Assembly (NCBI GenBank): GCA_019750255.1
Contig: JAIEOU010000004.1
Location: forward strand, 1 to 61,115
Origin: Patescibacteria group bacterium
GTDB lineage: Bacteria; Patescibacteriota; Minisyncoccia; Phycocordibacterales; UBA918
Length of the DNA: 61,115 bases
Direction: 5' to 3'
Part shown: piece after piece, positions 1 to 61,115 of the stretch
Layout of the letters: every line of letters begins with the position of its first letter
Position numbering within the stretch: position 1 is the first letter of the stretch
Made by a program: the position numbers and the translations under genes
Notes under the pieces: model-generated
What the model was told of the DNA's origin: nothing
The model's database searches: none
The model's input: the letters and a program-made list of their open reading frames with translations, nothing else

Positions 1-86
1 TCTGTTCACGTTCGCTAGGCGATAGTTGCTGGTACATGGTTGTATCTTAACGTGCGGTTGGGGGTTGAGAGTGGCAATGGTTATAT

Positions 87-114
87 TTGACAATATTATA
101 AAATAATACATAAT
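87..114 (+). promoter_or_regulatory. putative sigma70-type promoter for ORF 140
   Basis: TTGACA at 87-92 and CATAAT at 109-114 with a 16-nt spacer. An AGGAGG RBS at 129-134 lies 5 nt before the ATG at 140. Confidence 0.4.
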
Positions 115-139
115 CCTAGCGGAAATTTAGGAGGTTACC

Positions 140-481
140 ATGTTGATATGGAAAATTGGGAGTGCCTGCTTGGGATGGCTTTTCTTCGGGCAGTGGGTCC
201 GTTTGACCAAGCTTTCCTGGACTATTTTATTTAGCCCAGCTACCGCCAAACAGCCGCCAGCTCGTCTTTCGCTTGGCGGACAAGAGCTCTGCCATGAAAA
301 AATGAGCCTGCGACCCTCCTACGATTCAGTTTTTCGCCCTGTTGACAAGGCTGAGTGGAACGTCTATGTACTGGTGGGGGGAGTGATTCTGCTTGCTTGT
401 GCCAAGCTATGCTTCTTTTTGGGTTTGGCTACCATCGGCGGATGGATCTGGCTCATTGCTCAACTTACGGGTTCCCAATAG
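140..481 (+). CDS. small hypothetical membrane protein
   Basis: Strong AGGAGG RBS. Hydrophobic N- and C-terminal segments. No recognisable family. Confidence 0.45.
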   Translation: MLIWKIGSACLGWLFFGQWVRLTKLSWTILFSPATAKQPPARLSLGGQELCHEKMSLRPSYDSVFRPVDKAEWNVYVLVGGVILLACAKLCFFLGLATIGGWIWLIAQLTGSQ

Positions 482-542
482 CCGCACAACTAGCCTGAAA
501 GGGCCGGTTGGGCGGCTCTTTTGTTTCCTTAATTTTATTTTC

Positions 543-656
543 GTGGTCACGAATCACTAAGATATTATTTCGCTGCAACAAATCTCATTTTTTGTGGTCA
601 CGAGTTACTAAGCATAATCATTCGCTGCGCTCTGATTCTACTAAGTACTCTCGACC
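543..656. repeat. two tandem degenerate units (about 52 bp) starting GTGGTCACGA(A/G)T(C/T)ACTAAG; the second unit (594-656) is the left arm of a 64-bp inverted repeat
   Basis: Unit 1 starts at 543 and unit 2 at 594. They share GTGGTCACGA..ACTAAG..TTCGCTGC. Positions 594-656 match the reverse complement of 4377-4441. Confidence 0.7.
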
Positions 657-753
657 CCGCCTCGCGGTTTTCTGCTCAAGGGAGAAGCAGAAAACATCGC
701 TGCGGCTTCCACAAACTAAAAATTGCCCGCGAGGGCAATTTTCTTAACGTTTG

Positions 754-775
754 TGGACCCTAGAGGATTGATCCC
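754..775 (-). other. orphan fragment of the tRNA-Ala 3' end (acceptor/T-arm)
   Basis: TGGACCCTAGAGGATT at 754-769 is identical to 953-968, the 3' end of the intact tRNA-Ala(TGC). The sequence diverges after that and there is no D or anticodon arm. Confidence 0.7.
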
Positions 776-952
776 GCAGTTACTAACTCGCTACGCTCGT
801 AAGTACTACTGGACGCGGCTCGTGCTTACTCGCGCAATGGCGCGCTCGTAACAACACTCCGCCGGTTCGAATCCTCACGCATAGTGCGCAGGCACTATGC
901 TTATAGTGTCCACGAACAAAAAAGCACCCGGATGGGTGCAATTTTGTACTCG

Positions 953-1025
953 TGGACCCTAGAGGATTCGAACCCCCCGCCTCCTCAGTGCAAATGAGGC
1001 GCTCTACCAAATGAGCTAAGGGCCC
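953..1025 (-). tRNA. tRNA-Ala (anticodon TGC)
   Basis: The reverse complement folds as a 73-nt cloverleaf. Acceptor is GGGCCCT/AGGGTCC with the G3:U70 alanine identity pair. Anticodon loop is TTTGCAC and T-loop is TTCGAAT. The T-stem needs two G:U pairs. CCA is not encoded. Confidence 0.85.
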
Positions 1026-1211
1026 AGTTTCTGTACGGCGCCTACGTAAGTGATACTTTCACAGGCCAAACCACCAGTCGCAGTATCATACCGTACCGGT
1101 ACCTATAGTCAAGCATTTGTAGCCTTTATTAGCAGGGTATAACGCCAATACCGTAAGCCCGAGAAAGCGGTAGACTAGACCAACGGCATAAGCAAAGCCT
1201 CAACCCTATTC

Positions 1212-1637
1212 ATGAATATGTATCTCGACATCGATGGCACAATGATTCATGAGGATCACTGGGAAACCGAGAACCAGGCAGCTGCCGGGCTGGCCGATTT
1301 CCTCATTGCTCTCCGGTCCCACACGACATTTTGGCTCACCACTCATTGTCGCGATGGCAACCCTGAGCGAGCACGTACTATCATGAAGCAGCACGTACCA
1401 CCAGAACTCCATCCTGACATCGACCGCATTCTCCCGACGACTTGGGATGTGGCCAAGACCGAAGGAATAGACTGGTCACACGACTTCATCTGGTTTGATA
1501 ACGACATCCGCGGCCATGAGTGGGAGCGCTTTAAGGCCGCCACCGCACACCAGCAGGCGATTGAGGTAAACCTAAAGCAGTACCCCAACCACCTCATAGA
1601 AATCACCCGGGATCTACTGTTAAATACCAAGCGCTAA
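1212..1637 (+). CDS. HAD-superfamily-like small protein
   Basis: N-terminal LDIDGTMI matches HAD motif I (DxDGT). The rest is unassigned. Confidence 0.45.
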   Translation: MNMYLDIDGTMIHEDHWETENQAAAGLADFLIALRSHTTFWLTTHCRDGNPERARTIMKQHVPPELHPDIDRILPTTWDVAKTEGIDWSHDFIWFDNDIRGHEWERFKAATAHQQAIEVNLKQYPNHLIEITRDLLLNTKR

Positions 1638-1642
1638 TTATC

Positions 1643-1933
1643 ATGACTCTTGAACAACTACTCATCGGACTCGTCGCGGCCATAAACATCGTTGCTTTTA
1701 TAATTATGGCCAATGACAAGCGCCGGTCGATGCGAGGCGGCAACCCCGAACGCATCTCCGAAGGTGTGCTTTTCTTTATGGCCGCTGCCTTTGGCGCCAT
1801 AGGCGTCTATACTGGAATGCTCCTCCTCCGCCACAAAACCCGCAAATGGTACTTCCAGCTGGGTCTTCCGCTTGTCATACTCCAAAATCTAGCGTCTCTT
1901 TATGTAATCTGGATATTAGTTAGTACAAATTGA
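1643..1933 (+). CDS. DUF1294 family membrane protein
   Basis: About 95 aa with NDKRRS..RISE..L and the RHKTRK..F signature typical of DUF1294. Two to three TM helices. Confidence 0.7.
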   Translation: MTLEQLLIGLVAAINIVAFIIMANDKRRSMRGGNPERISEGVLFFMAAAFGAIGVYTGMLLLRHKTRKWYFQLGLPLVILQNLASLYVIWILVSTN

Positions 1934-2384
1934 CTTGGTACTGAAGCCTCTTCGTCCTAACTTTTTCGTGAAGCTCTTTTGCGGTAAGCAGGGCGTAGCT
2001 TTTAGTTTCTGGGTGTAAACTTACAAAGCAAAAGCGAAACTGGTCACCAAGCTGCTCCGCGAGCTTAAACTCGTTTTCCGTTGCTCCAAAAAAGAAGCCT
2101 TTTGGATTCTCTGGTAATCTTTTTCTGGTAGTTTTGAGTTCGACTAAAATAATTTGGTCAAGGGGTACCGTTAGAGGGTCCACCAGGTCGGTACCCGGCG
2201 GAACAAGAACTAGATCAAAAGCCCGGGCAAATGTTTTTGCTAGTTTAAACCTTTCGAGAATACTTATACGTTGTGCATGAGTGGGAATTTTGAATAAACT
2301 ATTAGACTCGAGAAGAAATGCGACAGCAGAAGATTCTGTAGCGTTATTTAAAATTGTAGCGCCGTACGCATGTTCTGTCGCCAT
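1920..2384 (-). CDS. PD-(D/E)xK nuclease-fold protein (DUF3883-like)
   Basis: FDLVLV ... IILVELKTT provides the D...E-x-K core. It is followed by FFFGATENEFKLAEQ and FRFCFV, as in DUF3883-type domains. Confidence 0.5.
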   Translation of the reverse strand: MATEHAYGATILNNATESSAVAFLLESNSLFKIPTHAQRISILERFKLAKTFARAFDLVLVPPGTDLVDPLTVPLDQIILVELKTTRKRLPENPKGFFFGATENEFKLAEQLGDQFRFCFVSLHPETKSYALLTAKELHEKVRTKRLQYQVNLY

Positions 2385-2515
2385 GTGGGGCAGATTAGAT
2401 CATACTGCATTCTTTTGATCAAGTTCACTTGGTAGAAAGGCAAGTAGTCGCAGCTGAAAATAATCCACTTTTCCTAGACACCTATTTCTCGTATACTACA
2501 GCGCATAAAAATGTC

Positions 2516-2588
2516 GGGCCCTTAGCTCATCCGGTAGAGCGCGTCCATGGCATGGACGAGGCGAGCGGTTCAAGTCCGCTAGGGTCCA
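2516..2588 (+). tRNA. tRNA-Ala (anticodon GGC)
   Basis: Clean 73-nt cloverleaf. Acceptor GGGCCCT/AGGGTCC with G3:U70. Anticodon stem CGTCC/GGACG with loop ATGGCAT. T-arm AGCGG-TTCAAGT-CCGCT. CCA is not encoded. Confidence 0.92.
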
Positions 2589-2613
2589 CGAGTATATTTT
2601 ACGAAGCAACTAC

Positions 2614-2643
2614 TTGTACAAAATACCCCCTAGGGGGTATACT
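2614..2643 (+). promoter_or_regulatory. csoR promoter with embedded CsoR-type operator
   Basis: TTGTAC (2614-2619) and TATACT (2638-2643) flank a perfect 18-bp palindrome, ATACCCCCTAGGGGGTAT (2623-2640). This is the G/C-tract inverted-repeat type bound by CsoR-family repressors. Confidence 0.7.
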
Positions 2644-2650
2644 TGTGTGC

Positions 2651-2914
2651 ATGAAAGATTCACACAAAAAGTTAGTCCGTCGACTCAAAATTATCGAAGG
2701 ACAAGTGCGTGGATTGCAGGGAATGATCGAGAAAGATACATACTGCATTGACGTCATCACGCAAACTTCAGCCGTAAAACAAGCCCTTTCAAATATAGAA
2801 GATGTACTCTTGGAAGAACACCTCTCTCACTGTGTAGTGAATCAAATTAAGTCAGGAGACGTAAAGAAGCCAGTCGGAGAAATACTACAGGTGTATCGTT
2901 TAAAGCGTAAATAG
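2651..2914 (+). CDS. csoR: CsoR/RcnR-family metal-sensing transcriptional repressor
   Basis: 87 aa. Contains KKLVRRLKIIEGQVRGLQGMIEKDTYCIDVITQ..A.. and HLSHC, giving the family's Cys/His/Cys ligand pattern. The ATG at 2651 avoids overlap with the tRNA. Confidence 0.85.
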   Translation: MKDSHKKLVRRLKIIEGQVRGLQGMIEKDTYCIDVITQTSAVKQALSNIEDVLLEEHLSHCVVNQIKSGDVKKPVGEILQVYRLKRK

Positions 2915-2915
2915 T

Positions 2916-3464
2916 ATGGAACATAATCATTCAACATCAAGTGCAGTAAAAATTCATCACACAACAAATGTAACTGTGTGGTCATACTGGCCAATCGCTA
3001 CCATATACTTGGTGGCGGCACTTATTTCGCTTTATTCGGTACAATTTCACGCCTACCCTGACTACATGTCCCACCTTATGGGCTGGGTTATGATATTCTT
3101 TGGGGCCATCAAGCTATCCGATGTAGTTGGATTTGCAGAGGGATTTGCAATGTACGACCCACTGGCAAAACGAAGCATCGTTTATTCTCAGGTATACCCA
3201 TTCTTAGAGATCACTCTTGGTATTCTCTTTATACTTCAAGTCCTGATTCTACCTGCGACTCTCATCACTTTGTTTATCTATAGTGCTAGCCTTATCGGCG
3301 CTTTGCAGTCAATGATTAAAAAAGAAACCCTGCACTGCGTGTGCCTCGGGACCTACTTCAAACTTCCGCTCTCGACCGTCACCATTATTGAGGCAGTCTT
3401 TATGATAACGATGTGTATTTGGATGTTAGCAATGTTTAACAGTATGACCATGATGGTCATGTAA
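2916..3464 (+). CDS. polytopic membrane protein (MauE/DoxX-like) in the CsoR operon
   Basis: Four to five TM helices. HCVCLG motif inside a helix. His-rich N-terminus (MEHNHS..HH). Start lies 2 nt after the csoR stop. Confidence 0.45.
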   Translation: MEHNHSTSSAVKIHHTTNVTVWSYWPIATIYLVAALISLYSVQFHAYPDYMSHLMGWVMIFFGAIKLSDVVGFAEGFAMYDPLAKRSIVYSQVYPFLEITLGILFILQVLILPATLITLFIYSASLIGALQSMIKKETLHCVCLGTYFKLPLSTVTIIEAVFMITMCIWMLAMFNSMTMMVM

Positions 3465-3475
3465 TAAAATAATTT

Positions 3476-4135
3476 ATGAAAAATCAATCAATTGCAATCA
3501 TTATTGGACTCGGAATCTTAGTCGTTGGTGCCGTAGCGTATAGTTTTGGTGCAAATAAGGATACTGATACCAAAATGGGTATGAATATGGGTGATGACGT
3601 ACCGGCTGGTATGCACCGTATGCCTGATGGGTCACTGATGGGTAATGCCCCTACTGACAACGACATGGGTATGATGGGTGGCATGGATCACTCAATGATG
3701 ATGGTAAAGAGTGAACGAGAGTTTCTTAAGGGTATGATTCCACACCACCAAGAAGCAGTTGATACTGCCAAGGAGGTAATCGCTCGTGGCGGTTCAACTC
3801 CTGAAATCAAGAAGCTCGCTGAAGACATCATCGCGGCACAAGAGAAAGAGATCGCTATGATGAAGGAGTGGTATCAGGCGTGGTACGGGGAAGCATATGT
3901 TGCTGACCCTAAAGACTACAAACCTATGATGCGTGACCTCTCAACTCTCAGGGGAGCTGCTCTAGATAAGGTCTTTCTCGAAGATATGGTTATGCACCAC
4001 ATGGGAGCAATAATGATGGCACAAAGTGTACAACCATACTTAGAAAATCAAGAAATCACTGATTTGACCAAGGCAATTATGGAGACACAGACAGCGGAGA
4101 TAGAATTGATGCGACAGATGCTTAAAACCTTGTAA
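3476..4135 (+). CDS. DUF305-family protein with Met/His-rich N-terminal tract (putative copper-binding)
   Basis: Signal/anchor helix, then MGMNMGDD..GMHRMPDGSLMG..MGMMGGMDHSMMM. Two DUF305 half-repeats follow (MIPHHQEAV.. and MVMHHMGAI..). Confidence 0.8.
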   Translation: MKNQSIAIIIGLGILVVGAVAYSFGANKDTDTKMGMNMGDDVPAGMHRMPDGSLMGNAPTDNDMGMMGGMDHSMMMVKSEREFLKGMIPHHQEAVDTAKEVIARGGSTPEIKKLAEDIIAAQEKEIAMMKEWYQAWYGEAYVADPKDYKPMMRDLSTLRGAALDKVFLEDMVMHHMGAIMMAQSVQPYLENQEITDLTKAIMETQTAEIELMRQMLKTL

Positions 4136-4261
4136 TGATACGGAGTGAATATTCTTTTACAAAATCTGTTGCAAGGTAGGGCATGCTTGATATGTCACCC
4201 AAAACTTCATTAGATACTCCCTAAACTGGTTCGGTAAATTTCCCCTATAGTCCACCGAGTC

Positions 4262-4304
4262 AAACTAAAAGCGTATCCATAAACAATGGATACGCTTTTA
4301 GTTT
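4262..4304. terminator. bidirectional rho-independent terminator
   Basis: Perfect 19-bp stem (AAACTAAAAGCGTATCCAT / ATGGATACGCTTTTAGTTT) with loop AAACA, between convergent genes. Confidence 0.8.
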
Positions 4305-4376
4305 AGTAAGTGACTAATGTCACTTACGGGGCTCGGTGGAAGGCGTAAACGATGTGGCTCGCCACGAGTGCGCCGG

Positions 4377-4441
4377 GGTCGAGAGTACTTACTAGATTTT
4401 GAGCCGAAGGCGAAAAAATATAGTTAGTAACTCGTGACCAC
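4377..4441. repeat. right arm of the 64-bp inverted repeat (inverted copy of 594-656)
   Basis: TTAGTAACTCGTGACCAC (4424-4441) is the exact reverse complement of 594-611. GGTCGAGAGTACTTA (4377-4391) mirrors 642-656. The interior is about 70-75% similar by eye. Confidence 0.7.
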
Positions 4442-4454
4442 CGGAAGCATAAAA

Positions 4455-5102
4455 CTACCCCAACACCCTCTTTAAAAACTCCAGCCCCTCAGGATGTATC
4501 GTGTGGCCCAGATTTGTATACAAACGGAGAGTGACATCGGCTTCGTGGTGCGTAAAGTAGGTGGCGGTTGCGCGCAAACGGTCGGCGGGGATATGAAAAT
4601 CTTCTTCATCGCAGCCAATGTAGATCGGGGTGCTGGCTAGGGAGCCGTCAATTTGTTGCTGGACTTCTGCATCACCACCGATGAGACCACCACTGTAGAT
4701 AGCGGCAGCAAGATACCACTGTGGGTGGCGCTTTAGATATTCAGCCGTCAGACACGCACCTTGGGAGAAGCCCGCTAGTGCTATGTGTTCTGGTTGCATT
4801 TGGAATGCTGTTTCTAGTTGGGTAACGAGCGTGTGTACTCGTGCGAGGCCAGAATCGAGCGCAGGCTGATTTGCTTGCTGTGGAGCGATAAAGCGCTCGG
4901 GATACCACGTACTCCCGGCCGCTTGAGGTGCTAGCACAAGGACGTTGTCGGGTAGGTTAAGATGAGCCGTGATACTTACGATATCTTCGGCCGACCCACC
5001 GCGACCGTGAAGCAAAATGAGTGCTCTTGTTGGGTTCATGGTATTACCAACGGTCAGAACGCTTTCGTTTCCGTGCGGGGGCAGTGAGGCTGGTATCAGC
5101 AT
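4455..5102 (-). CDS. phospholipase/carboxylesterase-family alpha/beta hydrolase (MhqD-like)
   Basis: LILLHGRGGSAEDI and the GFSQGA nucleophile elbow. C-terminal His (LGHTIH). The start could instead be the internal Met at 5039. Confidence 0.75.
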   Translation of the reverse strand: MLIPASLPPHGNESVLTVGNTMNPTRALILLHGRGGSAEDIVSITAHLNLPDNVLVLAPQAAGSTWYPERFIAPQQANQPALDSGLARVHTLVTQLETAFQMQPEHIALAGFSQGACLTAEYLKRHPQWYLAAAIYSGGLIGGDAEVQQQIDGSLASTPIYIGCDEEDFHIPADRLRATATYFTHHEADVTLRLYTNLGHTIHPEGLEFLKRVLG

Positions 5103-5103
5103 A

Positions 5104-6096
5104 TTATTTTTTATGACGCGGCAGCGAAAGGGGGGTGAGGTGCGCCTCGATAGAAGTTCGAAGGTGTTCGTACTGTCGTGGAATCATGAGATGTTCACCG
5201 AGTTCGTCGGCTGGTTCGTCTATGGTAAAGCCAATGTCATCGGTAGCAATTTCAAATAGTATTGAAGCTGGCGTCATAAAGTACACCGAGTGGAAGTATT
5301 GGCGGTCGATGAGACCCGTCGTGGCGACGCCGAGATTCTGCACTTGTTTTCCAAGCGCCATGAGTTCTGCATCCGTTTCAGCCTGAAAGGCAATGTGATG
5401 AATAGAACCCGCACCCTGCGTGGCGCGGGGCATATCGGGGCAGGGCTTGGTGGCAAGGAATTTCCCCGGCCAGGAGGTGGCCTCATACCTCGTCACACCG
5501 TCCTTCGTCGCCACTTCGCTATAGACGAGTCCTACGGTCAGTAGTGGGGTGATTGATCCACCCTCAGGTAGATTTAGGAGGGTACCATAAAAGCCCCGCA
5601 AGCTGTGCTCGTGGGGGATGGGACCATCGGCCCAGTGTTGTACCGCATCGTCTACAGTAGCCTCAACGAGGCCAATTTTGGGCCCATCAGGGTCTTTAAT
5701 CATGAGGCATGTTTCGCCAAAGGGGAGCTGTTTTTCCTCCTGAATGACAAGGAACGTCTCTGCCCGCTGCTTCCAGTATTCGATTGAACCAGGAGGGATG
5801 GCGTAGTAGATGCTGTCCACCTCGCCACTGCCACGGGTGCCGTCGGGAATACCCGCCCAGTAGAAGAAGGTAAGGGCGGTACCAGGAGTACCAACAGCGT
5901 CGCCATAGTAGAGGTGGTAGGCGCTTGGGTCATCGAAGTTTACCGTTCGTTTGATAAATCGCTGTCCCAAAAAGCCTTCGTAGAAATCGACATTGGCTTG
6001 GGGGTCACTGGTTATCGCGGTGATATGGTGCAGACCTTTGGTTTTTATCATGAGGTCATTGTAGTAAACTGGCAACCCAAGGGCAATGAATAGCAA
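5104..6096 (-). CDS. VOC/glyoxalase-fold ring-cleaving dioxygenase (MhqA/MhqE/MhqO-like)
   Basis: GLHHITAITSDPQANVDFYEGFLGQRFIKRTVNFDD..YHLYYGD and a second HHIAF module. Likely true start is MIKTKG at 6051. Confidence 0.75.
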   Translation of the reverse strand: MLFIALGLPVYYNDLMIKTKGLHHITAITSDPQANVDFYEGFLGQRFIKRTVNFDDPSAYHLYYGDAVGTPGTALTFFYWAGIPDGTRGSGEVDSIYYAIPPGSIEYWKQRAETFLVIQEEKQLPFGETCLMIKDPDGPKIGLVEATVDDAVQHWADGPIPHEHSLRGFYGTLLNLPEGGSITPLLTVGLVYSEVATKDGVTRYEATSWPGKFLATKPCPDMPRATQGAGSIHHIAFQAETDAELMALGKQVQNLGVATTGLIDRQYFHSVYFMTPASILFEIATDDIGFTIDEPADELGEHLMIPRQYEHLRTSIEAHLTPLSLPRHKK

Positions 6097-6167
6097 CGCA
6101 GGGAGCTACAAAACTTAAATCCACCGCCACCCCTTAAACCCTTCCAGATATCCCTTATAATTACCCT

Positions 6168-6728
6168 ATGGAAAAGCCAGCGGCGGTAAAGAAGCGGTTA
6201 CTCAAAGAAGCCAATGACCAGCTGAAGAAGCTACGGGCGCAAATGGTAGTCGCTAAGAAGGCGGAAGGCATCGATGACTACATCACCGTCAAGCTAAAGA
6301 AAAGTACTGCTCGCTATGACGTAACGAGAAAGAGAGGAGAACCTGATAAAGGGGCAGGGAAGTTCTTTCTGCAAATCAATATCATCACGAAGAAAGAAGC
6401 GGTGTTTATACCGCTCTCGATTGCGTCGGGGAAGACGGTGACTGGTTTTATGTACCAGATTGAAGGTACGGGTGAGGGGCTCATTACCACGGCCGAAGTC
6501 GATTGTCGGGGAGAGGGAGTGACCCAAGTAACGATTGGCACGCTACTTTTTGCCAAGCTTCCGCCGGGAGCAACGGGGGAGTTTCGTATCCAAGTAACTA
6601 CCCGGGGCCAGAAGGGAAAGACCTACAAAGTCACCATCAACCGCATCAACTACAAGCTCACCATCGCTGACGCGAGATACCAGCAGTACATCAAGCCAAT
6701 CGTGAGTGATCAGGTGAAGTTTTCGTAG
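6168..6728 (+). CDS. hypothetical protein
   Basis: Long ORF with a Lys-rich helical N-terminus and a beta-rich C-terminus. No family recognised. Confidence 0.4.
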   Translation: MEKPAAVKKRLLKEANDQLKKLRAQMVVAKKAEGIDDYITVKLKKSTARYDVTRKRGEPDKGAGKFFLQINIITKKEAVFIPLSIASGKTVTGFMYQIEGTGEGLITTAEVDCRGEGVTQVTIGTLLFAKLPPGATGEFRIQVTTRGQKGKTYKVTINRINYKLTIADARYQQYIKPIVSDQVKFS

Positions 6729-6851
6729 TTTGGCAACTGTGACGAACAGTTAACTTACACTGTCGCATATTCGCGTATTTCTGATGAAATAATATCTTCA
6801 ATGAAGAAGGTAATGCAAAAAGAGCTGGTTTAGTTTCGTGGGCCTTAGGGA

Positions 6852-7790
6852 GTGGTAAAACTCCGCGGGGATTTTGAACGTGAGACAGTGTGGGCAAGCC
6901 AGGCAGAGATTGCATCTGTTTTTGCGGTTAATGTTCGTCCAGTAAATGAACATATAAAGAATATTTACAAAAGCGGTGATTTGCAGGAGGCCCCAACTAT
7001 CCGGAATTTCCGGATAGTTCAAACTGAGGGAAAGCGAACTATTGAGCGAGACGTAATACACTACAACCTCGATACCATAATTTCTATTGGCTACAGGGTT
7101 AATTCAAAGTTAGCAACAGACTTCCGCCAGTGGGCCACCAAAACTCTACGTGAACATATCACCAAAGGCTTCACCATTAACCGCAGCCAGATTGGTGCGC
7201 ATTACGAAGAGTTTCAAAAGGCGGTAGAAACGCTGAAATCACTTGCTCCCGCTAAAAGTAACGTTGATACAGAATCCGTACTTGAGTTAGTGCGCGCTTT
7301 TGCTGACACCTGGTTTTCACTGGATGCGTACGACAAAGAAGCCCTCACGCCAAAGAAAGTTACGAAACGCAGCGTCGCGCTTACGGCAATCACACTCATG
7401 GAAGGTGTATCGGTACTTAAGGGGGAATTGATGCATAAAGGAGAAGCAACTGACAACTTTGCCACCGAGCGTAATCGTGGCGCGGTTGAGGGAATTATCG
7501 GTAACGTTATGCAAAGCTTTGGTGGCCAAACGCTGTACCCAACCGTCGAAGAGAAAGCAGCCCACCTCCTGTACTTCATTATCAAGAACCATCCGTTTGT
7601 TGATGGAAATAAACGCACTGGTGCGTACGCGTTTATTTGGTACCTACAAAAAGCCAAACTACTTAATACGAGTGTTATTAGACCTGCCACACTCACCGCA
7701 CTTACACTTCTCATCGCTGAAAGTGACCCACAAGATAAGGAAAAGATGGTGAAGCTAGTCGTCATGCTCCTTGGTGGATTAAAGCGTTAG
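6852..7790 (+). CDS. RhuM-family N-terminal domain fused to a Fic/DOC (Doc-type) domain
   Basis: The N-terminal part has RNFRIVQTEGKR..ER.V.HYNLD.IISIGYRVNS..A..FRQWAT (RhuM signature). The C-terminal part has HPFVDGNKRTG (Doc/Fic motif HxFx[D/N]GNKR). GTG start. Confidence 0.75.
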   Translation: MVKLRGDFERETVWASQAEIASVFAVNVRPVNEHIKNIYKSGDLQEAPTIRNFRIVQTEGKRTIERDVIHYNLDTIISIGYRVNSKLATDFRQWATKTLREHITKGFTINRSQIGAHYEEFQKAVETLKSLAPAKSNVDTESVLELVRAFADTWFSLDAYDKEALTPKKVTKRSVALTAITLMEGVSVLKGELMHKGEATDNFATERNRGAVEGIIGNVMQSFGGQTLYPTVEEKAAHLLYFIIKNHPFVDGNKRTGAYAFIWYLQKAKLLNTSVIRPATLTALTLLIAESDPQDKEKMVKLVVMLLGGLKR

Positions 7791-7877
7791 TTAATCAACG
7801 TAGTATCTGCAGTAGCATACACTCAAACGTAGACATGAATGTTTCACCACGTATACTGATGCAGTAATAACTACTGT

Positions 7878-8927
7878 ATGGAAAAACGAACACTTGGAAA
7901 CACCGGAATTGAGGTAACCACCATTTGCCTCGGCACCATGACCTGGGGGCAGCAGAATACGGAAGCTGAAGCACATGAGCAGCTCGATTACGCAATTGAT
8001 AAGCGGGGTATTAATTTTATTGATACAGCCGAAATCTACCCTATTCCACCAGAACCCGAGAAGCAGGGACGGACCGAAGCGTACATTGGCACCTGGATAA
8101 ACAAGCGAGGGAAGCGTGACAACCTTGTGATTGCGTCTAAGGTATCAGGAAGAACCCAAGCGGGAAATATCATGCACCGTGACGCGAGCGCAGGCCTCAC
8201 TCGCGATAGCATCCGCGCGGCTATTGAAGGGTCGCTCACACGCCTACAAACGAATTACCTCGACCTCTACCAAGTCCACGTGCCTGACCGACGGCTCAAC
8301 AACTTTGGTGTGCGCGCCTACGATAGTGACTTTGGTACCGATGGGGCAGCGATAGAGGAAACCCTGGCCGCGCTCGATGAGCTCGTGAAGGAGGGAAAGG
8401 TGCGTGCAATTGGTGTATCCAATGAATCACCGTGGGGAATGAGCGAGTACTTGCGGATAGCGCGGGAGAAGGGCTACACCCGCATCGCCTCGATTCAAAA
8501 CCAGTACTCGCTCCTTAACCGCACCTACGAGCTAGGGCATAGTGAATTTTCATTTCGGGAAAATATTAGCCTCCTCGCGTATTCACCACTATCCATGGGC
8601 GTGCTTTCAGGCAAGTATCTTGGTGGGGCAAGGCCAGAAGGGGCGCGGCACGTACTCTTTAAGCGCAACGAGGACCGCTATAATCCACCGCGCGCCCAAG
8701 CGGCGGTAGAGAAGTACGTGAGCCTTGCCAAAGAGTACGAGATTGACCCATCAACGTTTGCGATTGCCTTTACTGTCAGTCGGCCGTTTGTAACGAGCTC
8801 GATCATTGGTGCTACCACTATGGCGCAGCTTGCTGTGGATATTGATGGTGGGGAAGTGAGATTCACTGAAGAGATGAAACAGGCCGTAACCGCCGTCTAT
8901 AACGAGCATCCAGACCCGGTGGCGTAG
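7878..8927 (+). CDS. NADP(H)-dependent aldo/keto reductase (Tas/YajO-like)
   Basis: LGNTGIEVTTICLGTMTWG...INFIDTAEIYP and other AKR signatures. 349 aa. Confidence 0.85.
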   Translation: MEKRTLGNTGIEVTTICLGTMTWGQQNTEAEAHEQLDYAIDKRGINFIDTAEIYPIPPEPEKQGRTEAYIGTWINKRGKRDNLVIASKVSGRTQAGNIMHRDASAGLTRDSIRAAIEGSLTRLQTNYLDLYQVHVPDRRLNNFGVRAYDSDFGTDGAAIEETLAALDELVKEGKVRAIGVSNESPWGMSEYLRIAREKGYTRIASIQNQYSLLNRTYELGHSEFSFRENISLLAYSPLSMGVLSGKYLGGARPEGARHVLFKRNEDRYNPPRAQAAVEKYVSLAKEYEIDPSTFAIAFTVSRPFVTSSIIGATTMAQLAVDIDGGEVRFTEEMKQAVTAVYNEHPDPVA

Positions 8928-8978
8928 TTGTTTGACATTATTAATTATTCATGATACTATAGGGTCCGGAGGTGTGTC

Positions 8979-9263
8979 ATGCACTGGAACAGAAGGCTAA
9001 CAGAAATACTTCCCCTCGCTCTGTCTGAAGATTGGGACATTCGTCGGGATGGCGTTCCCAAAGTTAGAGCGAATCTGCGACTAGCTATCAGCTCGCTCAA
9101 CAAGCAGCAGCCTAACTTTTGGGAAAATCACGAACTGGCTGCAAAACTGGTCAAAGCTCCTCGCAATGCGGGCGTGCGAACCATCCTCGCTCAGTACAGC
9201 AATACGGAAATTGCCTTTGCAATCCGTGATGCACGATTCGCATCTGATGATGGACGAACATGA
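8979..9263 (+). CDS. hypothetical protein
   Basis: GGAGG RBS about 7 nt upstream. No family recognised. Confidence 0.4.
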   Translation: MHWNRRLTEILPLALSEDWDIRRDGVPKVRANLRLAISSLNKQQPNFWENHELAAKLVKAPRNAGVRTILAQYSNTEIAFAIRDARFASDDGRT

Positions 9264-9278
9264 AGGCCACGCTATTCC

Positions 9279-9989
9279 CTAGCGTCGGCCTTCAACTTTT
9301 TTAGTCGTGGTCTCGACATAGCCAACCACGTCAGCATAAGGCACCTTTGCTATAATACTTAATCGGCTAGCGCGACTCCAGTTACCATCAGTTTTATGGG
9401 TCGGCTCAGTTCGAACAATATAAATAAATCGAGGGTGCTGCTTTTTTACGTATAACTGATGGTCCTTGGGTGAATAGAGGTGCCGATAGTGTGAGCTATA
9501 GTAGGCTCGAGCTAAATCACCATCTCGATGGTCAGGTTCACGGCCAATAATTTCCCAACGACCACTACTTTCATCTTGTTTGATATCGGCAGCCGAGGTG
9601 TGGTAGCCGACACCAAAACCATGCTTTGCACTCAAGGCTACAAATTCACTCATGAGAGCTCTAGGGTCTCTCCCACCCACAATCTTTTCATGAAAACCCG
9701 TAAACTGTCGTTCACGGAGTTCCTTGGGCAGAGAAATCGCAGCGTAGACTTCGGCATCTGAGTATTCCGCGAGTGCTCCCTTCATAGCATCAACTTCATC
9801 ATCTTCAACGTATTCAAGAAGTTCTTCAAAGAAATCTTCAATGAGCTGCTGCTTCATGTACTCATCAAACAGCATATCCTTAATGCCGGATATGACCTCA
9901 GGAGTAAGTGCTGCACTCTCAGGTACATCCTCCTCAGAAATTATTTTTTCGCGCGAGGTTGCAAGTGCTCTTGTTGGGTCGCCTTCCAT
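9279..9989 (-). CDS. hypothetical protein
   Basis: 236-aa ORF with an acidic N-terminal half. A convergent hairpin at 9262-9293 separates it from the previous gene. Confidence 0.4.
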   Translation of the reverse strand: MEGDPTRALATSREKIISEEDVPESAALTPEVISGIKDMLFDEYMKQQLIEDFFEELLEYVEDDEVDAMKGALAEYSDAEVYAAISLPKELRERQFTGFHEKIVGGRDPRALMSEFVALSAKHGFGVGYHTSAADIKQDESSGRWEIIGREPDHRDGDLARAYYSSHYRHLYSPKDHQLYVKKQHPRFIYIVRTEPTHKTDGNWSRASRLSIIAKVPYADVVGYVETTTKKVEGRR

Positions 9990-10109
9990 ATATGGGAGAA
10001 TAGTATCACGGTTCCTAGATAAATAACTATAGTTTACAGCTTGTTAAATAAGCATTAAATTGCTACTATACGGCCGCAAAAGAAAGGCTTTTGCGTGTAA
10101 TTCGTCAGC

Positions 10110-10874
10110 ATGTCTAGCTTCGTAGCAACTGCACACGCGGCGGAAGGTATTTCCGTCAAACTCTCACCGTATATCGTTGGGGATTTTTTTGGTATACCAA
10201 TCACTGCCACTCTCATTACCACCTGGCTCACCATGGCTGTTGTCATAGCCTTGGTATTTGTGGCGACCCGTCGCCTTGCCCTCATTCCCGGAAAATCACA
10301 GAGCGTGGCCGAGCTCATGGTCGGTGGGGTCTACGACTATATGACCGAAGTACTCGAAAGCAAGAATCTTGCTCGTAAGTACTTCCCGGTCATAATGACC
10401 TTGTTCATATTCATACTTGCCCTCAACTGGGTTGGACTACTACCAGGCGTTACCGCTTTTGGCACTTACCATGATGGCCACCTCATTCCGTGGCTCTACC
10501 CAGCCGGCACCGATCTTAATATCACGCTCGCCTTTGCTATCGTTGCCTTTCTGACCATCGAAATTGCCGGCGTGGTCACCCTTGGCCTCCTAAAATATGG
10601 CGGTAAGTTCTTTAACTTCCATTCACCACTCGGTTTTGTGATTGGCCTCATTGAACTGATCTCTGAAATTGCTCGCCTTATTTCCTTCTCGTTCCGTCTT
10701 TTTGGAAACATTTTTGCCGGAAAGACGCTCCTGGTGGTCGTTATGTTTTTTGTACCATACGTCCTACCAGTACCCCTCTTAGCGTTTGAGGTGTTTGTAG
10801 GATTCATTCAGGCCTTCATATTTTCAGTCTTGACACTATTCTTCATCAAGCTCGCAGCTGCAGAACCGCATTAG
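10110..10874 (+). CDS. atpB: F0F1 ATP synthase subunit a
   Basis: Polytopic, with FSFRLFGNIFAG (essential Arg motif) and operon context. Confidence 0.92.
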   Translation: MSSFVATAHAAEGISVKLSPYIVGDFFGIPITATLITTWLTMAVVIALVFVATRRLALIPGKSQSVAELMVGGVYDYMTEVLESKNLARKYFPVIMTLFIFILALNWVGLLPGVTAFGTYHDGHLIPWLYPAGTDLNITLAFAIVAFLTIEIAGVVTLGLLKYGGKFFNFHSPLGFVIGLIELISEIARLISFSFRLFGNIFAGKTLLVVVMFFVPYVLPVPLLAFEVFVGFIQAFIFSVLTLFFIKLAAAEPH

Positions 10875-10978
10875 TGGGTAATCACGAGTCCCGCCGCTCG
10901 CGTGGCTCGTACTTGTCCAGTATTGCGAATGTACGTCTTTTTTTCTTTTTTTGAAGAAATAATGGATCACATTTATGA

Positions 10979-11278
<300 letters not shown>

Positions 11279-11382
11279 TTAAGGAGAAATAAGGAGTAGC
11301 AAAGCTACGACTATATTTTCCTTAGTCCGGCACCTCATTACTTTTGAGCATCACAGCGATAAAAGTAATGGCGGTGACCGGC
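11279..11382. repeat. copy 1 of a ~100-nt hairpin-containing interspersed element (inverted relative to copies 2 and 3)
   Basis: TTAAGGAGAAATAAGGAG...CATTACTTTTGAGCATCACAGCGATAAAAGTAATGGCGGTGACCGG. Begins directly after the atpE stop. Aligns with the reverse complement of 12292-12390 and of 35269-35372. Confidence 0.8.
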
Positions 11383-11433
11383 ACACGAATTCGCACGATT
11401 ACAACCACCCATTACTCACTTCACCCAACCTGC

Positions 11434-11880
11434 ATGGATCAAATTATTGAAGCCTTCGGCATCAACTGGAAGCTCATCGTCGTACAGTTGGTCAACTTCG
11501 GCATACTGCTCGCCGCTCTTTCGTACTTCCTCTACAAGCCCGTCATGCGGATGCTTGAAGAGCGTGGTCAGAAAATCGCGCAGGGTATGAAAGACGCCGA
11601 GGAGGCAGCTGCGGCCAAAGCGACTGCTGAGACTGAAAAGCAAACAGTCGTTGCTGCGGCCCACGGTGAAGCCGCTCTGATTGCCGAGCGTGCCCGGGGC
11701 CATGCTCTGGTGGTAGGGGAGGAAGTGGTAAAGGAAGCGCAGGCGAAAGCCGCAGCCATCGTGGCTGATGCCGAAGCCCGTGCTCTTGAGGAAAAGCGAA
11801 AGGCAGAGAAGGAAAGCGAAGGAGAAATTACCAAATTGGCTATCCTAGCCACCGAAAAGCTTCTGCGTGAGCAGGCGTAA
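11434..11880 (+). CDS. atpF: F0F1 ATP synthase subunit b
   Basis: N-terminal TM helix (LIVVQLVNFGILLAALSYFLYKPV) followed by a long Ala/Glu/Lys coiled coil. The ATG at 11434 avoids the repeat element. Confidence 0.8.
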   Translation: MDQIIEAFGINWKLIVVQLVNFGILLAALSYFLYKPVMRMLEERGQKIAQGMKDAEEAAAAKATAETEKQTVVAAAHGEAALIAERARGHALVVGEEVVKEAQAKAAAIVADAEARALEEKRKAEKESEGEITKLAILATEKLLREQA

Positions 11881-11892
11881 TCGCCACCACTT

Positions 11893-12276
11893 ATGAAAGA
11901 TCGCTACATCACTGCTATCCTGTCTCTCTTGCGTGAACATCACGACGCAGTTTCGGTGATCGCTGGTGTCCGTGACGTGCTTACAAAGCGCAATCACGAG
12001 CGACTCTTTCCCAGTATCATGCGTGGCGTCCTGCGCCGACTCGAAGATAGTGTGAGTGGTGCCGAAGCAACTGTGGTGGTGGCAAGCGAAGCCGAGCTTG
12101 CCCGTAACAAAGAGGTTATCGCTAAGCTCCTTACGAGCCTTGAAGCAAAAGACGAACCCCGTGTTGTTATCGACGACTCCCTCATCGGTGGCATTATCGT
12201 GAGCAACAATTACCAGCGCATCGACACGTCGTACAAGCGCGCCCTTGCGTCACTGTATGAGCGTGTGACCCAGTAG
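11893..12276 (+). CDS. atpH: F0F1 ATP synthase subunit delta (short form)
   Basis: Operon position between b and alpha. C-terminal DDSLIGGIIV...IDTSYKRAL resembles the OSCP/delta C-terminus. Only 127 aa. Confidence 0.7.
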   Translation: MKDRYITAILSLLREHHDAVSVIAGVRDVLTKRNHERLFPSIMRGVLRRLEDSVSGAEATVVVASEAELARNKEVIAKLLTSLEAKDEPRVVIDDSLIGGIIVSNNYQRIDTSYKRALASLYERVTQ

Positions 12277-12291
12277 ATCTTATTAACATTT

Positions 12292-12390
12292 ACCGTTCGC
12301 CGCCGTTACTTTTTTCGCTCTGATGCTCAAAAGTAACGAGGCGCCGGTATAAGGAAAATATAGTCGGCTACGCCTCCTTATTTCTCCTTA
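12292..12390. repeat. copy 2 of the ~100-nt hairpin-containing interspersed element
   Basis: ACCGTTCGCCGCCGTTACTTTTTTCGCTCTGATGCTCAAAAGTAACGAGGCGCCGG...CCTCCTTATTTCTCCTTA. Lies 16 nt after the atpH stop and ends 14 nt before the atpA ATG. Confidence 0.8.
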
Positions 12391-12404
12391 TTATTTCCAA
12401 TCAT

Positions 12405-13970
12405 ATGAGTACCGTTATCATCGACAAGATCAAGAAAGAAATTGCTGCCCTCGCCACCGAAGCCCTTCCGGAAGAAATCGGAGTGGTTACGGCCGTGGGT
12501 GACGGTATTGCCGAAATCGACGGTCTGCCTAAAGCGGAAATGATGGAAATGGTGGTGTTTGAAACTGAAGCTGGTAAATCACTGACTGATACGCTCGGAA
12601 GTGAGTCGGCACTGCTGGGTCTCGTTCTTAACCTCGAGGAAGACACCGTAAAGGTGGTGGTGCTTGGTGAATCACGCCGCATCAAAGAGGGTATGCGCGT
12701 GCATCGCACGAAGAAGTTGCTTTCGATTCCGGTAGGACCAAACATTGTGGGTCGCGTGGTCTCGCCCCTCGGTGCACCAATCGACGGCAAGGGCGCCATC
12801 AAGGCTGAGGCCAACATGCCGATTGAGCGTGTAGCCTACGGCGTGATGGAGCGTTCAGCCGTGAACGAACCAATTCACACTGGTATCAAGGCTATCGACT
12901 CAATGATTCCGATTGGTCGTGGCCAGCGCGAGCTCATCATTGGTGACCGCGGTACCGGAAAGACTACGGTAGCAATCGATACCATCATCAACCAAAAGTA
13001 CGAACCAAAAGAGAAGCGCCCACTCTGTATATATGTCGCAATTGGACAAAAGCGATCAAAAACCGCGAGCTTAATGGCCAAGCTGCAAGAAGCTGGAGCG
13101 ATGGAATACACCACCATCGTTGCCACCTCTGCTTCTGAAGCCTCACCAATGCTGTTCTTAGCACCATTTGCTGGTGCCGCCATTGGTGAATTCTTTATGG
13201 CGCAAGGCAAGGACGTCCTCGTTGTATTTGATGACCTCTCAAAGCACGCGAACGCCTACCGCCAGATGTCACTCCTCCTCCGTCGCCCACCAGGACGCGA
13301 AGCCTACCCGGGTGATATTTTCTACCTCCACTCACGCCTCCTTGAGCGTTCAGCCAAGCTCTCAAAAGAACTCGGCGGTGGTTCGATTACCGCGCTTCCT
13401 ATCATCGAAACTCAGGAAGGTGACGTATCGGCCTACATTCCAACGAACGTTATCTCGATTACCGATGGTCAAATCTTCCTCGAAGGCGATCTCTTCAACA
13501 AAGGTATCCGCCCAGCCCTTAACGTTGGTATTTCTGTATCACGCGTAGGGTCAAGTGCGCAGACCAAGGCCATGAAGAAAGTGGCCGGCAAGATTCGTCT
13601 TGAGCTCGCGCAGTTCCGTGAACTCGAAGCTTTCGTACAGTTTGCTTCAGATCTTGATGATGACACAAAGCAGCGTATCGAAAGTGGCCGCAAGTACGTC
13701 GAGCTCCTCAAGCAGCCACAGAACAATCCAATGCCGTTTTACCTCCAGGTTATTTCTCTCTACGCAGCCAACAACGGTATCTACGACAAAGCACCGGTAA
13801 CTAAAGTGCGAGAAATGGAAGCGGCTTGGCTAGAATTCGTACAGCGCGAAAATAAGGCGCTCGTTACCCTGATCGAGGAGAAGCGTGAACTCAGTGACGA
13901 AACCATCGCGACCCTCACTGAACTCATGAATACCTTCAAGTCGGCACATCCAACCTACTACACCGCTTAA
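12405..13970 (+). CDS. atpA: F0F1 ATP synthase subunit alpha
   Basis: GDRGTGKT Walker A and a full-length alpha signature. Confidence 0.97.
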   Translation: MSTVIIDKIKKEIAALATEALPEEIGVVTAVGDGIAEIDGLPKAEMMEMVVFETEAGKSLTDTLGSESALLGLVLNLEEDTVKVVVLGESRRIKEGMRVHRTKKLLSIPVGPNIVGRVVSPLGAPIDGKGAIKAEANMPIERVAYGVMERSAVNEPIHTGIKAIDSMIPIGRGQRELIIGDRGTGKTTVAIDTIINQKYEPKEKRPLCIYVAIGQKRSKTASLMAKLQEAGAMEYTTIVATSASEASPMLFLAPFAGAAIGEFFMAQGKDVLVVFDDLSKHANAYRQMSLLLRRPPGREAYPGDIFYLHSRLLERSAKLSKELGGGSITALPIIETQEGDVSAYIPTNVISITDGQIFLEGDLFNKGIRPALNVGISVSRVGSSAQTKAMKKVAGKIRLELAQFRELEAFVQFASDLDDDTKQRIESGRKYVELLKQPQNNPMPFYLQVISLYAANNGIYDKAPVTKVREMEAAWLEFVQRENKALVTLIEEKRELSDETIATLTELMNTFKSAHPTYYTA

Positions 13971-13982
13971 ATATATTCTTTT

Positions 13983-14885
13983 GTGGCTCTCAAGCAAATC
14001 AAGAACAAAATAATTTCTACCAAGAAAACTGGCAAGGTCACCAAGGCCATGGAGTCGGTTTCGGCGGTTAAAATGCGCAAGAGTCAGGAACGCGCGTTTG
14101 CGAGTCGTCCGTACGTGCTTGGTGCCGTTACCATCCTGGAACGCCTTACCGCTTCTTTGGGTAGCATCACGCATCCACTTACCACGGCTCGCCCTGATGG
14201 GGCCGTCCTCGCTATCATTGTGACCAGCGACAAGGGATTGGCCGGAAGCGTAAACAGTGCGGTACTTAAGAAAGCGGAGCATCTTTTCAAGGAGCACGCT
14301 ACCGTGGATGTTGTCGCCTTTGGCCGCAAGGCGGTTGAATTCTCGCGTCGCGAGAAGAAGCAGCTCATCGCTGAGTTCGTAAACGTAAACGATGGTGTTA
14401 CGTTGGCCGATGTAGAGGCGAGCGCGGCTATGGTAATTAATGCATTTACGGAAGGTGGCTACAGTAAGGTGGTAGTTATCTACCAGAACTTCGTTTCAAC
14501 GTTCGAGCAGGCACCAACCGTGCGCCAAGTACTACCGCTCATAGCGGGCGAAATTAGCCAGATTGCCAAAGACATCGCGCCCCGAGTTGGGAAGTACAGT
14601 ACCGCCACTGTAGCTGAAGTAAAGGCGCGCGAGTACACCATCGAACCATCCGGTGCGGAGGTACTTGATATTCTCCTTCCTCAGCTTGTGCAGGTAATTC
14701 TCTACCACGCGCTCCTTGAAAGCAAAGCAAGTGAGCACAGTGCGCGTATGGTAGCAATGAAGAACGCGACCGATAAGAGTAAGGAAGTAGTGAAGGCCCT
14801 CACGATTAAGTTCAACAAACAGCGTCAGGCAGCCATTACGGCTGAGGTGAGTGAAATCACCGCCGGAGTAGAGGCGATGAAATAG
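13983..14885 (+). CDS. atpG: F0F1 ATP synthase subunit gamma
   Basis: Conserved gamma N-terminus (LKQIKNKI.S.K.T.K.TKAME.V) and C-terminus (NK.RQA.IT.E..EI..G). GTG start. Confidence 0.9.
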   Translation: MALKQIKNKIISTKKTGKVTKAMESVSAVKMRKSQERAFASRPYVLGAVTILERLTASLGSITHPLTTARPDGAVLAIIVTSDKGLAGSVNSAVLKKAEHLFKEHATVDVVAFGRKAVEFSRREKKQLIAEFVNVNDGVTLADVEASAAMVINAFTEGGYSKVVVIYQNFVSTFEQAPTVRQVLPLIAGEISQIAKDIAPRVGKYSTATVAEVKAREYTIEPSGAEVLDILLPQLVQVILYHALLESKASEHSARMVAMKNATDKSKEVVKALTIKFNKQRQAAITAEVSEITAGVEAMK

Positions 14886-14887
14886 AT

Positions 14888-15208
14888 ATGAAAAATTTTG
14901 TCTTAAACATCATTTCTCCACTCGTCATTTGGTACGCGTTCTATAGCGGAGCCGTAGAAACCAGCTTGCAGGCCGGTAACATACCTTTAGACTTTCCTGG
15001 TCTTCTGCTAGCACTAAAGATTATTGAGTGGAGCTTTGTCGTGATTGCAGTGAGTAACGCCTTGCCTCTCTTATTCGAACACTTTTTTAAAGATAGACCT
15101 CAGATAATGCTTTACTATCGTAAATTTCAGACAGTCACCGGTATATTGCTTTTGATAGCAGTTGTTTGTGGTTTTCTGTTTCTTGGTCACCTTGGCTTAT
15201 CGAAGTAG
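14888..15208 (+). CDS. small 3-TM membrane protein inserted between atpG and atpD
   Basis: The ATG lies 2 nt after the atpG stop. Three hydrophobic helices. Visibly more AT-rich than the flanking atp genes. Confidence 0.45.
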   Translation: MKNFVLNIISPLVIWYAFYSGAVETSLQAGNIPLDFPGLLLALKIIEWSFVVIAVSNALPLLFEHFFKDRPQIMLYYRKFQTVTGILLLIAVVCGFLFLGHLGLSK

Positions 15209-15275
15209 TACTTAGTAGCGAGTACCTTACGGGCTTTCGCTACTCAGTGGTACTGAGTCTTTATTAAATTACTAG

Positions 15276-16667
<1,392 letters not shown>

Positions 16668-16805
16668 CATCATCTGCTTTGTTGCTCTTCGTAAAATAGT
16701 TCTCATCGTACAGCAAGTACGCCTCAACCTATCTTGCTTGAGTGCCTCGCATCTAATGTCAATTTAACTCACAATTTGAAAAACACACCCCCCACTACTT
16801 AATTT

Positions 16806-17048
16806 ATGAAAACCTTTCAACTCACCATCACTCGTGTCGACGGCCCACTGTTTGTGGGTGAGGCCTTGAGCGTGCAGGTGCCGGGCATCTCGGGCGACAT
16901 GACCATCCTCGCGCACCACACCGCTCTTATTTCACCCTTGCGCACTGGAGCGGTGAAGGTGACCGAGGCTGATGGTTCGACTCGTGAGTTCACGGTTGCT
17001 ACCGGGACTCTAGAAGTAAGTGACAACCAGGCCACTATCCTGCTCTAG
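16806..17048 (+). CDS. atpC: F0F1 ATP synthase subunit epsilon (N-terminal beta-sandwich only)
   Basis: Operon position. The sequence VP...GDMTILAHHTALISPL..G is typical of the epsilon N-terminal domain. At 80 aa there is no C-terminal helical hairpin. Confidence 0.8.
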   Translation: MKTFQLTITRVDGPLFVGEALSVQVPGISGDMTILAHHTALISPLRTGAVKVTEADGSTREFTVATGTLEVSDNQATILL

Positions 17049-17067
17049 AACCCACATAATACATGAC

Positions 17068-17096
17068 AAAATCCCGCGCACCTGGCGTGGGATTTT
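17068..17096. terminator. bidirectional terminator after the atp operon
   Basis: AAAATCCCGCG / CGTGGGATTTT stem with one G:U pair, between convergent genes. Confidence 0.7.
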
Positions 17097-17123
17097 CGTA
17101 TCTATACAATCTATTCAGTACTC

Positions 17124-17822
17124 TTACTTAAACATGGCACGTAATCTTTCGTAGGTGTCGAGGTGATCAACTACCGGAATGGTTTCGATTACCCCAATAA
17201 CTGATTCGTCGTTACCGCCGGGGAATAGACCGTCTCCAAAGTATACGCAGTCGTCACGATTCCATCCCTGCAGGTCAATGAGCCGCGTCACACCCGTTCC
17301 CTTATGGCGAGTTTTGTGAATATAATCGAAGCTGGTTGACCCACCAATTTTTACCACCACCTCATCAGACTCAAGGGGGATACGAGAAAGCAGGTCGAGT
17401 CGTAGCTTTGCCTCTGGATCATACATACTCTTTATTTCATGAGGTGCATTGTTACCGACGGGACTAAACGTGATTTGCGCCCCACGATCTTCAATAGGGA
17501 GATAGTCGTGACCAATCTCGTGATCAAGGGCAGCGATAAGTTTCTCAATATGCTCCATGATTTCATTACGATGATGGTCTTCAAGCGGATCGTACCAAAG
17601 CTCATTATCAGCACAATCAAACCCATGACTTCCATTTTGAGCCAGGGTAAAACGACGCAAAGAACCCAACTGCGATGCAATCCGTTGTCGTTCACCACCC
17701 GAAACTATGATCACCTCCTCAGATAGGGAGCTAAGCAGCGCCGCCATTTCCGGTAGCAGTGGTTGTCGTGCTGGAGTAACCGTCTTATCCATATCAAAGA
17801 ACAAATGTTTGTAGTGTGACAT
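17124..17822 (-). CDS. HAD-IIB hydrolase, eukaryotic-type phosphomannomutase-like
   Basis: FFDMDKTVT (DxDxT), VSGG, and FGDGLFPGGNDES (PMM-like GDxxxxGGND motif). Confidence 0.65.
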   Translation of the reverse strand: MSHYKHLFFDMDKTVTPARQPLLPEMAALLSSLSEEVIIVSGGERQRIASQLGSLRRFTLAQNGSHGFDCADNELWYDPLEDHHRNEIMEHIEKLIAALDHEIGHDYLPIEDRGAQITFSPVGNNAPHEIKSMYDPEAKLRLDLLSRIPLESDEVVVKIGGSTSFDYIHKTRHKGTGVTRLIDLQGWNRDDCVYFGDGLFPGGNDESVIGVIETIPVVDHLDTYERLRAMFK

Positions 17823-17889
17823 TCCTTTTATAACTGAGTGAATAAGTAAGACGTTGTGCTGGTTTTAGTTATGGTAGGATAAAAACAAT

Positions 17890-18426
17890 ATGGATAATAT
17901 GCTTTTGATAGCGACGGTGATTCAAGGGGTCGCGATATCGCTAGGGGTCGGTACCTCTACTATGGCGATTGTAAATTTTTTTGGCGCCATTGCTGACGGC
18001 AAAATTGATGAGGCTGAACGGCGCATGATGGGGTTTACCTACTTCGTGCTTCGCATTGCTATGGTGGTCATACTACTCACAGTGCTCGCCTCTTTTACCG
18101 CTGAAGTCATGATGACCGGGACACTCGTTCTTGGGACCGCTACGGTAGCGACGATTGTGCTCGTGTCCATGCTCTACATTAATGCGATTTTAATGACTAC
18201 CCATATCATGCCGAGCACCTTTGGGCCGGCGCTGCAGGCGACGTCCTGGTACACCCTTGGCATCATGGCCAGCCTATCGTCACTTGGGCTCGTGACCTTT
18301 GGAATTCTACCGTTTCTCCTTGGCTACGTTACTTTTTTTCTACTTGGCGTCGCTCTGGTAAACGGTATCATGGCAGTCCTCAAGTCACGTCGGGAATCAC
18401 CTCCACCGGCACCGCCAAAGACGTAG
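17890..18426 (+). CDS. hypothetical polytopic membrane protein
   Basis: Five to six hydrophobic helices. Pro-rich C-terminus. Confidence 0.4.
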   Translation: MDNMLLIATVIQGVAISLGVGTSTMAIVNFFGAIADGKIDEAERRMMGFTYFVLRIAMVVILLTVLASFTAEVMMTGTLVLGTATVATIVLVSMLYINAILMTTHIMPSTFGPALQATSWYTLGIMASLSSLGLVTFGILPFLLGYVTFFLLGVALVNGIMAVLKSRRESPPPAPPKT

Positions 18427-18442
18427 ACGGTAACTGGCATAT

Positions 18443-18478
18443 AAAAGCCGCACGCCCAAAGAGGGACGTGCGGCTTTT
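18443..18478. terminator. bidirectional terminator
   Basis: AAAAGCCGCACG / CGTGCGGCTTTT stem between convergent genes. Confidence 0.75.
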
Positions 18479-18493
18479 ATCAGTAAGAAGATA

Positions 18494-21400
18494 TTACTGC
18501 ACTGCCAACTGATCAAGCTTCTTCTTTTCCGCACGATAATAGAGAACCGGTACGAGTACCAGGGTAAGAATCATGGCAAAGGTAAGACCAAACATAATGG
18601 CAAACGCGAGCGGACTCCAGAAGTCCGAGATGGTTGAGAGCGGTATCATACCGACCACGGTCGTAATGGTGGTGAGCATAATTGGCCGGAATCGCGACAC
18701 CGCTGCGTCGGCAACCCGATCTAGCAAGGAAGGGTCTGTGCCTTCCGACGCCTTATGTGTAATCATCGAATCCATAAGAATAATTGCGTGATTGATGATA
18801 ACGCCAGCGAGCGCAATTACACCGAGGAGTGAAGTGAAGGAGAGAGCGAGCCCAGTAGCAGCCAGTCCAAAGAAGACACCAATCAGGGAGTAGGGAACGA
18901 TAAGAAGGAGGTAGAGTGAGTACCGAATTGAATTGAACGAGAGCACCAAGATGGCAAGCATAAGAAGTAGCCCCACCACGAGCGCAATGAACATTTCAGT
19001 AAATGACTGATTTACATTTTCTGCCTCACCACCGTAGGACACCTCCACGCCGGACGGGAGCTCCAGTTCTCCAGCTCGCTTCTTGAATTCACTCACGACT
19101 TCACCCGCAGCCACTCCTTCAGCAGTAAAGGCCTGCACAGTGACCTGCCGCTCTTCATCTTCACGATTGATGGCTGCACTAGCGGGAGCGAGTGACTCAG
19201 AAATTACACTGCTAAGCGGAACGCTGTTGCCCGAAAATGAGGTGACCGATAAGTTCCGCAGAGCGTCGATAGAAATTTTTGGCGTAGCTGATGTATCGGT
19301 ACTGGTTTTATCAACGCCCAGACGTACCACCACATCAATATCCTCACCATTCTGATTAAGTGTGGTTGCCTCAACACCAAACACTGCAGTACGAAGTACT
19401 CCACCAACGGCGGCTGGTGACACACCAAGCGCACTAGCCTTGGCCTTGTCGACAGTGAGTACATATTCAGTGGCGTTACTCTTGCTGCTTGCCTCGACGT
19501 CACGTGTTCCCTCAATATCTCGCAAAAGTGCTTCTGACCGATCAGACACAATCAGGAGATCGGCCAGATTATCACCGCTGAGTTTTATGAACACGGGGGC
19601 TCCAGTCGGTGGACCGTTTTGCTGTTCGGTAATAGTAACGGTACCACCTGCAATTGTTTTAAAGTCTTCACGCAAGGTTGCGGCTAAATCAATACTTGAT
19701 TCTTCGCGATCATCCTTGAGTGCAACGGTGATGTTGGCAAACCGTCCGCCAGCATCGGTACTGCCAGTAAAGGCTGAACCAGAACCTGCAGTGGTGGTGA
19801 ACGACTCAATGTAGTCCTTTTCGTAGAGGACTTCTTCAACCGCACGGACCACGAGGTCGGTTTCAGTCACCGGGGTACCCTGGACGGTTTCGATTTCAAT
19901 GTAAATTGAATCAACGTCCTCAGGGGGAAAGAAGATGACCTTAAGGGCACCAGTCACCGGAAGAGTAAAGGCCAAAATAAGGCCAATAAACATACTCCAC
20001 AAAAGAACACGCTGCTTTGTTTTGCTCTCGAGGAAATTGACGAGCTTAGCGCGGTACCACACCTGGGCTTTAACGTTGTACTCCTCCTGAATACGCTCAA
20101 AGCGATTTGAGTGCGTGTTGCTCGTGAGGTAGATCGCAATCAGCGGCACGAGGCCAAGTGCTACGAAAATTGATGCCAAGAGCACGAAGATGATCGTAAA
20201 GGGAATCGAAGCAATGAACTCACCAGTCACTCCCGAGAGGAAGAAGAGGGGAGCGAATACAGCAATCGTGGTCATCGTTCCGGCTATAAGAGGCCAGGCG
20301 TACTCACGAATTGATTTCTCAGCAGCGTCCATAGCATTGCCAGTCTTTCGTAAGCGAGTGTGAATCGCTTCAGTCACCACAATCCCCGAGTCTACGAGAA
20401 TACCCACCGAAAGAATGAGGGCAAAGAGAGAAATGAAGTTAATAGTATTGCCCGATGCGTAAAGCCCAATAAAGGCAATCACAAATGAAAGCGGAATTGA
20501 AAGTGCCGCCACAAGAGATTCACGCCAGCCAATCGTGAGAAGGAGACAGAGACACACGAGCAGCACGGTTTCTAGACCGGCCTTAATGAGTTCGCTCAAA
20601 TCCTTACGCACCTGTTCTCCCTGGTCGAAGACGACGAGTACCTGTGAGTCAGACAGCAACGCGCCGTCGGCCTGCAGTTCGGCCAATTTATCAAGTACTC
20701 GTTCTGTTACTACAGTTACGTCCGTACCGGCCTTTTTGAAGACCGAAACAGTAAGGGACGCCTCGGACGGCACACCGTCTACCGACACCCGAGATATTGA
20801 TGATTCTTTACTCACCGTATCAGACACGGTCGCCACATCACGGACGTACACGGTCTGTCCCGTTTGTGACCGAATCGGTGTATTCTCAATGTCTTCTACG
20901 GTTGAAAGTTCACCCGCAAACCGTACTGCGTATTCAATACCGGCAGTTGAGATGGTACCGACGGGGACATTAAGATTGGCCTGACCCAGTGCAGCAGTAA
21001 TATCGGAGACTCCAATACCAAAGGCGGTAAGTGCCTCCTCTTTCACCAACACCTGGATTTGACGTTCACGGGTACCCGATATCTGGACGTCAGAAACACC
21101 ATTAATACCAGCAAATTCATCCTTAATCTCTTCGCCAAGGGCGGTAAAGGCCGCTGGTGAGAGATTGGCAGAAATAGCAATAATGTTGATCGGCTGGTTC
21201 GAGAAGTCTACTTCGGTAACAAACGGATCGTTAGCGTCAGAAGGAAGTTCACTCTTGGCTCCGTCAACCGCATCACGAAGCTTCTGGATTGACTCATCAA
21301 TATCGGCACTTGCCGCAAACTCAACGTTAATCGTTGAAACGTCGTCACGAGAAGTTGAAGTAAGCGACTCAATGTCATCAAGATTAGCAATTGCTTCTTC

Positions 21401-21604
21401 GAGCTTTATAGTGATGAGTTCTTCCATGTCCGCTGCCGAGGCACCCGGATAGACGGTCGAAACTACTCCGACAGGAACAATTACTTCCGGAAAGGATTCC
21501 TTAGGAATAATGAGTACCGCATAAATACCCAAGCCCACGAGCGTGAGCATGAGGAGCACGCTAAATTCGCGTTTCCGAAGAAAAAATAGCCAAAGGGAGT
21601 GCAT
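18494..21604 (-). CDS. RND-family efflux transporter permease (AcrB/AcrD/AcrF family)
   Basis: 1036 aa with 12-TM/2-large-loop architecture and typical N-terminal and TM4/TM10 regions. Confidence 0.9.
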   Translation of the reverse strand: MHSLWLFFLRKREFSVLLMLTLVGLGIYAVLIIPKESFPEVIVPVGVVSTVYPGASAADMEELITIKLEEAIANLDDIESLTSTSRDDVSTINVEFAASADIDESIQKLRDAVDGAKSELPSDANDPFVTEVDFSNQPINIIAISANLSPAAFTALGEEIKDEFAGINGVSDVQISGTRERQIQVLVKEEALTAFGIGVSDITAALGQANLNVPVGTISTAGIEYAVRFAGELSTVEDIENTPIRSQTGQTVYVRDVATVSDTVSKESSISRVSVDGVPSEASLTVSVFKKAGTDVTVVTERVLDKLAELQADGALLSDSQVLVVFDQGEQVRKDLSELIKAGLETVLLVCLCLLLTIGWRESLVAALSIPLSFVIAFIGLYASGNTINFISLFALILSVGILVDSGIVVTEAIHTRLRKTGNAMDAAEKSIREYAWPLIAGTMTTIAVFAPLFFLSGVTGEFIASIPFTIIFVLLASIFVALGLVPLIAIYLTSNTHSNRFERIQEEYNVKAQVWYRAKLVNFLESKTKQRVLLWSMFIGLILAFTLPVTGALKVIFFPPEDVDSIYIEIETVQGTPVTETDLVVRAVEEVLYEKDYIESFTTTAGSGSAFTGSTDAGGRFANITVALKDDREESSIDLAATLREDFKTIAGGTVTITEQQNGPPTGAPVFIKLSGDNLADLLIVSDRSEALLRDIEGTRDVEASSKSNATEYVLTVDKAKASALGVSPAAVGGVLRTAVFGVEATTLNQNGEDIDVVVRLGVDKTSTDTSATPKISIDALRNLSVTSFSGNSVPLSSVISESLAPASAAINREDEERQVTVQAFTAEGVAAGEVVSEFKKRAGELELPSGVEVSYGGEAENVNQSFTEMFIALVVGLLLMLAILVLSFNSIRYSLYLLLIVPYSLIGVFFGLAATGLALSFTSLLGVIALAGVIINHAIILMDSMITHKASEGTDPSLLDRVADAAVSRFRPIMLTTITTVVGMIPLSTISDFWSPLAFAIMFGLTFAMILTLVLVPVLYYRAEKKKLDQLAVQ

Positions 21605-21607
21605 ATA

Positions 21608-23143
21608 CTAGTTTGTTACGACGTTTACTTCTTCACCTTCCTTAAGCCCACGCGCATCCACTACAATTACTGAATCCATGGTTAAGCCCGTTTCGACAAT
21701 CACGCGTTCGCCACTGATGGCACCGAGCGTTACCGAGCCGAGAGTCAGCTTTCGTTCATCATTCACCGTAAACACTACCGGCCCACTACCAGTCATCTTG
21801 ATGGCAGAGAGAGGGATAGAGATAACATTTGATTCGGCTGAAGCTGATTTTTTGCTAAAGGTGAGGCTTACAGTTGAGCCGTTACTCAGACTTGCCGCAT
21901 CATCCACACTGACCTTTACGGCTACGCGTCCTGTCGTTGGATCAATTGCGCCACCAATAGCAGTGATTGTCCCGCTTGCAGTCTCATCGATTGTTACCAC
22001 GTCGCCAACCGCTAATGCGGCAGCATCTGATTCGTTTACATCTGTCCTAATTTCAAGACCGTTGTTGTTGGCGACAATTGCCGCCGGCTGCGCTGGAGAA
22101 ACGTACTCACCGGTCTTTAAGTAAAGTGCGTTAACGACACCTGTAATTGGAGTACGCACCAATGTCTTTTCGTAAGCAGCTTGAGCAGCCCGTAGTGAAC
22201 CCAGAGCAATTTTTACTTGAGCATCTGCCAGAGATACCGAACCACCACTACCGGCGATTTCTGAGCGGAGCGCTGCTTCTTCGGCCGAGGTGAGAGCAGC
22301 GCGTGCAGACTGGATACTACGCAGGGTACCATTAAGTTCCGAACTTTTAGCAAGCAGGGCAGGGGCTAAGCTCGTGACCGGTACACCGGCAAGAAATTTA
22401 TTGCCTTGTGAATCTCGCGTTATGGCAGCAAAGCTATCAACAAAAGCAATTGTTCGGATCACGTTACGCTCGGCTTCATCAAGCTTTGCGGTCACATTGT
22501 CTGGAGTAGCGCCATCGACACTAGTCTTCCATGTGGTCATGAGTGGCTGAAAAGCCACTCGTTCAGCGTTGAGCACACTGGCATTTCCATCTATGCGGAG
22601 CCCCGGAACAAATCCGTCAGGTTCAGAAAAAAATTGGTCGATAGAGGTAATGAGGGCAGTGTTGCTATCGGTATAGGCATCGCGGACGACCGCTACCGCA
22701 GCGTCCTTACTGTTTTTAAGAGCACTCGCAGCATCGCGAGAACCGCTATTTCCCTGCACAGCTCCGGCAACCGCTGCTTCGTAGGCGCCTTCTGCCTGAA
22801 GAAGGGAAGCGCGCTCTGAAGCATTCTCGATCGTGGCAATCACCTGTCCAGCCCGGACAGTGTTACCAATCTGCGCAGTAACTGCAGTTACCCGACCAGC
22901 ACTTTCGGCTTGCAGACGGGCTTCTGACATCGCCGATACGGTACCCACGGCTGAAAAATCATCAGAGCCAGCCAGGTTTCGTACGGTACTCACGGTTACA
23001 TTTGGTACCGAAACAATCGTTTCCTCTGGCGCGGCGTCATCCCTAAGAAACACAAAGGCAACTAGTGCGGTCAAAAGCACTGCGGCGGCCATGCGGGTCA
23101 CGAAGCGGTTTCTTTTATAGAAGGCGACAAGTTTTTTTAACAT
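21608..23143 (-). CDS. efflux RND periplasmic adaptor (HlyD/MFP family), long form
   Basis: N-terminal anchor, an Ala-rich coiled-coil hairpin, and lipoyl/beta-barrel motifs (VRAGQVIATIE..., ITGVVN..GEYV). Stops 3 nt before the RND start. Confidence 0.75.
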   Translation of the reverse strand: MLKKLVAFYKRNRFVTRMAAAVLLTALVAFVFLRDDAAPEETIVSVPNVTVSTVRNLAGSDDFSAVGTVSAMSEARLQAESAGRVTAVTAQIGNTVRAGQVIATIENASERASLLQAEGAYEAAVAGAVQGNSGSRDAASALKNSKDAAVAVVRDAYTDSNTALITSIDQFFSEPDGFVPGLRIDGNASVLNAERVAFQPLMTTWKTSVDGATPDNVTAKLDEAERNVIRTIAFVDSFAAITRDSQGNKFLAGVPVTSLAPALLAKSSELNGTLRSIQSARAALTSAEEAALRSEIAGSGGSVSLADAQVKIALGSLRAAQAAYEKTLVRTPITGVVNALYLKTGEYVSPAQPAAIVANNNGLEIRTDVNESDAAALAVGDVVTIDETASGTITAIGGAIDPTTGRVAVKVSVDDAASLSNGSTVSLTFSKKSASAESNVISIPLSAIKMTGSGPVVFTVNDERKLTLGSVTLGAISGERVIVETGLTMDSVIVVDARGLKEGEEVNVVTN

Positions 23144-23318
23144 TGCTCAGAAATTAAATTAATGGCCATTTATATCACAAAATGAGCTACATGTAAAGCC
23201 TCTGGAAATTTGTACGGACTCGGAAATGATACGCAAATAATGGCTATTCCTTACAATTCAGCCGTTTCCCCCTCTAATTGTTTACGAACCCCGCCGACCT
23301 CTGTACAATATCGCCACT

Positions 23319-23633
23319 ATGTTTGGAAAATTGAAACAATTTGCCCTAAAGAAAGTTGTGCAGTCGCAAATGAAGAATGCCCCAGCTGATCAGCAGGAGA
23401 TGATTCTCGCCATGCTTGAGAAAGATCCGGCCATGTTTGAGAAGATCGCGAAGGAAATGCAGGAAGAACTGAAGAAAAACGGCAATAATCAAATGGCTGC
23501 CGCCATGAAGGTCTTACCCAAGTACCAAAAGGAAATCATGGGCGCTATGACTCCAGAGATGAAAGAAAAGCTTATGAAGATGCAAATGGGTACCCAGGGA
23601 CAGTTCAACCCAGACGGTTCGATTCGCCGCTAA
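23319..23633 (+). CDS. small Lys/Met/Glu-rich hypothetical protein
   Basis: 104-aa helical, low-complexity ORF. Confidence 0.35.
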   Translation: MFGKLKQFALKKVVQSQMKNAPADQQEMILAMLEKDPAMFEKIAKEMQEELKKNGNNQMAAAMKVLPKYQKEIMGAMTPEMKEKLMKMQMGTQGQFNPDGSIRR

Positions 23634-23815
23634 CTAAATTTTAAGCTACTTTCGATCCCTCGTCCTTGCGAGCCCGCGGGCGCGGGTAAAACAGAGTTTT
23701 GTAACACAGCTCAGAATCACCGCCTCGTAACCCTAGGGTTCACCTACGTACACAACTTGACTATCAACAGGGGGCGGCACCGTAGGTGCAGCCCCTTCGC
23801 GTATACTTGGGCCAT

Positions 23816-24400
23816 ATGACAGCTCCAAAAAAAATCGTCGTTCTTTGTGGCCATCCTGATAAAGAGTCGTTCTCAGGTGCAATGGCTGACCATTACCAAG
23901 CTGGCGCGCAAGACGCCGGCCACGAAGTCCGCCGCTTCAACATTGGTGAACTAAACTTTGACCCAATTCTTCACAAAGGCTATAAAGAAATACAGCCACT
24001 GGAAGCTGACCTACACAATCTCCAAGAGAACTTTCGCTGGGCTGATCACATTGTGATTGTCTACCCGAATTGGTGGTGTACCATGCCGGCGATACTTAAG
24101 GGTCTTTTTGACCGCTTCTGGTTGCCTGGATTTGCCTTCAATTTCAACAAGCAAACCAAGAAGATTGACCAACACCTAAAGGGGAAGACCGGACGGGTAA
24201 TCATCCTCTCTGGTTCACACTCGCCGTTTAAGATGTGGTGGCTATTTGGTGACTACACCAATGAAATTCAGTACGGTATCCTTGAATTTGCTGGCATAAA
24301 AACAGAAGTATCTTCATACGGACCGTGTGAGCGAGTAGACGACGGTTGTCGGAACAAATGGCAAAAGGAAGTGGAGCGGATGGGAGCAAAAGCCAGCTAA
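23816..24400 (+). CDS. NAD(P)H:quinone oxidoreductase, flavodoxin-like fold (NQO1/KefF-like)
   Basis: KKIVVLCGHP.KESF..A......G......GHEV and WADHIVIVYPNWW..MPAILKG.FDR. Confidence 0.8.
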   Translation: MTAPKKIVVLCGHPDKESFSGAMADHYQAGAQDAGHEVRRFNIGELNFDPILHKGYKEIQPLEADLHNLQENFRWADHIVIVYPNWWCTMPAILKGLFDRFWLPGFAFNFNKQTKKIDQHLKGKTGRVIILSGSHSPFKMWWLFGDYTNEIQYGILEFAGIKTEVSSYGPCERVDDGCRNKWQKEVERMGAKAS

Positions 24401-24484
24401 AATACTCTGTCTAAGCAAGCTAGAAATGCTTGCTTTTTTAGTATATTTGTGATATAGTATTCGTAGAAATCAGAGGAGGGCCAC

Positions 24485-25009
24485 ATGGCCAAATTTGTTC
24501 ATTTCATGAGCCTACTTCTCTTCGTCATGGGCCTGTCAGCCTGTGTCAGTAGGGAAGAAATGACTGAGCTCCGCATCCAAAGCATGGAGCTGCAGGCGCG
24601 CGAAACTAACGCTCGCAATCGCCTCACCGCCGCCCAAGTGGCAGCGGCTCGTGCTGCCGGCCAAACCTGCACAGGGGCGACGGTTGTCGACTCAAACGCA
24701 TTTGCTGGTGTACCCTCGCAAGGGCGAGTCGTCTGCACCACGCCTGGTGTGGTCGTTCCCAATGAAGCGAGACTTCCGCAGAGTGCGCGTGCCGGTTGGG
24801 GTCATGGCGAATTCCGTCGCCCCTACAACAACGCCTACCAGTACCACTTCGGGGTCGGCAACACCTTGCCTCGCGGTTACTGGGGAGGCGGTAATCGTAC
24901 CCACCGCATCCCCGACTACGCCCCTTACGGCATCGCGCCCTACTGGGACGGCAGGGAATGGGTGTGTCGTAACCCCTGGAGCGGCAACTTTCGATGCCTG
25001 ATCCAATAG
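24485..25009 (+). CDS. putative lipoprotein
   Basis: Signal peptide with an LSAC lipobox. GGAGG RBS. The Gly/Trp/Tyr/Arg-rich C-terminus is loosely RcnB-like. GC-rich. Confidence 0.5.
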   Translation: MAKFVHFMSLLLFVMGLSACVSREEMTELRIQSMELQARETNARNRLTAAQVAAARAAGQTCTGATVVDSNAFAGVPSQGRVVCTTPGVVVPNEARLPQSARAGWGHGEFRRPYNNAYQYHFGVGNTLPRGYWGGGNRTHRIPDYAPYGIAPYWDGREWVCRNPWSGNFRCLIQ

Positions 25010-25022
25010 CCAAGTCGCAGAA

Positions 25023-25058
25023 GGTGTCGCTCGGAAATATCCTTTCCCGAGCGACACC
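25023..25058 (+). terminator. rho-independent terminator
   Basis: 12-bp perfect stem GGTGTCGCTCGG / CCGAGCGACACC, with a T-tract shortly after. Confidence 0.7.
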
Positions 25059-25118
25059 ACTATGCGGCTTTTTTCATCCAAAACATTTATTAGAATGAAT
25101 TGGTGATACACTGCATAC

Positions 25119-25517
25119 ATGAACACAACCTACACTTGGTACAGCACCCTCATTAAACCAGCCTGGGCGCCTCCATCGTGGCTGTTTGGTCCGGTATGGA
25201 CCGTTCTCTATGCCATTATCTTCGTTTCCTTTGGCTACGTTTTTTACAGAGTCTTCAAGGGTGAACTATCTTATTTAATAGCCCTCCCGTTCTTACTCAA
25301 TCTTGCTTTCAATGCTGCGTTTACGCCGCTACAGTTTGGTCTGCGCAGTAACGGACTGGCTGCACTGGATATTGTACTGGTCCTTATCACGCTCGTGTGG
25401 GCGCTTATTGTCATTTACCCGCACGCACCATGGGTTAGTTACGTAAACCTACCGTACTTAGCTTGGGTCTTGTTTGCGACAGCACTCCAGCTCACCATCA
25501 CCTATCTAAACTGGTAG
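25119..25517 (+). CDS. tspO: TspO/MBR family protein (short, apparently 4 TM)
   Basis: WYSTLIKPAWAPPSWLFGPVWTVLY and the following Trp-rich helices. Confidence 0.8.
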   Translation: MNTTYTWYSTLIKPAWAPPSWLFGPVWTVLYAIIFVSFGYVFYRVFKGELSYLIALPFLLNLAFNAAFTPLQFGLRSNGLAALDIVLVLITLVWALIVIYPHAPWVSYVNLPYLAWVLFATALQLTITYLNW

Positions 25518-25550
25518 GAGGGCAATCACCGAACGTGCTACCATACCACC

Positions 25551-26390
25551 ATGCCTAGTCATTCTTTTGGAAGAGAAATTGCCAATGTTGCGCTTAGAGT
25601 AGTGGCCGTTGTCTTGTGTTTCATTTTCATTCTCGGATTTGGAAACGCGTGGGTAGAAGAACAAACCGTAAGCGACGGCTGGTGCAACATCGCAGTGTTA
25701 CCAATTGAGGGAGTTATTGCTCCCTACGGTGATGTTTTCTCTGGTGAAATGGTTATTAATCCTGCCAGTGTGCGGAACTATTTAGAAATGGTTCAGAGCG
25801 GTCCGCTCATTGAGGGAGTCCTGTTTGAAATCAATTCTCCCGGCGGCACACCGGTAGCAGCTGAACAGATTGCCGAACTAATCGATACGTTAGACATTCT
25901 AACAGTTGGAGTGGTCGGGGACATGGGTGCCTCCGGGGGCTATCTGGTTGCTGCTGCCACGGATTTCCTAGTTGCCTCGCCAATGTCACAGGTCGGGTCA
26001 ATTGGCGTGACTATGTCATACCTCGAGCAAACGAAGCAAAATGAAGAGGAAGGACTTACCTTTGTAGAGCTCGCCGCTGGAAATCTTAAAGAAGCCGGGA
26101 ATCCAAACAAGGAACTCACCGAGGAAGAACGGGCCCGGTTTGAGAGAGATCTTGCTACCGTTCATGACGTATTTATTGACCACATTGCGAAGTACCGTGA
26201 TTTACCACGTGAAGATGTAGTAGCGGTCGCTGACGGCAGTGGCTACACCGGAAAAGATGCGCTTGAAAAACGCCTTGTTGACGCACTTGGTGGCCGCAGC
26301 GTCGCCTCTGCCTACTTTGCCGAAACCCTCCAGATGCCGATTGAAGACATTGCCTACTGCGAATACGTCGCCGAGGATTGGTGGTTATAA
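25551..26390 (+). CDS. sppA: signal peptide peptidase SppA, 36K type (S49)
   Basis: N-terminal anchor, GASGGY (catalytic Ser region) and GSIGV. Confidence 0.85.
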   Translation: MPSHSFGREIANVALRVVAVVLCFIFILGFGNAWVEEQTVSDGWCNIAVLPIEGVIAPYGDVFSGEMVINPASVRNYLEMVQSGPLIEGVLFEINSPGGTPVAAEQIAELIDTLDILTVGVVGDMGASGGYLVAAATDFLVASPMSQVGSIGVTMSYLEQTKQNEEEGLTFVELAAGNLKEAGNPNKELTEEERARFERDLATVHDVFIDHIAKYRDLPREDVVAVADGSGYTGKDALEKRLVDALGGRSVASAYFAETLQMPIEDIAYCEYVAEDWWL

Positions 26391-26449
26391 GACAGACCTG
26401 CAACGTAACTAGTCGTCCTGACGCATTTATAGCTACGAATATAAAAAGA

Positions 26450-26473
26450 ACGGGGCCGTGTTACCGGCCCCGT
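26450..26473. terminator. bidirectional terminator
   Basis: ACGGGGCCG / CGGCCCCGT stem between convergent genes. Confidence 0.65.
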
Positions 26474-26489
26474 GTATTTCCTTTCAGCT

Positions 26490-27773
26490 CTATTTCATTG
26501 TTACCCCAAGGAAATCCGCCCCTGCCATGAATACGCCATAGTAGTTCGCCAGCGTGAGCATCACTCCCAGAACTGCCACCATCGGTAGCACGAGCAGAGT
26601 GTACGCGACTGCTTCCTCCACATAGACTGCACTTTTTCTCGCACCCCAGAGTGAGATGACGCGTTGCATGTACGGCGGCAGGTCCTCATGCTCCAGTCGG
26701 CCGGTGAAGACTACGATCGCCACCAGTGACGAAAAGACGAAGAGTGGCGCGCCCGCCATAAGCATTGACAGCCCCACGTAGAAGTCGTGAAGGTTGTCGA
26801 CCGGGGGAGCCATCGCCCCAGCAAAGGGTGACGAAATCGCTGCACCAACGAACATTCCCCAACCTTGAAGATACGGTTCGACATAGGATGAAAGTCCAGA
26901 TCCCTGGACTGCCACCGCGGCCAGAATGAGCCCCAGAGCATTTTGCGCACCGCTCGTGAACTCATGCGCGGTGCGCTCGACGAGCTGCGTCGTCATGCTC
27001 CGCACGGCGGTATAGATACACAACACGCCGATGCACAGTACCGGTGAGTGGGTAACGATGATGAGCAGTAACCCGACCACGAACTCAGCCGCTGCCATTA
27101 CTTGAGAGCGATCCATCACTACCGGCTCCATCTTCACGGGATGAAACCGTGCGGTAATATACGCCAAGCATGCACAGGCCGGGGTAAGGACCAGCAGCAG
27201 CGGAAAGCCCACAAGCGGTTCGGCGAGGTTATTCGAGATGTACCACGGGAGCCCCCAAAGTTCACCTAGATAAAACCCACCGCCGACCGTAAGCGCGGCG
27301 AACGAAGCCGCCACTTTTACAAAGAACTGGTTGTACCGTTCACTCGAGCCGGGGAGCGGTAAGAATACAATGCCGGTTGCCAGCAGCAGTACGACAGCAA
27401 AGCTGTCGAACAGGAGACTGCTGTGTCCGGCGAACATAATCAGCCAGAATGTGCTCCAGAACGGAGAACGGTGCGCAAAGACAGGCATCCGGAGCCCAGC
27501 GTACGCAACCAGCATAGTCAAGTACAGGGCAACGAGCAGCGTCTCTACCACCGCAGTGGACGCAATCTTCTCTCCATGCCAGAGCGCCCGACCACCCCAA
27601 TAGGTGAGCGCGGCACCGAGCACGCTCCCCACGATTACCCCGTCCATTCCCAATACCCGTCGAGCATCTGGAGGGATCTGAACTTCTGAATCGTCTCGCA
27701 ATGGAACCTCCGCTTCTGTGTAGAACCAATATCGGCCCGGGCACAAGCCTACAACCTTTCCCAACAAACACAA
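26490..27773 (-). CDS. polytopic membrane protein, transporter-like, unassigned
   Basis: About 11-12 hydrophobic helices. GC-rich. The true start may be the internal MDGVIVG. Confidence 0.5.
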   Translation of the reverse strand: MCLLGKVVGLCPGRYWFYTEAEVPLRDDSEVQIPPDARRVLGMDGVIVGSVLGAALTYWGGRALWHGEKIASTAVVETLLVALYLTMLVAYAGLRMPVFAHRSPFWSTFWLIMFAGHSSLLFDSFAVVLLLATGIVFLPLPGSSERYNQFFVKVAASFAALTVGGGFYLGELWGLPWYISNNLAEPLVGFPLLLVLTPACACLAYITARFHPVKMEPVVMDRSQVMAAAEFVVGLLLIIVTHSPVLCIGVLCIYTAVRSMTTQLVERTAHEFTSGAQNALGLILAAVAVQGSGLSSYVEPYLQGWGMFVGAAISSPFAGAMAPPVDNLHDFYVGLSMLMAGAPLFVFSSLVAIVVFTGRLEHEDLPPYMQRVISLWGARKSAVYVEEAVAYTLLVLPMVAVLGVMLTLANYYGVFMAGADFLGVTMK

Positions 27774-27916
27774 GGTATCTCAAGACCAAACTTCTTCATC
27801 TGCATACCGATTAGTAAGAGGACGATGATGTAATCCCTTTTGACGAAGCTCCAGCTTGCACAAAACGGTGCCGGAATACCTACTATTTTGTACGCTCTAT
27901 GATATAGTTCCACACT

Positions 27917-29014
27917 ATGAGTCTATCTGTCGGCATCGTTGGTCTCCCAAACGTTGGGAAATCAACCCTTTTTACCGCCCTTACCAAAAAAGAAGTACTA
28001 ATTGCTAACTATCCGTTTGCCACCATCGACCCATCGGTCGGCGTGGTCGCTTTGCCTGACTCCCGCCTTGATACCCTATCTGCGATTTCGAATTCCCAAA
28101 AAATTCTGCCCGCAGTCGTTGAGTTTGTTGATATTGCCGGCCTCGTGAAGGGTGCCTCAGATGGTGAGGGTCTTGGTAACAAGTTTCTCGCTAACATTCG
28201 TGAGACCAACATGATTGCCGAAGTGGTACGTATCTTCGAAGACGGTGACATTCACCACGTTTCTGGCGCCATTGATCCGATGGGCGATATTGAAGTGATT
28301 AACCTTGAACTCATCCTGTCTGACGCCGAAACGGTAGGGAAGCGCCGCGGTAATGTCGAGCGCGATGTAAAGCGTGGAGATAAGGACGCTCAGATTGAAT
28401 TTGATGTCCTTACCCGCCTACTTGCACACCTCGAAGCTGGCCAGCTCGCCAACAGCTTGCCTATTAACGAAAAGGAGGAAGGGTTGGTGCGTCAGCTCCA
28501 CCTCCTCACAATGAAGCCATTCCTCTACGTGTGTAACCGCAAGCAAGGTGCCTTTAACCTCGATGAGCAAAATGACGAACGCTGGCAAGAACTCCTCGCA
28601 TTTTTTGAATCAACCGGTAGCGAGTACGTGCTCGTTGATGCCGGCATGGAGCATGAGCTCATGGACCTGTCTGATGAGGAGAAAAATGATTTCCGCCGCG
28701 AGTATGGCGCACAGGGGAGTGGCGTAGAATCACTTATCCGCGCTTGTTACCATCGCCTCGGCCTTATCTCCTACTTCACGACCGGCGAAAAGGAAACGCG
28801 TGCCTGGACCGTTCCAAAGGGTAGTACTGGCCCCAAAGCCGCAGCTGCTATACATACCGACTTTGAAAAGAAATACATTCGCGCACAAGTCGTGACCTTT
28901 AAAGATCTCGTAGAAGCAGGCTCGATAGCGAAAGCGAGAGAGACTGGCAAGCTGCGCACCGAAGGCAAGGAGTATGTCGTACAGGATGGTGACGTGATTG
29001 AGTTTTTAATCTAA
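27917..29014 (+). CDS. ychF: redox-regulated ATPase YchF
   Basis: GIVGLPNVGKSTLF, DIAGLV.GAS.GEGLGN.FL, and a TGS-like C-terminus (DGD.I.F). Confidence 0.95.
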   Translation: MSLSVGIVGLPNVGKSTLFTALTKKEVLIANYPFATIDPSVGVVALPDSRLDTLSAISNSQKILPAVVEFVDIAGLVKGASDGEGLGNKFLANIRETNMIAEVVRIFEDGDIHHVSGAIDPMGDIEVINLELILSDAETVGKRRGNVERDVKRGDKDAQIEFDVLTRLLAHLEAGQLANSLPINEKEEGLVRQLHLLTMKPFLYVCNRKQGAFNLDEQNDERWQELLAFFESTGSEYVLVDAGMEHELMDLSDEEKNDFRREYGAQGSGVESLIRACYHRLGLISYFTTGEKETRAWTVPKGSTGPKAAAAIHTDFEKKYIRAQVVTFKDLVEAGSIAKARETGKLRTEGKEYVVQDGDVIEFLI

Positions 29015-29216
29015 AACCACGCCATTGCCTCAAATAGTAGCGCTATAACTTCTATAAGGGGGTTTTATATGCTACTACCACCATACAAAATTCTCTACTG
29101 TCAAGCCACGGTTGGGGGGGATATGTTCTAGTATGTAGAAGGAATGAACATTAGTATTCGAAATAATCGTCTCAAATCACCGTATTAAAAACGTGGACTT
29201 ATTCTAATTTTTATTT

Positions 29217-30209
29217 ATGAAAAAATTCATCGCGGGACTTACGCTCGCTGCCGTCATGGCCACTGGCTTTGCCACAGCGTCACCAGCCGAGGCAGCCAGT
29301 AGCCTAAACGGCTTTTACCACTCAAATGGTAAGAGTGCCAATTCTTGGAAGAATAATAACCATAACTACAGTTACACCACTTCCTACCAGCAGAGCACGA
29401 TCGATGCCTATATACGGCAAATCGAAACCTTGCTCGCGCAGTTACGTGCACTGCAAGGCGGTAATTACTACAGCCCGACTAACTATGGGATGAGCGAGGT
29501 CCATGTGACGACTCGCAGCGCTGATGCTATCGAAGATGACGCCGCTACCTTGCGTGGTGTAGTCGACTTCAACGACTCGGATGAAGCCACCGTCTATTTC
29601 CGCTGGGGCATCTCGGCAGCGAACCTATATGAGGAGACAGCGCAGATAGTGCTTGACGAAGGTGACGACGAAAATTTTGACGCACGCATTGATGACCTCG
29701 ACGAAGACCGCACCTACTACTACCGGGCGATAGCCGAGGACGAAGACGGACGCCGAGTACAGGGAGCGATATTGAGCTTCCGCAGTGATGACGATGGTGG
29801 CAGAGATGACCATGACGATAATAATGATAACGACGGAGACTGGCCACAGGTAGAAACCGGTGACGCCAGTGACATCGGGGACAATTATGCTGAACTTGAA
29901 GGCGAGGTAGACATGAACGACTATGAAGACGGCTACGTCTTTCTTGTGTACGGCGAATATGAAGATCAGATCGATGATGTAGCGAACGCCTATGACAGTT
30001 ATGAAGATGTAAATGAGGATGGTGACGACCTACAAAAGATAGCGGTTGATAGCTCGCTTGATGACTCAAGCGATTACTGGGTCGAGGTGAGTGGTCTGGA
30101 TGAAGACACCGATATCTTCTACGCCTATTGTGTAGCATTTGAGGACGAAGATGATGACGAACAGCTTGTGTGCGGTGATACGCAATCATTCACGACCGAA
30201 GAGAACTAA
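29217..30209 (+). CDS. secreted, extremely acidic protein with two Fn3/PKD-like modules
   Basis: Signal peptide ending ASPAEA. Two related modules (TLRGVVDFNDSDEATVYFRWG...YYYRA and ELEGEVDMNDYEDGYVFLVYG...FYAYCVA). Long Asp/Glu runs. Confidence 0.6.
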   Translation: MKKFIAGLTLAAVMATGFATASPAEAASSLNGFYHSNGKSANSWKNNNHNYSYTTSYQQSTIDAYIRQIETLLAQLRALQGGNYYSPTNYGMSEVHVTTRSADAIEDDAATLRGVVDFNDSDEATVYFRWGISAANLYEETAQIVLDEGDDENFDARIDDLDEDRTYYYRAIAEDEDGRRVQGAILSFRSDDDGGRDDHDDNNDNDGDWPQVETGDASDIGDNYAELEGEVDMNDYEDGYVFLVYGEYEDQIDDVANAYDSYEDVNEDGDDLQKIAVDSSLDDSSDYWVEVSGLDEDTDIFYAYCVAFEDEDDDEQLVCGDTQSFTTEEN

Positions 30210-30223
30210 ACAATGGTGATCAC

Positions 30224-30258
30224 AAAAAACCCCAGACATTCTATGTTTGGGGTTTTTT
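30224..30258. terminator. bidirectional terminator
   Basis: AAAAAACCCCAGAC / GTTTGGGGTTTTTT stem with one G:U pair. Confidence 0.7.
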
Positions 30259-30283
30259 ATGAAGACAAAGCTCACTCTACACA

Positions 30284-30577
30284 TTAACTTTTATCTGTTG
30301 GTGGGTTGGCCCGCTGTACGGGGCTCACAATATTAGGGTTCCATTTAGCGGTAATTTCACCGTGCTCCTTTTCAAATTCGGAAATTTAGTGGGCAAGATA
30401 CTGCGAGAGACGTTTGGCGTGCTGCGGTGTGATGGCATAAATTATCCCTTCACCACCCGAGCTCATGGCAACAGCAAAGTATTCAGGAGTATACGCGAGC
30501 TGTACACTCTCACAGAACTCCTTAGGTTCGTTCTTAAAATCTTCAGCTGAAAGTGGCATACCACATAAGTTTAGCAC
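30284..30577 (-). pseudogene. DUF3467-like gene interrupted by an in-frame TAA
   Basis: The 63-codon ORF ends ..ITPQHAKRLSQYLAH at TAA (30386-30388). The same frame continues ISEFEKEHGEITAKW.. for 32 more codons to TAA at 30284-30286. Together they resemble the DUF3467 C-terminus (..P.HAKRL..L...I..YE..FGEI). Confidence 0.5.
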
Positions 30578-30647
30578 ACGGTAGTAAGTTCGCTAGATAC
30601 CCGGAATTACCTTGTTTTTGGCCTAAACAAGCGCATAATTAAACGGT

Positions 30648-31523
30648 ATGCACACAAATACAGCAAAACACTTTGCATTGCAGCTCGGCTCGCTTATTAG
30701 CCTTTATCTTTCGGTCTCGTTTTTACTCGTACTCCTTTTCGGAATTATTAACATTCGTTTTCCGGATGAAGCCTTCGACTATTACTCGTTTGAATCCGCT
30801 GCTAACAGCATCCGTATCGGCATCGCCATGGTGGTGGTGTTTGTGCCTACCTACCTAATTCTGACCCGACTCGTCAATCGCATGCGACGCGCCGAGCCTG
30901 GTGGCGCCTATCTTAACCTCACCAAGTGGCTCATATATCTTTCTCTCCTCATTGGAGGCGGGGCACTCCTCGGTGATTTAGTGGCCGTGATTATGGCCTT
31001 TCTTGAAGGCGAACTAACTCAGCGGTTTTTGCTCAAAGCCTTTGCCGTGCTTGTCGTGGTTGGTGCAGCGTTCCACTACTACGTACTCGATGCCAAGGGC
31101 GTGTGGCTAAAGAATGAGAGTAAGTCGATGTTCTTCGGTATTGGTGCTGCCGTTGTGACACTGGCAGCGGTTGGCTATGGTTTTGCGCAGATTGATCCAC
31201 CGACAGTAGTACGTGAGCAGAAGCTCGATGCGCAGCAAATTACTGACCTCGAACAAATCCAGTGGCGAATCCAAAGTTACTACGACCTCAACAGTCGCTT
31301 ACCCGGATCTCTCAGTGAACTCCCTGGAGAAATCGTTCCAGAAGCTCCAACTGGCCGCGAACCATACAGCTACCGTTTAACAGAAAATGGCTATGAACTC
31401 TGTGCCGTTTTTGCCGCACCAAGTAGCAATGACCAGTTCGCCTACGCTTTTGACTGGAGCCACAAGGAAGGCCGTGCGTGTTTTGAGCGAAATCCAGAAG
31501 GGATGAGTGGACCAAAAATCTAA
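30648..31523 (+). CDS. membrane protein (DUF5671-like N-terminal 4-5 TM region)
   Basis: Hydrophobic N-terminal two-thirds and a soluble C-terminus with two Cys. The family call is tentative. Confidence 0.45.
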   Translation: MHTNTAKHFALQLGSLISLYLSVSFLLVLLFGIINIRFPDEAFDYYSFESAANSIRIGIAMVVVFVPTYLILTRLVNRMRRAEPGGAYLNLTKWLIYLSLLIGGGALLGDLVAVIMAFLEGELTQRFLLKAFAVLVVVGAAFHYYVLDAKGVWLKNESKSMFFGIGAAVVTLAAVGYGFAQIDPPTVVREQKLDAQQITDLEQIQWRIQSYYDLNSRLPGSLSELPGEIVPEAPTGREPYSYRLTENGYELCAVFAAPSSNDQFAYAFDWSHKEGRACFERNPEGMSGPKI

Positions 31524-31550
31524 ATCATTCTACACGGTACAACCAGCACA

Positions 31551-31584
31551 CCACTCCTACTACTCAACTGAGTAGTAGGAGTGG
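31551..31584 (+). terminator. rho-independent terminator
   Basis: Perfect 16-bp stem CCACTCCTACTACTCA / TGAGTAGTAGGAGTGG with a 2-nt loop. Confidence 0.75.
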
Positions 31585-31712
31585 TTATGTATTGTGAGGT
31601 CCGCACACAACGTTTTTACTAGTTCATCCAGATTGCCGCGTCGACTGGTCGCGGGAAGAACTAGGCGAGTGTTTTTACAATTCCCAAAAACGTGGCATAC
31701 TAGAGAACATCT

Positions 31713-34127
31713 ATGCACAAAAAGTTCGACTCGAGTGCCATTGAAAAGAAATGGCAGGACGTCTGGAAGACGGACGGAATCTACGACGCCGGGGATCGCG
31801 ATGAGTCGAAAGAAAAAGAATACGTCCTCGTTGAGTGGCCCTACCCCTCAGGCAACCTTCACATTGGTCACTGGTACGCGTTTGCCGTCCCAGACATCTA
31901 CGTGCGCTATAAGCGCATGATGGGAAAACAGGTGTTGTTTCCAATGGGCTTTGACGCCTTCGGCCTGCCAGCTGAAAACGCAGCCATCAAACGCAACATT
32001 AATCCCCGCGCCTGGACCGACCAAAATATTGCCTACATGAAGGACCAGCTTGCCAGTATGGGCAATGCCTTTTCCTGGGACAAGACCACGAGTTCAACCG
32101 ATCAGGAATACTACACATGGACACAGTGGATGTTTACGCAGTTTTTTGACCGCGGCATTGCCTATAGAGGGAAAGGGGTGGTGAATTGGTGCCCGGGTTG
32201 TAATACCGTGATTGCAAACGAACAGGTGCTCTCTGATGGCACCTGCGAACGCTCTGGTGACGTTATCGAAAAGCGCGAAATGCCTCAGTGGATGCTTAAG
32301 ATTACCGACTACGCTGACCGCTTAATAGACGACCTCGACACCCTTGATTGGCCCGAACACATCAAAGAAGCGCAGCGGCAGTGGATTGGGCGCTCACAGG
32401 GAGCTGAAATCGATTTCAAAATTTCCACAGGTGATACAGTGACTGTCTTTACCACCCGTCCTGATACGCTGTATGGAGCCACGTATCTAGTGCTAGCACC
32501 AGAGCATCCCCTCGTTTCCGCGCAGCGCGCAGCTCTTTCAAACTGGAGTGCAGTAGAAGCCTATGTGAAGCAGGCTACTCAACGTGATGAACAAGACCGC
32601 CTTGACGCCACCAAGGAAAAGACCGGGGTGAAGCTTGACGGCATTACCGCTATTAATCCTGCTACTGGTGAATCAATCCCGGTTTTTGTCGCAGACTATG
32701 TGCTTGGCGGCTACGGTACCGGTGCCATCATGGCCGTACCAGCGCACGACGAGCGCGACTTCGCCTTCGCTGAAAAATTTGATGTGCACGTTACATACGT
32801 CGTAAAGCCGGCAGACGAAACTCTGCAGATCCAGTCGTTTGATGGCAGGAGAAAGTTTTACGCAGACAAAGGAGTCCTGGTTAGTTCCGGTGAGTTTGAC
32901 GGAATGGATTCGGAAGATGCCAAAGAGGCAATTGTAAAAAAAGTTGGTGGTCGCATGACGAACACCTACCGGTTGCGCGACTGGTCTATCGGTCGGCAGC
33001 GCTACTGGGGCGTACCAATTCCGATTGTCTATGATACGACAGGGAAGGCGCACCCCGTACCGCAGGAGCACTTACCCTGGACACTCCCGGAAGACGTCGA
33101 TTTCACACCTACCGGCGAAGCGCCACTCGCTAAAAGCGAAGCACTTAAAGCGCGCACCGAAGAAATATTTGGCCAGGGCTGGACACCTGAAGTTGAGACG
33201 ATGGATACCTTTGTCGATTCATCGTGGTATTTTTTGCGCTACATTGATGCCCACAACGATGACCTGCTCGCAAACCCAGTAAAGCAAAAACAGTGGCTAC
33301 CGGTTGATATGTATTTCGGTGGAGCAGAGCACACGACCATGCATCTCCTCTACTCCCGCTTTTGGCAGAAGGCACTCTATGACCTAGGCGTCGCGGTCCA
33401 CCAAGAACCATACCAACGCCGGATTAACCGTGGACTGATTCTTGGTCCGGATGGAAATAAAATGAGTAAGAGTAAGGGAAATGTAATCGACCCTGACGAG
33501 CAGGTGAAGCTTGTTGGTGCCGACACTGTTAAAATGTACCTCGCGTTCATGGGTCCGTATGAGGGCAACAACTACCCCTGGGACATGGGTGGTATTGCCG
33601 GACTGCGCCGCTTCCTCGAGCGCGTGTACGGGCTTGGCTCACACCTTACTGACTCTGAGCCCGAAGCGGTGACACGCCAACTGCACAAAACGATAAAGAA
33701 AGTCGGTACAGATATAGCGGAGCATAAGTTCAACACCGCTATTTCCGCTTTGATGATCTTTGTAAACCGTGCAGAAAAAGAAGGCCTCGCTAGGGATTCT
33801 TTCTTGACCTTCCTACGCGTACTCGCCCCGTTTGCTCCTCACCTAACCGAAGAGATATGGCGCGAAATGGGCAACACTACCTCAATCCATCTCGAAGCAT
33901 TTCCGGAAGCACAGGAAACCCTGGTAGTAGATGTACTTGTCACGATTGGTGTACAAATCAACGGTAAAATGCGAGGAACTGTCACAATCAGTCCCGACGC
34001 TAACCAGAATGAAGTACTAGCCTTAGCCTTGACCGACAAAAGTATTAGCAGCAAGCTAAGCGGGAGTGTCCCAGCAAAAGTAATATATGTGCCAGGTAAA
34101 ATCTTGAATCTTATTCATAATGAATAG
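31713..34127 (+). CDS. leuS: leucine--tRNA ligase
   Basis: P.PSG.LHIGH (HIGH) and KMSKSKGN (KMSKS) motifs. 804 aa. Confidence 0.97.
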   Translation: MHKKFDSSAIEKKWQDVWKTDGIYDAGDRDESKEKEYVLVEWPYPSGNLHIGHWYAFAVPDIYVRYKRMMGKQVLFPMGFDAFGLPAENAAIKRNINPRAWTDQNIAYMKDQLASMGNAFSWDKTTSSTDQEYYTWTQWMFTQFFDRGIAYRGKGVVNWCPGCNTVIANEQVLSDGTCERSGDVIEKREMPQWMLKITDYADRLIDDLDTLDWPEHIKEAQRQWIGRSQGAEIDFKISTGDTVTVFTTRPDTLYGATYLVLAPEHPLVSAQRAALSNWSAVEAYVKQATQRDEQDRLDATKEKTGVKLDGITAINPATGESIPVFVADYVLGGYGTGAIMAVPAHDERDFAFAEKFDVHVTYVVKPADETLQIQSFDGRRKFYADKGVLVSSGEFDGMDSEDAKEAIVKKVGGRMTNTYRLRDWSIGRQRYWGVPIPIVYDTTGKAHPVPQEHLPWTLPEDVDFTPTGEAPLAKSEALKARTEEIFGQGWTPEVETMDTFVDSSWYFLRYIDAHNDDLLANPVKQKQWLPVDMYFGGAEHTTMHLLYSRFWQKALYDLGVAVHQEPYQRRINRGLILGPDGNKMSKSKGNVIDPDEQVKLVGADTVKMYLAFMGPYEGNNYPWDMGGIAGLRRFLERVYGLGSHLTDSEPEAVTRQLHKTIKKVGTDIAEHKFNTAISALMIFVNRAEKEGLARDSFLTFLRVLAPFAPHLTEEIWREMGNTTSIHLEAFPEAQETLVVDVLVTIGVQINGKMRGTVTISPDANQNEVLALALTDKSISSKLSGSVPAKVIYVPGKILNLIHNE

Positions 34128-34140
34128 ACTAGGGAAGCTA

Positions 34141-34169
34141 TTGACCACATTTGGTTGATATGTTATAAA
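34141..34169 (+). promoter_or_regulatory. putative sigma70-type promoter
   Basis: TTGACC (34141-34146), a 17-nt spacer, then TATAAA (34164-34169). Confidence 0.5.
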
Positions 34170-34236
34170 TGTCGCACTCATAGATTAAGAAGAACCCTTT
34201 ATTATTCAGTTGCGCGAAGGTATACACCACAACACC

Positions 34237-35262
34237 ATGATTTCGTTTAAACCAAAGAACATCACCAAAGCGCTCCTCGCGGTGCTCCCAGAGCGTGCGC
34301 GCGATGTCCTCGAGAAGCGCTATGGCCTTCGCACTGACGGAGAGGTCTTCACCCTTGAAGCCATCGGCCAGTCATACGGAATTACCCGTGAACGCGTACG
34401 CCAGATTGAAAATTACGGCATTGCTGCGATTCAGAAGTCTGAAGAGTACAAGAAGCATTTTGACCTCTTTGTTGAGATGCAAAAACTCATTGACCAGCTT
34501 GGAGGCGGAGTGATTGCTGAACACGTGCTCCTTGAAGAGCTCTCAACAGATCCCGTCGTACGCAACCACCTCTACTTCCTCCTCGTGGTCGGCGACTTCT
34601 TCTACAAAGGCAAAGAAAACCCCCACTACACTCATCGATGGTTTACCGAAAAGAAAACCGCCGATACCGTGGAAAAGGCTCTTCGTAACGTGCACCAGTC
34701 TCTCAGTCGCGACGAACTCGTGTCAGAACAAGAAATTATTCAACGATTCCGTTCTGAACTAGCCGGCAGCGCAGATCGTCACGACGAACATGTACTCAAG
34801 CGATGGCTCTCAATTTCTAAGCAAATTGGAAAAAACCCACTTGGGGACTGGGGACCAGCAGACAGTCCAAATATACGCGTCAAGGGTATCCGCGACTACG
34901 CCTACCTAACGGTAAAGCGCCATGGTTCACCCATGCACTTTCGCGAGGTAGCTGAAGCTATCGCCGACCTCTTTGCGCACAAAGCTCACATTGCTACCAC
35001 TCATAACGAACTCATTAAAGATGGTCGGTTTGTGCTCGTCGGCCGTGGCCTTTACGCCCTCACTGAATGGGGTTACACCGCCGGGGTGGTAAAAGAAGTC
35101 CTTCGCGATATCCTCAAACACGAAGGTCCGCTGTCTCGAGAAGAACTGATCGACAAGGTAAAAAAGGAGCGCTACGTAAAGGACAATACGATTATCGTAA
35201 ATCTCCAAGACACCAACCTTTTCAAGCGGCTGAGTAACGGGACGTTTACCCTAGCTGAATAG
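34237..35262 (+). CDS. sigma-70 region-4-like HTH protein with C-terminal HARE-HTH domain
   Basis: LPERARDVLEKRYGL......TLEAIGQSYGITRERVRQIEN is region-4-like. The C-terminal MHFREVAEAI......GRFVLVGRGLYALTEWGY is HARE-HTH-like. Confidence 0.65.
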   Translation: MISFKPKNITKALLAVLPERARDVLEKRYGLRTDGEVFTLEAIGQSYGITRERVRQIENYGIAAIQKSEEYKKHFDLFVEMQKLIDQLGGGVIAEHVLLEELSTDPVVRNHLYFLLVVGDFFYKGKENPHYTHRWFTEKKTADTVEKALRNVHQSLSRDELVSEQEIIQRFRSELAGSADRHDEHVLKRWLSISKQIGKNPLGDWGPADSPNIRVKGIRDYAYLTVKRHGSPMHFREVAEAIADLFAHKAHIATTHNELIKDGRFVLVGRGLYALTEWGYTAGVVKEVLRDILKHEGPLSREELIDKVKKERYVKDNTIIVNLQDTNLFKRLSNGTFTLAE

Positions 35263-35268
35263 GCACCT

Positions 35269-35372
35269 TACCGCTCGCCGCCATTACTTTTTTCGCGTTG
35301 ATGCTCAAAAGTAATGAGGCCGCCGGTATAAGCAAAACATAGTCAGCGCAAGCGCATCCTTGTTTCTGCTTA
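35269..35372. repeat. copy 3 of the ~100-nt hairpin-containing interspersed element
   Basis: ACCGCTCGCCGCCATTACTTTTTTCGCGTTGATGCTCAAAAGTAATGAGGCCGCCGGTATAAGC...CCTTGTTTCTGCTTA. Lies 7 nt after the stop at 35262, in the same orientation as copy 2. Confidence 0.8.
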
Positions 35373-35388
35373 ACCAACAGCAATCAGC

Positions 35389-35412
35389 AAAAAGCCCCTT
35401 ATGGGGCTTTTT
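35389..35412 (+). terminator. rho-independent terminator
   Basis: AAAAAGCCCC-TTAT-GGGGCTTTTT. Confidence 0.8.
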
Positions 35413-35443
35413 GTATAGTACAATACAGTTACTTTTCCTTCTT

Positions 35444-36784
35444 ATGGGCGACTTTTTTAAGATGGTATTTGCAATTGTCGTTATTCCACTCATGATTTTG
35501 ATCACGGGTGGTGTCTTATATTTCCTTCTCACTCGACTCGATGTAAATCCCGAACCAATACTTTCCATTGTGGTATTACTTTCTCCGGTCTGGCTGCCCT
35601 ACGTGCTCTTTCATCTCATGTTTGATCAGTGGAGAGAGTATATTCGACTTAAGTGGAAGATAGCTAACGGTCGTACAACACTGCGTATAAAACTTCCTCA
35701 GGAAGTATTTAAGTCTCCCGAAGCCATGGAGGCAGTCATTTCTCAAATTCACAACACGAGTGGTTCGGATAACCTATGGCAAGCTTACATTGATGGACGT
35801 AACCCGCTTATATTCAGCTTTGAACTTGTGTCACACGGCGGGGAAGTGCGCTTCTATATCAACGTCCCAACCAAGAAGACAAAAAACGGGGTAGAGGCGG
35901 CGCTGTATGCCCACTATCCTGGGGTTGAAGTAGTAGAAGAACCTCTCGATTATGCAGCGGAAATATCATGGAACCCAGACAAGTACGAAATGATGGCGTT
36001 TCATCTCGGGAAAAAAGAGGATGAGATATTTCCAATCAAAACCTATATTGATTTCGGCATGGACCGACTGCCGAAAGAGGAGTTTAAATTTGAACCGATG
36101 GCAACAATGATTGAGCAGATTGGACGAATAAAACCCCACGAACGCATCTGGATACAAATCCTTGCCAAGCCCCATGGAAAAAAGAACTTTATGACGGGCG
36201 ACCTGCAAGAAAGTGGTACCTGGGATAAAAAAATTGAAGCGCACATAGAAAAGCTACTCGGACGTAACAAAGATAAACAAGGCGCGGCAGATACTGAGTT
36301 CACCCCCAGACTCACGAAAGGGGAACAAGAAAATGTTTCGGCCATGGAGCGCAACGCTACCAAATATCCGTACGAAGTCGCTATTCGCATGCTTTATATA
36401 ACGGAGAAGGGTAAGTTTAATGGGGATCTTATCGGGCCAACGCTAAAGACCTTTTCTCAATACGACATGCTCAAACGCAATGCTATAGGCCCCCGCTGGC
36501 GTACTGACTTCGACAATAACTGGCTCGAAGACTACTCCGGAGCCAAAAAACTGCAAGGGAAGAAAGACGAGCTTCATGATTATAAACTGCGTGAATATAG
36601 CGCGCGCGCCAAATCGAAGGGTGGCAGCAAGTCGGACGATATGAAAGTATTCTCCGCCGAAGAACTCGCGACCATCTATCACCTTCCCGGTAGCGTCATT
36701 GTAAGTCCCGCCCTGCCGCGCATTATGTCGGCACGCAAAGAAGCCCCAAGTAATCTACCAACCGGTTTACCGACCACTCTGTAA
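35444..36784 (+). CDS. membrane-anchored hypothetical protein
   Basis: The ATG at 35444 lies downstream of the terminator. Two N-terminal TM helices, then a large soluble domain. No family recognised. Confidence 0.5.
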   Translation: MGDFFKMVFAIVVIPLMILITGGVLYFLLTRLDVNPEPILSIVVLLSPVWLPYVLFHLMFDQWREYIRLKWKIANGRTTLRIKLPQEVFKSPEAMEAVISQIHNTSGSDNLWQAYIDGRNPLIFSFELVSHGGEVRFYINVPTKKTKNGVEAALYAHYPGVEVVEEPLDYAAEISWNPDKYEMMAFHLGKKEDEIFPIKTYIDFGMDRLPKEEFKFEPMATMIEQIGRIKPHERIWIQILAKPHGKKNFMTGDLQESGTWDKKIEAHIEKLLGRNKDKQGAADTEFTPRLTKGEQENVSAMERNATKYPYEVAIRMLYITEKGKFNGDLIGPTLKTFSQYDMLKRNAIGPRWRTDFDNNWLEDYSGAKKLQGKKDELHDYKLREYSARAKSKGGSKSDDMKVFSAEELATIYHLPGSVIVSPALPRIMSARKEAPSNLPTGLPTTL

Positions 36785-36785
36785 T

Positions 36786-37805
36786 ATGTTACCCGCACCT
36801 GCCTTTCCCAACTACACCGAAAATGGCTCGCCTACATCACCCCTGCGACGTTTCCTGCGCCGGGCATTTTACGCAGGCATCGTTCTGGCTGCAATTACCG
36901 GAATTGCATTGTCCTATGTTCAGCACATCGTAACACCACCTAACAATTTTCCCGTTGAACAAGAATTTGTGATCACCGAAGGCGCAACCACTGTCGAAAT
37001 TACAGAAGCCCTCTATGCCGCTGGGTTTGTGCGCTCACCGTTTGCACTGTATGCCATCCTGGTAATGCTGCATGATCCCCGAGAGTTAAAGGCCAGTACC
37101 TATATCTTTAGCCAACCACTTTCAGCCTTTGAGTTGGCCGAACGCTTTTTGCTCGGTGATTACGGAAATGATCTCGTCCGCTTTGTTCACTACGAAGGTG
37201 AATCACGCAAGTTCTTGGCCGAAAGGGCTGGACAAGTCCTGCGCGGCTTTGACGCCGAAGCGTTCCTCGCTCTTACCGAAGGGAAAGAGGGGAAACTATT
37301 TCCTGATACCTACCTGCTCCCTAAAGTATTTTCTGCCCCTGAGCTGGCAGCACTGCTTGAAGAGACCTATGAATCGAGGGTAGGGCCACTACGACCGGCT
37401 ATGTTCGACAGCTCCCTGACAGAAGAGGAGATTATCATTCTCGCCTCAATTCTTGAGCGAGAAGCCAACACGCCGCAAAGCAAGGGTATGGTGGCAGACA
37501 TATTATTGCGCCGGCTCGAGATGGGTATGCCGCTTCAGGTCGATGCCTCAATGGAATACGTACTCGATAAGCCACTTAACGAACTACTTGCGAGTGATCT
37601 CGATGTTGACTCGCCATACAATACGTATCTCAACGACGGCTTGCCACCGACTCCAATTGGAAATCCTGGCCTTACCGCCATTCAGGCAGTACTGGAACCA
37701 ACTCCGTCAAACTACCTCTTCTATATTACCGGGAATGATGGGGTGTTTTACTATGCCGAAACGTATGCGCAGCATAAGCGCAATATTGATGCCTACCTCC
37801 GGTAA
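36786..37805 (+). CDS. mltG: endolytic murein transglycosylase MltG (YceG-like)
   Basis: LASILEREA......ADILLRRL..GMPLQ.D......DSPYNTY...GLPPTPI.NPG. Confidence 0.85.
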   Translation: MLPAPAFPNYTENGSPTSPLRRFLRRAFYAGIVLAAITGIALSYVQHIVTPPNNFPVEQEFVITEGATTVEITEALYAAGFVRSPFALYAILVMLHDPRELKASTYIFSQPLSAFELAERFLLGDYGNDLVRFVHYEGESRKFLAERAGQVLRGFDAEAFLALTEGKEGKLFPDTYLLPKVFSAPELAALLEETYESRVGPLRPAMFDSSLTEEEIIILASILEREANTPQSKGMVADILLRRLEMGMPLQVDASMEYVLDKPLNELLASDLDVDSPYNTYLNDGLPPTPIGNPGLTAIQAVLEPTPSNYLFYITGNDGVFYYAETYAQHKRNIDAYLR

Positions 37806-37965
37806 TCTTCTTAAAATTTGGTCGATACTTTGTCGCTTTCGGCACTCACATGCTCAATGTACGAATTAGTACACCTCACATGCTCGCACCTCAGCTTCGC
37901 GTCTCGCCCTTAATGTAAAGAAGATTTAAGTTTGCAATGTAAAAAATAAATGCTAGCGTGTGCGC

Positions 37966-39027
37966 ATGAAAAAGAAGAAAGTGTTTGTCGGTCTCTCCGG
38001 TGGGGTAGATTCTGCCGTAGCGGCGGCACGGCTGATTGATGAGGGCCACCAGGTGGTCGGGGTATTCATCAAGGTCTGGCATCCCGAGTGGCTTGTCTGT
38101 AATTGGGAAGCCGAAAGACTTGACGCTATGAGGGTCGCCTCCCACCTCAATATCCCATTTCTTACCTGTGACGCGGAAGCGGCCTACCGTGATGGTGTGG
38201 CCAAGTACTTCATTAGTGAGTATGAGGCTGGCCGGACTCCGAACCCCGACGTGTTGTGTAACCGTGAGGTAAAGTTTGGTGCCTTTATGGAATTCGCCAA
38301 AAGCCACGGCGCTGACTCCATCGCTACCGGCCATTACGCACGCCGCAGCGATGACGAACTGGGTGTGCCCCACCTCTTGCGTGGTGTCGATGCCGGGAAA
38401 GACCAAACATACTTTCTCTGGACAATGACCGGCGAACAGCTCGAGTACGTACTCTTTCCCATCGGTGACACTCGCAAGGAAGACATTCGGAAAGAAGCCC
38501 AGCGCCGCGGTCTTCCCGTATTTGAGAAGCGGGACAGCCAAGGCGTGTGCTTCCTAGGTCATATTGATATCAAGGAATTCCTTGGTCACTATATAAAACT
38601 CACGCCTGGCCCCGTAATAAACCAAGCAGGTGATGTAGTGGGGAGGCACGATGGCGCGGTCGTGTACACGCTAGGGCAGCGCCACGGCTTTACACTTAAC
38701 ACTAAAACAACTGACAGCGCCCCGCACTACGTACTTCAAAAAAATGTTGCGGAAAACACGCTGACTGTCGGCCCCACTCCACCGGTCTTTACTACTGGAG
38801 CGAGCCTGATGCTCCATTCCGTAACTCTACGCAACCCCTTCATAGCCGGAGATACTATTGCCTACCAAACCAGATATCGACAGAACCCTAACTCAGCAAT
38901 CGTTACAAGCGTGAGCGAAGGCAGCGTTGTTATTACACCCAATGGCACGTACGAAGCGGCCGCGAGCGGCCAGTCCTGTGTACTGTACCAGGGTGAAGAG
39001 TGCCTGGGTGGTGGTATTATTGGCTAA
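37966..39027 (+). CDS. mnmA: tRNA 2-thiouridine(34) synthase MnmA
   Basis: VGLSGGVDSAVAA PP-loop, RTPNPDVLCN, and KDQTYFL. A GTG at 37960 is an alternative start. Confidence 0.93.
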   Translation: MKKKKVFVGLSGGVDSAVAAARLIDEGHQVVGVFIKVWHPEWLVCNWEAERLDAMRVASHLNIPFLTCDAEAAYRDGVAKYFISEYEAGRTPNPDVLCNREVKFGAFMEFAKSHGADSIATGHYARRSDDELGVPHLLRGVDAGKDQTYFLWTMTGEQLEYVLFPIGDTRKEDIRKEAQRRGLPVFEKRDSQGVCFLGHIDIKEFLGHYIKLTPGPVINQAGDVVGRHDGAVVYTLGQRHGFTLNTKTTDSAPHYVLQKNVAENTLTVGPTPPVFTTGASLMLHSVTLRNPFIAGDTIAYQTRYRQNPNSAIVTSVSEGSVVITPNGTYEAAASGQSCVLYQGEECLGGGIIG

Positions 39028-39863
39028 TGCCCGCACACGTCACCAAAGCTGACGGTTCTTTAGAATTTTTTAAAATTGAAAAGCTCCGCCGCTCTTTGCG
39101 GCGGTCGGGTGCTTCAGTAGGTGAAATCCAGGCAGTAGTGGAGACAGTGACTTCTGAGCTCTATGACGGCATTCATACCCAGGAAATCTACCGGCGCGCT
39201 TTCGACCTATTGCGCCAAACTGAACGCAATGCCGCTGCACGGTATTCGCTCAGGCGTGCACTCTTTGCCCTTGGTCCTTCCGGCTTTCCCTTTGAACAGT
39301 TCCTCGGTCGATTATTTGAAGCTGACGGCTATACCGCCCGTACAGGTATCATCATGAATGGTAGATGTGCGCCACACGAAATTGATATTGCGGCATACAG
39401 CGATAGTCACAGCTTCATTGGTGAGGCGAAATTTCATGCACGGCCCGGCATCAAGTCTGATCTTCAGGTGGCGCTGTATTCGTATGCGCGCTTCCTTGAT
39501 CTCCAAGGACACAAAATTTGTACCGAAGACTACTGCGGTGTCTCTGAGTTCTGGCTCATCACTAATACTAAGTTCACCACCACCGCAGAAAAATATGCTC
39601 AATGCGTTGGCTTAAAACTCTTATCATGGGACTACCCCCGCCACAACAATCTTCACGACCGCATTCAGCGGGCGGGGATTTATCCCCTCACGGTTCTGTC
39701 CGGCCTCACGAACGCCCAAACCGCCACCTTAATTGAGCGGGGCATTATCCTTTGTAGTGAACTTGTGACTCATCAGCACGTACTGCACTACCTGCACCTC
39801 CCGCAAGCAAAAGCTGAAGCGATAATCGCAGAGGCAATGGCACTAGGTCAATCTGAGCCTTAA
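39027..39863 (+). CDS. ATP-cone domain fused to an Mrr-like (PD-(D/E)xK) restriction-endonuclease domain
   Basis: The N-terminal V.K.DG....F...KL..SL...G......I........LYDGI.T.EIY is an ATP-cone. FEQFLGRLFEADGY....EIDIAAY....FIGEAKFH....WLITNTKFT..A is an Mrr_cat-like core. The start overlaps the mnmA stop (TAATG). Confidence 0.7.
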   Translation: MPAHVTKADGSLEFFKIEKLRRSLRRSGASVGEIQAVVETVTSELYDGIHTQEIYRRAFDLLRQTERNAAARYSLRRALFALGPSGFPFEQFLGRLFEADGYTARTGIIMNGRCAPHEIDIAAYSDSHSFIGEAKFHARPGIKSDLQVALYSYARFLDLQGHKICTEDYCGVSEFWLITNTKFTTTAEKYAQCVGLKLLSWDYPRHNNLHDRIQRAGIYPLTVLSGLTNAQTATLIERGIILCSELVTHQHVLHYLHLPQAKAEAIIAEAMALGQSEP

Positions 39864-39985
39864 TAGAAGCTAACTGACTGACGCAGCGGCGACAAAATTT
39901 CCGATCATTGTCAATGGAACGGCAAATTTTATGCGTGATATACTAGGGCGTATTAACGATATTCAGCAATTCATAGACATTAGGT

Positions 39986-40534
39986 ATGGCAGATACAACT
40001 ACTCAGCCGGAGGACAAGAAGACCGTCGTAGCGTTCATAGTAGGACTCCTTATTGGTGGACTCCTCGTGTGGGCGTTCTCAGGTCCTTCAGCAGGCGCGC
40101 CAACTAAGATGGATGATAAGAAGGGTGAAGCCAGTGAAGAAGCCGTAGCTGACAACACAGAAGAATCAGAAGCGGTTGCGACTGACGAAGAGGTGGCCGC
40201 ACCAGCTCCAGCCCTCGAAGTCGGCGATGGCAGCGTAGCGCTTGGTGAAGTAGCTGCAGGCACCAGTGTCCCGCTTTCAAACGTCACCTATCCAGTTGGT
40301 GAAGGTTGGGTAGGAGTTCGTTCGTACCAAGATGGTCGTCTTGGCACCATCCTTGGCGTGGTTCGCTTTAGCAAGGAGCAGGGACTTGTTCCACCGACCA
40401 TTGTGCTTCAGACCCCAATGCGGGCTGGTAGCCAGTACGCAGTCGTCATGTTCACCGAAGACGGTGACCGATCATTCAACCTCGCTGCTGATACACAAAT
40501 CGACGAGATTTTCGCTACCTTTACGGCTAAGTAG
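39986..40534 (+). CDS. membrane-anchored hypothetical protein
   Basis: N-terminal TM helix, acidic linker and beta-rich C-terminal domain. Confidence 0.45.
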   Translation: MADTTTQPEDKKTVVAFIVGLLIGGLLVWAFSGPSAGAPTKMDDKKGEASEEAVADNTEESEAVATDEEVAAPAPALEVGDGSVALGEVAAGTSVPLSNVTYPVGEGWVGVRSYQDGRLGTILGVVRFSKEQGLVPPTIVLQTPMRAGSQYAVVMFTEDGDRSFNLAADTQIDEIFATFTAK

Positions 40535-40615
40535 CAGCAAGTGATCAAAGTGTTACAAAAGCCCCGATTGGGGTTTTTGTGTACCTCCATGAACTTCATG
40601 CTAAAATGATGACAC

Positions 40616-41410
40616 ATGGCTGACTCTACCTTCAAAAAATACAACCCGAACCGAGCCGCTGACTGGAACTATGGCGGAGCAAAGTGGAAACTCTCACGCT
40701 CAAAAATTGATTTTTTTATTGAATGTCCACGCTGTTTTTATCTCGACAACAAACTAGGGACTAAACGCCCAGGCTTTCCTTCGTTCAACCTCAACATTGC
40801 AGTTGATGAGCTCTTTAAAAAGGAATTTGATGTCCACCGCACAGCCTCGAGCGTGCATCCGCTCTGTGCGAAATATCAGGTAGACGCAGTCCCGTTCGCT
40901 CACAGTGACCTCGACGCTTGGCGCGACCCGTTTGTCGGCATTATGCACCGTGATCCGGCTACCGACCTGCTTGTTTCAGGAGGAGTTGATGATATCTGGC
41001 AAAAGCCAGACGGCTCACTCATTATTGTTGACTATAAGGCGACCTCTAAAGCGGGAAGCATTGTCGAACTTGGTGACAGTCCGTGGGAGCTGCAGTACAC
41101 AAGGCAGCTTGGGATATACCGGTGGCTCCTTGAAATGAACGGCTTTACCGTTGACGAACTGGGCTACCTCGTATATGCGAACGCCAGCAAGGACGTAGAC
41201 GCCTTTGATGACGTGCTAACGTTTGAAACTACCCTCGTGCCGGTTACCACTGACACAACATGGATTTTGACTACCCTGGCTGATATTAAAGCTACCCTTG
41301 AGAGTCCAGCACTGCCCGCCATTGGCCCTCATTGCGAATACTGCCCGTACCGTGAGGCCGCTGGCAAGAAGCTACAAGCCATCCATAAAGCCCAGCATGT
41401 TAAAGCCTAA
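40616..41410 (+). CDS. PD-(D/E)xK nuclease, Cas4/RecB-like with Cys cluster
   Basis: CPRCFY near the N-terminus and CEYCPY near the C-terminus (candidate Fe-S ligands). GGVDDIW...IIVDYKAT provides the D...D/E-x-K core. Confidence 0.7.
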   Translation: MADSTFKKYNPNRAADWNYGGAKWKLSRSKIDFFIECPRCFYLDNKLGTKRPGFPSFNLNIAVDELFKKEFDVHRTASSVHPLCAKYQVDAVPFAHSDLDAWRDPFVGIMHRDPATDLLVSGGVDDIWQKPDGSLIIVDYKATSKAGSIVELGDSPWELQYTRQLGIYRWLLEMNGFTVDELGYLVYANASKDVDAFDDVLTFETTLVPVTTDTTWILTTLADIKATLESPALPAIGPHCEYCPYREAAGKKLQAIHKAQHVKA

Positions 41411-41678
41411 GTTATTTAATGCTGAAGATTTTACCGAGCGGGTGCGGGCTATTGTTCGTGCTATTCCGAAAGGTCAGGTGATGAGCTATGGGCAGATTGC
41501 CACAGCCTTGGGTGCGCCACGTTATTCTAGGCAAGTGGCCAAAGTTATGGCCAATAATTACCTTCCGGACGTACCCTGCCACCGCGTCATTCGCAGCGAC
41601 GGCCAACTCGGTGGTTATAACCGCGGTGGTATCGAACAAAAAAGGACGTTATTATTGAATGAAGGCTATGTGCTCTAG
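41397..41678 (+). CDS. MGMT-family protein (O6-alkylguanine-DNA alkyltransferase DNA-binding domain, active-site Cys present)
   Basis: IP.G.V.SYG.IA..LG.P...R.V.......PCHRVI...G.LGGY. It is 93 aa with no N-terminal domain. Overlaps the upstream gene by 14 nt. Confidence 0.8.
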   Translation: MLKPKLFNAEDFTERVRAIVRAIPKGQVMSYGQIATALGAPRYSRQVAKVMANNYLPDVPCHRVIRSDGQLGGYNRGGIEQKRTLLLNEGYVL

Positions 41679-41698
41679 CGTTTTTATATGCAAATTAT

Positions 41699-41947
41699 AT
41701 GAGTAGTGATTCTAAATTACAGGAGGTGACGCGCAAAATTTCTAATGTTGAAAGCAAAATTGCTGACGAAAAGCGGGGATTGAGTAAAATCGAATCAAAG
41801 CTAGACGAGGTGAAGACGGAACATGACCGTGCCGCCGGCAAACTTCGCGAGCTAGAACAAGAGCTTGGCAGACTACTTGAAGACAAACACCGCGCCGAAG
41901 ATGCAGTGAAGGCCGATGCGGCGCGTGAACAAAAACGATCTGCATAA
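41699..41947 (+). CDS. small coiled-coil protein
   Basis: 82 aa, highly charged, with a heptad-like sequence. Confidence 0.4.
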   Translation: MSSDSKLQEVTRKISNVESKIADEKRGLSKIESKLDEVKTEHDRAAGKLRELEQELGRLLEDKHRAEDAVKADAAREQKRSA

Positions 41948-41953
41948 ATTACC

Positions 41954-42550
41954 ATGTACTCCTTTCGCGTAGAACAAGCCATCAGGGCCGCATCAGTCCT
42001 ACACAAGGACCAAACCCGACGCGGTTCAATGCCGTTTCCTTTTGTCACGCACCTCGTGGCCACCGCCTTTACCTTAATTGACTACACGACCGACGAAGAT
42101 GTGATCGTGGCTGCACTTCTTCACGATACGCTCGAGGACACCGATTATACCCTTGATGAATTAAGGGAGGACTTTGGGGGCAAGGTGGCGGATATAGTGC
42201 AGACACTGACCGAAGATAAAGGCACGCCCGACAAGCCCATCATCTGGCTAGATCGTAAGCTCAATTATGCGCGTCAGTTAAAGAAAGGTTCGGAAGAGGC
42301 CCTCCTCATTGCTGCAGCGGATAAAATTCATAATTTCCGCACCACCGTTGAAGACTACAGTGACGCCCACGACCGTTTCTACCAGGACTTCGGTAAAAAT
42401 TTTGACGACCGCCTCGAAGCCTACCAGGCAATTGCAAACGCTATTAATAATCGGCTCAAAAACCCGATTCTGGCCGAATTTAATCACGTGTTTGATGAGT
42501 ACAAGAAGTTCTTAGCAGACGTAAAGTACGCGCACGACCACCGTTATTAA
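41954..42550 (+). CDS. HD-domain (p)ppGpp hydrolase-like protein (RelA/SpoT-type HD, small alarmone hydrolase-like)
   Basis: A...H..Q.R.....P...H...VA..L and ALLHDTLEDT......FG..VA.IV..LTED. Confidence 0.7.
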   Translation: MYSFRVEQAIRAASVLHKDQTRRGSMPFPFVTHLVATAFTLIDYTTDEDVIVAALLHDTLEDTDYTLDELREDFGGKVADIVQTLTEDKGTPDKPIIWLDRKLNYARQLKKGSEEALLIAAADKIHNFRTTVEDYSDAHDRFYQDFGKNFDDRLEAYQAIANAINNRLKNPILAEFNHVFDEYKKFLADVKYAHDHRY

Positions 42551-42570
42551 TCCGACTCTGAATACTTCCT

Positions 42571-44394
42571 ATGACAAAAAAACTGCCGGCTTTTCATTAT
42601 GTACCAACGCTGAACCTTCCGGCTCTTACTGGAGTGAAAACTGAGTGGGATTTAGCTGGTCTCTTCTACAAGAGCGAGAAAGATCCACAGATCGAAGCCG
42701 ACATAAAAGTCACTGAGTCCGAATATCAGACCTTTGCCAAGAAGTACGCAAAGAAGGATTTCTGTGCGAGCGCAAGCGCGCTTGCGGCCATGCTGAAGGA
42801 GTACCACGCCCTTGCAAGCCTGCCCGGAGAACGAGCGCTGTACTATTTCCACTATCGACACACCTTAGATGCCAACGACCACACAGCTGAGCAGCAACTA
42901 ACCCTCCTCTCTGACCGTCTCACTAAACTTGGTAATCTAGTACTCTTTGTACCCCTCACCATTGGGAAGATTCCAAAAACCACCCAAAAGGCGTATCTAA
43001 GAGAGGCACTTCTCGCGCCGTACCGCTATGCGCTGGAGCGAATTTTTCTCGAGGCCAAACACACCCTAACTGAAGCCGAAGAAAAAATTATGAACCTCAA
43101 GAGCCAAACAGCTCGTGGTCTTTGGATTGCTGGAACCGATAAGATTCTCAACCGAAAGACTGTCGTGTACAGAGGAAAAACGCTTCCTTTAAACGAAGCG
43201 ATCGAAAAGACCTCATCTATAACCCCCGCTGAACGACCGGCACTGTGGCGCGTGGTGACAAACGAGCTTAAACACTGGGCAGAAGTGGCTGAGAACGAAA
43301 TGAATGCCATTGTACTTGATAAGAAAATCAATGATGAGCTCCGGGGCTACACCAAGCCGTACGAAGGGAAGGTGCAATCATACGAAAACGATCTTGCAAG
43401 TGTTGAAGCCTTAGTTGCGTCCATGAGTAAAGAGGGGTTTGCGCTCAGCCAGAAATTTTACAAACTCAAAGCCGCTTATCACGGTATGGCGACCTTACCG
43501 TACGCGAGTAAGTATGACCCCATCGGGGAAGAGCCGGCCATTCCGTTTGATCATGCGGTTGAAATCTGTCGCGATGTATTCTATGACACTAAGACAGAAT
43601 ACGGAGAAATTTTTGATTCCATGCTGACCAAGGGTCAAATCGATGTCTACCCAAAACCTAACCGGAGTGGGGGAGCGTTTATGTCGTCTGCGGTTGAATT
43701 ACCAACCGTGGTGTTTCTCAATCACGTGAATCAGTTCAAGTCCCTCGAAACTCTCGCCCACGAAATGGGGCACGCCATTCACTCGACCCGAGCCAAGGTG
43801 GGGCAGCCACATTGGTACGAAGGCTATTCCACAACGACCGCAGAAACGGCATCGACCTTCTTTGAACACCTGGTGTTTGATGCCGTATACAGGGGCGCTG
43901 ACACTGCCACCAAGCGCACACTGCTCCATGACCGCATTACTCGCGATATTGCGACCATCCAGCGACAAATTGCGTTCTTTAACTTCGAAGTCGAACTCCA
44001 TAACCGAATACGCTCTGAAGGCGGACTAACCAAAGAGCAGATGGCAAAGCTCATGCAGAAGCACCTACAAAGCTATTTAGGTCCCGCGGTCGACGTAACA
44101 GAAGAGGATGGCTACTCGTTTGTCTATATCGGACACTTCCGTTCGATGTTCTACGTCTACACTTATGCCTACGGTCAACTCATGAGCACGCTCATGCATC
44201 AGAAGTATGTAGCCGACAAATCATACATTGAGAAAGTAGATCAGTTTTTCCAAGCCGGCGGTAGTAACACGGTTGAAAACATCTTCCGCAGCATTGGTAT
44301 TGATGCCCACAAAACTGAGACATTCACGAGTGCACTCGCGTCACTCAAAGCCGACATATCCGAGTTTGCACGCCTTGCTAAAGCGCCCAAGTAA
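42571..44394 (+). CDS. pepF: M3B oligoendopeptidase F-family metallopeptidase
   Basis: HEMGHAIH zinc motif with a downstream Glu. 607 aa. Confidence 0.85.
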   Translation: MTKKLPAFHYVPTLNLPALTGVKTEWDLAGLFYKSEKDPQIEADIKVTESEYQTFAKKYAKKDFCASASALAAMLKEYHALASLPGERALYYFHYRHTLDANDHTAEQQLTLLSDRLTKLGNLVLFVPLTIGKIPKTTQKAYLREALLAPYRYALERIFLEAKHTLTEAEEKIMNLKSQTARGLWIAGTDKILNRKTVVYRGKTLPLNEAIEKTSSITPAERPALWRVVTNELKHWAEVAENEMNAIVLDKKINDELRGYTKPYEGKVQSYENDLASVEALVASMSKEGFALSQKFYKLKAAYHGMATLPYASKYDPIGEEPAIPFDHAVEICRDVFYDTKTEYGEIFDSMLTKGQIDVYPKPNRSGGAFMSSAVELPTVVFLNHVNQFKSLETLAHEMGHAIHSTRAKVGQPHWYEGYSTTTAETASTFFEHLVFDAVYRGADTATKRTLLHDRITRDIATIQRQIAFFNFEVELHNRIRSEGGLTKEQMAKLMQKHLQSYLGPAVDVTEEDGYSFVYIGHFRSMFYVYTYAYGQLMSTLMHQKYVADKSYIEKVDQFFQAGGSNTVENIFRSIGIDAHKTETFTSALASLKADISEFARLAKAPK

Positions 44395-44409
44395 CGCGAC
44401 AATACCTGT

Positions 44410-44685
44410 ATGAGTATTTTGTTTTGGGCGCTGACGTTCGGAGTAATTGGAAAAATTTTGCTGGCGGTCGGAATTCTAAAGGTGCACTACGTCATGTCTC
44501 AGGAGAAACGAATCGATAGCGAGGTGATTCATTCTTTTCACTACGAAAAAATCCTGACCCTGATTGGTATCGGTTTTATCGTGACGGGGTACCTCATGGA
44601 ACTCTACTTCTATAACGGACTCCACATGCTTTCGTGCACCGGTGGCGAATGCGCCGCGAGCGTCCTTGACGCAATTGCACCGTAA
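44410..44685 (+). CDS. small membrane protein
   Basis: Two hydrophobic helices and a Cys-containing tail. Confidence 0.4.
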   Translation: MSILFWALTFGVIGKILLAVGILKVHYVMSQEKRIDSEVIHSFHYEKILTLIGIGFIVTGYLMELYFYNGLHMLSCTGGECAASVLDAIAP

Positions 44686-44747
44686 CGGAGGCACTGGTAT
44701 AGTGCGGCGGTACGAGGAAATGCTTACTTAATTAAACGTTATTTTCT

Positions 44748-46694
44748 ATGTCAGGGAACGAGATTCGCGAACGCTACCTAGCGTTTATGAAACGGGAAGG
44801 TCATGCCATCATCCCGTCCTCTGCGCTCGTGCCGGAAAATGACCCCACGACCCTGTTTACCGGTAGTGGTATGCAGCCACTCATTCCATACCTCATGGGT
44901 GAAGCGCACCCGATGGGAAAGCGTCTCGCTGACTCCCAGAAGTGCTTCCGAGCGAACGATATTGAGGAGGTAGGTGATAATCGTCACACCACGTTTTTCG
45001 AAATGCTCGGCAATTGGTCCCTTGGTGACTACTTCAAGCAAGAGCAGTTGCCGTGGATTTTTAATTATCTAGTTGATGAAGTTGGTCTTGATCCGGCCCG
45101 TATCTACGTCACTGTGTTTGCCGGTGACGAGTCCCTCGGCATTCCGCGTGACGATGAAGCGGTCGCACTCTGGAAGCAACTCTTTGCCAAACACGGAATT
45201 GAAGCTAAGGATGTGCTGATTGGCTCAGAGGAGAATGGCTACGAGGTTGGTATGCAAGGTGGACGGATTTTCTACTATGACGCCGCCAAAAATTGGTGGA
45301 GCCGTTCAGGAAAGCCATCTAATATGCCCGTTGGTGAAATTGGTGGAGCGTGCAGCGAAATCTTCTATGACTTTGGTCCAGAGCACGCGACCCATCCAGA
45401 GTATAAGGATAAGGAACCACACCCCAACAGCGACTCTGGACAGTGGCTCGAAATTGGTAACTCGGTATTTATTGAATACGTGAAGCAGGCCGACGGTTCG
45501 TTTACGAAACTACCGCAGCGTAACGTCGACTTCGGCGGAGGACTTGAGCGCATTGCGGCCGCCAAGAATGGTGACCCCGACGTATTTAAGGTCGACCTTC
45601 TCGCAACGGTAGTAGCACAGCTTGAACACGTATCGGGTAAACGCTACGACGACAACCTCGTCGCTTTTCGCATCATTACCGACCACATCCGTGGCGCCAC
45701 CTTCATGATTGGAGACGGTGTTCACCCGAGTAACGATCAGCAGGGTTACTTTGTCCGCCGACTGCTCCGTCGGGCCGTGCGCTACGCCGACACGCTGGGT
45801 ATTCCACCGGGCACCTTCGCTGCGTTTTCACAAAGCGTTATAGACACCTACAGCACACACTACCCAAACCTCCTCGTGAAGCGTACCGAAATCATGGACG
45901 CGATCGCTCGCGAGGAAGAGCAGTTCCGCAAAACCCTCGAGGCTGGCCTCAAGCAGTTTAATAAGGTCTCTCTCCAGATTCACCTCACTTCGAAAGTAGA
46001 GGACGGAAAGAAGATGATTGATAAGGACATTGCTCCTACGACCAAACAGATAATTACGGCCGACAAAGCCTTTGATCTCTACACCACCTACGGTTTCCCG
46101 ATTGAACTGACGCAGGAAATTGCCAAAGAGAAGGGATTTGAGATTGACATTGCTGGTTTTGAAACTCTCATGAATGAACATCGCGACAAATCACGCGCTG
46201 GTGCCGAGCAGAAGTTCAAGGGCGGACTGGCTGACAGCTCAGAAAAGGTTATTGAACTACACACTTCCACCCATCTTATGCTCGCAGGCCTCCAAAGGGA
46301 ACTGGGCGGCCATATTCATCAGGCAGGAAGCAACATTACCGGCGAGCGCCTACGCTATGACTTTACCCACCCTGAAAAAATTGAGCGGGATGTACTCGAC
46401 CGCATTGAAATGTTTGTGAACAAGGCCATAACCGAGGGCGGGGAAGTGAGCATAGCCATGATGAGTAAAGTCGATGCCCAAAACGACCCTACTATCGAAG
46501 CCAGCTTTTGGGACCGCTATCCAGACGAGGTAAAGGTCTACACCATGGTAGGCAAAGACGGTACCGTGCTCTCACGGGAGCTTTGTGGTGGCCCTCACGT
46601 CGGTCGCCTGGAAGACATTAAGGGTACGTTCAAAATCGTTAAGGAGGAGTCGTCATCAGCCGGTGTGCGTCGCATCAAAGCGGTGCTTGAGTAG
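44748..46694 (+). CDS. alaS: alanine--tRNA ligase (short form lacking the C-Ala domain)
   Basis: The class II AlaRS N-terminus (FTGSGMQP, F.MLGNWS.GDYFK) and editing-domain motifs (HT.THL, CGGPHV) are present. The ORF stops at 648 aa. Confidence 0.95.
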   Translation: MSGNEIRERYLAFMKREGHAIIPSSALVPENDPTTLFTGSGMQPLIPYLMGEAHPMGKRLADSQKCFRANDIEEVGDNRHTTFFEMLGNWSLGDYFKQEQLPWIFNYLVDEVGLDPARIYVTVFAGDESLGIPRDDEAVALWKQLFAKHGIEAKDVLIGSEENGYEVGMQGGRIFYYDAAKNWWSRSGKPSNMPVGEIGGACSEIFYDFGPEHATHPEYKDKEPHPNSDSGQWLEIGNSVFIEYVKQADGSFTKLPQRNVDFGGGLERIAAAKNGDPDVFKVDLLATVVAQLEHVSGKRYDDNLVAFRIITDHIRGATFMIGDGVHPSNDQQGYFVRRLLRRAVRYADTLGIPPGTFAAFSQSVIDTYSTHYPNLLVKRTEIMDAIAREEEQFRKTLEAGLKQFNKVSLQIHLTSKVEDGKKMIDKDIAPTTKQIITADKAFDLYTTYGFPIELTQEIAKEKGFEIDIAGFETLMNEHRDKSRAGAEQKFKGGLADSSEKVIELHTSTHLMLAGLQRELGGHIHQAGSNITGERLRYDFTHPEKIERDVLDRIEMFVNKAITEGGEVSIAMMSKVDAQNDPTIEASFWDRYPDEVKVYTMVGKDGTVLSRELCGGPHVGRLEDIKGTFKIVKEESSSAGVRRIKAVLE

Positions 46695-46726
46695 GGTATA
46701 TTTAAGCTCGACGAAAAATAGTAAAA

Positions 46727-46750
46727 AGAGCCGCCCAAATTGGCGGCTCT
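46727..46750. terminator. bidirectional terminator
   Basis: AGAGCCGCC-CAAATT-GGCGGCTCT between convergent genes. Confidence 0.75.
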
Positions 46751-46766
46751 ACGGACGGTACCATTC

Positions 46767-47204
46767 TTACTCCTGAATGGATACTTCATACTCTTGGGGA
46801 TTTGTTGGTAGACCAGCTCGCCGAAGAATTTCCGCGAGCTTGTACTCAACATCGTTCTCGTCTGAGCGCAGACTGAATCCCATGTGAGCAAGCTCCAGCA
46901 GATCAGATACCGTTAACGATTTATCAGCGACTGATTCAGCCTGAATGAAGGTAATGAGCTCAAAATTGTTATTGTTCTCCCTAAAATCATGACAAACTTC
47001 CCGCACCTTCCATTCATCAACATGTAGGTTATAAAGCCTTATATCTTGACCTACTTGCGGAAGGATCGACGAAGGCCAACGCAGATAAAATGATTCGGGG
47101 GTAGAAGCGAGATGTGGCGAGAGCGCTTTCCAGTACTGCGCAGGAAGATTTTCTTGCTCACACTCAAGTGAAAGGCTAAGGACAATTGGGTGGGCTTGGG
47201 TCAC
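46767..47204 (-). CDS. hypothetical protein
   Basis: GTG start preceded by AGGGAGA. No family recognised. Confidence 0.45.
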   Translation of the reverse strand: MTQAHPIVLSLSLECEQENLPAQYWKALSPHLASTPESFYLRWPSSILPQVGQDIRLYNLHVDEWKVREVCHDFRENNNNFELITFIQAESVADKSLTVSDLLELAHMGFSLRSDENDVEYKLAEILRRAGLPTNPQEYEVSIQE

Positions 47205-47413
47205 CAGGGTTCTCCCTAAGATTGACGGTCTTTAGAGAGAATGACATATGTATGAGCATATGTCAATATCATTATAGAAGTAGTGTCCCTAACTGGTCAG
47301 CAAGAAAACACAACGACCTTATTGTTCTTCATTATGGGAAAAAGCGCAGACGATATTCCCAATCAGGTGGTATAGCGCGGCAGCGACAGGGGTGACGGCG
47401 CGCTATACTTATC

Positions 47414-48631
47414 TTGAACATGTCATTTTTTAATAAACACAACGACGCCACGCTTGGTGTAGTAATTGATATTGGCTCTGCGAGCGTGCTCGTAGCTTTT
47501 GTTTCTTCTGATACCAAGAAACCATCACCGGACATTATTTGGTCGCACCGGGAGCACCTTTCGCTCCGCACTGCCGCGAGAGATGACCAGAACGCTAAAA
47601 ATATAATGACTGCGCTTATGAACGCGGCTCTCGAACTCGACACAGTGGGGCGCCGAGTGCTTGATCAAGCACTTCCTGGCCACAGTGAGCCGCGACACCT
47701 CGCCATATCGGTTGCAGCCCCTTGGTCGTACACCGTTTCTAAAACCATTGCCTACACTTCCGAGGAAGCGTTTAAAGTAACGCCCGAACTAGTTCGGGAG
47801 CTTGAACGAACGGCTGAGCAAAAAATTGAACTCGAGCTCAACGAAGATGAAGTGGCAGCCTCGCTCGGGCTTACTGTCGTGGTCCGAACCACAATGGCTA
47901 TCCTTGGGAATGGCTATACTATTGGTCTAGCTACCGGACAGACCGCCACCACTCTTTCACTCAGTCGCGCATGTGCAGTCGTTCAGTCCTACCTCACCGC
48001 TGCCGTAGCTGATCTACGCGACAAGATACTTCCTCACGCTCAATCGCGTGTACACTCTTTCATGCTGGCGTATTACCACGTTGCACGTGCACTCTATCCC
48101 ACGACGAGCGAGTACTGTTTAGTCGATATCACCTACGAGGCAACTGAAATTGGTGTCGTGCGTGATGGCATGCTGCAATACTGTACCCATACTCCCTACG
48201 GTGCCTTTTCTTTGGCTCGTGATATCGCAGAACGTGGAGGAGGCACCCTTGAGGAATCATATGGGCGCCTTACGAGCGACCTCTTCATGACCGATGAGAA
48301 CAATAAAGAGAGGAAAGCCCTCGCACATGAATACGAGCTCCGACTCGCTTCACTTTTCCATGAAACCGGTGACACACTCACCATTCCAAAAACAATTATC
48401 CTTCACGTCAACCTCGAGACGGAAGACTATTTTTCGGAACGCTTAGCGACTGCCGCGGCCCAAGTTACAAAGAGCACTCATCACGTTATACCGGTCTCAA
48501 ACGCCCTTCTAAAAGCATATTATAACGACGACGCCGTCCGCGACATAAAGACCAGACACGACACGGCCATGCTCATTTCGGCCCAGTTTTTCCACACAGC
48601 TCGGAGAGCTGATAACTACGATTGGCAATAA
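47414..48631 (+). CDS. divergent actin-fold (ASKHA) ATPase-like protein, FtsA/PilM-like
   Basis: GVVIDIGSASV resembles the phosphate-1 motif. CLVDITYEATEIGVVRDG resembles phosphate-2. TPYGAFSLARDIA is also present. An ATG at 47420 is an alternative start. Confidence 0.45.
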   Translation: MNMSFFNKHNDATLGVVIDIGSASVLVAFVSSDTKKPSPDIIWSHREHLSLRTAARDDQNAKNIMTALMNAALELDTVGRRVLDQALPGHSEPRHLAISVAAPWSYTVSKTIAYTSEEAFKVTPELVRELERTAEQKIELELNEDEVAASLGLTVVVRTTMAILGNGYTIGLATGQTATTLSLSRACAVVQSYLTAAVADLRDKILPHAQSRVHSFMLAYYHVARALYPTTSEYCLVDITYEATEIGVVRDGMLQYCTHTPYGAFSLARDIAERGGGTLEESYGRLTSDLFMTDENNKERKALAHEYELRLASLFHETGDTLTIPKTIILHVNLETEDYFSERLATAAAQVTKSTHHVIPVSNALLKAYYNDDAVRDIKTRHDTAMLISAQFFHTARRADNYDWQ

Positions 48632-48652
48632 AAGGCTATACTGAGAGTACAC

Positions 48653-49969
48653 ATGACTCAAAAGTGGAATCTTCAAGATATACGACCGATCGAGCCTAAG
48701 ACTCGACCGACTTCGCGACCGCCCCAGTCGATTATTCAGAGACCAGCGCCAGTGATTCGTGACAGCGTTGACGACACCGAATCAATTATTATCGTTGATG
48801 GGAATAAAAAACAGCGAAACTACTATGTCTGGGGTGGGGCACTACTCGCGCTCGTGATTGGTGGTTCGCTCGCTATGAGCGTCATATTCTCTGAAACGAC
48901 ACTGACAGTTAAGCCAGAGTTCCGTCAGCCACAAGTGAATGCCGAATTTGAAGGCTTCCGCGAGCGGCGTGAAAACGCCCTTACGTATGAGATTCTTACC
49001 ATCGAGGCCACCAAAGAGCTCCAGGTAAAAGCAACTGGCGAGAAGAAGGTAACCGAGCAAACTAAGGGTACGCTCGAAATCACAAAAACTACAGCCGGGG
49101 CGGAACGGCTTATAAAGAATACCCGATTTAAGTCCCCCGAGGGACTGGTCTTCCGCATTCAGGAATCCGTAGTGGTCCCTGGGGCAGTAGAGAAAGACGG
49201 CAAGCTCGTTCCTGGCACAATCCGCGCTGAAGTGTTTGCCGAATCAGCTGGCGAGGCATACAACCTGCCGGCAGGAACGAAGTTCTCCGTTCCTGGCTTT
49301 GAAGAAAGCGGACTTACGGACCTTTTCAAGTCCATCTCAGCCACGAACCCGAACGCTTTTGCAGGTGGTTTTGACGGTCAGCAGTTTATCATTGATGAAA
49401 CTGAACTTGGTACAGCCCGTCAGAATCTGCAGCTTGAACTTCGTAACAGTCTTCTCGAAAGGATTAAAAACGAACGTCCGTCTGGCTTTGTTGCGTTCGA
49501 AGGTTCATACGCCTTTACGTACAACGAGCTTCCGGCAGTTAACTTTGGTGGCGACCTCGTAACCATCAAGGAACAAGCGGTACTACAGGTTCCACTATTT
49601 AAGGCTCCGGAACTAGCGGCCTTCATCGCCGCTCAGACCGTCCCTACCTACAACAAAGCCCCCGTCCGCATCGAAAGTTACGAGGGTATGCTTTTTACTT
49701 ATAGCGATCCAAAGAACAGCTCCACGGTAATTGCCAATATGCCCTCACTCAAGTTCAACTTAGTGGGGAAGCCGCGCATTATTTGGGAGTACGACGAAGA
49801 CAAGCTCCGGAGCGACCTGGCTGGCAAACCAAAGACCGCGGTAGCGGCAGTTATGACGGGCTATGCTGGCATCATTAAGAGCTCTCAGGTGTCAATGAAA
49901 CCTTTTTACCGACGCTCATTTCCAGAAAATGGTGAGGATATACGCATTATAGAGGTACTCGAAGAGTAG
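48653..49969 (+). CDS. single-pass membrane protein with large extracytoplasmic domain
   Basis: Pro-rich cytoplasmic N-terminus, one TM helix (YYVWGGALLALVIGGSLAMSVIF), then a beta-rich domain. Confidence 0.45.
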   Translation: MTQKWNLQDIRPIEPKTRPTSRPPQSIIQRPAPVIRDSVDDTESIIIVDGNKKQRNYYVWGGALLALVIGGSLAMSVIFSETTLTVKPEFRQPQVNAEFEGFRERRENALTYEILTIEATKELQVKATGEKKVTEQTKGTLEITKTTAGAERLIKNTRFKSPEGLVFRIQESVVVPGAVEKDGKLVPGTIRAEVFAESAGEAYNLPAGTKFSVPGFEESGLTDLFKSISATNPNAFAGGFDGQQFIIDETELGTARQNLQLELRNSLLERIKNERPSGFVAFEGSYAFTYNELPAVNFGGDLVTIKEQAVLQVPLFKAPELAAFIAAQTVPTYNKAPVRIESYEGMLFTYSDPKNSSTVIANMPSLKFNLVGKPRIIWEYDEDKLRSDLAGKPKTAVAAVMTGYAGIIKSSQVSMKPFYRRSFPENGEDIRIIEVLEE

Positions 49970-50069
49970 TCTACAGGCCTTAAATTGGTTGAGATGGAAT
50001 TAATTACAGGAGGAATACAAACTAAACCACAAAAATCCCAACAAATCAGCCTTTTCTTGGGTAAAACAG

Positions 50070-50098
50070 TTGACCATTATCTGTTTCTTTGTTACACT
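50070..50098 (+). promoter_or_regulatory. putative promoter of the infA-rpmJ-rpsM... operon
   Basis: TTGACC (50070-50075), a 17-nt spacer, then TACACT (50093-50098). Confidence 0.5.
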
Positions 50099-50109
50099 CC
50101 CCACGTTTA

Positions 50110-50337
50110 ATGGATTCACAGGTACCTGACACAACAGACGATCTCGCCTACGGCGTGGTAGAAGAAGCGCTTCCAAACGCTCTCTTTCGTGTAACTCTAA
50201 ACGACAACAAAAAACTCGTCCTCGCGTATCTCGCGGGTAAAATGAGGAAGTTTCGCATAAGGGTGCTCGTCGGTGACAAAGTGGGAATGGTACTCGATCC
50301 ATACGGTGGCAAAGCACGCATTACTAAAAGACTATAA
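50110..50337 (+). CDS. infA: translation initiation factor IF-1
   Basis: G.V.E.LPNA.FRV.L.......AY..GKMR...IR...GD.V......Y....ARI..R (S1-like fold). Confidence 0.9.
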
Positions 50338-50343
50338 ATTGCT

Positions 50344-50460
50344 ATGAAAGTACGGTCGTCAGTTAAGAAAATGAGTCCAGATGACGTCATCGTCAAGCGA
50401 CGTGGTGTGGTCTTTGTTATTAATAAGAAAAAGCCTCGTCATAAGCAGCGACAGGGCTAA
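50344..50460 (+). CDS. rpmJ: 50S ribosomal protein L36 (Cys-less variant)
   Basis: Not in the ORF track because it is 38 aa. Translation is [38 protein letters not shown]. Canonical position between infA and rpsM. Confidence 0.85.
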
Positions 50461-50472
50461 CCCATCATCACT

Positions 50473-50850
50473 ATGCGTATTTCTGGTATTAACGTTCCTG
50501 ACGACAAGCAGCTTGCCTACGCGCTAACTGTCATTCACGGCATTGGCTTGGCTCGTGCTAAGACCATCCTTGGGCAACTCAAAATTGACGTAACTGCGAA
50601 GGCCACCACCCTCACTACCGAACAAGAGAACGCTGTACGCGAAAAGGTGGAATCGTACCGCATTGAGGGAGACCTCAAACGTGAAGTTGCCAGCAACGTA
50701 AAGCGCCTTAAGGATATCAAGTCCTACCGAGGGAGCCGCCATGCTAAGAAGCTTCCCGCCCGCGGCCAACGAACAAAGACCAACGCACGAACACTCAAGG
50801 GTGCAAAGAAGACCATGGGTAGTGGACGCCGTAAGCTTGAGAAGACCTAA
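50473..50850 (+). CDS. rpsM: 30S ribosomal protein S13
   Basis: MRISGINVP.........LT.I.GIG...A and the Arg/Lys-rich C-terminus. Confidence 0.95.
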   Translation: MRISGINVPDDKQLAYALTVIHGIGLARAKTILGQLKIDVTAKATTLTTEQENAVREKVESYRIEGDLKREVASNVKRLKDIKSYRGSRHAKKLPARGQRTKTNARTLKGAKKTMGSGRRKLEKT

Positions 50851-50882
50851 GAGCTCATTATTAGATTTCATTTGCAATTCCT

Positions 50883-51314
50883 ATGGGTAAGAAACGCATC
50901 ATCAAGAAGGGGGGTGGGTCTGACGTGTCTGGCACCAGCCGAGCACTCAACAGTATTCCAAAGCGCAAGCTCGCTGTGGGCAAACTTAATATTCTCGCGA
51001 CCTTTAACAACACACTCCTGACATTGTGTGACGTAAAGGGGAACGCGGTCATGAGTGCATCAAGTGGCGCGCTTGGTTTTAAGGGTTCACGTAAGTCAAC
51101 GCCTTTTGCCGCAGCTAAGGTTGGAGAAATCATTGGCGAAAAGGCGCAGCAGATGGGTATGAAGGAAGCTGAAGTCCTTGTAAAGGGTGTTGGAGCTGGT
51201 CGCGAATCAGCGCTCCGTGCCTTTTCTGGAAAGGGTATTAACGTTACCCGTATTACCGACATCACGCCAGTACCATTTAATGGTCCACGCGCTCCTAAGC
51301 CGCGACGTGTCTAG
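50883..51314 (+). CDS. rpsK: 30S ribosomal protein S11
   Basis: S11 signature (G.KGSRKSTPFAA, D.TP.P.NG.R..K.RR). Confidence 0.95.
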   Translation: MGKKRIIKKGGGSDVSGTSRALNSIPKRKLAVGKLNILATFNNTLLTLCDVKGNAVMSASSGALGFKGSRKSTPFAAAKVGEIIGEKAQQMGMKEAEVLVKGVGAGRESALRAFSGKGINVTRITDITPVPFNGPRAPKPRRV

Positions 51315-51333
51315 CCTTTAATTATTTACAAGT

Positions 51334-51945
51334 ATGAAAATCGGCCCAAAATACAAAATTGCCAAGCGCCTCGGTGCTGCCATCTTTGAAAAGACACAGA
51401 CACAGAAGTTTGCCCTTTCGGCTGCCCGCACAAGTGGACAGAAGAGTCAGAAGCGTCCAGGTCAGATGAGTGACTTTAAGAAGCAACTCATTGAGAAACA
51501 AAAGTTGCGCTACACCTATGGCATCACTGAAAAGCAGCTCGGCCGCTACGTTAAGGAGTCACTCGCAAAGAGTCGACAACCAGCTGCTCTCCTTACTCAG
51601 CGCCTTGAGTCACGGCTCGATAACGTCGTCTACCGTCTCGGTCTTGTAAAGACTCGTCGTATGGCTCGTCAGGTAGTTAGTCACGGACACATCAAGGTAA
51701 ACGGCAAGCGCTTTACCATTCCTTCTCACGAAGTAAAGGTAGGCGATGCGATTGAGATACGCGAAGGCAGTAAGCAGAGCGCTCTCTTTGTTACCTTGGG
51801 CGAAACTTACGAAGCAACCGGCGTTCCAGCCTGGGTATCGTTTGACGCAAAAAAGCTTACCGGTGAAGTAAAAGGAGTGCCGCAGAGCGAAGTAACTGAA
51901 CGACTTTTCGACGTCGAGCAGGTACTAGAATACTACAGTCGATAG
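51334..51945 (+). CDS. rpsD: 30S ribosomal protein S4
   Basis: S4 N-terminal domain plus the S4 RNA-binding domain (RLD.VVYRLG...TR..ARQ.V.HGHI.VNG). Confidence 0.95.
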   Translation: MKIGPKYKIAKRLGAAIFEKTQTQKFALSAARTSGQKSQKRPGQMSDFKKQLIEKQKLRYTYGITEKQLGRYVKESLAKSRQPAALLTQRLESRLDNVVYRLGLVKTRRMARQVVSHGHIKVNGKRFTIPSHEVKVGDAIEIREGSKQSALFVTLGETYEATGVPAWVSFDAKKLTGEVKGVPQSEVTERLFDVEQVLEYYSR

Positions 51946-51981
51946 TCGCTCTTTATCATTACGCCCTTAAGTTCTGCTCTT

Positions 51982-52947
51982 ATGTTGGAAATCAATGTCA
52001 CCCTCCCTTCAAAGCCACGCGTTGTCACGGAAGAAGAATTCCGTGGTGTGTTTGAAATTGACGGCCTCCACCCAGGCTACGGCCATACGCTCGGTAACTC
52101 ACTCCGACGCATCATCCTCTCTTCGCTTCCCGGAGCAGCGATCACCCAAGTCAAGATTGATGGTGTTGCACATGAGTTTGATGCCATGGACGGTGTGCAG
52201 GAAGACGTCATCACACTTCTCCTCAACCTCAAGCGCGTGCGCCTCATGCTCCACGGAGATGAGCCAATGACTGTGACGCTCAAGAAGAGTGGAGCAGGGA
52301 AGGTAACCGCGGGCGACCTCAATGCACCTTCACAAGTAGAGATTCTTAACCCAGAGCAGCACATCGCTGAGTTGACCGCTAAGAACTCTTCTTTGGAAAT
52401 TGAGTTGCGTGTCGAGAAGGGTCTGGGCTATGTACCGCGTGAGATTCACCAGCGTGACAAGGTCGAGATTGGCACCATTGCCATGGACGCAGTCTTTACC
52501 CCGATCCGCCGTGCCAACTACGAAGTAGAAAACATGCGCGTTGGTGACCGCACTGACTACAACCGGCTCCGCATCTTCATTGAGACCGACGGCACCTTCT
52601 CACCGCGTGAAGCTCTCGAGAAGTCAATCGAAATCATGATTCACCAGCTCAAGTCAATTATCGGTTTTCAGGAGCAGTACGCTCAGTCAGAGGTTGCTCA
52701 CGAGAGCACCGAGGCTCCGGTCGCAAAGACCGCCCAGGTGGACCAAGAAGTGCTCAAGACCCGTATTGAAGCCCTCGACCTCACGTCACGTACCCTCCAG
52801 GCACTTGAGGAGGCAAGTATCCGTACCGTGGGAGGACTTGTGCGAAAGACAAAAGATGATATTCTAGCGCTCGACGGCATCGGACCAAAGGGTCTCGATG
52901 AAATTGCTGCTCTCCTCGAGAAAATGAACCTCGGCCTTGCCGAATAA
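51982..52947 (+). CDS. rpoA: DNA-directed RNA polymerase subunit alpha
   Basis: PGYGHTLGN.LRR.LLSS.PGAA and the C-terminal HhH domain. Confidence 0.95.
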   Translation: MLEINVTLPSKPRVVTEEEFRGVFEIDGLHPGYGHTLGNSLRRIILSSLPGAAITQVKIDGVAHEFDAMDGVQEDVITLLLNLKRVRLMLHGDEPMTVTLKKSGAGKVTAGDLNAPSQVEILNPEQHIAELTAKNSSLEIELRVEKGLGYVPREIHQRDKVEIGTIAMDAVFTPIRRANYEVENMRVGDRTDYNRLRIFIETDGTFSPREALEKSIEIMIHQLKSIIGFQEQYAQSEVAHESTEAPVAKTAQVDQEVLKTRIEALDLTSRTLQALEEASIRTVGGLVRKTKDDILALDGIGPKGLDEIAALLEKMNLGLAE

Positions 52948-52967
52948 CGAGTTTAACGTTCACATTT

Positions 52968-53324
52968 ATGCGTCACGCCAACAAAAACCGAAAACTGTCA
53001 CGAAGTGCCGATGGGCGCGTATCATTGCTGCGTGGACTCGCCGTCTCACTCATTCGTGACGAACAAATTACTACCACCTTCGCGAAAGCCAAGGAGCTAC
53101 AACCCCGTATCGAGCGCCTCATTACCGTAGCCAAGAAGGACACCGTAGCTGCCCGCCGCACTGTGGCAAGTCGCCTCGGGGAACCGACTGACGCTATCGT
53201 TAAGAAACTCTTCAGTATAATCGCACCAAAGTTCACTACCCGTAACGGGGGGTATACTCGTGTCGTAAAGATGGGAAAGATGCCATCAGGTCGCGAAGAG
53301 GCTACCATTGCCTTTGTTGAATAA
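52968..53324 (+). CDS. rplQ: 50S ribosomal protein L17
   Basis: MRH....KL.R....R..LLR.L...L......I.TT..KAKE.. Confidence 0.95.
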   Translation: MRHANKNRKLSRSADGRVSLLRGLAVSLIRDEQITTTFAKAKELQPRIERLITVAKKDTVAARRTVASRLGEPTDAIVKKLFSIIAPKFTTRNGGYTRVVKMGKMPSGREEATIAFVE

Positions 53325-53334
53325 CCTACCTTTT

Positions 53335-53700
53335 ATGAAAAAAATCATCACAGCAAAGCAGCACACCATCGACGCCTCAGGCAAGCGTCTTGGTCGTGTA
53401 GCCACTGAAGCAGCGGCCGTTCTTATCGGCAAAAACGATGTTGACTTTGCACCGAACGTCATCAACGACATTACCGTCACCATCGTAAACGCCTCAAAGC
53501 TCGACGTGCCTGAGCGAAAGGGTGCTAATGAAACCTACCAGTCATACTCGGGCTACCCGGGTGGTCTTCGCAGTGAAACCCTTAGTCACCTCGCCACTCG
53601 TCGTGGCTACGCAGAAGTCGTGAAGCGTACCGTTTCGGGCATGCTCCCAAAGAACAAGCACCGCAAGCGACTTATGACTCAGCTTGTTGTGACCGAGTAA
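53335..53700 (+). CDS. rplM: 50S ribosomal protein L13
   Basis: IDA.GK.LGR.A...A..L.GK and GMLPKN. The ATG at 53335 avoids overlap with rplQ. Confidence 0.93.
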   Translation: MKKIITAKQHTIDASGKRLGRVATEAAAVLIGKNDVDFAPNVINDITVTIVNASKLDVPERKGANETYQSYSGYPGGLRSETLSHLATRRGYAEVVKRTVSGMLPKNKHRKRLMTQLVVTE

Positions 53701-53715
53701 TTCTTTCCACTATTT

Positions 53716-54123
53716 ATGACAACTAAGAAAAACGTATACATTGAGGGCATCGGTCGTCGCAAAACGGCAACTGCTCGCGTGCGCCTCACGCCCGCCAGCA
53801 AGGCCTCAGTGATCATCAACGGCAAGGAGCTCGCTGATTACTTCCCACACGCCGCTCTCCAGAATGATGTACAGGAAATCTTCGCTTTGAAGGACCTCGG
53901 CATCGAGCACTACCACGTGGAAGCTAAGGTGATGGGCGGGGGACTCTCATCACAGGCTGAAGCAATTCGTCTGGGTATCGCACGTGCACTCGTTAAAGAA
54001 AGCGCCCCACGACGTACTGCGCTCAAGAAGGAAGGATTTCTCAAGCGCGATCAGCGCGCCGTCGAACGCAAGAAGTTCGGTCTCCGCAAAGCTCGCAAGC
54101 GACCAGCTTGGTCAAAACGCTAG
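53716..54123 (+). CDS. rpsI: 30S ribosomal protein S9
   Basis: GRRK.A.ARV.L..G.....ING and the C-terminal R..ERKK.G..KARK..QWSKR-like tail. Confidence 0.95.
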   Translation: MTTKKNVYIEGIGRRKTATARVRLTPASKASVIINGKELADYFPHAALQNDVQEIFALKDLGIEHYHVEAKVMGGGLSSQAEAIRLGIARALVKESAPRRTALKKEGFLKRDQRAVERKKFGLRKARKRPAWSKR

Positions 54124-54129
54124 AAATTC

Positions 54130-54159
54130 AAAACACCCCGAAAGGGGTGTTTTGTTTTT
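54130..54159 (+). terminator. rho-independent terminator of the ribosomal-protein operon
   Basis: AAAACACCCC-GAAA-GGGGTGTTTT followed by GTTTTT. Confidence 0.85.
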
Positions 54160-54394
54160 AGCGCATAGGCGATGTAGAACTTAAAGTGCCTGACCACACA
54201 GCGTACTCCATGCATATTGACCACAGTATGGCGTCACGATATGTCTTTGGCATCTTAGGGGCTATTGTTAACATACTCTGCAGTTTAACCGGCAGTGTTC
54301 ACAAGTTATTTGAACTATTAGGCAATTATTGATTAATATATAGAAATGTTGTATAAATCTTACAGGTTAAAAATCTGGACAATAGGAGAGACCA

Positions 54395-54865
54395 GTGTAC
54401 AAGTTCTTTAAAGCGGACCTTGATGCCCTCGATTTCAAAATCGCGGAGCTCGGAAGAACTATCAGGGAAGCAGGCAGACAAATGGGGTCTGCAACTGAGG
54501 ATGGCGAACGAGAACATGATAACCCAGAACTCGAGGATGCAATGCGTCGCTTCGAGATGTGGAGTCATCACCTGCGTGAGTTAAACGGAATTCGGAGTCG
54601 AGCCACAACCATAAACCCCAACGACGTCAAGGCGGACCGTGTATATGTCGGCTGTGACGTCACCTTTGTCGACCAAAATGAGGACGAACGGACTGTCACT
54701 ATTGGTAGCTATATGCCGCACGATGCATCGCTCGCTATCTCGTACAATGCCCCGGTCGCAAAGTTACTGATGGGTCTAGGGGTCGGCGATACTCGTGAGG
54801 GTGTCATCGCAGGAAAACGTGTTCAGTTCGAAGTCCTCTCAATCAAGCCAACAATTCATCGCTAG
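54395..54865 (+). CDS. GreA/GreB-family transcript-cleavage-factor-like protein
   Basis: C-terminal V..G..V.......E...........ISYNAPVAKLLMGLGVGD (Gre C-terminal domain signature). The N-terminal coiled coil has an acidic tip (EDGEREHDNPELEDA). GTG start with an AGGAGAG RBS. Confidence 0.7.
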   Translation: MYKFFKADLDALDFKIAELGRTIREAGRQMGSATEDGEREHDNPELEDAMRRFEMWSHHLRELNGIRSRATTINPNDVKADRVYVGCDVTFVDQNEDERTVTIGSYMPHDASLAISYNAPVAKLLMGLGVGDTREGVIAGKRVQFEVLSIKPTIHR

Positions 54866-54876
54866 GGAGGTGGACA

Positions 54877-55386
54877 ATGGTTAGTTTTTGGACCATCAAG
54901 ATCGCTGGTGTGTCAGGTACCGGTAAAACTACAGTGATGCAGGGACTCAAGTCAATGTCTGGGTTTGTCGGGGAAGTCATCATCTACTCGCAGCTACTTC
55001 GGGAGTATGGTGACAAGGATTTGGCAGATCTAAAACTGGCAGATATCTTGCATAGGACCAGTGGTCTTGTGCTTATGGATGACCACCTTGAGTTTGATAA
55101 TCCCAATAAAACTCGCAATTACATGCGGGAGAATACAAGAGGACTCGTGTTACTCGATGTGCCCTTGAAAGACCTGATGTCTAGGGTGTCGAATGACGCG
55201 AGTAGAACTCGGGAAATCAAACCTCGGGACATGTCTCGAAATCTGCAATTATCGAGACGGAAGGCAATGCAGCTGTCACATGAGACAAAGGTGCCGCTTC
55301 TCGTCATTCCAAACCTGGAAGGCGAGGTCAATAGGTCTATTGCTTTGATCGCGGCGTTTGTTGCTACGAACAGCCCCGCATTTTAG
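54877..55386 (+). CDS. small P-loop NTPase, nucleoside/nucleotide-kinase-like
   Basis: Walker A GVSGTGKTT at residues 11-19. LVLMDDH is a Walker-B-like strand. The size (169 aa) is typical of small-molecule kinases. GGAGG RBS. Confidence 0.5.
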   Translation: MVSFWTIKIAGVSGTGKTTVMQGLKSMSGFVGEVIIYSQLLREYGDKDLADLKLADILHRTSGLVLMDDHLEFDNPNKTRNYMRENTRGLVLLDVPLKDLMSRVSNDASRTREIKPRDMSRNLQLSRRKAMQLSHETKVPLLVIPNLEGEVNRSIALIAAFVATNSPAF

Positions 55387-55411
55387 GGGCTGTTTATTTT
55401 TACTTTTTACA

Positions 55412-56482
55412 ATGAATACATTTACTGTAGGTACAATATTAAATAAAATAAAGACTACCGTGGTCACAACAACACCAGTGTACAAAAGCCTGGTGCTGCA
55501 ATACCCCTCCCGACTAAACGCGATGGCTCTTGATCCGAGTCAAATTGATGTCAAAGGAAATGGTATTTATTCTCCAGGTGAAGTGATATTTTCTATAGCA
55601 ATATATAAGACAGTTACAATTCGTCTACGTATTGATAGTCAGGTTGTAATCACTGGTAATAGCCCACGCCATCAGCTCATTACACACGCCGTGCTTCTAA
55701 TGAGAGGAGTGCTTCAAACCGAACAAGGTTTTGATATTGATGTAGAGTCTGAAGATTTGCGTCATTGTGGTCTTGGCTCAAGTAGCGGACTAATTTCTGC
55801 CGTAGCTACGGCAATCAACGAAATGTACGGTAATCCAATACCTCGACTGGAACTTATAGCGTACCTCGCTCAGAATCATGGTGAGGAAATGGATGATAGT
55901 AGAAATGATTTACAGCATGTGCAGTGTATTGGAGGAGCGGCCGCTGCTGGCTTGGTGGAGTCTGGCATGACTGTATTGGCCGGTGAATCAACTCCAATTG
56001 GAACAATGTCGATAGATGATTCGTATACTGTATTAATTGGAATACCCAATGATTTTATTGCCCCTGATTCAAAAGAACTAATGCGCTTGGAAATGCTTAA
56101 TATGCATAAGTTTATTGCAACCGGAAATCAGTATCGTGATAAAATTGGCTACAGGGTGACTCATGAAATGTTGCCGCAGATGAAAAAAGGGAACTTACAA
56201 GAGGCAGCAAGGTTAATCTTTGATTACCGTTTCAATTACGGAAGTATTGTTAACTGTTCGTTTGTATACCCGAAAATAATAGATATTGCGGCAGACATAC
56301 GATCACTCTTTGAAAAAGACATCGTTGACGTGTTGGCCTTGTCGAGTGTCGGACCTGCCTTTTTTGCAATCACAAAGGAACCCGATATATGTGAATCAGT
56401 ATTTCTCAATAACAACCTGGGTGTCCGAAGAACTACAATTAACAATACTGGATACAGTGTTACTGGTAGCGAATCAATATGA
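55412..56482 (+). CDS. GHMP-kinase-superfamily protein, beta-ribofuranosylaminobenzene-5'-phosphate (beta-RFAP) synthase-like
   Basis: N-terminal YPSRLNAMALDPS resembles the TPSR(I/L)H.GLIDL start of beta-RFAP synthases. CGLGSSSGLISA is GHMP motif II. LSSVGPAFFAIT is GHMP motif III. AT-rich. Confidence 0.6.
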   Translation: MNTFTVGTILNKIKTTVVTTTPVYKSLVLQYPSRLNAMALDPSQIDVKGNGIYSPGEVIFSIAIYKTVTIRLRIDSQVVITGNSPRHQLITHAVLLMRGVLQTEQGFDIDVESEDLRHCGLGSSSGLISAVATAINEMYGNPIPRLELIAYLAQNHGEEMDDSRNDLQHVQCIGGAAAAGLVESGMTVLAGESTPIGTMSIDDSYTVLIGIPNDFIAPDSKELMRLEMLNMHKFIATGNQYRDKIGYRVTHEMLPQMKKGNLQEAARLIFDYRFNYGSIVNCSFVYPKIIDIAADIRSLFEKDIVDVLALSSVGPAFFAITKEPDICESVFLNNNLGVRRTTINNTGYSVTGSESI

Positions 56483-57132
56483 GTTTTATACAAACATTTC
56501 AATTTTGGAATAGCAGAAAAAACGTTCAGTATTTTAAAGACAAGCCAGCCGATCCGCGAATTGAGAAACGACTTATTGAGTTTCGGCAAAATAGCGCTAC
56601 TCATGTAGAAGCCCTTGATCTGGGCTGTGGTGGCGGGAGACATACTGAACTTTTGGTTACGTTAGGATTCTCAACGCACGCAATTGATCTTAACCCACAG
56701 ATGCTACGGTGCACTAAAGATAGAGTAGGTGGAAATAACATAATAACTCTTAAAAGGGCTTCAATTATAAAGCTCCCCTTTCGTAATAATTTTTTTGATG
56801 TCGTTGTCACAACCGGCGTTTTACATCAAGCCAAAAACATTACTGAGTACCAGTTGGCAATATGTGAGTTATCTCGCGTAGTGAAGCAAGGTGGATTAGT
56901 TTGTCTGAACATCTTTACATCCGCCAAACTTGATCCAACGTACAGAAAGAATAAGGATGTGTTTTCATTTAAAACTAAAGAGGGTTTGGATATGACTCTT
57001 TTAAATAAAGAGTTATTCTACAATATGATGAGTTGGTATGGTCTTACACTAGAGCAGGAGCTATCCGAAGACTTTGTGCAGGAGAATACTGGAGAGAGAA
57101 GTGTGTTGAGATGTAATTTTATTAAATTGTAA
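56479..57132 (+). CDS. class I SAM-dependent methyltransferase
   Basis: ALDLGCGGGRH (motif I), a post-I acidic residue (AIDLN) and VVTTGVLHQ. The start overlaps the upstream stop (ATGA). Confidence 0.8.
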   Translation: MSFIQTFQFWNSRKNVQYFKDKPADPRIEKRLIEFRQNSATHVEALDLGCGGGRHTELLVTLGFSTHAIDLNPQMLRCTKDRVGGNNIITLKRASIIKLPFRNNFFDVVVTTGVLHQAKNITEYQLAICELSRVVKQGGLVCLNIFTSAKLDPTYRKNKDVFSFKTKEGLDMTLLNKELFYNMMSWYGLTLEQELSEDFVQENTGERSVLRCNFIKL

Positions 57133-57142
57133 TTCAATCATT

Positions 57143-57700
57143 ATGAAAATTTCGTATGTAACAGGTAATGTAGGAAAGTTCGAAAATGCTCAAAAGTTCT
57201 TTACTCAATTTAATATTGAGGTTGAACAGTTACCAATTAAAGTTGAGGAGATTCAGAGTGGCAACTCACTTGAAATTGCTGTGGCAAAGGCCGAAGCTGC
57301 GTATGCACAAGTCAAAAAACCCTTGTTTGTAAATGACGCCAGTTGGATTATCCCAGCATTGGGTGGCTTTCCCGGTCCATTTATGAAATTTGTGAATCAG
57401 TGGTTCAAGCCACAAGATTTCATCAATCTCATGATTGATAAATTAGATCGTAGAATCATTCTTAAGGATAGTATTGTTTACATTGATGAGTCGGGACATA
57501 ATGTCTTTACCCATGAACACGTAGGGATAATATTAAATGAGGTCGCTGCCTTTGAGTATAAGAATCCAACCGATGTGGTAGTTTCACTGTCTGCCAATCA
57601 TTCATCAGTAGCAGAAGAAAAGTCAAAAGGTAGTTTTTTCATAGAAAATGAAGATGCTGTCTGGAAAGAGTTTGTTACATGGCTACAAAATAACAGGTAA
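57143..57700 (+). CDS. Ham1/ITPase-family non-canonical NTP pyrophosphatase-like protein
   Basis: N-terminal YVTGNVGKFENA (Ham1 motif TGNxGKxxE), then DASW.IPALGGFPGPF (compare D.GL....L.G.PG.Y). About 185 aa. Confidence 0.65.
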   Translation: MKISYVTGNVGKFENAQKFFTQFNIEVEQLPIKVEEIQSGNSLEIAVAKAEAAYAQVKKPLFVNDASWIIPALGGFPGPFMKFVNQWFKPQDFINLMIDKLDRRIILKDSIVYIDESGHNVFTHEHVGIILNEVAAFEYKNPTDVVVSLSANHSSVAEEKSKGSFFIENEDAVWKEFVTWLQNNR

Positions 57701-57781
57701 GCGCGTTGATTGACGCTATAATTATATATTGTATATTATTGATAGAGCTAGCGAGATCAAATATTGAGAAAGGAATGTCCA

Positions 57782-58879
57782 ATGAGCACGGTGAAAACAG
57801 CTCCTGCCTATGCTATCTACAAGATGGGTAAGTTGCTGGATCAAAGTGTCCAGGAGCTCGACCCGCTCGGTTTTGATAAGTACTTTGTTAGTGGCGAGTT
57901 TTCTCAGTGTGCCACAGCACGTTCTGCCGAAGCCATTCTGGTTTTTGTCGAAAAAAATGTAAATCCGATAAGCTTCGACACAATAGCCAGGATGAACGAA
58001 GTGTCTGCCATGGCCGCTGCTCGTGATCTCAATATGGTTGCATCTGTTGCGACTAGATTTGGGGTACCGATACACACGATGCCGCAGCTTGAGTCATTTT
58101 TACTGCTCCTGTCTGAAAAGACTCGAGAAGTTCCTACTGACACAGTGTTCGGTTACGGATCGCGGAATCCGGAAGGGAAGCGTCGTCGTTCGTTTACTGG
58201 AACCCCCGAAGAAGATTTGTTCATCGACTCTTTTACTGAGGGAATGAACAGTTTGATTGTTACACTGGCCGCCCTTGAAACCGTGCAAACAATGAGCCTC
58301 GCAAATGGGCGGTACTCACAGCTTGTGAGTGAGGCTGGGTCTGGTTTCAGTCAAATGTCCGAGTCGATCCTGCGTGTGCGCAAGCACATTACGCCGGATT
58401 TCTTCACCAACAAGCTCCGGCCATTTTTTGATCCCAAAACCATCCGCGGTAAGACATACTTTGCTGCGGGGGGAGCGCAGATGCCAGTGACTGTCGTTGA
58501 CTTGATTTTGTGGGGGGTCGAGGACAGTGATCGAATGTATCTTGGGTATCGTAGCGAACATCTGAGGTACCTACCTCGCTTCTATCACGCAAAGGTTGAG
58601 TCCATTTTTCAAAGTCCTTCAATTCTACACGCTGTCGGTGTTGAATTGAGTGGGGGTTTGCCAGCTAATTCACAAAATGCGAAGGCTGCCCTGGAGGCTT
58701 TGAGAGATTTTGCTGATCAGATAATCAGTTTTCGGGCTCCGCATCTTGGGGTTGCGAAAGCAAATATGAAAATCAGATCAGCTGGTTCGGTAGGTAGTGG
58801 GGGCTATGACCTTTTCATCCTTCAGTACCTCATCGATAGGACAAAGCGATTCAAAGCGAGTATGACGCCACCTAAGTAG
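57782..58879 (+). CDS. indoleamine-2,3-dioxygenase/PrnB-superfamily heme enzyme-like protein
   Basis: Collinear matches to recalled IDO motifs. [20 protein letters not shown] matches [29 protein letters not shown] matches [19 protein letters not shown] matches SLRSYHLQIV (proximal His). [13 protein letters not shown] matches GTGGTDLMNFLK. The ATG at 57782 is preceded by GAGAAAGGAA. Confidence 0.6.
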   Translation: [365 protein letters not shown]

Positions 58880-58890
58880 AAGATGACTCT

Positions 58891-58913
58891 GGGCCCGCCA
58901 TAAAAGCGGGCCC
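58891..58913 (+). terminator. rho-independent terminator closing the cassette
   Basis: GGGCCCGC-CATAAAA-GCGGGCCC. Confidence 0.7.
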
Positions 58914-59079
58914 ACATTCTTTTGTTACACATGAGTGTACCTATATGATATTTGAAATGTGTGTAACTCTTGACACTTATCGCTGCAGCCTGACCCTATC
59001 AGGCGGCTTTCAAATTCCAATCTATCATAGTTCCGTTTTGCTATGCTTCGCTCGCAAAGACGGTGGAGAAAGGTGAGTT

Positions 59080-59108
59080 TTGACAACCCCCTTTTATAGA
59101 TTTATAAT
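59080..59108 (+). promoter_or_regulatory. consensus sigma70-type promoter immediately upstream of grpE
   Basis: TTGACA (59080-59085), a 17-nt spacer, then TATAAT (59103-59108). The -10 lies only about 8 nt before the grpE ATG, implying a leaderless or near-leaderless mRNA. Confidence 0.6.
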
Positions 59109-59116
59109 GCGTGGGT

Positions 59117-59689
59117 ATGGTGAATAAACACGACAAACACGAACACGATGATGATATAGAGTTCACCAACGAAATTCCTGACACGATTGAATCAGAACTC
59201 GAAGATGAAGACATTGAAGAGTTAAGCGCAGCGAAGGTTAAGAAACTTCGCGACGCACTGAAAGAAGCTGAAGCAGCCAAACGCGACGCGCTTGAAGCCC
59301 TCGCGCGCGAGCGTGCCGATTTCCTTAATGCCCGCAAGCGCCTTGAGGAGCAAAAGGTATCCGACATGGAACGAGTAACCGCACGGCATATAGAAGCCAT
59401 CCTGCCGCTCGCAGACAGCTTCGAGATGGCCATGCAGGACCCCAAGTGGCAAAGTGCCGATGAGGTATGGCGCAAGGGCGTAGAGGGCATTTATGCGCAA
59501 CTCACGACCATCCTTCGAGCTTACGGAGTAGAAGAAATCATGCCGCTCGGGCAGCAGTTTAACCCAGTCGAGCACGAAGCGCTGACCGACAGTGGCACCA
59601 ATGATATCGTTGCAGCCGTTCTCCAGAAAGGTTACCGCAAGGGTGCGACGATTATTCGACCAGCCAAGGTGGCAGTAGGGACGAGCTAG
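59117..59689 (+). CDS. grpE: nucleotide exchange factor GrpE
   Basis: Acidic N-terminus, coiled coil, LLP.ADSFE.A, then G......L...L...GV..I...G..F.P..HEA and KGY......I.RPA.V.V. A GTG at 59111 is an alternative start. Confidence 0.85.
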   Translation: MVNKHDKHEHDDDIEFTNEIPDTIESELEDEDIEELSAAKVKKLRDALKEAEAAKRDALEALARERADFLNARKRLEEQKVSDMERVTARHIEAILPLADSFEMAMQDPKWQSADEVWRKGVEGIYAQLTTILRAYGVEEIMPLGQQFNPVEHEALTDSGTNDIVAAVLQKGYRKGATIIRPAKVAVGTS

Positions 59690-59763
59690 ACGGGAGTCAC
59701 AACACAACAGAAATAAACCTTGTACAAAGACGTATCAACACTAGTACCTAATTTCACATTACT

Positions 59764-61115
59764 ATGGCAAAAATTCTTGGAATCGACCTTGGAACCACTA
59801 ACTCGGCTGTCGCCATCATCGAAGTGGGCGAGCCAGTTATTATTGAAAATGCTGAAGGCAACCGCACCACACCATCAGTGGTGGCTATTTCAAAGACCGG
59901 CGAACGGCTCGTAGGGCAGATTGCCAAGCGTCAGGCCGTAACGAATCCAACCAATACCATCTACGGCATCAAGCGCTTCATGGGGCATACTTTTGATGAA
60001 GAGCATGTGCAGAAAGACAAGGCAATTGTTCCCTATGAAGTAAAAGCCGGGAAGGACGGCGGGGCAGTGGTTATGATGGCTGACAAGGAATACCGTCCAG
60101 AAGAAGTCTCCGCAATGATTCTCTCGAAGCTCAAGGCCGATGCCGAAGCGAAGACGGGTGAAAAGATCACCGAAGCCGTTATCACGGTACCGGCATACTT
60201 TAATGACGCCCAGCGTAAAGCCACCCAAGACGCCGGAAAGATTGCCGGCCTCGAGGTGCGCCGCATCATCAACGAGCCAACGGCCGCAGCCCTCGCTTAC
60301 GGATTTAACAAAAAGAAGGATGAAAAGATCGTTGTCTATGACTTTGGTGGCGGTACCTTTGACGTCACCGTCCTCGAGGTTGGTGACGACGTGGTCGAAG
60401 TACGCTCTACCGACGGCGACGCACACATGGGTGGTCGTGATATTGACCAGGAAATCGTCCGCTACCTCATCGAGGAATTCAAGAAGAGTAGTGGCGTAGA
60501 CCTTGGAAAGGACAAGCTCGCACTCCAGCGACTTGATGAAACCGCTGAAAAAGCCAAGCTCGAGCTCTCCTCAACCATGGAGACCGGCATCAACATTCCG
60601 TTCATCTCGCAAGGTACCGACGGTCCTCTCCATATGGACATGAAGCTTACCCGTGCCAAGCTCGAGGATTTGTCTCGCCAGTACATTGAGAAATCAATTA
60701 TGATTACCAAGCGTGCCATGGAAGCGTCGGGATTACAGATGAGTGAAATAGATGAAATTATTCTCGTTGGTGGTCAGACCCGTATGCCAGCGATTGTGAA
60801 TGAGGTAAAGACCCTCTTCGGCAAAGAACCAAATAAATCAATTAACCCCGATGAGGTAGTGGCTCTTGGTGCCGCTATCCAGGCCGGCATCTTCCAGGGA
60901 GATGTTAAGGACATTACACTTGTCGACGTTATTCCTCTATCGCTCTCAATCGAAACAATGGGCGGAGTTGCCACAAAAATTATTGAGAAAAATACTCATA
61001 TCCCGACGCGGAAGTCACAGGTCTTCTCAACCGCTGCCGACAACCAAACCCAGACAGAAATTCACATTGCCCAGGGTGAGCGCCCAATGGCTAATGACAA
61101 CAAATCCCTCGGCCG
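59764..61115 (+). CDS. dnaK: molecular chaperone DnaK (5' partial; runs off the window)
   Basis: [17 protein letters not shown]..., DLGGGTFDV-equivalent ([15 protein letters not shown]) and VGGQTRMP. There is no stop before position 61115. Confidence 0.97.

Follow-up and report, generated by a model that had tools for sequence, protein, structure and literature searches.

A new family of two-hairpin, non-coding DNA repeats, probably mobile, in the ATP synthase operon and other transcription units of an uncultured Patescibacteria bacterium

Three segments of about 100 nt in a 61,115-nt stretch of DNA (the 61-kb window analysed here) from an uncultured Patescibacteria bacterium (CPR; Paceibacteria/Minisyncoccia-like) very likely represent a lineage-restricted family of ~100-nt non-coding, non-autonomous interspersed DNA repeats. 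The element is probably dispersed, mobile and non-autonomous, and the family is new, of the well-known REP/BIME/BOX/MITE-like kind. A DNA-level element of the MITE/REP/BIME type had been proposed in an earlier note on this DNA, and the proposal was supported by the unlike flanks of the copies, by empty sites in relatives and by independent insertions elsewhere.

A covariance-model scan found exactly three copies in the window (Table 1), each 100-105 nt long. The model built from these copies scored 117-118 bits at their sites and 18 bits at the runner-up in the window, and an invariant 16-mer core occurred three times (0.6 occurrences expected by chance). The three look-alikes that had been noticed previously were therefore confirmed, with a pairwise identity of 78-84% (about 80-85% had been claimed) and no fourth copy in the window. 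The identities of the flanking genes were checked with Pfam. Copy 1 started directly after the atpE stop codon (TAA, 11276-11278) and ended 50 nt before the atpF ATG (11434); copy 2 was located 14-15 nt past the atpH stop codon (TAG, 12274-12276) and 14 nt ahead of the atpA ATG (12405); and copy 3 was located 6 nt past the stop codon (TAG, 35260-35262) of a Sigma70_r4/HARE-HTH gene, upstream of the terminator of that gene. The distance after stop codons, given earlier as 0-16 nt, was 0-15 nt as read from the sequence, and alignment bore out the inversion of copy 1 relative to copies 2 and 3. The terminator-like hairpin 3' of copy 3 occupied the same position as the terminators of relatives and was not flagged by a simple terminator scan. 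Two called TTG starts (11344 and 35360) fell within element copies.

Table 1. Element copies, their hairpins and a neighbouring terminator-like hairpin in the window (CM, covariance model).
Feature	Coordinates	Strand	Basis or description
Copy 1	11279..11383	-	alignments; CM 117 and 112.8 bits
Hairpin A, copy 1	11325..11383	-	outer stem, CACC/GGTG helix, ATTACTTTT/AAAAGTAAT stem, conserved loop
Hairpin B, copy 1	11280..11324	-	+ strand reads TAAGGAGAAATAAGGAG...CTATATTTTCCTTA
Copy 2	12291..12390	+	atpH-atpA spacer; CM 117.6 and 113 bits
Hairpin A, copy 2	12291..12349	+	RNA and DNA folding
Hairpin B, copy 2	12350..12390	+	CCTCCTTATTTCTCCTTA tract 5' of atpA forms the 3' arm
Copy 3	35269..35372	+	3' UTR of the Sigma70_r4/HARE-HTH gene; CM 118 bits
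Hairpin A, copy 3	35269..35328	+	folding/alignment
Hairpin B, copy 3	35329..35372	+	two compensated pairs: G-C to C-G, U-A to C-G
Intrinsic-terminator-like hairpin (AAAAGCCCC TTAT GGGGCTTTTTG)	35389..35414	+	3' of copy 3; read directly

Each copy consisted of two abutting imperfect hairpins, A (~59 nt) and B (~41-45 nt), with z-scores of -2.7 to -8.0 on both strands when folded as RNA, and of about -5 to -7 when folded as DNA. The 9-bp hairpin reported in the earlier note was present as a 9-10 bp stem (TTACTTTT/AAAAGTAA) whose closing pair co-varied (A-T vs. G-C), together with the co-varying outer helix (CACC/GGTG vs. CGCC/GGCG) and the conserved loop core (TCGC..TGATGCTC) described with it. 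The Shine-Dalgarno (SD)-like tract claimed at one end of the element exists, but it is really the 3' arm of hairpin B, where it pairs with TAAGGAAAATATAG.

Six pairs were changed on both sides among the three window copies, and none on one side only. The co-variation that had been claimed for the structure proved real and grew as copies were added: 15 pairs (24 cells) were changed on both sides in seven members, a number reached in 0 of 500 shuffles, and slid controls gave 0-2. Two further copies, partly reconstructed, had the outer stems CTCAG/CTGAG and CAG/CTG in place of TACCG/CGGTA. These compensatory changes are real and support both hairpins A and B. All the clean ones were Watson-Crick to Watson-Crick, and therefore fit DNA hairpins as well as RNA. 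Compensatory changes in palindromes also have a selection-free route, templated (quasi-palindrome) correction.

The ends of the element were 5'-TRCCG and CTCCTYA-3'. Terminal inverted repeats were absent (TRCCGTTCGCC... and ...TTTCTCCTYA are not mutual reverse complements); each end paired inside its own hairpin, and with hairpins that run right up to both termini there is no space for guide or linker segments like those at IS608-type ends. No common flanking direct repeat (target-site duplication) was found among the six fully read and the partly read copies, and the empty-site comparison for copy 2 left a duplication ambiguity of 0-3 nt at most (ATT), a comparison limited by the divergence of the relatives. 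Left flanks ended with GTG, ATT, CCT, TCT, ACC, GGT, ATA, CAC and TCA, right flanks started with ATT, TTA, ACC, TCA, TTT, TTA and TAT, and no target motif was common to the left or to the right flanks among copies with readable flanks.

A coding micro-ORF was ruled out by stops in every reading frame of the element, and a chimeric six-frame peptide query for spurious ORFs across other copies gave no match. Neither a transposase domain of any kind nor a RAYT (Y1 transposase) gene was found in the ORFs of the 61-kb window. Rfam 15 gave no gathering-score match across the whole window and no match with E<=1 over 11000-17100; plasmids and phages gave no blastn match to the element; an exact 21-mer of the conserved core was absent from GTDB species representatives and JGI metagenome contigs; and two shorter element patterns gave chance seed matches only in viral contigs. 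Literature searches on CPR bacteria returned no such repeat family.

Sequencing depth in the four runs holding the source genome was 50-120 over the element vs. 3-8 in its flanks. The element was present in 12-17 contigs per run, of which 66-88% continued into unlike sequence. The family amounts to ~10-15 units per genome-equivalent, as estimated from contig fragments in which co-occurring strains may be mixed. Copies occupied intergenic or intercistronic DNA in both orientations, all beside stop or start codons. Chance similarity and ordinary spacers were ruled out by the covariance-model scores, the copy number and the empty sites described below. No site with both filled and empty alleles within one run was seen in the runs examined, nor was any movement of the element seen directly. 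Short-read assemblies of this lineage break at the element; contigs L001 and L007 broke off within copies.

Mosaic and tandem forms were also detected. One unit of contig L176 (189-291) shared hairpin B and differed in the apical part of hairpin A, and another (97-188) kept the 3' terminus but formed a different hairpin and abutted the next unit, showing a head-to-tail dimer directly. In a contig of 128-136 nt from soil and drinking water (X1, X4, X21), the right end CTCCTCA ran straight into the left end GCCTGACGCC, and wastewater (X9) yielded a matching contig of 136 nt with the same head-to-tail junction. A circular 106-nt molecule is not a necessary reading of the 136-nt contig, which is explained equally well by a dimer sharing the hairpin-B 30-mer; the junction contigs might conceivably represent a circular intermediate instead of tandem dimers.

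Relatives were sampled at the atp and HARE-HTH neighbourhoods. The empty sites that the earlier note had suggested looking for in the atp operons of close relatives were found: in L002 and L003-L006, with AtpH 83-84% and AtpA 95-98% identical, the atpH-atpA spacer was 28-31 nt long and carried no element, and deleting TACCG...CTCCTTATT from the window recreated their uninterrupted site (AACATT^ATTTCC). The same site was likewise empty in L173 and L175. In most of the relatives examined, close ones among them, the spacer was 22-32 nt long and agreed with a precise empty site; it measured 9-32 nt as the norm of the clade vs. 128-135 nt in element carriers. At the site of copy 3, the distance from stop codon to terminator was 127 nt vs. 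~10-50 nt in the 13 relatives examined. Searches of 426 kb of CPR atp loci and of 793 kb of relatives' loci gave no copy.

Other relatives carried copies of their own at other positions: one 2 nt past the atpH stop codon in L176/L177/L178; one 5 nt past the atpH stop codon and another 9 nt ahead of the atpF ATG in L174; and, in an X30 contig, one 1 nt ahead of the atpF ATG which was 98% identical to copy 2, in a host whose atpF was only about 81% identical. The element was much better conserved between genomes than the genes around it: the copies of the window and of L174 were 75-90% identical and their atpF and atpH genes 63%. The element is shown to have entered the same atp spacers independently in other lineages, at different positions. 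Because sampling in relatives covered the atp and HARE-HTH loci, the apparent hot spot in the atp operon partly reflects ascertainment. In this clade, the spacers atpE-atpF and atpD-atpC are normally long and carry another conserved structured motif (“family 2”; 16672-16755 in the window), which was missing from the atpE-atpF spacers that held units of the present family (“family 1”) instead (window, L174 and L176; three read).

Since the window holds no transposase, the mobilising enzyme is one that we purely infer: encoded elsewhere, it would recognise the hairpins and copy or move the element in trans. By analogy with IS200/IS605 derivatives or REP/RAYT systems, the likeliest candidate would be a single-strand-DNA, hairpin-specific transposase of the HUH/Y1 type, and a need for recognisable hairpins would account for both the compensatory substitutions and the conserved loop. 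The flanks share no target motif, which argues against insertion of the IS200/IS605 type, for which one would be predicted. Copies are co-transcribed because they are located within transcription units, and any influence on the stability or processing of atp mRNA would be incidental, or exapted later, and not the reason for the existence of the family. A wider scenario, possible but doubtful, would have three parts: an undescribed, hairpin-recognising transposition system without terminal inverted repeats (TIR) or target-site duplications (TSD) may move horizontally between Patescibacteria lineages, may home to atp-operon spacers, and may have displaced, and perhaps functionally replaced, family 2 (after atpE and atpD), being exapted for subunit stoichiometry. 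The horizontal movement in this scenario is suggested because copies were 90-98% identical across hosts whose flanking genes were about 63-81% identical.

The element might instead be first of all an RNA structure that acts in cis and is selected by the host (a stabiliser between cistrons or in the 3' UTR, a processing site or an attenuator) and that sets atp subunit output, its spread being secondary; an mRNA stabiliser or processing site tuning atp stoichiometry had been suggested in the earlier note. All copies are within transcription units and near stop or start codons, short contigs from RNA runs cross the element-atpA or element-atpF junction, both hairpins co-vary, and the absence of family 2 from atpE-atpF spacers occupied by family 1 would fit a functional replacement. 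However, the atpH-atpA spacer is short (9-32 nt) and element-free in most relatives, even at 95-98% AtpA identity, copy 3 is behind an unrelated gene, and the element is used in both orientations. Moreover, orientation was readable in 7 copies, and in 6 of these the mRNA bears the strand with the poorer RNA fold, by 7-15 kcal/mol (mismatches that are A·C in the mRNA sense are G·U on the antisense strand), and the conservation of the unpaired loop and termini, with 90% identity across hosts at 63% gene identity, exceeds the needs of a generic stabilising hairpin. This explanation was considered unlikely.

Two narrower roles at the RNA level were discarded. The earlier note had remarked that the tract of copy 2 lies directly upstream of an atpA gene without an obvious SD, and a link to SD use did not hold: any SD-like motif was present in only 4 of 48 genes here, and element-free relatives share the SD-less atpA leader. 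A functional SD or anti-SD tract was ruled out, as this genome barely uses SD motifs. Intrinsic terminators were also ruled out: neither hairpin is followed by a T-run, and at copy 3 the real terminator lies further downstream.

A domesticated site bound at the DNA level by a nucleoid protein, gyrase or recombinase, as is reported for the REP/BIME of E. coli, is a very improbable reading, and so is an uptake signal of a naturally competent, scavenging lineage. In favour of this reading, diverged genomes show strong conservation of the loop and termini, the two strands fold symmetrically under DNA parameters, and the element is extragenic like REP/BIME (PMC3116915, PMC3337134). Nothing in the data suggests a binding protein, ~10-15 copies per genome would be few for an uptake signal, and the DNA sampled from several relatives (tens of kb each) gave no copy, which speaks against a core role in the cell.

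The least credible alternative is that the TAAGGAG strand encodes a small RNA, antisense or stand-alone: this strand folds 6.8-15.2 kcal/mol better as RNA in 6 of 6 full copies and most single-side changes are wobble-compatible on it only, but the wobble tally is small (about 6-7 vs. 1), the strand asymmetry is gone under DNA parameters, no promoter-like site was found with the copies, and there was no Rfam match.

In proteobacteria and firmicutes, small interspersed repeats that form hairpins are a classic feature. If the mobile DNA repeat favoured here still moves or did so recently, is conserved between diverged hosts and is patchily distributed, these symbionts would carry working trans-acting mobilisation machinery and would exchange DNA. 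The element can generate false gene starts and is a ready-made strain marker, and its repeated landing in the atp operon beside a second conserved structured motif turns the question of how CPR bacteria regulate ATP synthase stoichiometry into a concrete one.

Among known families, the Correia/NEMIS elements of Neisseria and the ERIC/RUP-type MITEs show clear terminal inverted repeats together with target duplications (TA or other), can alter mRNA processing or stability, and are useful strain markers. The present element resembles these ~100-150-nt elements in size, in its insertion near genes and in being co-transcribed, but has neither terminal inverted repeats nor target duplication. Measured against classical MITEs in general, it is short, non-coding and multi-copy with differing flanks, and has no TIR or fixed-length TSD.

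MITE-like derivatives of IS200/IS605 are known as “palindrome-associated transposable elements”. Like the present element they are non-autonomous, measure ~100 nt, bear a hairpin towards each end and lack both TIR and target duplication, and they share a strong orientation bias with it; here, 6 of 7 readable copies point the same way relative to genes. The differences are that no conserved tetra- or pentanucleotide is present here beside the left end, that the hairpins are terminal and abutting instead of subterminal with guide segments, and that the DNA examined yielded no TnpA/TnpB partner. Thus, the absence of TIR and TSD and the hairpin towards each end agree with an IS200/IS605-derived element, and the lack of a conserved 4-5 nt target does not.

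The BOX elements of Streptococcus pneumoniae are modular boxA-boxB-boxC repeats. As in BOX, modular hairpin sub-units recombine (here A1-B, A2-B, X-type units and B-sharing variants), and the elements are intergenic, co-transcribed and without a known encoded transposase; the module sizes, order and host phylum differ, and sequence similarity is not expected.

The remaining comparison is with the REP/BIME of enterobacteria, the REPINs of Pseudomonas and the REP-RAYT systems (PMC3116915, PMC3337134). REPIN/RAYT systems are described as mostly vertically inherited, whereas the element studied here is patchy among relatives. REP/BIME are present in hundreds of copies vs. tens here, and REP-RAYT systems include a RAYT gene, which was not seen in the window. 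A REPIN is formed by two inverted copies of one REP, whereas the present element is formed by two different hairpins, B being unrelated to A; hairpin A alone is REPIN-like in geometry (two inverted ~21-nt arms with a 15-nt spacer). Like REP/BIME and REPINs, the element is a short non-coding extragenic imperfect palindrome, co-transcribed after stop codons and between operon genes, with a mosaic or clustered arrangement and no TIR or TSD, and the extragenic imperfect palindromes in transcription units, occurring in clusters or mosaics, that characterize REP/BIME are what was found here.

The three related segments of the window, recognized by reading of the sequence and by alignment, were 78-84% identical in pairs and formed its strongest dispersed repeat in a repeat scan; their invariant 16-mer, TGATGCTCAAAAGTAA, is present three times, where 0.6 occurrences are expected. 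Run over the 61 kb with filters off, a covariance model of the three segments scored 117-118 bits on them and 18 bits or less elsewhere, so exactly three copies are present in the window.

Coordinates of the element copies, of the neighbouring genes (assigned with Pfam) and of the second motif, family 2 (L-handles, retrieved contigs or loci of relatives)
Feature	Position	Orientation	Remark
Copy 1	11279-11383	reverse	begins at the base directly after the atpE stop
Copy 2	12291-12390	+	begins 14-15 nt past the atpH stop
Copy 3	35269-35372	+	begins 6 nt past the stop of the Sigma70_r4/HARE-HTH gene
atpB	10110-10874		
atpE	11015-11278		
atpF	11434-11880		true ATG at 11434
atpH	11893-12276		
atpA	12405-13970		
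atpG	13983-14885		
atpD	15291-16667		
atpC	16806-17048		
Sigma70_r4/HARE-HTH gene	34210-35262		
Family 2	16672-16755	+	3' of atpD
Family 2	L003:6631 and 11575		
Family 2	L002:9393		
Family 2	L017:4969 and 9918		
Family 2	L173:2354		
Family 2	L020:4874		

Two longest-ORF starts fell within element copies, TTG 11344 (atpF) and TTG 35360 (a 474-aa ORF), and are almost certainly false; the conserved atpF ATG and, for the 474-aa ORF, an ATG near 35445 lined up with relatives. Gene callers can therefore be misled by the element.

On folding, every copy consisted of two abutting hairpins: A (about 59 nt), with outer stem TACCG/CGGTA, helix CGCC/GGCG, stem RTTACTTTT/AAAAGTAAY and the conserved loop TCGCnnTGATGCTC, and B (41-45 nt), whose paired arms, TAAGGAAAATATAG and CTCCTTATTTCTCCTTA, enclose a small variable tip stem. 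Folding z-scores against shuffled sequence were -2.7 to -8.0 for RNA on both strands and about -5 to -7 for DNA. The element ends were not inverted repeats of each other, and stops were present in all six reading frames.

In the three window copies six pairs carried changes on both sides, and no pair was changed on a single side (97% of cells paired); none of 500 shuffles reached the observed values and slid controls gave zero. With six copies more compensated pairs appeared, for example 70/95 (U-A versus C-G, three each) and 74/92 (G-C to U-A). A seven-member structural alignment, which takes in the variant L176:189-291 (on a retrieved locus) and favours structure since it was fitted to the model, had 15 pairs and 24 cells changed on both sides (0/500 shuffles; slid controls 0-2). 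For two further copies, pieced together in part from loose ends linked within single contigs, the outer stems were CTCAG/CTGAG and CAG..T/A..CTG instead of TACCG/CGGTA. Two readings of the earlier note thus hold: the placement of three copies after stop codons with copy 1 inverted, by reading, alignment and covariance model, and the co-varying hairpin, in the three-copy and seven-member tests against shuffles.

The clean compensations all led from one Watson-Crick pair to another and are therefore neutral as to RNA or DNA and as to strand. Single-side changes were mostly A·C in copy 2 orientation, that is G·U on the TAAGGAG strand; the RNA of this strand folded better by 6.8-15.2 kcal/mol in six of six copies, and under DNA parameters both strands folded equally. 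By position the element is certainly co-transcribed, and contigs from RNA-labelled runs are consistent with this. The better-folding RNA strand was antisense to the operon in 6 of the 7 copies with readable orientation (including that of X30, a plant metatranscriptome), which argues, weakly, against selection on an mRNA fold.

The relatives' atp operons, reached through AtpH homologues, supplied the empty sites that the earlier note had proposed to look for. In five loci (L002-L006; AtpA 95-98% identical) the atpH-atpA spacer measured 28-31 nt; it is uninterrupted in L003 (...AAAAAACATT^ATTTCCCATCATATG), and the window reads ...TTAACATT[TACCG...CTCCTTATT]ATTTCCAATCATATG at the same site. Judged by this comparison of sequences, copy 2 was inserted cleanly as about 100 nt, the junction being ambiguous by at most 3 nt. 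The spacer was likewise empty in L173 and L175, and measured 9-32 nt throughout the clade except in element carriers and two further cases. For copy 3, none of 80 loci of HARE-HTH gene relatives (793 kb; protein identity up to 90%) carried the element; in the 13 relatives inspected, an intrinsic terminator and a TAGTACAAT box come about 10-50 nt past the HARE-HTH stop, and copy 3 lies between stop and terminator in the window. A conserved box 3' of this terminator, GTAGTACAATA (-10-like TACAAT; window 35415-35445), stands ahead of the next gene (ATGGGYGA...), in many relatives (L095-L106) as well as in the window, and is likely the promoter of this downstream membrane protein gene.

Other lineages carried the element at other positions. 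A full copy lay 2 nt past the atpH stop in L176/L177/L178 (AtpH 84% identical). L174 (AtpH 58%; atpF plus atpH 63% identical in nucleotides) had one copy 5 nt past the atpH stop and a second 9 nt upstream of the atpF ATG, and on an X30 contig a copy 98% identical to copy 2, oriented opposite to window copy 1, lay 1 nt upstream of the ATG of an atpF only about 81% identical. Insertions into the atpH-atpA spacer thus occupy two or three different positions, and the atpE-atpF spacer received the element on at least two or three occasions. Copies were 75-90% similar between genomes, comparable to the 78-84% within one genome, with host genes 63% to 83% identical. CPR atp loci totalling 426 kb yielded no copy; the distribution is therefore patchy.

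With contigs of four runs containing this genome aligned on the copy 2 region, the element was covered 50-120 deep and its flanks 3-8 deep; the element occurred on 12-17 contigs per run, 66-88% of which ran on into unlike sequence. The copy 3 region behaved likewise. Short-read contigs of this genome break inside copies; L001 consists of precisely the atpF-atpH segment, with copies 1 and 2 as its limits, and L007 ends within copy 1. Roughly 10-15 units per genome-equivalent are indicated at ≥80% similarity, a figure into which co-occurring strains may be mixed. Copy number with unlike flanks, empty sites and independent insertions support the DNA-level mobile repeat suggested earlier. These observations agree with an interspersed DNA repeat, non-autonomous and mobile now or recently, for which short AT-rich spacers beside stop and start codons are tolerable or preferred sites.

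Mosaic and tandem forms were also seen. The variant L176:189-291 scored 69.7 bits and had a different hairpin A apex and the same hairpin B; directly before it another hairpin element (L176:97-188) ended in the same CTCGTTGTTTCTCCTCA terminus. Joins of this "A2-B" type and of hairpin A only occurred among the loose ends of several runs. A contig of 128-136 nt in the runs X1, X4 and X21, with a matching 136-nt contig in X9, led from a hairpin B 30-mer through the right end CTCCTCA and the left end GCCTGACGCC to the same 30-mer, at 1.3-7 times the depth of the flanks. Head-to-tail joins, in L176:97-291 and the short contigs, set CTCCTCA directly onto the left end GCAAGTCGCC or GCCTGACGCC. A head-to-tail dimer explains the short contig, which could be a tandem dimer/array or a circular form, the two being inseparable by contigs.

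No transposase domain was found in any ORF of the 61-kb window, so mobilisation must be in trans. The mobilising enzyme would recognise folded single-stranded DNA and be of the HUH/Y1 kind, as in IS200/IS605 and REP/RAYT, because TIRs and TSDs are missing, hairpins stand at both ends, loop and termini are conserved and head-to-tail arrangements occur; a typical IS200/IS605 mechanism is made less likely by the lack of a conserved target motif in the flanks.

The closest species representatives were Patescibacteria MAGs labelled Minisyncoccia, Paceibacterota and Kaiserbacteria (AtpA 74-80% identical); the genome, found in soil and drinking-water metagenomes, is compact, with almost all genes on one strand. 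The "tandem Shine-Dalgarno-like tract" of the earlier note exists as the 3' arm of hairpin B; SD-like motifs preceded only 4 of 48 genes, so no evident role in translation is left for the tract in this genome. The SD-less atpA leader next to it is likewise real, and is the norm here, being the same in element-free relatives.

Spacers of the clade are long (atpE-atpF 150-230 nt, atpD-atpC 120-176 nt), and one or both carried family 2, a conserved structured motif of about 85 nt found across the CPR clade (ATCTGCTTTGTYG...stem...CTCAyyGTACAnnAGTAC..CTC...stem...CGCATCT), with compensatory changes in 21 of 29 predicted pairs (eight sequences) and no Rfam match. The window atpE-atpF spacer is without family 2 and has copy 1 in its place. 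As a hypothesis, family 2 keeps the regulatory idea of the earlier note alive in the form of exaptation. Small extra ORFs also recur between atp genes of this clade: a 106-aa ORF without Pfam match between atpG and atpD (window 14888-15208, +), a NUDIX gene between atpA and atpG plus 90-aa and 116-aa ORFs in L002 (11983-12390, 13298-13570, 15031-15381), and a 108-aa ORF between atpE and atpF (L175:1578-1904).

Elsewhere in the window, inverted repeats of about 65 nt (594-659 and 4374-4441, 84-87% complementary) bracket a 3.7-kb segment with two inverted tRNA-Ala genes (952-1025 minus, 2516-2589 plus) and DUF1294, CsoR-type metal repressor, MauE-like and DUF305 genes; this segment is possibly a metal-resistance cassette that can invert or move. 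The region 56001-58000 (methyltransferase, Ham1-like and PrnB-like genes) has a GC of 0.38 versus about 0.50 elsewhere and may be recently acquired DNA. ORF 59890-60426 (-), on the strand opposite to what follows grpE (59111-59689), matched Pfam PF10712 (NAD-GH); no product like it is on record, and we take it to resemble the known antisense-of-dnaK artefact rather than a gene.

The element had no match in Rfam, plasmids or phages, and no description of such repeats in CPR bacteria was found in the literature searched. It differs from classical MITEs in having neither TIRs nor TSDs, and in its behaviour resembles REP/BIME/REPIN, BOX and TIR-less miniature elements. Compared with REPINs, which consist of two inverted copies of one REP, hairpin A alone shows such a geometry, and the complete element has the unrelated hairpin B in addition. 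The element is therefore classed as a new family within a known kind.

Follow-up and report, generated by a model that had tools for sequence, protein, structure and literature searches.

The GHMP-fold, PRPP-dependent C-glycoside synthases ForT, PyfQ and beta-RFA-P (RHP) synthase serve the formycin, pyrazofurin and methanopterin pathways, and in ForT the residues Arg19, His99 and Thr106 and the essential Glu211 have catalytic or PRPP-binding roles (PMC8183095, PMC9832568). Other families that matter here are the heme enzyme PrnB of pyrrolnitrin clusters, the Ham1/ITPase/RdgB pyrophosphatases, to which the KomB subunit of the Kongming system is related, and the transcription factors GreA, GreB, Gfh1 and Rnk. 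The U32 family, with UbiU/UbiV, TrhP and RlhA, comprises O2-independent hydroxylases. We analyzed a window of 61,115 nucleotides (the whole stretch of DNA under study) from a Patescibacteria group bacterium, in which positions 54395-58879 hold a Gre-like factor, an NMP-kinase-like P-loop protein, a GHMP-superfamily enzyme, a SAM methyltransferase, a divergent Ham1 protein and a PrnB-family heme enzyme. The C-nucleoside clusters known from the literature examined have no partners of the PrnB/U32, Ham1 or Gre-like types, and no prior description of the six-gene cassette was found in the literature searched. Our favored reading, which we hold at about even confidence, is that this segment is one copy of a cassette, conserved and horizontally mobile, for making and managing a nucleotide-like molecule of a non-canonical type derived from an aromatic amino acid.

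The preliminary description of the locus placed five packed, co-directional genes between two terminators, and this arrangement is real, down to the exact ATGA overlap of the GHMP stop and methyltransferase start at 56479 and the terminator-like hairpins on both sides. The cassette lies between a ribosomal-protein operon and a chaperone operon, with rpsI and grpE as neighbors. Because its relatives measure 354 residues, the GHMP protein likely starts at the ATG listed in Table 1 rather than at the start of its reading frame, and comparison with P0001 likewise sets the likely PrnB start. All five domain calls (AAA_18, GHMP_kinases_N, Methyltransf_11, Ham1p_like and PrnB) score above the Pfam gathering cut-offs.

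Table 1 Features of the cassette and its borders (positions in the window).
Feature	Position	Strand	Open reading frame	Basis or detail
Terminator-like hairpin upstream of cassette	54129-54154			
Gre-like factor	54395-54865	+		GreA/GreB C-terminal domain and coiled coil, acidic tip (G-E-R-E-H-D42-N-P-E)
P-loop protein, NMP-kinase fold	54877-55386	+	54877-55386	Walker A GVSGTGKT; Pfam AAA_18
Hairpin across P-loop stop codon, terminator-like	55368-55395	+		Stem AACAGCCCC/GGGGCTGTT, T-rich tail
GHMP-superfamily enzyme, separate clade, plausibly ForT/beta-RFAP-synthase-like	55412-56482	+	55358-56482	AlphaFold2, Foldseek, residue map
Class I SAM-dependent methyltransferase	56479-57132	+	56479-57132	Pfam Methyltransf_11, 3.7e-20; start overlaps GHMP stop
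Divergent Ham1/ITPase-family NTP pyrophosphatase	57143-57700	+	57143-57700	Pfam Ham1p_like, 58 bits
Promoter-like site in 81-nt Ham1-PrnB gap	57710-57739	+		TTGACG-16/18-TATATT/TATTAT, 10/12 matches
PrnB-family heme enzyme (IDO/TDO superfamily)	57782-58879	+	57764-58879	Pfam PrnB, 72 bits vs cut-off 27
Intrinsic-terminator-like hairpin closing cassette	58890-58914	+		9-bp stem, 8 G-C pairs, then T-rich tail
grpE promoter	59080-59108			12/12 consensus match; upstream of grpE

The central genes had been called AT-rich, and the hand counts given for this (22 and 33 G+C in 56701-56760 and 12661-12720) are exact. Measured against 92 backbone windows of 600 bp (GC 0.498 +/- 0.032), the call stands for the GHMP (0.407, z = -2.9), methyltransferase (0.379, z = -3.8) and Ham1 (0.371, z = -4.0) genes, but fails for the P-loop (0.476) and PrnB (0.488) genes, which like the Gre-like gene (0.514) match the backbone; the cassette is thus a compositional mosaic. 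The promoter-like site in the Ham1-PrnB gap sits where composition returns to backbone GC, and is a mere lead since the regional count of such sites equals that in shuffled sequence. The stem of the hairpin across the P-loop stop codon occurs once in the window, where chance predicts none, and, with varied loops, once in each of 10 loci sharing the gene order of the window; it may attenuate transcription, terminate it in part or stabilize the mRNA.

The six-gene set returns across phyla in differing flanks and gene orders, and the same genes were found in different genomic contexts in Patescibacteria, DPANN-labelled MAGs, Lachnospiraceae and actinomycetes. The order is unchanged at 74% and 62% identity, with differing flanks, and shuffled versions occur at 34-40% identity. 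Among 38 species-representative loci, pulled out by the GHMP protein alone, its neighbors include the methyltransferase in 33, Ham1 in 23, PrnB in 19 (20 once locus L031 is corrected), the Gre-like gene in 17, and the NMP-kinase-like P-loop type or another AAA_17-type kinase in 23. Against a chance expectation of 1.3%, this gives a binomial P <= 1e-22 for each partner, and conservation of the gene set elsewhere far exceeds chance. The Gre-like gene, earlier suspected to be unrelated, is therefore a recurrent member; it adjoins the cassette in loci L001-L004 and L006. PrnB::GHMP, GHMP::methyltransferase and PrnB::Ham1 fusions connect four of the components, the last in P0042 and the second in P0109 (a full-length match at 50% identity), P0207, P0235 and the genomes of L051, L053 and L064. 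Variant loci carry NDK (adjoining the cassette in one locus), NUDIX and HAD phosphatase genes, in keeping with a nucleotide product, and an amino-acid theme shows in adjacent or fused MfnA-like decarboxylases and an Asp/Glu-racemase domain. The variants in Lachnospiraceae have no Ham1, kinase or Gre-like gene, so the nucleotide-handling layer is not universal.

The PrnB-family protein is a full-length homolog of FbPrnB (9dfg, profile E = 4e-76) and PfPrnB (2v7i, 2.5e-71). Conserved in it are the carboxylate clamp (Gly-Gly), the FRxPH motif with its proximal His, the Ser of the loop and a counterpart of the FbPrnB-type Tyr104, residues whose roles have been described (PMC11791213). As no purified PrnB has shown activity in vitro (PMC11791213), the chemistry ascribed to the cassette enzyme is an extrapolation. 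Only about half of the family has PrnB. Beside the GHMP gene it is found in 19 loci and a U32-family protein in 12, with both together in none (Fisher p = 3.7e-5); actinomycetes have PrnB and Lachnospiraceae have U32. The U32 proteins carry invariant cysteines, lie beside the GHMP and methyltransferase genes in PrnB-less loci and match the Pfam model in 14/14 members tested. They belong to the same family as UbiU/UbiV, TrhP and RlhA and share their oxidize-then-methylate logic, but form a separate subfamily with weak Pfam scores, and the window itself has PrnB and no U32 gene. This exclusion suggests an aerobic/anaerobic swap at one oxidation step, and since U32 strictly replaces PrnB, oxidation or hydroxylation is a likelier shared role than the generation of aromatic amines proposed for PrnB in the preliminary description. 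A point against this step is that Patescibacteria are not generally known to synthesize heme, the cofactor that PrnB would need.

The GHMP enzyme, which belongs to a small clade (356 clusters at 50% identity), had been described as of the beta-RFAP-synthase type, an assignment that is plausible as judged from its predicted structure and conserved residues. In a Foldseek search with the AlphaFold2 model (pLDDT 92.5), all of the three best matches are ForT (E = 2e-17, TMq 0.67-0.68) and homoserine kinase comes next, although the lead of ForT over other matches is modest. Counterparts of four ForT residues, namely Arg19, the phosphate-loop His99, Thr106 and Glu211 (R34, H118, S125 and E227 in the window protein), are invariant in 34/34 members, and motif III, LSxxGPAxFA, has the ForT form. 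The cluster logic is also shared, with an aromatic unit, tailoring enzymes and, in some variants, a phosphatase. What does not fit this assignment is the 5'-phosphate site: G134-R135-G-R-T138-S139 of ForT is replaced by an invariant Q-N-H-G-E-E and a 17-residue insertion. The acceptor-binding residues differ as well, identity is just 18-19%, and NCBIfam scores (23-42 bits) fall far under the cut-off of 328.

These differences give room to a second explanation, which is possible but clearly less probable than our own, in which the pathway is the same and the GHMP enzyme is an ATP-dependent kinase, comparable to homoserine kinase or PduX. It would act on a hydroxyl placed by PrnB or U32 on an aromatic amino acid or nucleoside, with the methyltransferase tailoring afterwards and the P-loop kinase, Ham1 and Gre-like proteins serving nucleotide salvage or sanitation in scavengers of host nucleotides. 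Homoserine kinase is the top match in the PDB profile search (1e-7 vs 0.1 for ForT), its curated models match 34/34 members and tie with those of beta-RFAP synthase, and in place of the missing Arg135 site an HSK-like G-E is retained, E158 aligning with the Mg-binding Glu130 of homoserine kinase. U32 hydroxylase relatives would supply a hydroxyl for phosphorylation, and in E. ramulus the GHMP gene is followed by that of a CobD/HisC-like PLP enzyme, resembling the PduX-CobD pair; the top curated-model match of that GHMP member, however, is beta-RFA-P synthase. Further against a kinase are the ForT structural match, the invariant equivalents of R19, H99 and E211 (the His is G/A in homoserine kinase) and a motif III lacking the kinase SGSGP glycines, and a simple hydroxyl kinase would give no account of the partner genes for the NMP-kinase, Ham1 or NUDIX, NDK and Gre-like proteins.

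Two of the remaining proteins point to nucleotides. Along its entire length the P-loop protein matches AdkA-like SSO1041 (3lw7/3h0k, 7e-14), with adenylate and UMP/CMP kinases as the next matches. The closest solved relatives of the Ham1 protein are Mj0226 (2e-37), PH1917 and KomB (2e-19); with these and ITPA it shares the fold and N-terminal catalytic residues, which are intact (invariant T7, N9, K12, E36, D65 and G-x-P-G-P), but the C-terminal SHR region of Mj0226 is replaced by D-x-V-W. Unlike the housekeeping enzymes, it scores under the equivalog cut-offs and is embedded, at times fused, in a putatively biosynthetic cassette. The Gre-like protein passes the Pfam cut-off for its C-terminal domain (PF01272, 43.6 bits vs 26.9), and its acidic tip aligns with GreA D41/E44, yet it is far under the NCBIfam cut-offs for GreA (50 vs 139) and GreB and travels with a metabolic cassette, even in archaeal-labelled MAGs. 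Since its profile matches the cleavage factor GreA (1grj, 2e-12) and anti-cleavage Gfh1 (9e-12) about equally, its effect could run either way.

The kinship with KomB raises an anti-phage or conflict system like Kongming, signaling by a rare, base-modified nucleotide that the cassette would make and the Ham1-like protein would sense or limit. Recombinase, HEPN (ApeA), relaxase/TraG or integrase genes adjoin some loci, a HEPN_Toprim_N domain is fused onto PrnB-GHMP in P0201, and the core genes are atypical in composition. We nevertheless consider this improbable: the cassette lacks the KomA and KomC partners, a deaminase and any effector (SIR2, nuclease or membrane protein), PADLOC gives just a generic methyltransferase match, the cassette was not found in the viral contigs, phage records or plasmids searched, and its flanks in the window are operons for ribosomal proteins and chaperones. 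Less probable still is an aminophenylpyrrole antibiotic pathway of the prnABCD type; the PrnB homology is strong and the active site is kept, but the halogenases PrnA and PrnC and the oxygenase PrnD are absent, the neighbors are rpsI and grpE, PrnB adjoins GHMP and Ham1 or is fused to them and is exchangeable with U32, half of the family does without it, and PrnB homologs are also found in unrelated clusters of other types, such as that of FbPrnB. Chance neighbors (homoserine kinase, an rRNA/tRNA methyltransferase, RdgB and GreA), an outcome of the sort that the preliminary description said would count against it, are scarcely credible: every protein comes from a superfamily with housekeeping members, but all score far under the curated equivalog cut-offs, the GHMP clade is tiny, and co-localization across phyla, shuffled gene order and three kinds of fusion show that this is no stray housekeeping set, unrelated housekeeping genes being ruled out by the co-occurrence statistics.

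For the favored cassette making a nucleotide-like molecule, we infer the following product and sequence of reactions; the earlier pathway reading stands as to a conserved unit with a plausibly ForT-type GHMP enzyme. The PrnB-family enzyme would bind, at its heme, a tryptophan-like amino acid and oxidize or rearrange the ring, a step that the U32 protein would perform in anaerobes. The GHMP enzyme, via its ForT-like residues, would couple the oxidized unit to a donor of phosphoribosyl groups, for instance PRPP, yielding a ribonucleoside 5'-phosphate analogue that the often GHMP-fused methyltransferase would methylate and the NMP-kinase-like protein would phosphorylate further. Ham1, with a presumably altered base pocket, would cut the analogue triphosphate to the monophosphate and so may control the pool or protect the producer; NUDIX enzymes and HAD phosphatases are present in other variants. 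At the secondary channel of RNA polymerase, the Gre-like factor may clear analogue-ended transcripts or restrict analogue entry. The cassette is common to many ultrasmall symbiotic bacteria and to some gut and soil bacteria, in which, equipped with its own safety enzymes, it probably converts an aromatic amino acid to a nucleotide-like molecule of an unusual kind.

The cassette is conserved as a unit in otherwise unrelated surroundings. In loci where the PrnB relatives share 74% and 62% identity with the window's protein, the six-gene order, including the Gre-like gene, is identical and the flanks are unrelated; relatives at 34–40% identity retain PrnB, GHMP and methyltransferase (MTase) genes, with Ham1, the P-loop kinase and the Gre-like gene differently ordered and, in some of these loci, NDK, NUDIX or HAD genes added. 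Partners were counted in 38 species-representative loci, retrieved by GHMP alone and with at least 3.5 kb on each side. In this sample, which is biased to sequences with either of two peptide patterns and in which presence or absence is set by profile thresholds, GHMP is accompanied by MTase in 33 loci, Ham1 in 23, an NMP-kinase-like gene in 23, PrnB in 19 (20 once a fusion in locus L031 is counted) and a Gre-like gene in 17, set against a chance expectation of about 1.3% per gene (P ≤ 1e-22). Furthermore, fusions tie together four of the components: PrnB::GHMP in proteins P0203 and P0201 and in a single 744-aa frame in L031, GHMP::MTase in P0109, P0207 and P0235 as well as in L051, L053 and L064, and PrnB::Ham1 in P0042. 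The preliminary description had allowed that the genes might belong to separate housekeeping families and not stay together in other genomes, which is not the case because the co-localisation is conserved and the components are fused. It had also set the Gre-like gene apart as perhaps unrelated, whereas the identical six-gene order and the 17 of 38 loci place it within the unit. One of the fused proteins, P0201 (883 aa, metagenomic), joins HEPN_Toprim_N, PrnB and GHMP, possibly a link to conflict systems and possibly a gene-calling artefact.

The GHMP proteins form a separate clade of modest size: among 1.84 billion representatives, only 356 clusters at 50% identity reach E ≤ 1e-3. It is carried by many Patescibacteria lineages, DPANN-labelled MAGs, Lachnospiraceae, Streptomyces/Micromonospora and one Ktedonobacteraceae MAG, where MAG taxon labels may be wrong, especially 'archaeal' and 'Gammaproteobacteria'. 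In genome contigs a single-sequence scan for relatives came back empty and an alignment-based scan succeeded; viral contigs, a phage collection and a plasmid collection yielded none. Some cassette copies adjoin an integrase (rve), serine recombinases, an ApeA-type HEPN protein or relaxase/TraG-like conjugation genes, which fits horizontal mobility of the cassette. In loci L033 and L035, two PrnB paralogs or, in L035, three PrnB-like ORF hits lie with two Ham1 paralogs beside one GHMP–MTase pair.

Coordinates of features in the window and in loci of relatives
Sequence	Position	Feature	Detail
Window	2001-4000	Second low-GC stretch	GC 0.42-0.44 vs ~0.50
Window	54129-54154	Terminator-like hairpin	End of rplM-rpsI operon
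Window	54395-58879	Six-gene cassette	All genes on + strand
Window	55368-55395	Hairpin spanning P-loop gene stop codon	9-bp stem AACAGCCCC/GGGGCTGTT
Window	55412	Probable GHMP start (ATG)	Preferred to TTG 55358 because homologs are 354 aa
Window	56479	ATGA overlap	
Window	57710-57739	Promoter-like TTGACG-16-TATATT	Inside 81-nt Ham1-PrnB gap; GC steps from 0.37 back to 0.49 exactly here
Window	57782	Probable start of PrnB-like gene	
Window	58890-58914	Terminator-like hairpin	End of cassette
Window	59080-59108	Perfect 12/12 sigma-70 consensus promoter	TTGACA-17-TATAAT, directly 5' of grpE
L001	3535-4461	Mobility-type neighbour	
L001	5580-5606	Hairpin with identical stem	
L003	1169-1194	Hairpin with identical stem	
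L007	262-1812, 5041-6450	Mobility-type neighbours	
L010	1-1676, 10965-13589	Mobility-type neighbours	
L033	2934-6302	Two PrnB and two Ham1 paralogs	By one GHMP-MTase pair
L035	3750-9999	Three PrnB-like ORF hits and two Ham1 paralogs	By one GHMP-MTase pair
L055	2520-13488	Gut-anaerobe variant	Eubacterium ramulus ATCC 29099, AraC-regulated cluster
L079	8001-9053	FbPrnB gene	PDB 9dfg

The physical layout agrees with what had been read from the sequence alone: the five co-directional ORFs are present, the ATGA overlap and the hand counts of 22 and 33 G+C for a cassette and a backbone segment are exact, and the two proposed terminators coincide with terminator-like hairpins. The AT-richness attributed to the cassette holds for GHMP, MTase and Ham1 only (GC 0.41, 0.38 and 0.37; GC3 0.34–0.36; z −2.9 to −4.0), while the other three genes (Gre-like, P-loop and PrnB) resemble the backbone in composition. 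The GC step in the Ham1–PrnB gap may reflect separate transcription of PrnB or recombinational replacement of the three central genes. The hairpin at the P-loop stop codon occurs in one copy per locus in 10 loci with the same gene order as the window, its stem being identical in L001, L003 and L012–L017 and its loop differing between loci in sequence and length. The stem is found once in the window against 0 expected by chance, and since its 3' arm is non-coding the hairpin itself appears to be selected; it may serve as an attenuator or mRNA-processing element between Gre/P-loop and GHMP. An Rfam search of 53900–59300 returned no riboswitch or other RNA family.

By sequence, the last protein of the cassette is unambiguously assigned to the PrnB family of heme enzymes. 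It scores 72.3 bits against a cut-off of 27 with the family model (PF08933), and its profile aligns over the full length with FbPrnB (9dfg, E 4e-76) and PfPrnB (2v7i, E 2.5e-71). The proximal heme histidine (H321), the Gly-Gly carboxylate clamp (G230/G231), the loop serine (S339) and the FbPrnB-type tyrosine (Y125) are all conserved, residues whose roles in heme ligation and binding of the amino-acid group are taken from PMC11791213; no in vitro activity has ever been obtained with purified PrnB (PMC11791213). The cassette is not a pyrrolnitrin (prnABCD) pathway, because the halogenases PrnA and PrnC and the oxygenase PrnD are absent from its own and the flanking genes. Crystallised FbPrnB was likewise rejected as a cassette member: it was not found among species-representative genomes, and its locus, L079, is another type of cluster, outside prnABCD, with an AMP-binding enzyme, a DegT aminotransferase, a UbiA prenyltransferase, several radical-SAM enzymes and a vanadium-haloperoxidase-like protein as neighbours.

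Some loci that lack PrnB carry a Peptidase_U32-family protein (U32) instead. Among the 38 loci with full flanks (L012–L072), called by the same profile thresholds, GHMP neighbours PrnB only in 19, U32 only in 12, both in none and neither in seven (Fisher p = 3.7e-5), and the MTase, Ham1, kinase and Gre partners are retained in the U32 versions. All 14 members tested are confirmed as U32, and in this family three cysteines never vary and a fourth is almost invariant; a sequence search found no solved relative of this U32-like family. PrnB occurs in the actinomycete loci and U32 in the Lachnospiraceae/Bacillota loci, and characterised U32 relatives are O2-independent hydroxylases. Taken together, the mutual exclusion, the split between hosts and the hydroxylase relatives point to aerobic/anaerobic displacement at a single oxidation step. 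PrnB, correctly recognised from the start as a heme-family enzyme, is on this account better described by ring oxidation or hydroxylation than by the generation of aromatic amines first proposed for it. Other genes in variant loci encode MfnA-like decarboxylases of aromatic amino acids, a CobD/HisC-like PLP enzyme, Cof-type phosphatases and NUDIX hydrolases, and one protein fuses an Asp/Glu-racemase domain to a GHMP fragment, partners that fit an amino-acid-derived phosphorylated intermediate. The Eubacterium ramulus cluster (L055) combines the MfnA-like decarboxylase, U32, GHMP, the CobD/HisC-like enzyme, a Cof phosphatase and MTase with MiaB-like and B12-binding radical-SAM enzymes, and is without Ham1, kinase and Gre.

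Every domain call of the preliminary description is matched by Pfam above the gathering score, and each cassette protein lies far under the NCBIfam equivalog cut-off of the housekeeping enzyme it resembles. For the GHMP protein, a Foldseek search with the predicted model (pLDDT 92.5) returned ForT, of a family of PRPP-dependent C-glycoside synthases with GHMP fold that use an aromatic acid and give off PPi and CO2, as the best three solved matches (E 2e-17, TMq 0.67–0.68), a modest margin over homoserine kinase (HSK), which came next (3e-15, TMq 0.58–0.63). We recovered ForT orthologs and aligned them profile to profile with the GHMP family. In ForT, Arg19, His99 of the GHMP loop and Thr106 contact the PRPP pyrophosphate (PMC8183095, PMC9832568), and Glu211 is the sole residue whose loss abolishes catalysis (PMC9832568). 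The first three correspond to R34, H118 and S125, invariant in 34 of 34 members, and Glu211 to E227, equally invariant, in an alignment whose hhalign probability is only 81%. The same comparison shows that the ForT 5'-phosphate site, Gly134-Arg135 with Thr138, Ser139 and Ser142, is not kept in the family: R135 is replaced by invariant Q154, R137 by H156 and T138 by G157, a 17-residue insertion is present, and an invariant Q-N-H-G-E-E motif stands in place of the Arg135 motif. Acceptor-binding residues are also unlike those of ForT, and the curated beta-RFA-P/ForT cut-offs are missed (NF040726, 23.6 versus 328 bits; TIGR00144, 22.6 versus 113.5).

A true kinase is a serious rival. A PDB sequence profile search favours HSK, and the curated GHMP models tie between kinase and synthase, with all 34 members matching each. 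In a HMMER alignment the invariant G157-E158 falls on the Y-G-E of HSK, in which Glu130 is presumably the Mg-binding glutamate after the conserved glycine. The motif II loop, H-C-G-L-G-S-S-S, meets the kinase pattern GxGLGSS, which does not discriminate because ForT also has it; motif III, L-S-S-V-G-P-A, is akin to the L-S-V-T-G-P-A of ForT, the kinase S-G-S-G-P being absent, and the HSK equivalog cut-off is missed (28.8 versus 194 bits). Weighing the shared residues and modelled fold against the lost 5'-phosphate motif, the HSK profile preference and the tied models, we lean slightly towards an enzyme that is ForT-like in mechanism and place it outside the beta-RFAP synthase family. The beta-RFAP-synthase-type assignment made initially is plausible on structure and on the four residues, and less so on the 5'-phosphate motif and the curated scores. 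A cobamide nucleotide-loop reading (PduX plus CobD) of the E. ramulus variant is retained only inside the kinase alternative, as CPR cassettes are without a CobD-like gene.

Ham1 exceeds its family model (58.3 versus 22.5 bits) and falls under the XTP/dITP diphosphatase equivalog cut-off (97.7 versus 203 bits); its N-terminal catalytic residues T7, N9, K12, E36 and D65 are invariant, and D-x-V-W stands where archaeal ITPases have the C-terminal SHR base-recognition motif. The fold of the P-loop protein is that of NMP kinases: its top match is AdkA-like SSO1041 (7e-14), ahead of adenylate and UMP/CMP kinases. The upstream protein, from its alignments, belongs to the Gre family as a divergent member whose coiled-coil tip appears acidic: it matches the GreA/GreB C-terminal domain (43.6 versus 26.9 bits; equivalog score 50 versus 139), its profile fits GreA and Gfh1 equally, and at the tip close relatives have a glutamate and D42 opposite GreA D41/E44, D42 alone being invariant. 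For the MTase, no characterised structural relative was found. PADLOC matched no defence system, and the cassette is not Kongming, because it offers a KomB-like Ham1 and has neither the KomA deaminase nor the KomC SIR2 effector.

From the observed gene associations, fusions and residue conservation, we infer a scheme in which PrnB or U32 would oxidise a tryptophan-like unit, the GHMP enzyme would couple the oxidised unit to a phosphoribosyl donor, the MTase would methylate the ribosylated unit and the NMP-kinase-like protein would add a further phosphate. A retuned Ham1 would hydrolyse the analogue back, and the Gre-like factor would handle the consequences at RNA polymerase. The cassette would then be a cluster for the biosynthesis of a nucleoside analogue, with a ForT-like enzyme at its centre and an unusual set of partners; our searches found no literature linking PrnB to GHMP enzymes, Ham1, CPR bacteria or C-nucleoside synthases. 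Much more speculatively, and we consider this full version improbable as it stands, the product could be a C- or N-ribonucleoside triphosphate made from tryptophan and acting on RNA polymerase, whether to attack host or competing cells or to signal, with self-protection provided by a Gre-type secondary-channel factor dedicated to this task and by a Ham1 retuned to the analogue, with oxidation interchangeable between aerobic heme PrnB and anaerobic U32, and with the whole among the few biosynthetic capacities retained and traded by genome-reduced CPR/DPANN episymbionts.

Cultured carriers allow testing, namely Eubacterium ramulus ATCC 29099, Lachnotalea glycerini DSM 28816, Streptomyces marokkonensis JCM 17027 and Micromonospora sp. 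DSM 115977. The cassette would be a clear example of an O2-independent enzyme standing in for an O2-dependent one, and it ties a Gre-type RNA-polymerase factor to small-molecule metabolism. If the proposal is true, the GHMP-fold glycoside synthases, a very small set, would gain a new branch and PrnB-family heme enzymes a second physiological context, and the product may prove to be a novel natural nucleotide analogue. Patescibacteria and DPANN archaea are usually credited with hardly any capacity for biosynthesis; that such lineages keep and exchange this cassette, which is also present in cultured Lachnospiraceae and actinomycetes, suggests that its metabolite is important to their lifestyle.
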